The translations under genes were made by a program, and so were the position numbers. Source: an uncultured virus (IMG/VR IMGVR_UViG_3300026116_000008) (taxonomy: Duplodnaviria > Heunggongvirae > Uroviricota > Caudoviricetes). Taken from it: a stretch of DNA of 20,000 nt. Shown piece after piece: positions 1 to 20,000 of this stretch; positions within the stretch are counted from its first letter, which is position 1, and each line of letters starts with the position of its first letter. The stretch lies in the IMG/VR virus record IMGVR_UViG_3300026116_000008; one strand, written 5' to 3'. The notes under the pieces were generated by a model that did not search any database, was not told the origin of the DNA, and was given only the letters and a program-made list of their open reading frames with translations.

Positions 1-1
1 C

Positions 2-277
2 CTCCGAGCGGGCGCAGCGGAACAGTTTCTGCACGCGGTAGAGGAGAGCGATCGGGTCGACGCCGGTGGCGCGCGCGTAGTTCACCCGCTGGTCGCGCGG
101 AAAGCCCGGGGGCCAGTCTTCGCGCGGGAGCTCAAGCAGCCGGCCGTCCTGCAGGGCGTCGGTCAGGATTTCGCGAATTTGGTCGGACGGCAGGGAGGTG
201 GACCGGGCGATCGCCCGCACAGGGACGCCTTCATCGGCGAGGCGGATGACCACTTCGTATTGCGACGCGCTCCCCAT
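2..277 (-). CDS. HTH-domain protein, 5' part only (runs off the window edge)
   Basis: Manual translation from ATG at 277 gives MGSASQYEVVIRLADEGVPVRAIARSTSLPSDQIREILTDALQDGRLLELPREDWPPGFPRDQR..., open to the edge. 'LADEGVPVRAIARSTSLPSDQIREIL' is HTH-like. It is transcribed divergently from the rest of the window. Confidence 0.7.
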   Translation of the reverse strand, partial: MGSASQYEVVIRLADEGVPVRAIARSTSLPSDQIREILTDALQDGRLLELPREDWPPGFPRDQRVNYARATGVDPIALLYRVQKLFRCARSE

Positions 278-1023
278 CAACCGCTACCCCTAGCCAGCCA
301 AGGTTGTATTGGTTCTTAAAGTGCTTCGCCGGTTCCTCGCAAGCACTAAAAAATTCAGCCAACAAAAATCGACCCGCGCGAGCGATGCCCGGCGGGTCGA
401 GAAGTTGTCCACACCCAAGAGAGAAACGTTCGGAGGAACGTCGAGCCGGAACATATCGGGGTCACGGCACGCGCGCAAGTGGTGCATGGGATAATTTTCC
501 GGGGGGATTTTGGAGGACCGGTGATCACGGAGGACCCGTGAAGGGGGTGGGGGTGTCTGAGGGGGGAGGGGAGTGTGTCAATAAGTGAGGCACCTTTTGT
601 GCTATGTATCACGAATTGTGAGGGTGCGGGGGTGGTCGGGTTGTGTGTTGCCAAAGTTGATAATGTCACGTTTCGTGATACTTGGAATTTTGGGGTCGAG
701 GTGTTTCACGGTCCTAGCAATATAGCGCGCGGGCCGGTGGGGCCTGTCCATGGTGGGGGTGGGGTAGTGCGATGGCCCTTTATCAACAAATGAGACAGTC
801 CAATTGCTCTTTGTTTTCAATCACTTAGCGAGTAGCAATAAAAGACACATAGCACGAAACTACACAAATGATACGTAAAGTGCGTTACCAAACATGCTAG
901 CACCATTGGTCACGCACTTTATGAGACATCGCCTTGTCTGGTATCAACAAAAGACACATTTTGGCGCCGCTGCTAGTTTTTTTACAACTCTTTGGGCGAT
1001 CTCCTAGAACTAGAGCAAACCAT

Positions 1024-1379
1024 TGAAATCATTGAGCTTTTTGACTGCTAGTCTGTTAGTCGGCAAAAACGGCAGGTCACCGCTCCGGCAGAGAACAAGT
1101 TTCCGGAGGCGCTTCCGGAGCGTGTCTCAAAAATTGATCTGAGGAAGCGGTATCATATAACCTTATTATAACTATATGAAATAATTGTCTTTTTTACTTT
1201 TTGACTAAAAAACAAATTGAAAAATACAAATTAGATCGTATGCGATCATTCTCCGGAAAGTTCTCCGGAAACTCTCCGGAAACGCCGTTTTTGGAGGTGT
1301 CCACTGCCAGAAATCGCCGCTAACAGACTAACAGCCCCTTTTTGGACCTGCTTTTTACCAAATTTAGTTAATGATTTCA
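1024..1379. repeat. Inverted-repeat/iteron array flanking an AT-rich core (candidate replication origin)
   Basis: Mirror pairs: TGAAATCATT 1024-1033 / AATGATTTCA 1370-1379; CTGCTAGTCTGTTAG 1045-1059 / CTAACAGACTAACAG 1320-1334; CAAAAACGGC 1064-1073 / GCCGTTTTTG 1284-1293. TTCCGGAG x2 (1101-1120) faces CTCCGGAAA x3 (1251-1282). The core at about 1126-1248 is AT-rich. Confidence 0.7.
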
Positions 1380-1532
1380 TGGTGTTATCCTACAGACTAT
1401 CAACAAATGTCGCCATATGCTGGGGAACTCTTAATGAAATCAATAAGTTAGACCCATAGCCAAAAAGTAACATTCCAAGCCGGCCAAAAGCGCTCTGTAA
1501 CCCATTGATTTTATTGGTGTCTCAAATGCATG

Positions 1533-1562
1533 TTGACAAACGTGATATTAGACCGGTAAATC
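1533..1562 (+). promoter_or_regulatory. Putative sigma70 early promoter
   Basis: Perfect TTGACA at 1533-1538 and TAAATC 18 bp later, upstream of the first + strand gene. Confidence 0.55.
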
Positions 1563-1618
1563 GCCTTCGGCGAATTTAAGACAACGCCGACGACACACCC
1601 AATTGGAGCAACCAGAAA

Positions 1619-2902
1619 ATGGCTAGAACCCCTTCGATGACAACCGCGGAAGCCGAACAAGTCCTCGGCCCGCGCGGACATCTCAACGTTAATTCGGACA
1701 ACCGCGCAACCGTCCGAAAGTGGATTGTCGCGCAAGGCTTTCCTGCGCTCTTTGTCGGCGGCTTGTCCATGCGTGAATTGGCGCTGGCCTATAACCAAAC
1801 CGACGGCGCGGGCATTGCCGCCCTACAGCGCAAGTTTCAGGAAACCGAAACTGACGACGAGGACAACGCAGACGACGACGCGCAGCAAGCCGCTGCCGCG
1901 GCTGTCGCGAAGATTGGACACGCGTCGCCTGCCGCTCCCGCGCAAAACGTTGGTCCGCACAACGCCGCGGCAATCCTGCAAGGCAACGACCCGATGGCGC
2001 TGCTGCGGGAAATCTTGCTTGGCGGTTACAAGCCGGGCCTAGACGAAAATCGCGTGCGGGAAATCGTTCAGGACACTCTTGCCGGCGTCGCGCCGCGCGT
2101 CGTTGAAATCCGCAACAACGACAAGCCGCCGGTCAAAATCGAAGGCATCATTCATCCTGAATTTGAGCGCTGTCTGAAATATCTTTCGAACACTGGCCCT
2201 GACAACTATCGCGCCAATATCATGCTCGTCGGCCCTGCCGGCTGCGGCAAAACCTATCTCGCGAAGCAACTCGCCAAGGCTCTGAGTGTCGACCATACGA
2301 TTGTTGGCGGTACCGCAGGCGCCAGCGAAGGCGACCTGATCGGCCGTCTTTTACCCGGTGAAGGCGGAAAGTTTGATTACGTGCCGTCCAAGGCTATCTC
2401 GCTTTACGAGCGCGGAAACGCGCTGATCTGCTTCGATGAAATAGACGGCTTTGACCCGAACATGCTCATGGTCGCGAATATGCCGCTCGCAAATTCCTCT
2501 TGGTTCGTTCACTTGCGGCGTGACGAGCCTGAAGTGCACCGCGGTGACAACGTGTATTTCATGGCAACCGCCAACACGTACGGCACGGGCGCAAATCCGA
2601 TTTACGCCGGCCGCAATCCCATGGACGGCGCAACGCGCGACCGTTTTATCTTCATTACGGTCGACTATGACACCAAGCTTGAAGAGAGCATCGCCGCTGC
2701 CGGCGGACTGACAACTGCGGAGTGCGCGGGCCTTTGGGAAATGCGCAACCGTGCACGCGAAGCCGGCTTGCGCCGCGTCATCTCAACTCGTGCGTTCCAG
2801 AAGGCTGCGGTTATGAAGACCGCAGGCGAAACGTGGAAGGAAATCCGCGGGCATCTTCTGGAGGACTGGACCAAGGATGAGCGCGCCAAGATCGGCGTTT
2901 AA
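1619..2902 (+). CDS. MoxR/CobS-like AAA+ ATPase (AAA_5 type)
   Basis: Walker A GPAGCGKT, Walker B ICFDEID, sensor 'ATANTYG', Arg finger 'DGATRDRF', sensor II 'ISTR'. GGAG RBS at 1605. Confidence 0.9.
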   Translation: MARTPSMTTAEAEQVLGPRGHLNVNSDNRATVRKWIVAQGFPALFVGGLSMRELALAYNQTDGAGIAALQRKFQETETDDEDNADDDAQQAAAAAVAKIGHASPAAPAQNVGPHNAAAILQGNDPMALLREILLGGYKPGLDENRVREIVQDTLAGVAPRVVEIRNNDKPPVKIEGIIHPEFERCLKYLSNTGPDNYRANIMLVGPAGCGKTYLAKQLAKALSVDHTIVGGTAGASEGDLIGRLLPGEGGKFDYVPSKAISLYERGNALICFDEIDGFDPNMLMVANMPLANSSWFVHLRRDEPEVHRGDNVYFMATANTYGTGANPIYAGRNPMDGATRDRFIFITVDYDTKLEESIAAAGGLTTAECAGLWEMRNRAREAGLRRVISTRAFQKAAVMKTAGETWKEIRGHLLEDWTKDERAKIGV

Positions 2903-2905
2903 AGA

Positions 2906-2959
2906 GGGCGAAACCGCGCCATGGCGCGGTCTAGCGGTCATGCCGCTACTGACGAGCCC
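2906..2959 (+). ncRNA. Type II hammerhead ribozyme HHR1; predicted cleavage after GUC at 2931
   Basis: GGGC-GAAA-CCGCGC(CATG)GCGCGG-TC-TAGCGG(TCATG)CCGCTA-CTGACGA-GCCC. All core residues (CUGAnGA, GAAA, UH) are present and stems I, II and III pair perfectly. Confidence 0.95.
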
Positions 2960-2991
2960 AAAGCTTTCGCAGCAACAATGGAGCAACACCC

Positions 2992-3201
2992 ATGCAAGCT
3001 AAACGCAAGACGCTAACGTCGGGTTGGTATGAGTTTGATCTAGCCAACGGCAAAACCGTTGGCGTGCGATGCCACGGTAAGGGCGAATGGAGCATTTATT
3101 TTCGGCAAGACGGCAAACCCGTTGAACCTACGCCCGAAGGCGGACAAGAGATTTTTTTCCACGGCTATAAAACTGCTGTGGCGTTTGCGCTTAACCACTA
3201 A
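2992..3201 (+). CDS. Hypothetical protein (69 aa)
   Basis: ORF with GGAGCAAC RBS, lying between the ATPase and vWA-like genes. Confidence 0.75.
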   Translation: MQAKRKTLTSGWYEFDLANGKTVGVRCHGKGEWSIYFRQDGKPVEPTPEGGQEIFFHGYKTAVAFALNH

Positions 3202-3219
3202 AAAATGGAGCAACACCCA

Positions 3220-4062
3220 ATGGCCACCCATCAACCGCTACAAGATGGACGATACGACAGCGTAACGGACTTCATTGCGGCCGTTAACCTTCGGTGCTTT
3301 GAGCCCAAGAACAGAGAGCATTTCGACGGCTTAATGACCGAAACGAGATACGGGAAAAAATGGTTTGGCGCGGACTGTGCCAATGGTCGCGACGTTGAAC
3401 GCGTCATGAACAGCGGCTGGAAGGAAGGCCAAACCCGCATGGAAAAAATGCGGTCTAAAATCGGCAACGTTGAGCTTGTGCCGATTGATCGTCGTCGACG
3501 GCCTGTCAGAACCGACATGGGCGATATCGTCGACATGCCTAGCGTCTGGAGCGGCCGGCTTGATATCGCATGGAAGACCGCGAAGCGTCGCACGACGCAA
3601 GGCCCGCAGAAGATCGAACTATGCGCCAACATGCTTTGCAGCGGCGGCGAGGATGCTGACGTGCTTTTCTGGCGTGGTGCGGCTGCGGCAACACTGGCGG
3701 ATATCCTTGAGCAAGCCGGCTACATGGTTCGGCTCGTGATCGCCTTCGGTGGCAAGGAATACACCAACGGCGACGTGTCATGCCGGATCATCGTAAAAGA
3801 CCATGGCATGCCGTTGGACGTCGCCACCACGAGCGCGGTGATCCTGCCCGGTTTCTTTCGCGCCCTAGGCCATGCTTGGATCGTCAATCACTCCCGACAG
3901 CACATCGGCTATTTTGGCGGCATCACCGTTGAGCAAGGCAAGGTGGACGAAGGCGAGATTTTCCTTTCGCACGAAGTCCGCGACCAAGCGACCGCGGCTA
4001 AATTCGTCACGGCGCAAATCCAGAAACTCAACGATAGCATCATGGGAGGGGCCGCCGCCTGA
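3220..4062 (+). CDS. vWA-like (CobT-type) partner of the AAA+ ATPase
   Basis: Start moved to ATG 3220, after the GGAG RBS at 3207. The C-terminal half has an alternating beta/alpha pattern (KIELCANMLCSGG...WRGAAAATLADILEQAGYMVRLVIA) with a degenerate MIDAS. It lies next to a MoxR-like ATPase. Confidence 0.6.
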   Translation: MATHQPLQDGRYDSVTDFIAAVNLRCFEPKNREHFDGLMTETRYGKKWFGADCANGRDVERVMNSGWKEGQTRMEKMRSKIGNVELVPIDRRRRPVRTDMGDIVDMPSVWSGRLDIAWKTAKRRTTQGPQKIELCANMLCSGGEDADVLFWRGAAAATLADILEQAGYMVRLVIAFGGKEYTNGDVSCRIIVKDHGMPLDVATTSAVILPGFFRALGHAWIVNHSRQHIGYFGGITVEQGKVDEGEIFLSHEVRDQATAAKFVTAQIQKLNDSIMGGAAA

Positions 4063-4063
4063 A

Positions 4064-4124
4064 GCCCGAAAGGCCCGTCTTTAAAGACGGGCCTCTAGCG
4101 GTTACGCCGCTACTGACGATGGGC
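4064..4124 (+). ncRNA. Type II hammerhead ribozyme HHR2; predicted cleavage after CUC at 4095
   Basis: GCCC-GAAA-GGCCCGTCT(TTAA)AGACGGGCC-TC-TAGCGG(TTACG)CCGCTA-CTGACGA-T-GGGC. The core is complete, with one extra U between A9 and G10.1. Confidence 0.92.
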
Positions 4125-4152
4125 CGAAACTATCGCAGCACCCAATGGAGCA

Positions 4153-4386
4153 ATGACCATGATCGTACAAAAATCCGTTATGCAACTACTTGCGGCTATG
4201 TCACCGTCCGATCAAGCTTTAACGCGGGAATTAACCGACGCGGCGAGGGCCGGGCGCTTTGACCATGTTCAACTCGCAAGCCTGCAAGCGCGCAATCCGC
4301 ACGTTGTTTTAACCTATATGATCGAACGTCCAACACTTGTCATGCGAGACGCACGGTTCGCTAGACATGGAAAGGCAAGGCCATAA
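4153..4386 (+). CDS. Hypothetical protein (77 aa)
   Basis: ORF after the GGAGCA RBS, immediately downstream of HHR2. Confidence 0.7.
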   Translation: MTMIVQKSVMQLLAAMSPSDQALTRELTDAARAGRFDHVQLASLQARNPHVVLTYMIERPTLVMRDARFARHGKARP

Positions 4387-4436
4387 CAACAATCGACACC
4401 CGATAAAGACACCCAACAAAAACGGAGCAACGCATT

Positions 4437-4946
4437 ATGTCTAAGGTTTACCCAGGAACCATGACGCAAACCGCAGAAATCGCGGACCGGTTCAAGCCAC
4501 ATCCATTCATCAAGCTGCGCGCGGATCACGGCGACAAAATCGCCAGATGGGTTCTCGACCATGGCCAGCAATTCGAGATTGGCCCTGAGACCTATAAAGG
4601 ACGGCGCGGCCGGCAAGGGCTATGCTTCATGAACGCCACGCATCTTGCGTGGGATAATCCCGAGTTGTTTTATGTGGAAGGCTACGTCTGTATCCATGGC
4701 ATCTCGATCGAACATGCTTGGGTCTGCGACAAGGACCGAAACATATTCGACCCGACATTGCGCGTTGCGCCCGACAAGTCCAAGAACCTGCGCAACGACC
4801 CGACACGCATCACCGACTATTTCGGCGTGGTGTTTGGCCATGCCTACCTGCGGCGCGCGACACTGGCTAACGGCTACTATGGCCTGTTCGCCAACGCCAG
4901 CACGCGCGCGCTTGTCACCGGCCAAGTGAAGGATTGGCAGCCATGA
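4437..4946 (+). CDS. Hypothetical protein with transglutaminase/papain-like Cys-His-Asp motif order
   Basis: Motifs 'GLCFMNA', 'YVEGY', 'EHAWV' and 'FDPT'. GGAGCAAC RBS at 4424. Confidence 0.65.
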   Translation: MSKVYPGTMTQTAEIADRFKPHPFIKLRADHGDKIARWVLDHGQQFEIGPETYKGRRGRQGLCFMNATHLAWDNPELFYVEGYVCIHGISIEHAWVCDKDRNIFDPTLRVAPDKSKNLRNDPTRITDYFGVVFGHAYLRRATLANGYYGLFANASTRALVTGQVKDWQP

Positions 4947-5083
4947 CCCGCGGAACATTCGATTTCGGCAAGGGGCCGTTCGCTCGCTTCTGTGTGTTGG
5001 TATGCCTGTTCTACATCATATGGAAAGCACGGCGCGAACACTGTGATATCGAGGTACACATAACACCACGAGAGGCGCGTTAA
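4943..5083 (+). CDS. Small hydrophobic protein (46 aa)
   Basis: ATGA-coupled to the upstream stop. MTRGTFDFGKGPFARFCVLVCLFYIIWKARREHCDIEVHITPREAR. Confidence 0.5.
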   Translation: MTRGTFDFGKGPFARFCVLVCLFYIIWKARREHCDIEVHITPREAR

Positions 5084-5241
5084 GAGCCGCGCCCATAAGC
5101 GATAATCTCTCGGGCGCCTCAGTGGCGCCCGTTCGCTTTTAACGCATCAGCGGGCTTCTAATGGCTTCGAGATTTTGTAACTTTGTTGCGCGAAGGTATT
5201 CAAGAACCAAAAACTTTTTACAACTCGCGTATACAAACCAA

Positions 5242-5271
5242 TTGCTCTAATAGCACGTTATATGCTAGTTA
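5242..5271 (+). promoter_or_regulatory. Putative promoter containing a 17-bp palindromic operator
   Basis: TTGCTC at 5242 and TAGTTA 18 bp later. TAGCAC-GTTAT-ATGCTA at 5251-5267. AT-rich intergenic setting. Confidence 0.5.
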
Positions 5272-5304
5272 CGTTTCGTTACACATCCAACGGAGCAACC
5301 AACC

Positions 5305-5502
5305 ATGAAACTATTCAAGCTCACATTCACACAGCGCGAGATAGCGCTGATCCGTACCGCACTGACGCTGCGGCGTGCGGAACTTAGCGAGTTCATAAGA
5401 AATCGCGATGAGCTTAAATTATTATCGCCGGCCATGCAGGCGGCTTACGACGAAACCGACGCGCTGCTGAAAGGCAAGCTGGCGCCAAAGGAGACAGACT
5501 AA
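5305..5502 (+). CDS. Hypothetical protein (65 aa)
   Basis: GGAGCAAC RBS at 5292; TAATG-coupled to the next gene. Confidence 0.75.
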   Translation: MKLFKLTFTQREIALIRTALTLRRAELSEFIRNRDELKLLSPAMQAAYDETDALLKGKLAPKETD

Positions 5503-5714
5503 TGGCGTCCGAACGCGTCAACACGATAGTCCTCACGGACCGGCAAGTGACGCTTGTCCGCGTCGGGCTGATCCTGCGATTGCAGCAACTCATGCAGCGT
5601 ATCAACAACGGCGATACGGACTTGCAGATCATCTATGACGAAACCCGTGCAATGCTGCTCGCGGACGGACCGTTGTCCATCGACACCATTGCGCGCAACC
5701 GCAGGGGAAAGTGA
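5502..5714 (+). CDS. Hypothetical protein (70 aa)
   Basis: AGGAG RBS, translational coupling, and resemblance to the upstream ORF. Confidence 0.75.
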   Translation: MASERVNTIVLTDRQVTLVRVGLILRLQQLMQRINNGDTDLQIIYDETRAMLLADGPLSIDTIARNRRGK

Positions 5715-5860
5715 TGCTCCAAATCCTCGCCTATTTCTCCGCGCTGACAACACTCGCAGCGTCAAGCCCGGCCCATGGCAGCACGTCCGCTTTCTGGATG
5801 GCTGCCGTGGCTTTTATCCTTTCGTTCGCACTCATGGTCACAGAGGATCAACGCCAATGA
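5714..5860 (+). CDS. Small membrane protein (48 aa)
   Basis: TGATG overlap with the upstream gene and ATGA overlap with the downstream gene. MLQILAYFSALTTLAASSPAHGSTSAFWMAAVAFILSFALMVTEDQRQ. Confidence 0.55.
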   Translation: MLQILAYFSALTTLAASSPAHGSTSAFWMAAVAFILSFALMVTEDQRQ

Positions 5861-6714
5861 ACAACGCATTTCTCGTTCGCCTGTCCATGACGACATGGAC
5901 CGCGCGCAAAATGGACAAGGGCGCGACGCGCCAAGCCAAAGACCATGCCGGCGCGACCGACAAGGCCGGCGTGAAGGTCTATAAGACCGTGATCGCCGCG
6001 GAGGAACTGGACGCCATTCAGTCGATCTGCAACGCCGCACGGATCGAGCACCGCAAGCGCACCGTGCCATGGTCCTATGACGGTCCGGGCGCGATCACCG
6101 CCGAAGGCTATCCCGCCTATAAGGCCGCAATGACCGGCTACGAGCGGGAGTTTAACCTTGCCGTCGCGCGCTTCAACGAAGTGTACGCCGCAGAGCGCGA
6201 GAAGGCCCGCGAGTATCTGGGCAATCTCTTTGATCCCGCGGACTATCCGGACAGCATGTCGCTCGGCTCGAAGTTCTCTTTTAGCGTGAGCGCTGAACCC
6301 ATGCCGGAGGCAAATAATTTCAGGGTTAATCTCCCGCCGGAGATCGTCGCCGAGATCAAAAAAGACATTGTCTTGAATAACCAGCAGGCGTTCGAGAACG
6401 CGAACAACGCTGCTTGGGCGCGCGTGATCGAGAAAGTGGAGAAACTCAAACTGGCCATGGCGAACTACAAGCCCGGCGAACAGAAAGGTAAATTCCACGA
6501 CACGGTCGTGTCTAATATCGTTGAGCTCGCAGAACTGATCCCGTCGATCAATATTTCCAACGACGAAGACTTGACGCGCATGCAGCGCAAGTTACTTTCT
6601 CTCACGGCGTACACGGCGCAAGACCTGCGCGAAGACGAGAACCTGCGCGAGGAAGTGGCCAAGGCATGCGGCGCGATCCTTGCCGATATCACGGTTAAAG
6701 CGAGGGCAGCATAG
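5857..6714 (+). CDS. Conserved phage protein, DUF3150-like
   Basis: Start moved to ATG 5857 (AGAGGA RBS). Motifs 'WTARKMD', 'TVPW..DG', 'LGNLFDPADYP' and 'NNFR' are recalled as typical of this helical family. Confidence 0.6.
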   Translation: MNNAFLVRLSMTTWTARKMDKGATRQAKDHAGATDKAGVKVYKTVIAAEELDAIQSICNAARIEHRKRTVPWSYDGPGAITAEGYPAYKAAMTGYEREFNLAVARFNEVYAAEREKAREYLGNLFDPADYPDSMSLGSKFSFSVSAEPMPEANNFRVNLPPEIVAEIKKDIVLNNQQAFENANNAAWARVIEKVEKLKLAMANYKPGEQKGKFHDTVVSNIVELAELIPSINISNDEDLTRMQRKLLSLTAYTAQDLREDENLREEVAKACGAILADITVKARAA

Positions 6715-6783
6715 GAGGGGAACACATGACAACGTAACTCACGAATACCTAGTTGAACCGATAGTTATTCGTGTGTCTGATGG

Positions 6784-6817
6784 AAGCCGAGGAGGGTAAA
6801 ACCTCTTCGGCTTTTCC
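6784..6817 (+). terminator. Rho-independent terminator
   Basis: GCCGAGGAGG-GTAAAA-CCTCTTCGGC followed by TTTT. Confidence 0.7.
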
Positions 6818-6819
6818 AT

Positions 6820-6848
6820 TTGACACTAGCACAAAACGTGCTTAGTAT
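6820..6848 (+). promoter_or_regulatory. sigma70 promoter with operator in the spacer
   Basis: TTGACA-17 bp-TAGTAT. TAGCAC-AAAAC-GTGCTT at 6827-6843. Confidence 0.8.
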
Positions 6849-6877
6849 GGTTGAACACACCTAAAAGAGAAACAACC

Positions 6878-7111
6878 ATGACAAAAGCAATCATCGGCGT
6901 TGAGCAATTTCCGCGCGTGCAGTTCACAATCGAACTGGCGGAAGGTGAGACGATGCCTAGTCTGATTACGCTGCCGGACACTTCGCTGATTGTTTACGCC
7001 GGCAAATACGCGTCGCCGGGCGAACGCTATATGTACAAACGCGTTCAATCGCACATGATTTTTAGCGGTCCGGTGCGCGAGTGGAAAGAACACATCGGCC
7101 TTGAAGGCTGA
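6878..7111 (+). CDS. Hypothetical protein
   Basis: First ATG after the promoter, preceded by AAGAGA. Confidence 0.7.
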   Translation: MTKAIIGVEQFPRVQFTIELAEGETMPSLITLPDTSLIVYAGKYASPGERYMYKRVQSHMIFSGPVREWKEHIGLEG

Positions 7112-7124
7112 AGGTGGAGCAGCG

Positions 7125-7334
7125 ATGACCGCAATCTATTATGGCGTATACCGCGTAATGCCGAACGGCAAGCACACGTATGTGTCCCGTTCGGTCACAA
7201 ACAACAAAAAACTCGCCGAAGCTATCGCGGACGATCTTTCGCACGGTATCGTCATCCTGCCTACGGGCGCCACGAAGCGTGTCACACCGCATCCGCACGT
7301 ATGGTTGGACACATCTAAACGGAAAGGCGCATGA
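7125..7334 (+). CDS. Hypothetical protein
   Basis: GGAG RBS at 7116. Confidence 0.7.
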   Translation: MTAIYYGVYRVMPNGKHTYVSRSVTNNKKLAEAIADDLSHGIVILPTGATKRVTPHPHVWLDTSKRKGA

Positions 7335-7337
7335 ACC

Positions 7338-7691
7338 ATGGCCCCACTGTCTCACGCGATCGACATCGTCAAGGCCGCTGGCTATAGCGTCTATATGCGC
7401 CGCGAAGATTGTACTTGGATGATCTATTCGGACGGCAAGAACATCGGCTATTTGCAGCGAAGTTGGCGCGGTGGCTATGACATTACGACCGTGCACAAAC
7501 CGAACACGTCGAGCGGTACGAGCTTTAAAGTCCATGAGATGTTGGGCGAAAGCGAGCTTGCCGACAAACTGAAAGACGGATTTATACTCGCGCCGCTTTG
7601 GGCGCGTGAAAATTCTTCCGTACGTAAATATCGCGATATTGAGGAGTACCTCAACGCGGATGATTTCAACCGTCAATACGTCAAGGTTTGA
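7338..7691 (+). CDS. Hypothetical protein (117 aa)
   Basis: ORF in the packed + strand array. Confidence 0.7.
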   Translation: MAPLSHAIDIVKAAGYSVYMRREDCTWMIYSDGKNIGYLQRSWRGGYDITTVHKPNTSSGTSFKVHEMLGESELADKLKDGFILAPLWARENSSVRKYRDIEEYLNADDFNRQYVKV

Positions 7692-8038
7692 ACCTGCTAC
7701 AGAGCGCCCAGATGTACTACACCCTTGAAGGCAAGACGCCCGTGCCGTGCCATGACGTTGCCGCGTGGGCGCGTTGGTTCGAAGCCACCCGCAAAGGCGA
7801 CGGGCGCCGTGTTGCTTACGGCAACGTCGGCCCCGGCGTGTCAGTCAGCACGGTTTTCCTTGGCCTCGACCATGCTTTCGGGAGCGGTCCGCCGCTGCTG
7901 TTCGAAACCATGATCTTCGCACCCGATGAAGTGTATTGCGAACGTTGCAGCACATGGGAGCAGGCCGAAGCGCAGCACAAAAAGGCATATGAGTTTGCCG
8001 CGCGTTCGTACGCTGCTGTCCCGGAGGCTTTTCGATGA
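7688..8038 (+). CDS. Conserved phage hypothetical protein
   Basis: Motif VSTVFLGLDH...PLLFETMIF, recalled as common in phage early regions; 4-nt overlaps at both ends. Confidence 0.75.
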   Translation: MNLLQSAQMYYTLEGKTPVPCHDVAAWARWFEATRKGDGRRVAYGNVGPGVSVSTVFLGLDHAFGSGPPLLFETMIFAPDEVYCERCSTWEQAEAQHKKAYEFAARSYAAVPEAFR

Positions 8039-8250
8039 AACGCAAAATCGCAACACCGGATCAAGCCCGCCAGATTTTGTTCCGTTGCGGCGCCGACACT
8101 GGCGAAGATTTCGCCGCCCTGCCGTCGCGCACTGTTCAGCAATTGCTCGAATGGGCGGACGTTTGTCGGTATCGCGCACCAAAGAACGCCAATGGTTCGC
8201 GGGGCCGTTATTTCTTTGCTTATCTACAACGTCTGGCTAACAGGCATTGA
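8035..8250 (+). CDS. Hypothetical protein (71 aa)
   Basis: GGAGG RBS and ATGA coupling. Confidence 0.75.
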   Translation: MKRKIATPDQARQILFRCGADTGEDFAALPSRTVQQLLEWADVCRYRAPKNANGSRGRYFFAYLQRLANRH

Positions 8251-8251
8251 C

Positions 8252-8434
8252 ATGAAACACGGTCCTTACCCACGCCGCGGCATCATCGAGAAGCGGGCCA
8301 AACCGCAGCCAACCGAAGAGAGCATGCCGAAACCAAAAAAGACGGCAGGTCCGCAGCATCTCTATTCGAAGCGATCGGTGCGCAAGGCGAAATCCCTTGT
8401 CACGCTGCCGTCGCTGCCATGGGGGAAGTCATGA
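8252..8434 (+). CDS. Small basic hypothetical protein
   Basis: ATG 1 nt after the upstream stop; Lys/Arg-rich. Confidence 0.55.
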   Translation: MKHGPYPRRGIIEKRAKPQPTEESMPKPKKTAGPQHLYSKRSVRKAKSLVTLPSLPWGKS

Positions 8435-8658
8435 TGACACCGAAAGCTGTATTGGTCCGCAAGGCGCTTGAAGATTACGATTACCGTGAAGCGCTACGGA
8501 TCATAGACGCAGCGGTTAGCCTTTGCGTTTTAGCAGACACCGCACCAGACAACGCGATCAAAGCCGCCGAAGATTACGTGTCTGGAATGTCGCATACGAC
8601 GCCCGAAGAACGAAAGTTTTTGGACGCCGTCATTGCATTGCTTCGTGTAGGGCGCTGA
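8431..8658 (+). CDS. Hypothetical protein
   Basis: ATGA coupling with a purine-rich RBS. Confidence 0.65.
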   Translation: MMTPKAVLVRKALEDYDYREALRIIDAAVSLCVLADTAPDNAIKAAEDYVSGMSHTTPEERKFLDAVIALLRVGR

Positions 8659-8660
8659 CC

Positions 8661-8912
8661 ATGCCGCTTTACACACATGACTGCGACAAATGCCGCTTTC
8701 TGGGCATCGACGTCCGTCGACACGGTGAGCCGCAATGCAATGGCGTGGACATGTATGTCTGCGAAAGTGTTCTAGGGCGCCCTCTGTTGCTGCGCCGCTA
8801 TTCGTCCGAAGGGCCGAACTACGGCTGTCTTGATGTCGAATATATCCATTACGACAACGAGCGTTATGGCCACATGATCCAGCATGCGAGAGAATTGAAA
8901 TGGATTTCATGA
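8661..8912 (+). CDS. Hypothetical protein with HDCxxC motif
   Basis: MPLYTHDCDKCRFLG...; ATG directly after the upstream stop. Confidence 0.65.
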   Translation: MPLYTHDCDKCRFLGIDVRRHGEPQCNGVDMYVCESVLGRPLLLRRYSSEGPNYGCLDVEYIHYDNERYGHMIQHARELKWIS

Positions 8913-8992
8913 GCCTGCGGGCGTTCGATTTTGCCACATACTCGATCCTCGCGGTCTGTGGCGTGTCTGTTATCGCAATGGTGCTGCTATGA
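8909..8992 (+). CDS. Membrane micropeptide (27 aa)
   Basis: ATGA overlap at both ends fills the gap exactly. MSLRAFDFATYSILAVCGVSVIAMVLL. Confidence 0.5.
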   Translation: MSLRAFDFATYSILAVCGVSVIAMVLL

Positions 8993-9234
8993 GACAAATA
9001 GGTCTGGAGCAAGTGAAGTGTTTCGAGGCTGTCGATGGCTGGGGAACAATACTCAGCTATGACGCAATGCCGTCTCCCGTTCGCGAGCGATTGCGCAATT
9101 CACCGTTTAACCTGTGCGCGACTTGCGTGTGCGACGGCGCGTGGAAACGCAGCGACAGAAACTTACCGACACTTAACGCCTACATGTCCACAATAGTGGA
9201 CATGGAAAATCAAATTCGTTGTGAGGAGGTCTGA
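8989..9234 (+). CDS. Hypothetical protein (81 aa)
   Basis: ORF in the array with a CxxC motif. Confidence 0.65.
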   Translation: MRQIGLEQVKCFEAVDGWGTILSYDAMPSPVRERLRNSPFNLCATCVCDGAWKRSDRNLPTLNAYMSTIVDMENQIRCEEV

Positions 9235-9235
9235 A

Positions 9236-9358
9236 ATGGACATGGTCGATAAAGTACGTGAAGAACTTCGCGCGCGGCAAATCAGACGCCACGCGTTCCT
9301 CGCCTGTTTCGTGTTCTGGGCGCTGGTGGCCGTCGTGGTGCGCGCCTATGTCGGATGA
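9236..9358 (+). CDS. Small membrane protein (40 aa)
   Basis: Strong GAGGAGG RBS. MDMVDKVREELRARQIRRHAFLACFVFWALVAVVVRAYVG. Confidence 0.65.
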   Translation: MDMVDKVREELRARQIRRHAFLACFVFWALVAVVVRAYVG

Positions 9359-9635
9359 CAGCAACGGCAAGGCGCCCGAGCCGAAAACAAGCGCGCACGA
9401 GAACCACAACGTCCTCGCGGACGAAATCGTCCGTACGATCACCATCGGCACCGCCAAGGGCGGCGGCAAGTGGCTGGACATGCTGGTGCTGCTCGAAACA
9501 GTGGTGTTCGGCACTGTCGTGATCGTCCGCGAACTGCAAAAGACAAAAGACGGCGCCACGATCATCGACGCCGTCTGTGCAGGGGCCAAAAAACGACTTG
9601 CAAAATACGACAGGTCAAAGATTATCCGACCATAA
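9348..9635 (+). CDS. Hypothetical protein
   Basis: Start moved to ATG 9348 (MSDDSNGK...). Confidence 0.6.
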   Translation: MSDDSNGKAPEPKTSAHENHNVLADEIVRTITIGTAKGGGKWLDMLVLLETVVFGTVVIVRELQKTKDGATIIDAVCAGAKKRLAKYDRSKIIRP

Positions 9636-9682
9636 GAAGCGCTATGGGGGCCACTCTGCCGAACACAGAACCCCATGACTTA

Positions 9683-9743
9683 GACGGCGAGAGGTGCGTT
9701 CCGCACGGCCCATGAGGGCTCCCACTCTCGCCGTTTTATTTTT
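9683..9743 (+). terminator. Branched terminator-like structure
   Basis: GACGGCGAGAG / CTCTCGCCGTT stem enclosing two small hairpins, followed by a T-rich run. Confidence 0.6.
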
Positions 9744-9753
9744 ATAGCACGTA

Positions 9754-9781
9754 TTGACACACGCACATTGTTTGCTATTCT
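9754..9781 (+). promoter_or_regulatory. sigma70 promoter
   Basis: TTGACA-16 bp-TATTCT with an extended -10 TG. TAGCAC half-operator at 9745. Confidence 0.7.
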
Positions 9782-9805
9782 GAGGCGGCGCAATGGGAGC
9801 TACAC

Positions 9806-10096
9806 ATGCGAATTCACCCAATCGACAATCCGAAGTTCGACCCCGGAAACGTCTACGCGACGCCGGCTGTTGTCACGGCACTGAGCGAGGACTACGCGCT
9901 CTCGTGCCTCACGCTGCACATCACTGGCCAGTGGGGCACGGTTGACGACCAAGACAAGGCCGCCAACGACCGTGCGCTCGTCAACGGTGGTCGCGTCCTC
10001 AGTGTCTACCCGCTGGAGAACGCGCCCGGTGATTTCTGGATCATCACCGAGGCGGATCGTTCGAGCACCACGATGCTCCTGCCATCTGAATACTGA
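9806..10096 (+). CDS. Conserved mobile-element protein ('plasmid-related' family of unknown function)
   Basis: Motifs 'H..G.WG....D...N..A...G.R..S.Y' and 'WIITEADRSSTTMLLPSEY'. Confidence 0.75.
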   Translation: MRIHPIDNPKFDPGNVYATPAVVTALSEDYALSCLTLHITGQWGTVDDQDKAANDRALVNGGRVLSVYPLENAPGDFWIITEADRSSTTMLLPSEY

Positions 10097-10187
10097 GAGG
10101 CTCCAAGACGTTTTCACGCCGGGCGGGGTGCAAACCTCTACCCGGCTTGAAGGCGTGCTAACACCCAAAATCAATGGAGCAAAAAAC

Positions 10188-11150
10188 GTGTCTCATTTCT
10201 CTGTACTGGTCATCACTGACCGGGAACCAACCAACTATCTTCTGACCAAAATTCTCCAGCCATGGCACGAGTACGAGTGCACCGGCAAAGAAGACCAGTA
10301 CGTTATCGACGTCGACGTGACCGAGGACTGCGAGAAAACATTCAACAAGCCGCAGAAGGTCGTCCAGCTTGAAGACGGGTCCATCCACGACTATTACGAC
10401 GAGCAGTTCTGGAAACCAGAGAACGACGACAAGTTCGCACCGAAGGCGTTCTCCCTGCCGTTCGGCGGGCGACTGATCGAGGACATGCCGGCGGACGAAG
10501 CCCGCAAGCACGGCATCGGCTACAAAGACATGGAAGACTGCGTCGAAAGCGAGTGGGGCGGCTTCATCCGTGACGGACGCTGCTACCGCAAGACCAACCC
10601 CAACAAAAAGTGGGACTGGTGGGTCGTCGGTGGTCGGTGGTCGGGCATGCTTGAGCCCTACGGCGATAGCGTTCGCCTAGGCGACATGGATATCCCGGCG
10701 ATGCAGGACGCCGAGGTCGCGGTGAAGCTGCCGGAATACGATGCGTTTCAGGCGATCGTCGCTGGTCGTCCCGCGCCGGACTGGGACACGGTCCGCGAAG
10801 AAACGGTTGCTGCCGGCGGCACGATCGAGCAGGCCCGCGAGAAATACTGGAACGACCCGGTCATCTTGGACCTGAAGGCGGCGCCTCTCTTCAAAGAGCG
10901 GTGGGATTTGAACCGCGCCGTCAAGCAGATGAACTGCACCCGCGAGAAGTTCATCGAACGCACCCGCAAGCAGACGCTGCAATCGTTCGCTGTCGTCAAA
11001 GACGGCAAGTGGTACGAGCGCGGCGACATGGGCTGGTGGGGCGTCGTTATCGATGAAAAAGATATCGACACATGGGACGACGAGTTCACCAAGATGATCG
11101 AGAGCCTGCCGCCCGATACGTGGCTCACGGTCGTTGACTGCCACATCTAA
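10188..11150 (+). CDS. Conserved phage hypothetical protein (Trp-rich)
   Basis: GTG start after the GGAGCA RBS at 10176. Motifs SHFSVLV, NPNKKWDWWVVGGRW, MGWWG and C-terminal VVDCHI. Confidence 0.8.
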   Translation: MSHFSVLVITDREPTNYLLTKILQPWHEYECTGKEDQYVIDVDVTEDCEKTFNKPQKVVQLEDGSIHDYYDEQFWKPENDDKFAPKAFSLPFGGRLIEDMPADEARKHGIGYKDMEDCVESEWGGFIRDGRCYRKTNPNKKWDWWVVGGRWSGMLEPYGDSVRLGDMDIPAMQDAEVAVKLPEYDAFQAIVAGRPAPDWDTVREETVAAGGTIEQAREKYWNDPVILDLKAAPLFKERWDLNRAVKQMNCTREKFIERTRKQTLQSFAVVKDGKWYERGDMGWWGVVIDEKDIDTWDDEFTKMIESLPPDTWLTVVDCHI

Positions 11151-11161
11151 AGAACCCGAAG

Positions 11162-11428
11162 ATGAAAATTCTAGGCATCGGCGCCATCGTCTATCTGCGA
11201 TCCGGGTCACCGCGTATGACAGTGACCCGGCTCTATGAAAAGACGGAAGAGACAACGGGCGTCGTGGTCCGCATGGCCGAAGTGTCCATGATGGTCTACG
11301 GCACCCAAGAGGTGGTCCGCGAGTGTTTCCCGGTCGAGGCACTCAGCATCCGCAATTCACCAGAGACCGAGGGCGACGATTATGTTGTCCCTTGGAAACG
11401 CGAACCCGACAAGGACGACACCAAATGA
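11162..11428 (+). CDS. YodC/DUF2158-like protein
   Basis: Motif G.IV.LRSGSP.MTV...F..EAL. Confidence 0.65.
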   Translation: MKILGIGAIVYLRSGSPRMTVTRLYEKTEETTGVVVRMAEVSMMVYGTQEVVRECFPVEALSIRNSPETEGDDYVVPWKREPDKDDTK

Positions 11429-11661
11429 ACGTCGAAGAAAAAGAGAAACAGATGGAGGCTGCCAAGACCAGCGCCTTCAACCAGTTCATGGCGCATGCCA
11501 TGACCCGCATGGGCATGGCGATGATCCCGGCGCCTGATCCGGAACAGAAAGAGGTGTTGCAGCATCTGCTTAAAGCCGCGTTCGACGCCGGCTGGAACGG
11601 TGGTGCCGGGCACATCGCGCTCGACGTCGTCAAGATCATGATGACGAAAAAGGACAGGTAA
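11425..11661 (+). CDS. Hypothetical protein
   Basis: AAGGA RBS and ATGA coupling. Confidence 0.7.
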   Translation: MNVEEKEKQMEAAKTSAFNQFMAHAMTRMGMAMIPAPDPEQKEVLQHLLKAAFDAGWNGGAGHIALDVVKIMMTKKDR

Positions 11662-11699
11662 CAGGCTTTGCGCCCCATTGGGCCTGTTACCTTGAGGGG

Positions 11700-11741
11700 C
11701 CCCGCGGCGAGGTTAACTCCTCCCGCGGGGTTTGTCTTTTT
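11700..11741 (+). terminator. Rho-independent terminator
   Basis: CCCCGCGG...CCGCGGGG stem followed by TTTGTCTTTTT. Confidence 0.7.
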
Positions 11742-11763
11742 AGGTCTTTATCACATTTCGTGC

Positions 11764-11792
11764 TTGACGAATTCCGTTACAACTACCATCTT
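11764..11792 (+). promoter_or_regulatory. Putative promoter
   Basis: TTGACG-17 bp-CATCTT, after the terminator. Confidence 0.5.
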
Positions 11793-11824
11793 GAGTTCGC
11801 TGCATTTTTACCAAGGAAACTAAA

Positions 11825-12070
11825 ATGGCGCGTATGACTGGGGCCCAGTACAAGAAAGCGTTAGCCGTGTTCGGCATGACGCAGGGCCAAGCGTCGTGGT
11901 TGTTCGCCGGCAAGACCAAAACATCGGGCCGGCGATGGGCTGCCGAGGGAGCGCCGTACTATGTCGCTTTGCTTCTGTCCATCATGGCCACGTACGATCT
12001 GAAGCCTGAAGACATCGAAGCGTTGGGGAAAGAGTGGCGACCTACGGATAAAAAGCGACAGCGGAAATAA
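11825..12070 (+). CDS. Cro/XRE-like HTH regulator
   Basis: MTGAQYKKALAVFGMTQGQASWLF...SGRRW..EGAP matches a Cro-like HTH pattern; AAGGA RBS. Confidence 0.65.
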   Translation: MARMTGAQYKKALAVFGMTQGQASWLFAGKTKTSGRRWAAEGAPYYVALLLSIMATYDLKPEDIEALGKEWRPTDKKRQRK

Positions 12071-12074
12071 AACC

Positions 12075-12323
12075 ATGAACAAAGACCCCACGAGCGAAGA
12101 CATGATCCTTCTGCGGCTGAAGTACAAGAGCGCGGCGAAGTCGTGCTTTGTCGGCATGCTGCTCAAAGAAGTCTTCTCGTGGGAGGACGATTTTGGGGAG
12201 GTTCTCCCGCATGACGGCTTCGAGATGAAGTTCGTTGCGCTCGAAGGCTACGACCCTGACGACGTCAAGGAAGCATGGCGTATTTACCAACAATACAGGA
12301 CAGAACTCGATGCCCAGAAGTAA
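12075..12323 (+). CDS. Hypothetical protein (82 aa)
   Basis: ORF in the array. Confidence 0.7.
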   Translation: MNKDPTSEDMILLRLKYKSAAKSCFVGMLLKEVFSWEDDFGEVLPHDGFEMKFVALEGYDPDDVKEAWRIYQQYRTELDAQK

Positions 12324-12528
12324 AAATTTCTATATCGTCACCGACATGGATTGTAACCCAGCGATGAACGACGCGGGCCAGAACATGGAATTCACGACTG
12401 AAAAGGCCGCGCTGAAGGTCGCCAAAGAGCGTTTGAAAGGCTCTCCCGACGACGAAGTGTTGGTGTGGAAACTTTCCGTTGTCGTCGGTCGCCCCGACGT
12501 GGAGCCTGTCGTCACAAGGTACAAGTAA
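12310..12528 (+). CDS. Hypothetical protein
   Basis: Start moved to ATG 12310 (AGGA RBS). Confidence 0.65.
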   Translation: MPRSKNFYIVTDMDCNPAMNDAGQNMEFTTEKAALKVAKERLKGSPDDEVLVWKLSVVVGRPDVEPVVTRYK

Positions 12529-12571
12529 TTTTTTACGAGTTCACGCTGAAGTGTAATAGCTATCAGCCAAT

Positions 12572-12599
12572 GCGGGTTCGATCCCCGCCGGGGGCACCA
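12572..12599 (+). pseudogene. tRNA 3'-half remnant (T-arm, acceptor 3' strand, CCA)
   Basis: GCGGG-TTCGATC-CCCGC-CGGGGGC-A-CCA, with no matching 5' acceptor strand or D-arm at the normal distance. Confidence 0.65.
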
Positions 12600-12617
12600 A
12601 CCAATCTTCGAGGCAGC

Positions 12618-12893
12618 ATGAACATCACGGTCTGGAAAACGCCGCTCAAGATAGACCACCTGCAGACGATCGAGGTCCCGGAAGGCGCAGAGTTTCTCTG
12701 CGCTGCCGCCCAAGACGGCACTCCAACACTCTGGTACACATGCAATCCCGCGCACAAACGCGAGTTTCGCACGATCATGATGGTCGGCACGGGGCACGTC
12801 ATGATGGACGAGGGCAAATACATCGGGACCGTCTTCCTCAACAACGGCACGCTCGTCTTCCACATTTTCGAAGTACCAAAAGAGGAGGAATAA
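12618..12893 (+). CDS. Conserved phage hypothetical protein
   Basis: Start at ATG 12618 (GAGG RBS). Motifs 'VWK.PL', 'GTGH', 'YIGTV' and 'LVFHIFE'. Confidence 0.75.
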   Translation: MNITVWKTPLKIDHLQTIEVPEGAEFLCAAAQDGTPTLWYTCNPAHKREFRTIMMVGTGHVMMDEGKYIGTVFLNNGTLVFHIFEVPKEEE

Positions 12894-12894
12894 G

Positions 12895-13218
12895 GTGGAC
12901 CTGACTGAACTGCGCGTCGCCAATATCACTCGCCAACTGGAGTGGGACCCGACCAACCAGATTTCGTTGTCCTATCGCGGCAACGAACTTGCCGGCGAGG
13001 TGGGCGAAGCCTGCAACGTCATCAAGAAAATCGACCGCGAGCGCATGGGTATCCGCGGATCACGCGCCACGCCCGGACAGCTTGCCGAAGAACTGGCCGA
13101 TGCGATCATCTGCATCGACCTGATCGCCGCTGCCGAAGGCATCGACTTGTCCACTGCGCTCCGCAACAAGTTCAACGCGACGTCGGAAAAGTACGGACTG
13201 AAAACCCGGATCGCATAA
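12895..13218 (+). CDS. MazG-like nucleotide pyrophosphohydrolase
   Basis: ELAGEVGEACNVIKK...EELADAII...KFN matches the ExxE...ExxD MazG pattern. Confidence 0.85.
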   Translation: MDLTELRVANITRQLEWDPTNQISLSYRGNELAGEVGEACNVIKKIDRERMGIRGSRATPGQLAEELADAIICIDLIAAAEGIDLSTALRNKFNATSEKYGLKTRIA

Positions 13219-13340
13219 AAATGACCGTATGGGCCTGTGGCTGGAGCGAGAAAAACCGACGCTGTATCCGTCTCGCGTGCCACACCGCAGGCCCATGCGC
13301 AGGCTTCGACGACCACAAACCAAAAAAGGACCAACACCCC

Positions 13341-13754
13341 ATGGCGAACAACGGCACCACCCCCAAGCCACCGAACCCTTTCCAGCAGGCGATCGACGAA
13401 TTCAAAGACACCAAAGACGCCTTGGAGCAAACCAAGAACGAACTGCGGCTGACTGTCCTCCAGCGTGACGATCTGGCCAAGCAACTGGAGGAGATGAACG
13501 GTAAATTCGAGGCTTACAAGACCCTCTACGACACGGAAGTAAGGAACCTTCGTGGCGAGCGGGACTTTTTACAAGCCTACGCCCAGACCCTCCGCACCCG
13601 CATGTCCATCATAAACGAGATCGTTCAGGTTGCCATGAACGACGCGGAGATATATGCAACGAAGGTTGTGAGGGGGCAGGACGTCGAAACTGACGACGAA
13701 GTCGTGCAGTCAATCAAAGATCACTGGGAGCGCGAGAAACGCACCCAGAAGTAG
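13341..13754 (+). CDS. Coiled-coil hypothetical protein
   Basis: AAGGA RBS before ATG 13341 (alternative in-frame ATG at 13221); heptad-like charged helix. Confidence 0.65.
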   Translation: MANNGTTPKPPNPFQQAIDEFKDTKDALEQTKNELRLTVLQRDDLAKQLEEMNGKFEAYKTLYDTEVRNLRGERDFLQAYAQTLRTRMSIINEIVQVAMNDAEIYATKVVRGQDVETDDEVVQSIKDHWEREKRTQK

Positions 13755-13765
13755 GAGACAGTATC

Positions 13766-14020
13766 ATGTACACGCAGTACAAAACCCCGAAGCAACTTGC
13801 GACTTTGAAGGCCCGCAGTCGCATCCTCTCCGAGGCGCATCGCAAGGGCTACGTGACAAACGAGAAGGCCAAACGGATCGGCAACTGGGAGCAGGCTTGG
13901 TACCACCTGTCTCAAATGGCCGAGGCCGGGCTTCTGAAGCAGGCAGGGTATAACCGATGGATTTGCGCGAAGCCCGGAAAGCGCTGGTACAAGCAAGCCC
14001 GGAAAGTGCTGGAAAACTAA
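13766..14020 (+). CDS. Basic hypothetical protein, possible winged helix
   Basis: AGGAG RBS; 'AWYHLSQMAEAGLLKQAG..RW' resembles a wHTH. Confidence 0.6.
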   Translation: MYTQYKTPKQLATLKARSRILSEAHRKGYVTNEKAKRIGNWEQAWYHLSQMAEAGLLKQAGYNRWICAKPGKRWYKQARKVLEN

Positions 14021-15897
14021 AGCATATTCTGGTCGGCGATTTCGAGACCTACTACGACAAGGATTACTCCCTCCGGCGGCTGACCCCGCCGGAGTACATT
14101 TTAGACCCTCGTTACGAGACCATGTTGCTGGGTGTGCAAGACCTGACATGGGACGGGCCGAAGATTTTAGAGGCGCACGAGATCGCGCCCTTCCTGAAAA
14201 ACTACCCTGCCGAAGAGACCATGTTCATTTCGTTCAACGCGTTGTTTGACGCGGCGATCATGGCGTGGCGGTATCACTGGGTGCCTGCCCGCCTGCAGGA
14301 CGCTCTGGGCATGGTGCGGGCGCTGCGGAATTATCCCCGCAATTCTCTCAAAGAGGTGATGAAACAGCTTTTCGGGCGTGACACCAAGGGCGACACCATC
14401 CACAAGGTGATCGGCATGCGGCCGGCTGACGTGAAGCGCGCGGGCCTGTGGCCGGCTTACAAGACCTACGCCATGGGTGACGTCCGCGACTGCATGCATA
14501 TCTGGCTGAAGCTCTACCCGGAGTTTCCCCTCGAAGAACAGCTGGTGATGGACTTGGTGCTCAAGGCCGCGATCGACCCCCAGCTGCAGGGCGATAAAGA
14601 CATGCTGGCGCAGCACCTGTTCGAGGTCCGCGCGCGCAAGGCCAAGCTGCTCGAAGAGTGCGGTGCCGACAAGGCCGCCCTGATGAGCACGGAGCTATTC
14701 AAGCAGTCGCTTGAGGCACTGGGCGTCGAAATAAAGACGAAGGTGTCTCCGACGGGGCGTGTCGTGCCGCAGTTCGCGAAGAGCGACCCGTTCATGGCGG
14801 AGCTTTTGGAGTACAGCGCGTCATATAACGACGACACAAACACCAAGGTGCAACTCCTCGCGGCCGCGCGTCTGTCCGAGAAGTCCACGATCGAGGAGAC
14901 CCGCGCCGAACGGTTCCTGAAAATCTCCTCGTTGCAGTGGGAACGCGCCGGATACCTGCCGCAGATGTTTCCCATCCCGCTTCGCTACGGCGGCGCGCAC
15001 ACGCATCGGCTCTCTGGCGAATGGAAAATGAACTGCCAGAACCTGCCGCGGGACATTGAGAAGAGCAAACTGCGCTCCGCGCTGATCGCCCCGCCGGGGC
15101 ATACGCTGATCACGGCAGACTTGGCGCAGATCGAGGCGCGCATCGTCGCGTGTCTCGCCGGGCAGACCAACCTCGTTGAGCAATTCGCCGCCGGCGAGGA
15201 CGTCTATGCGTCGTTCGCGTCTTTATTGTTCGGCAAACCTGTCAACAAAAAAGACAATCCAAACGAGCGCTTCATCGGCAAGACTGCAATTCTCGGGCTT
15301 GGCTACGGCTGCGGCGACGAGCGGTTCTACACCATGGTGACCACCGACGCGCGCAAGTACCATATTCCGCTCGAAGGACTATTCGACAGAGGCACTGCGA
15401 CGATCACGGTTAATACATACCGCAACCTGTTCGCGCAGTACATCGCCGCGTCGTGGCGCAAGCTGGACAAGATGCTGCGGATCATGGAGAGCCCGAGCAA
15501 CAATCTCCTCGTTTGGGGCCCGGTAAAATTTACAAGTTCGAAGATTATTCTTCCGAACAAGATGACGTTGAGGTACACTTTGCCCGACGAACGCTTGTAC
15601 GGTGCGAAGCTGCTTGAGAACATCACTCAGGCGCTGGCTCGTATTGTCGTGATGTCGGCCGCGGTGCGGCTCAGTCAGCGTTACTGGTTACGTTTCGTGC
15701 TGCAGACCCATGACGAACTGGGCTTCATCGTCCAGAACCATGAAGTCGCGAGCGCGGCACGGGCGATCGAACTGGAAATGACCACGCCTCCGGATTGGAT
15801 GCCCAATCTACCGCTGGCGGTCGAGGTCAAGGCGGGGGCAAATTATGGAAGCTGTATCGACGTCAAAAAATATCTCGCCGGAGCAGTTAATAACTGA
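13957..15897 (+). CDS. polA: Family A DNA polymerase with 3'-5' exonuclease
   Basis: ExoI DFET, ExoII FNALFD, ExoIII YAMGD; motif A DLAQIEAR, motif B RFIGKTAILGLGYG, motif C HDEL. Confidence 0.95.
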   Translation: MDLREARKALVQASPESAGKLKHILVGDFETYYDKDYSLRRLTPPEYILDPRYETMLLGVQDLTWDGPKILEAHEIAPFLKNYPAEETMFISFNALFDAAIMAWRYHWVPARLQDALGMVRALRNYPRNSLKEVMKQLFGRDTKGDTIHKVIGMRPADVKRAGLWPAYKTYAMGDVRDCMHIWLKLYPEFPLEEQLVMDLVLKAAIDPQLQGDKDMLAQHLFEVRARKAKLLEECGADKAALMSTELFKQSLEALGVEIKTKVSPTGRVVPQFAKSDPFMAELLEYSASYNDDTNTKVQLLAAARLSEKSTIEETRAERFLKISSLQWERAGYLPQMFPIPLRYGGAHTHRLSGEWKMNCQNLPRDIEKSKLRSALIAPPGHTLITADLAQIEARIVACLAGQTNLVEQFAAGEDVYASFASLLFGKPVNKKDNPNERFIGKTAILGLGYGCGDERFYTMVTTDARKYHIPLEGLFDRGTATITVNTYRNLFAQYIAASWRKLDKMLRIMESPSNNLLVWGPVKFTSSKIILPNKMTLRYTLPDERLYGAKLLENITQALARIVVMSAAVRLSQRYWLRFVLQTHDELGFIVQNHEVASAARAIELEMTTPPDWMPNLPLAVEVKAGANYGSCIDVKKYLAGAVNN

Positions 15898-16129
15898 GCG
15901 CGGCACCACGCACGGCTGCTTCCACGATAACGCAAGCGTTTCACAAGCGTTGAAACACATCCTGCAGACACGCCCTAATTGGGACAGCCTGCCGGTCATA
16001 CACCGGGAAGCGCTGGAAATGATCTGCCTGAAGATATCGAGGGCGGTTACTGGCGACCACATGGTGGCCGACCACTACGATGACATCGCCGGCTACGCCA
16101 AGCTGATTAGCAAAACCTGTACGAAATGA
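15845..16129 (+). CDS. DUF6378-like phage protein
   Basis: Motifs 'ERG..HG.F', 'LKISR' and 'DHYDDIAGYA'. Confidence 0.7.
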   Translation: MEAVSTSKNISPEQLITERGTTHGCFHDNASVSQALKHILQTRPNWDSLPVIHREALEMICLKISRAVTGDHMVADHYDDIAGYAKLISKTCTK

Positions 16130-16371
16130 CGGGAGATACCGTGATGCCCAAAGGAAGCCGTCCGTTCCCGTTCAACGTTCCTCGCGGCACCCCGATGGCC
16201 GACATGGTCATGGGGACCTGCGGCGACCCCGACTGCGACTGCGTCCATTTTTTGATGTTCGACGAGAACAGAAAGCCGATCGCGCGCACCGTCTTGACGG
16301 GCAAGGAAGCGCTCGAACTCGTCAGGCGAATTCAAGACACCCTTTACGAACGGGCCACGGATCGTGACTGA
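16126..16371 (+). CDS. Hypothetical protein with Cys cluster
   Basis: CGDPDCDCVH motif; overlaps both neighbours. Confidence 0.65.
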   Translation: MTGDTVMPKGSRPFPFNVPRGTPMADMVMGTCGDPDCDCVHFLMFDENRKPIARTVLTGKEALELVRRIQDTLYERATDRD

Positions 16372-17035
16372 AAAAGCGTTCTCGTGGAGCTATTCGCGCC
16401 TCAAAGCCTATGAGGATTGCCCCAACCGTTACTATCAACTCCAGATCGCCAAGAGCGTTCAGGAGGAAAAGACAGAGTTGCTGCAGTGGGGCGACGACGT
16501 CCACAAGGCCATGGCGCTGGCGCTTCTCGGCAAGAAAGAACTTCCGACCACGTTCCGCATCTATCAGCCGTGGGTCGACAAGGTTCTCGCCACGCCGGGC
16601 GAACTGCTCGTCGAAGACCAGTGCCGCTGGGCCATCACCAAGGATTTCGCGCCGACCACATGGTTCTCCAAGACTGTATGGCTGCGGGCCATTGCAGACG
16701 CGGTGAAGCTCAACAAGGAAGTCGCGCTGGTCGTCGACTGGAAGGCCGGAAAATCCCAGAACGGCGACCCGGTGCAGCTGGTGCTCACGTCTTTAATGAT
16801 GTTCGCGCAGTTTCCCGAGCTCAAGGCCGTGCGCAGCGACTTCATCTGGCTGCAGGAAGACCACCAGACCACGCAAGTCGTCTACCGCGAGGAAATTCCA
16901 GACCTGTGGGCCGAGATCATGCCGCGGGTGAAGAAACTGGAGAAAGCCTCGCTCGACAACAGATTTCCACCGAACCCGGGCCGGTTCTGTCGCAGTTGGT
17001 GCCCGGTCCGATCATGTGAGTATCACGGCAAATGA
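16364..17035 (+). CDS. Cas4-like PD-(D/E)XK exonuclease
   Basis: WSYSRL...CP, G..VH, 'IAD', 'VDWKAGK', 'QL', and C-terminal CxxxCxxxxC completing a four-Cys set. Confidence 0.85.
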   Translation: MTEKAFSWSYSRLKAYEDCPNRYYQLQIAKSVQEEKTELLQWGDDVHKAMALALLGKKELPTTFRIYQPWVDKVLATPGELLVEDQCRWAITKDFAPTTWFSKTVWLRAIADAVKLNKEVALVVDWKAGKSQNGDPVQLVLTSLMMFAQFPELKAVRSDFIWLQEDHQTTQVVYREEIPDLWAEIMPRVKKLEKASLDNRFPPNPGRFCRSWCPVRSCEYHGK

Positions 17036-17244
17036 TCCTCCCGCGCCCCGGCACGACGGACATTCTACCAGCGATGGCAAGAGCCGTAAAAGACGAAGTT
17101 CGGAAGAGGCTGCTCAAGCAGGCGCGGGAAGACCTTGGCGCCGTGATCGACGAGGTCATGGCAGACTTCGAAGTTGCGGTCGTGCACTGGCGAAATGAGT
17201 ACGACATGCGGGATACCATCAAGATCGAGATACTACACAAATGA
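17032..17244 (+). CDS. Hypothetical protein (70 aa)
   Basis: ATGA coupling at both ends. Confidence 0.65.
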   Translation: MILPRPGTTDILPAMARAVKDEVRKRLLKQAREDLGAVIDEVMADFEVAVVHWRNEYDMRDTIKIEILHK

Positions 17245-17540
17245 GCGACATACCGAGAGCTAGGGAAATCTTGGAAGCTGCGTTAGCGCACAAGACCCCG
17301 ATCAAACTACGCAAGTGCATCCGCCAAGCGTTGGCGGAAATGTACCGCCGTCCGCAGTACAGGCGCGCTCACGGCACGCGAGCCAAAATGACGCCAGCGC
17401 TCAAGCGCCGCATCAAGCGGTTGGCCAAGCTGCACCCAAGGTGGACACAGCAACACATCGCAGAGAGCGTGAACGTCACCAACGCACGCGTATCCGAGAT
17501 TTTACATCCCGCCAAAAAGAAAAATGCCAGCCGCCGCTAA
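17241..17540 (+). CDS. HTH DNA-binding protein
   Basis: 'TQQHIAESVNVTNARVSEIL' is a classic HTH. Confidence 0.75.
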   Translation: MSDIPRAREILEAALAHKTPIKLRKCIRQALAEMYRRPQYRRAHGTRAKMTPALKRRIKRLAKLHPRWTQQHIAESVNVTNARVSEILHPAKKKNASRR

Positions 17541-17904
17541 GTATCGAGTAACTGACCTTTTCATGCCGCGCAAAGTCAAAGACACCCCCATCCTAGAGAA
17601 AGCCGTCAAGGAAGCAGTCAAACGGCATCTCAAAGACATGGGCGCGTACCAGCACTGGCCGGTGCAGTCAGGCTTCGGCGCTCCCTGCCTCGACTGCCAC
17701 GGCTGCTACAAGGGTTTTTACTTCGCGGTGGAGACTAAACGCCCGGGTAAAAAGCCCACCGCGCAGCAGGAATTTACGATCCAACAAATAAAAGACGCCG
17801 GGGGGCTCGTTTACGTCGTCGACAGTTTGGAGCAAGCTCGTGCCTTCGCCGATCATCTCAAAAGCTACGCAGAAAATCCTGATCCCCCATACGGCGCCCA
17901 TTAA
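17524..17904 (+). CDS. VRR-NUC domain nuclease
   Basis: 'EKAVK', 'G.P.LD', 'FAVETKRPGKKPTAQQ' and 'GG..YVV'. Confidence 0.85.
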   Translation: MPAAAKYRVTDLFMPRKVKDTPILEKAVKEAVKRHLKDMGAYQHWPVQSGFGAPCLDCHGCYKGFYFAVETKRPGKKPTAQQEFTIQQIKDAGGLVYVVDSLEQARAFADHLKSYAENPDPPYGAH

Positions 17905-19390
17905 GGCCCTGTGGGGTGACATTCCGACGCTCGATCACCAAGGCACCACGTTCGCCATCCTGCCGCACAACCCGCGCACGCAAATCCAGCTGCGCGCTGC
18001 CGGCGTGGAAATCCCGGCGCCCGTCCTGACGCATTTTGACTTCCCTGCCGCTGACGGTGGAACGCCGTTCCAAGTGCAGAAAGAGACAGTGGCGCTCGCG
18101 ACGTCGCACCAGCGGGCCTACATCATCAATGATCTCGGCACCGGCAAGACCCGGTCGTCGTTGTGGGCGTGGAAGTATCTCCACGATACGGGCGTCGCCA
18201 AAAAACTTCTGGTCGTCGCGCCGTTGTCCACACTTAAATTCGTGTGGCTGCGCGAGTTCGGCTTGACCATGCCGGGCGTAAAAGTGGCCATTCTGCACGG
18301 CAGCAGGGGGCACCGGCTGGAGCAACTGGCTACCGACGCCGACGCGTACGTCATCAACCACGACGGCCTGCGGACCATCAGCGACGAGCTCCAGCAGCGC
18401 ACAGATATCGACACCATGATCATCGACGAGTTGGCCGTCTACCGGAACAACTCGAAGCGCTCCAAGCACATGCGGGAGTTTGCCAAACGCTTTACGTGGG
18501 TCTGGGGCATGACCGGCAAGCCCATGCCGAACGCGCCGACGGACGTTTGGTCCCAGTGCAGGATTTTAACTCCGCACACCTGTCCGAAATATTTTAGACA
18601 CGCCCAGAGCGCGCTGATGGAGCAGATTTCACAATTTAGATGGGTGCCGAAAGATGGCGCCAAGGAAAAAGCGCTCGAATGGATGCAGCCAAGTGTTCGG
18701 TTTTCACTCGACGACGTCGTTGAACTTCCGGACGTGGTGTACAGGCCGCTAGATGTATTGCTGACAGAGGAACAACTCACTGCATATCGTAAGCTCTCGA
18801 ACGAGTTTGCGATGATGGTCGAGAACCAAAAAATTACAGCTGCAAATGCCGGTGTTGCGCTTGGAAAATTATTGCAAATCGGCTGCGGCTACGTGTACTC
18901 TACAAATCCACTCTACGCGACGCTTGACAGTTCAACGCGCCAAGAGGCCGTTCTTGAGGCTATCGAGGAAGCGCCACAGAAAGTCATCGTGTTCGCGCCG
19001 TGGCGCCACTTGATCGATAATCTGTCGTTGCTCTTTTCAAAGAACAAGATAGATCATGCGGTCATCCATGGAGGAACTAAAAAACGAGACGATATCTTTA
19101 ACGCTTTCCAGAACACGCCTCAGTACCAAGTTTTGTTGTCAGACCCACGGTGCATCGCACACGGTGTGACATTGACGGCGGCGAGCACGATTATCTGGTA
19201 CTCGCCCATTGCCAGCCTCGATGTGTACGAACAAGCCAACGCCCGTATCCGTCGATACGGGCAGAAAAACAAGCAGCTGATTTTACACGTTCAGGCGACC
19301 CCCGTGGAAAAGAAAGTCTACGGGATGCTTCGTAAAAAACAAAAACTGCAGGATGAATTCCTGCGCATGCTGCGTGACTACACACCCTGA
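17840..19390 (+). CDS. SNF2-like superfamily 2 helicase
   Basis: Motif I DLGTGKT, Ia VVAPLS, II IIDE, III MTGKP, V HGVTL, VI QANARIRRYGQ. Confidence 0.9.
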   Translation: MPSPIISKATQKILIPHTAPIKALWGDIPTLDHQGTTFAILPHNPRTQIQLRAAGVEIPAPVLTHFDFPAADGGTPFQVQKETVALATSHQRAYIINDLGTGKTRSSLWAWKYLHDTGVAKKLLVVAPLSTLKFVWLREFGLTMPGVKVAILHGSRGHRLEQLATDADAYVINHDGLRTISDELQQRTDIDTMIIDELAVYRNNSKRSKHMREFAKRFTWVWGMTGKPMPNAPTDVWSQCRILTPHTCPKYFRHAQSALMEQISQFRWVPKDGAKEKALEWMQPSVRFSLDDVVELPDVVYRPLDVLLTEEQLTAYRKLSNEFAMMVENQKITAANAGVALGKLLQIGCGYVYSTNPLYATLDSSTRQEAVLEAIEEAPQKVIVFAPWRHLIDNLSLLFSKNKIDHAVIHGGTKKRDDIFNAFQNTPQYQVLLSDPRCIAHGVTLTAASTIIWYSPIASLDVYEQANARIRRYGQKNKQLILHVQATPVEKKVYGMLRKKQKLQDEFLRMLRDYTP

Positions 19391-19411
19391 CGGAGAACAT
19401 CGGAGAGAACA

Positions 19412-19810
19412 GTGGACCAGAAACGCATCGACACCATGGTCGAGAACTTCATCGCGATCCGGACGCATATCGAGCAGACCGAAGCACTCGTGGATAAGCA
19501 ACTCGCACCATTCAAGGCGAAAAAAGACGAGATCGCCACGGAAATTCTCAAGGCGCTTGACGCCCTCGGCGCCAAGAACATCAAGACCGTCCACGGCACG
19601 GTGAGCGCGCTGGAGAAGTCCACCGCCAGCCTGTCCGACGCCGACGCGTTCATGGAGTTCGTTCGCGAGAACGATCTTTACGAGCTCATGGACCGTCGTG
19701 CCAACGGCACGGCGTGCCGCGAATACGCTAAGTTCAACAACGGTCGGCTGCCGCCGGGCGTCAAACTCAACACGATCCGTTCACTGGGAGTGAGGAAGAA
19801 CCATGGTTGA
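19412..19810 (+). CDS. Conserved replication-module hypothetical protein
   Basis: GGAG RBS; N-terminal coiled coil, 'KT.HGTV' and 'LPPGV'. Confidence 0.7.
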   Translation: MDQKRIDTMVENFIAIRTHIEQTEALVDKQLAPFKAKKDEIATEILKALDALGAKNIKTVHGTVSALEKSTASLSDADAFMEFVRENDLYELMDRRANGTACREYAKFNNGRLPPGVKLNTIRSLGVRKNHG

Positions 19811-20000
19811 TAACACCAAAATCCAAGTCGCAGACGCGTTCAAGCATCTCGATCCAAACCAGAAGCTCGCGGAGAACATCTCGGCCGGCTTCAGCCGCGT
19901 TGTCTTCAAGGGCAAGACGTGGGCCCTGATGCATCAGGGCACCAAGCACCTGTTCGTACGGAAGGACGATGGGACGCCCCTGCCGTACCTCGACGTCATT
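19803..20000 (+). CDS. 5' part of a possible ssDNA-binding/annealing protein (runs off the window edge)
   Basis: GAGGA RBS; MVDNTKIQVADAFKHLDPNQKLAENISAGFSRVVFKGKTW...YLDVI is open to the edge. Function is inferred from gene position only. Confidence 0.5.
   Translation, partial: MVDNTKIQVADAFKHLDPNQKLAENISAGFSRVVFKGKTWALMHQGTKHLFVRKDDGTPLPYLDVI

What the first reader, a model, noticed from the sequence alone, without database searches (positions are those of the whole stretch)
4064..4130. HHR2: variant hammerhead with a CUC site and a U inserted between A9 and G10.1
Seen: a long stem III, a CUC triplet at 4093-4095 (G15.2-C16.2), and CUGACGA-U-GGGC. A second GAAAC at 4126-4130 could compete for the core. 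Known: single-nucleotide insertions at this position occur in active natural hammerheads of plant satellite and viroid RNAs. Inference: the two ribozymes may be tuned to different rates.
Basis: partly seen in the sequence, partly recalled or inferred. Interest (0 to 1): 0.7.

Follow-up and report, generated by a model that had tools for sequence, protein, structure and literature searches.

The report
Phage hammerhead with core-blocking tail
This is a real self-cutting RNA between two phage genes; its extra U and CUC cut site are common variants, but the sequence just behind it can fold back onto the catalytic core, a feature that recurs in many related phage ribozymes and may limit or lock the cut.

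Summary
HHR2 is a genuine type II hammerhead in a dsDNA phage, between a stop codon and the next ribosome-binding site; the expected cut is after C4095 (0 of 500 shuffles give such a hit). The extra U is ordinary. 24 of 155 comparable phage hammerheads carry it, a published prophage example (A. tumefaciens HH3) has it, and this scan noted it before on other DNA. CUC recurs with a compensatory G15.2. The second GAAAC cannot form stem III and does not compete. The predicted competitor is 4130-4138, which pairs with the core and U4120 (9 bp) and beats stem II by 4.5 kcal/mol in 2D folding; HHR1's version is weak. A shorter core-complementary tail is a family trait: it covaries with N7 (clusters C-G 50, U-A 34, U-G 6, C-A 0). 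I found it in no paper searched. A sister strain has a different, U-inserted ribozyme in HHR1's slot, which argues against the U tuning each slot. Best reading: an active mRNA-processing ribozyme whose tail lowers the extent of cutting or blocks re-ligation. No activity was measured.

The parts
4060..4062 (+). Stop codon of the DUF7192 gene, directly against the ribozyme
   Evidence: ORF 3205-4062, PF23822 E 4e-24; in the family an ORF of 50 or more codons ends within -12..+1 of stem II in 281 of 360, against 20 of 360 at a control position
4063..4063 (+). A just 5' of stem II; inferred partner of U1.7 (equivalent of loop A L2.4)
   Evidence: A in 219 of 221 canonical and 134 of 134 U-inserted relatives, a position fixed by no search pattern; contact itself inferred from the passage on O'Rourke et al. 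in PMC11875169
4064..4067 (+). Stem II, 5' arm (C11.1 = 4067)
   Evidence: pair probability 1.00 without the tail
4068..4071 (+). Core G12-A13-A14-A15.1
4072..4093 (+). Stem III hairpin, 9 Watson-Crick pairs, opened by G15.2-C16.2
   Evidence: (I22)
4093..4095 (+). CUC triplet; expected cut 3' of C4095
   Evidence: position by hammerhead consensus; CUC in 5 of 221 canonical and 7 of 134 U-inserted relatives
4096..4112 (+). Stem I hairpin, 6 bp plus a 5-nt loop that begins with U1.7 (4102)
   Evidence: 24 of 26 nt identical to HHR1 (D14); U at 1.7 in 48 of 51 relatives where the pattern did not fix it
4113..4119 (+). Core C3-U4-G5-A6-C7-G8-A9
4120..4120 (+). U inserted between A9 and G10.1; pairs with A4132 in the competing hairpin
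4121..4124 (+). Stem II, 3' arm (G10.1 = 4121)
4126..4130 (+). Second GAAAC; mostly the loop of the competing hairpin, not a second core
   Evidence: alternative stem III pairs have probability 0.00 and changing it has no effect on the fold
4130..4138 (+). Core-complementary tail: pairs with 4113-4115 and 4117-4122 (9 bp, A4116 bulged)
   Evidence: pair list and energies -37.8 against -33.3 kcal/mol; 8 of 300 shuffled tails suppress stem II below 0.005
4147..4150 (+). Shine-Dalgarno-like GGAG of the next gene
   Evidence: family: SD plus start within 60 nt in 290 of 362, against 34 on the reverse complement
4153..4386 (+). 77-aa ORF of no known family (start 4153 or 4159)
2905..2959 (+). HHR1, canonical type II hammerhead (GUC, cut after 2931) behind the AAA ATPase stop at 2902
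   Evidence: RF02276 38.7 bits, E 7.6e-5; replaced by another ribozyme in runs X2 and X3
2932..4095 (+). 1164-nt RNA that both cuts would release: 69-aa ORF (2992-3201) and DUF7192 gene (3205-4062)
   Evidence: inference from the two cut sites and ORFs
1619..2902 (+). AAA_5 ATPase gene (phrog_249) upstream of HHR1

Best explanation
HHR2 is a working type II hammerhead that cuts the phage's polycistronic RNA after C4095. Shown in sequence: complete core, three stems, U1.7, the A before stem II, and the position between a stop codon and an RBS. Inferred: U4120 is looped out and harmless or mildly helpful. The cut leaves the DUF7192 message ending in the stem III hairpin with a 2',3'-cyclic phosphate, and a downstream message starting with a 5'-OH and the stem I hairpin. 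About 14 nt after stem II is complete, the tail 4130-4138 can pair with the core and the 3' arm of stem II. It thereby lowers the share of transcripts that are cut compared with HHR1, and/or buries the core in the 3' product so that the cut is not re-ligated. CUC and the second GAAAC play no special part.
For: Descriptor hit with 0 of 500 shuffles. U-inserted forms are common and keep their register: 120 of 125 pattern loci give a 4-5-bp stem II in the +1 register, with 16 arm combinations, 134 unique ribozymes in 89 clusters. This fits the in vitro effects reported in PMC3705267 (U faster, A moderately slower, C and G detrimental). A. tumefaciens prophage HH3 has the same U by my reading of primers JP090, JP096 and JP130, and its array gave the fragments expected if all three ribozymes cut. 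An engineered hammerhead cuts a CUC site efficiently (PMC11875169 passages). Tail: folding; TCAG one base behind stem II in 48 of 362 against 0.0016 per position; N7 covariation over 87 clusters C-G 50, U-A 34, U-G 6, U-U 1, C-A 0; complements of GAAA or CGAA are not enriched (1 and 3 of 152, against 28). In the 3' product the hairpin has probability 0.99.
Against: No cleavage was measured. 2D folding puts the intact HHR2 almost wholly in the blocked form (0.00-0.003); tertiary and Mg2+ energy is not modelled, so it could be nearly silent. HHR2's tail is not the family's common form: it is longer, set further off and has A6 bulged, and its own significance is modest (8 of 300 shuffles below 0.005, 31 of 300 below 0.1). 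In canonical relatives real tails do not suppress stem II more than shuffled ones overall (65 of 220 against 49.4 expected, p 0.30). Rfam does not score HHR2. No hammerhead stands behind the DUF7192 gene in any of 24 related loci, some of them duplicates. PMC11875169 has a section titled that the U7 residue is not essential in its construct.
Confidence: 0.6

Rival explanations
1. HHR2 is an ordinary, constitutively fast processing ribozyme. The tail complement is functionally silent: tertiary folding wins, and the inverted repeat is kept by DNA-level processes (template-switch correction of quasi-palindromes, or a protein-binding palindrome).
For: Most relatives lack the short tail (135 of 155 in the unbiased scan). 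Canonical and U-inserted forms share loci (10 of 68 multi-ribozyme loci are mixed) and replace each other in one slot. HHR2's tail is degenerate.
Against: Departures from perfect pairing are of the RNA-tolerated kind: U-G in 6 clusters, C-A in 0; G8 faces C or U in 108 of 108. Only the CUGA strand has an enriched complement, and only downstream (28 against 0 upstream of 152). In U-inserted relatives real tails suppress stem II more than shuffles (43 of 133 against 21.4, p 5e-6).
Confidence: 0.22
2. One reading: the extra U and the CUC site (and a rival GAAAC) are selected to give HHR2 a rate different from HHR1.
For: The triplet and the inserted base are known to change rates a few-fold. 10 of 68 multi-ribozyme loci mix both forms.
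Against: 58 of 68 such loci are uniform (43 canonical, 15 inserted; loci come from scans that were biased by pattern). Strain X2 has U in the HHR1 slot too. The second GAAAC cannot pair into a core, and a GAAA lies within 20 nt behind stem II in 92 of 355 relatives anyway.
Confidence: 0.1
3. HHR2 is a silenced or decayed copy: the tail traps the core and it no longer cuts in the cell.
For: Blocked fold favoured by 4.5 kcal/mol, and an upstream stretch (4048-4053) also competes for the 5' arm of stem II (0.55). HHR2 is in the most blocked tenth of the family (16 of 154 below 0.003).
Against: No core, stem or tertiary-position change. Identical in X2, which differs at 23 other places over 916 nt (weak, about 1.5 changes expected in 61 nt). 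The tail type is recurrent and covaries, so it is not damage. X2 has a synonymous change at 4050 that weakens the upstream competitor.
Confidence: 0.08

Closest known systems
Type II hammerhead ribozymes of phages and prophages (Rfam RF02276; Perreault et al. 2011, PMC3088659)
   Same: Open stem II, full consensus core, tandem copies flanking single genes or short gene blocks in phage DNA, proposed to cut polycistronic RNA.
   Different: HHR2 misses the Rfam model. It lacks the loop I / 3'-tail pseudoknot that the paper gives for most type II examples, and has a U1.7 loop and an A before a 4-bp stem II instead. Its 3' tail is complementary to the core, not to loop I.
Agrobacterium tumefaciens C58 prophage hammerhead HH3 (PMC3088659, oligonucleotide table, Figures S2-S3)
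   Same: Type II, U between A9 and G10.1 (my reading of primers JP090, JP096, JP130), sits in an array with canonical copies; the array cuts in vitro and in E. coli.
   Different: Stem II appears 3 bp and stem I differs; I saw no comment on the insertion in the parts read, and could not see the gels.
CChMVd (+) viroid hammerhead with extra A10 (De la Pena and Flores 2001, seen only as reported in PMC3705267 and PMC1636495)
   Same: One extra base between A9 and G10.1; U there raised the rate 3-4-fold; the extra base also serves another fold of the RNA.
   Different: Viroid hammerhead in a circular RNA, natural base A, role in rolling-circle replication; here a DNA phage intergenic type II ribozyme with U.
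Minimal hammerheads with the U1.7 / A(L2.4) Hoogsteen contact (O'Rourke et al., seen only as reported in PMC11875169)
   Same: Unpaired U at 1.7 and an A immediately 5' of the 11.x strand of a 4-bp stem II.
   Different: There the A ends a stem II tetraloop; here stem II is open and the A follows the upstream stop codon. The contact is inferred, not shown.

Membership tests
Type II hammerhead ribozyme | Core C3 U4 G5 A6 N7 G8 A9, G12 A13 A14 A15.1, U16.1, H17 | tested here: met
   4113-4119, 4068-4071, 4094, 4095
Type II hammerhead ribozyme | Stems I and III closed by loops, stem II open, each paired next to the core | tested here: met
   6-7, 9 and 4 bp; stem II with U4120 looped out; probability 1.00 for 4060-4126
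Type II hammerhead ribozyme | Self-cleavage 3' of H17 | not testable with these tools
   No assay; no RNA run holds the stretch
Type II hammerhead ribozyme | Tertiary contact between stem I and stem II | tested here: inconclusive
   U1.7 and the A before stem II are present and conserved (48 of 51; 353 of 355); the contact is inferred
Rfam RF02276 (Hammerhead_II model) | Score at or above the gathering threshold of 37 bits | tested here: not met
   No match at 4064-4124 up to E 1; HHR1 scores 38.7. The model also missed canonical descriptor hits in L009 and L017, so this lowers membership of the Rfam alignment only
Pseudoknotted type II hammerheads (Perreault 2011) | Four or more pairs between loop I and the bases just behind stem II | tested here: not met
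   Read from the sequence: loop 4102-4106 against 4125-4129 gives two pairs, an A-A mismatch and two pairs; no run of four
Minimal type I/III hammerhead built on the second GAAAC | Stem III beyond A15.1-U16.1 and a stem II closed between A9 and G12 | tested here: not met
   4093-4130 and 4094-4129 pair probabilities 0.00

The most novel reading that the evidence does not exclude
A sizeable part of phage type II hammerheads, HHR2 among them, are self-gated. A tail that covaries with the catalytic core races stem II during transcription, or traps the core while the ribosome ending at the adjacent stop codon covers the 5' arm of stem II. Each ribozyme thus sets what share of the polycistronic RNA is cut at that gene border. 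The extra U, enriched among tail-bearing copies, speeds the core and adds a pair to the gate. These stop-ribozyme-RBS modules are exchanged between strains as units.
Probability: 0.3. Interest if true: 0.7.

Novelty: new variant of a known kind. Interest (0 to 1): 0.45.

Why it matters
What the many hammerheads between phage genes do is an open question (PMC6155905 and PMC6765202 passages). The core-complementary tail, if functional, would be a natural built-in control on these ribozymes: either a rheostat for how much of a phage operon RNA is cut, or a lock against re-ligation. It can be tested with short transcripts. The strong preference for U at this position across many phage lineages also gives a natural counterpart to an old in vitro result, and shows that Rfam's type II model undercounts these ribozymes.

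Tried and rejected
Second GAAAC as alternative core: rejected. Loop I pseudoknot with 4125-4129: no run of four pairs. Assembly error at U4120: rejected. Cleavage opening the downstream RBS: not predicted; 4147-4149 are paired about equally in precursor and 3' product. Conserved placement behind DUF7192: not found in 24 loci L004-L027, which include duplicates and one with only 62 nt downstream; hammerheads occur upstream of the homologue in L009, L017 and L029. Rfam on 20 of these loci gave one tRNA only. No whole genome is held. No match among cultured phages for 4040-4170. No promoter-like site on the + strand upstream of the ribozymes passed the scan. The type II alignment in the supplement of PMC3088659 could not be seen (file cut; descriptor file unreadable); it may already show the insertion column or the tail. 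Look-ups of earlier scan notes for the tail, by sequence and by place gave nothing. Counts differ by de-duplication: 142 unique U-inserted ribozymes with flanks in the key, 134 on the ribozyme alone; I use 134. Rows dropped before counts: 5 of 125, 10 of 137, 61 of 75, 1 of 126 and 2 of 13 loci without a descriptor hit, and L090 as a copy of HHR1 (from then on, in the pooled counts). A G insertion was not scanned for separately (0 of 155).

Full report
Context. The window is part of a dsDNA phage: family A DNA polymerase, SNF2 helicase, PD-(D/E)XK nuclease, MazG-like and many small ORFs on the + strand. The best holders are rhizosphere and soil metagenomes. Two type II hammerheads lie 1164 nt apart. 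HHR1 (2906-2959) follows the stop of an AAA_5 ATPase gene. HHR2 (4064-4124) follows the stop of a DUF7192 gene at 4062. Each is followed by a GGAG and a start codon.

Observation. A descriptor search found only these two type II hits in the window; 3 of 500 shuffles gave any loose hit and 0 of 500 one of this strength. Rfam scores HHR1 (38.7 bits) but not HHR2. Contigs of X1, X2 and X3 cross HHR2 without gaps. X1 has no difference there, and all 23 differences of the X2 contig are listed and lie outside 4051-4244. For X3, 6 of 13 differences are not shown.

The extra U is common. A scan fixing only this stem I gave 63 loci; with the window these held 97 unique type II hammerheads, 95 canonical and 2 with the U, one being HHR2. 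Of these, 120 give a proper ribozyme, 134 unique sequences with 16 stem II arm combinations in the +1 register, in 89 clusters by flank similarity. It covered roughly a tenth of the collection (6 of 53 known hits), so a few hundred U forms are likely (inference). A complete scan for A or C at that place gave 12 and 1. Slippage would more easily duplicate A9 or G10.1 (inference), so the preference for U points to selection on catalysis. It agrees with the report that U there raised the rate 3-4-fold, A lowered it moderately, and C and G were detrimental (PMC3705267, passages; the original paper not seen). The primers in the oligonucleotide supplement of PMC3088659 show a type II ribozyme with this U, and the text says the array gave the fragments expected if all ribozymes cut. 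PMC10085705 (passages) treats insertions of one or two bases next to CUGAnGA as present in known alignments.

CUC is a minor but recurrent triplet: 5 of 221 canonical and 7 of 134 U-inserted relatives, always with G15.2; the combination of U and CUC occurs in 7 other loci. An engineered hammerhead cuts a CUC site well (PMC11875169, passages).

Signs of a working fold. The base just 5' of the 4-bp stem II is A in 353 of 355 relatives, though no pattern asked for it. Position 1.7 is U in 48 of 51 where it was free. HHR2 has both (A4063, U4102). They match the U1.7 / A(L2.4) Hoogsteen contact described for minimal hammerheads (as reported in PMC11875169, which also questions its necessity in its own construct). 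The contact is inferred. The setting is the family's rule: an ORF ends within -12..+1 of stem II in 281 of 360 (control 20), and an SD with start follows in 290 of 362 (control 34). Perreault et al. (parts 1-3 of 8, one methods section, passages, two supplements read) describe such arrays and propose processing of long phage transcripts; they detected no spliced or circular products.

The second GAAAC does not compete. It would need C4130 to pair with C4093; the pair probabilities are 0.00, adding 4127-4131 leaves stem II at 1.00, and changing the GAAA alters nothing. A GAAA lies within 20 nt behind stem II in 92 of 355 relatives.

The predicted competitor is 4130-4138. It pairs with 4113-4115 and 4117-4122, nine pairs including U4120-A4132. 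With it, stem II falls from 1.00 to 0.00 (-37.8 against -33.3 kcal/mol). Removing U4120 restores 0.63, and changing the tail restores 1.00. HHR1 carries a related but weak tail (stem II 0.74). In HHR2's 3' product the hairpin has probability 0.99. 8 of 300 shuffled tails suppress stem II below 0.005. These are 2D predictions without tertiary energy.

A core-complementary tail is a family trait. TCAG stands one base behind stem II in 48 of 362 relatives, against 0.0016 per position further downstream. Of 108 unique ribozymes: C-G 67, U-A 35, U-G 5, U-U 1, C-A 0, on 61 different stem I arms. By flank clusters, with 11 from bacterial genomes added: 50, 34, 6, 1 and 0 over 87 clusters, Fisher p 5e-19 (clustering is a rough guard against shared descent). 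Complements of GAAA or CGAA are not enriched, and the TCAG is not found upstream. The tail is enriched with the U: 9 of 24 against 11 of 131 (p 0.0007), by cluster 6 of 19 against 11 of 97 (p 0.03). Real tails suppress stem II more than shuffled ones in U forms (43 of 133 against 21.4 expected) but not significantly in canonical forms (65 of 220 against 49.4, p 0.30). HHR2's own tail is a longer, offset version with A6 bulged, so its tie to this class is by function, not by exact motif. Paper searches (listings) and scan look-ups showed no description of this tail. The library lacks most subscription journals, and the type II alignment of PMC3088659 was cut.

Against slot-specific tuning by the U. 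In run X2 the HHR1 slot holds a different ribozyme: at least 12 substitutions and 5 indels within 2906-2966, compensatory changes at 2933/2947 and 2936/2944, and a U put in behind A9 (2955), with few listed changes in the flanks. X3 breaks off at 2905 into what reads as a similar alternative ribozyme. X2 thus seems to carry the U at both slots; the two contigs have similar depth (8.1, 8.4) but are not joined. Of 68 loci with several ribozymes, 43 are all canonical, 15 all inserted and 10 mixed (pooled from pattern-biased scans).

Mechanism. Most likely HHR2 cuts after C4095 and, with HHR1, can release a 1164-nt RNA bearing the 69-aa ORF and the DUF7192 gene (inference). Stem II is complete 14 nt before the tail is. 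At bacterial elongation speeds of tens of nt per second (recalled) that is under a second, close to the half-life of natural hammerheads above 100 per min (PMC6155905, passages). Some transcripts could therefore cut before the tail pairs, and the rest depend on tertiary energy. After the cut the tail would bury the core and disfavour re-ligation. A ribosome ending at 4060-4062 would cover the 5' arm of stem II (footprint recalled), which offers a link to translation. None of this kinetics is shown. Folding does not predict that the cut opens the RBS.

Verdict. The ribozyme is real and probably active. The U and the CUC are known or common, and the second GAAAC is irrelevant. The covarying core-blocking tail is the part I could not find described and is worth a bench test. 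Novelty: new variant of a known kind; interest 0.45.

Noticed in passing
window 2906-2966 against runs X2 and X3: The HHR1 slot holds a different hammerhead (U-inserted in X2) in sister strains whose flanks show few changes, suggesting that ribozyme modules are swapped as units.
   Followed up: partly
L004:4818-4873, L012:891-940, L013:4819-4869 and 5565-5619, L014:2421-2471 and 3028-3082, L016, L017:4374-4432, L024:639-697: Behind the DUF7192 homologue, in the slot HHR2 fills here, several relatives carry another conserved motif with a variable inner hairpin and two mutually exclusive pairings; it is repeated at a second gene border in three loci (8 of 563 loci match, some duplicates). No convincing Rfam match in three loci. 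Possibly an undescribed intergenic RNA.
   Followed up: partly
window 4364-4407 against runs X2 and X3: 44 nt at the end of the 77-aa ORF are replaced by 13 other letters in both sister strains.
   Followed up: no
window 4048-4053: The last codons of the DUF7192 gene can pair with the 5' arm of stem II (probability 0.55); a synonymous change at 4050 in X2 weakens this pairing.
   Followed up: partly
window 2976-2994, 3203-3221, 4143-4161, 10172-10190: A shared ribosome-binding motif precedes several genes (D1); similar text stands before the ORFs at 1619 and 5305.
   Followed up: no
window 6820-6865 and 7299-7319: A good sigma-70-like promoter (10 of 12) overlaps a 21-nt repeat that recurs at 7299 before another small gene (D3); a strong hairpin precedes it at about 6784-6817, and a weak PtaRNA1 match (E 0.51) lies on the - strand.
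   Followed up: no
window 800-1600: Long A+T-rich non-coding stretch with inverted repeats (876-921; 1098-1120/1251-1273) and short direct repeats, between leftward ORFs and the AAA gene; possible origin, genome end or control region.
   Followed up: no
window 5111-5139: Terminator-like hairpin on the + strand about 1 kb behind HHR2, a possible end of the transcript that HHR2 opens.
   Followed up: no
L034, L076, L103/L285, L119, L132, L259-L261: Phage contigs with arrays of 4-9 type II hammerheads, one at nearly every gene border; some arrays are wholly U-inserted.
   Followed up: partly
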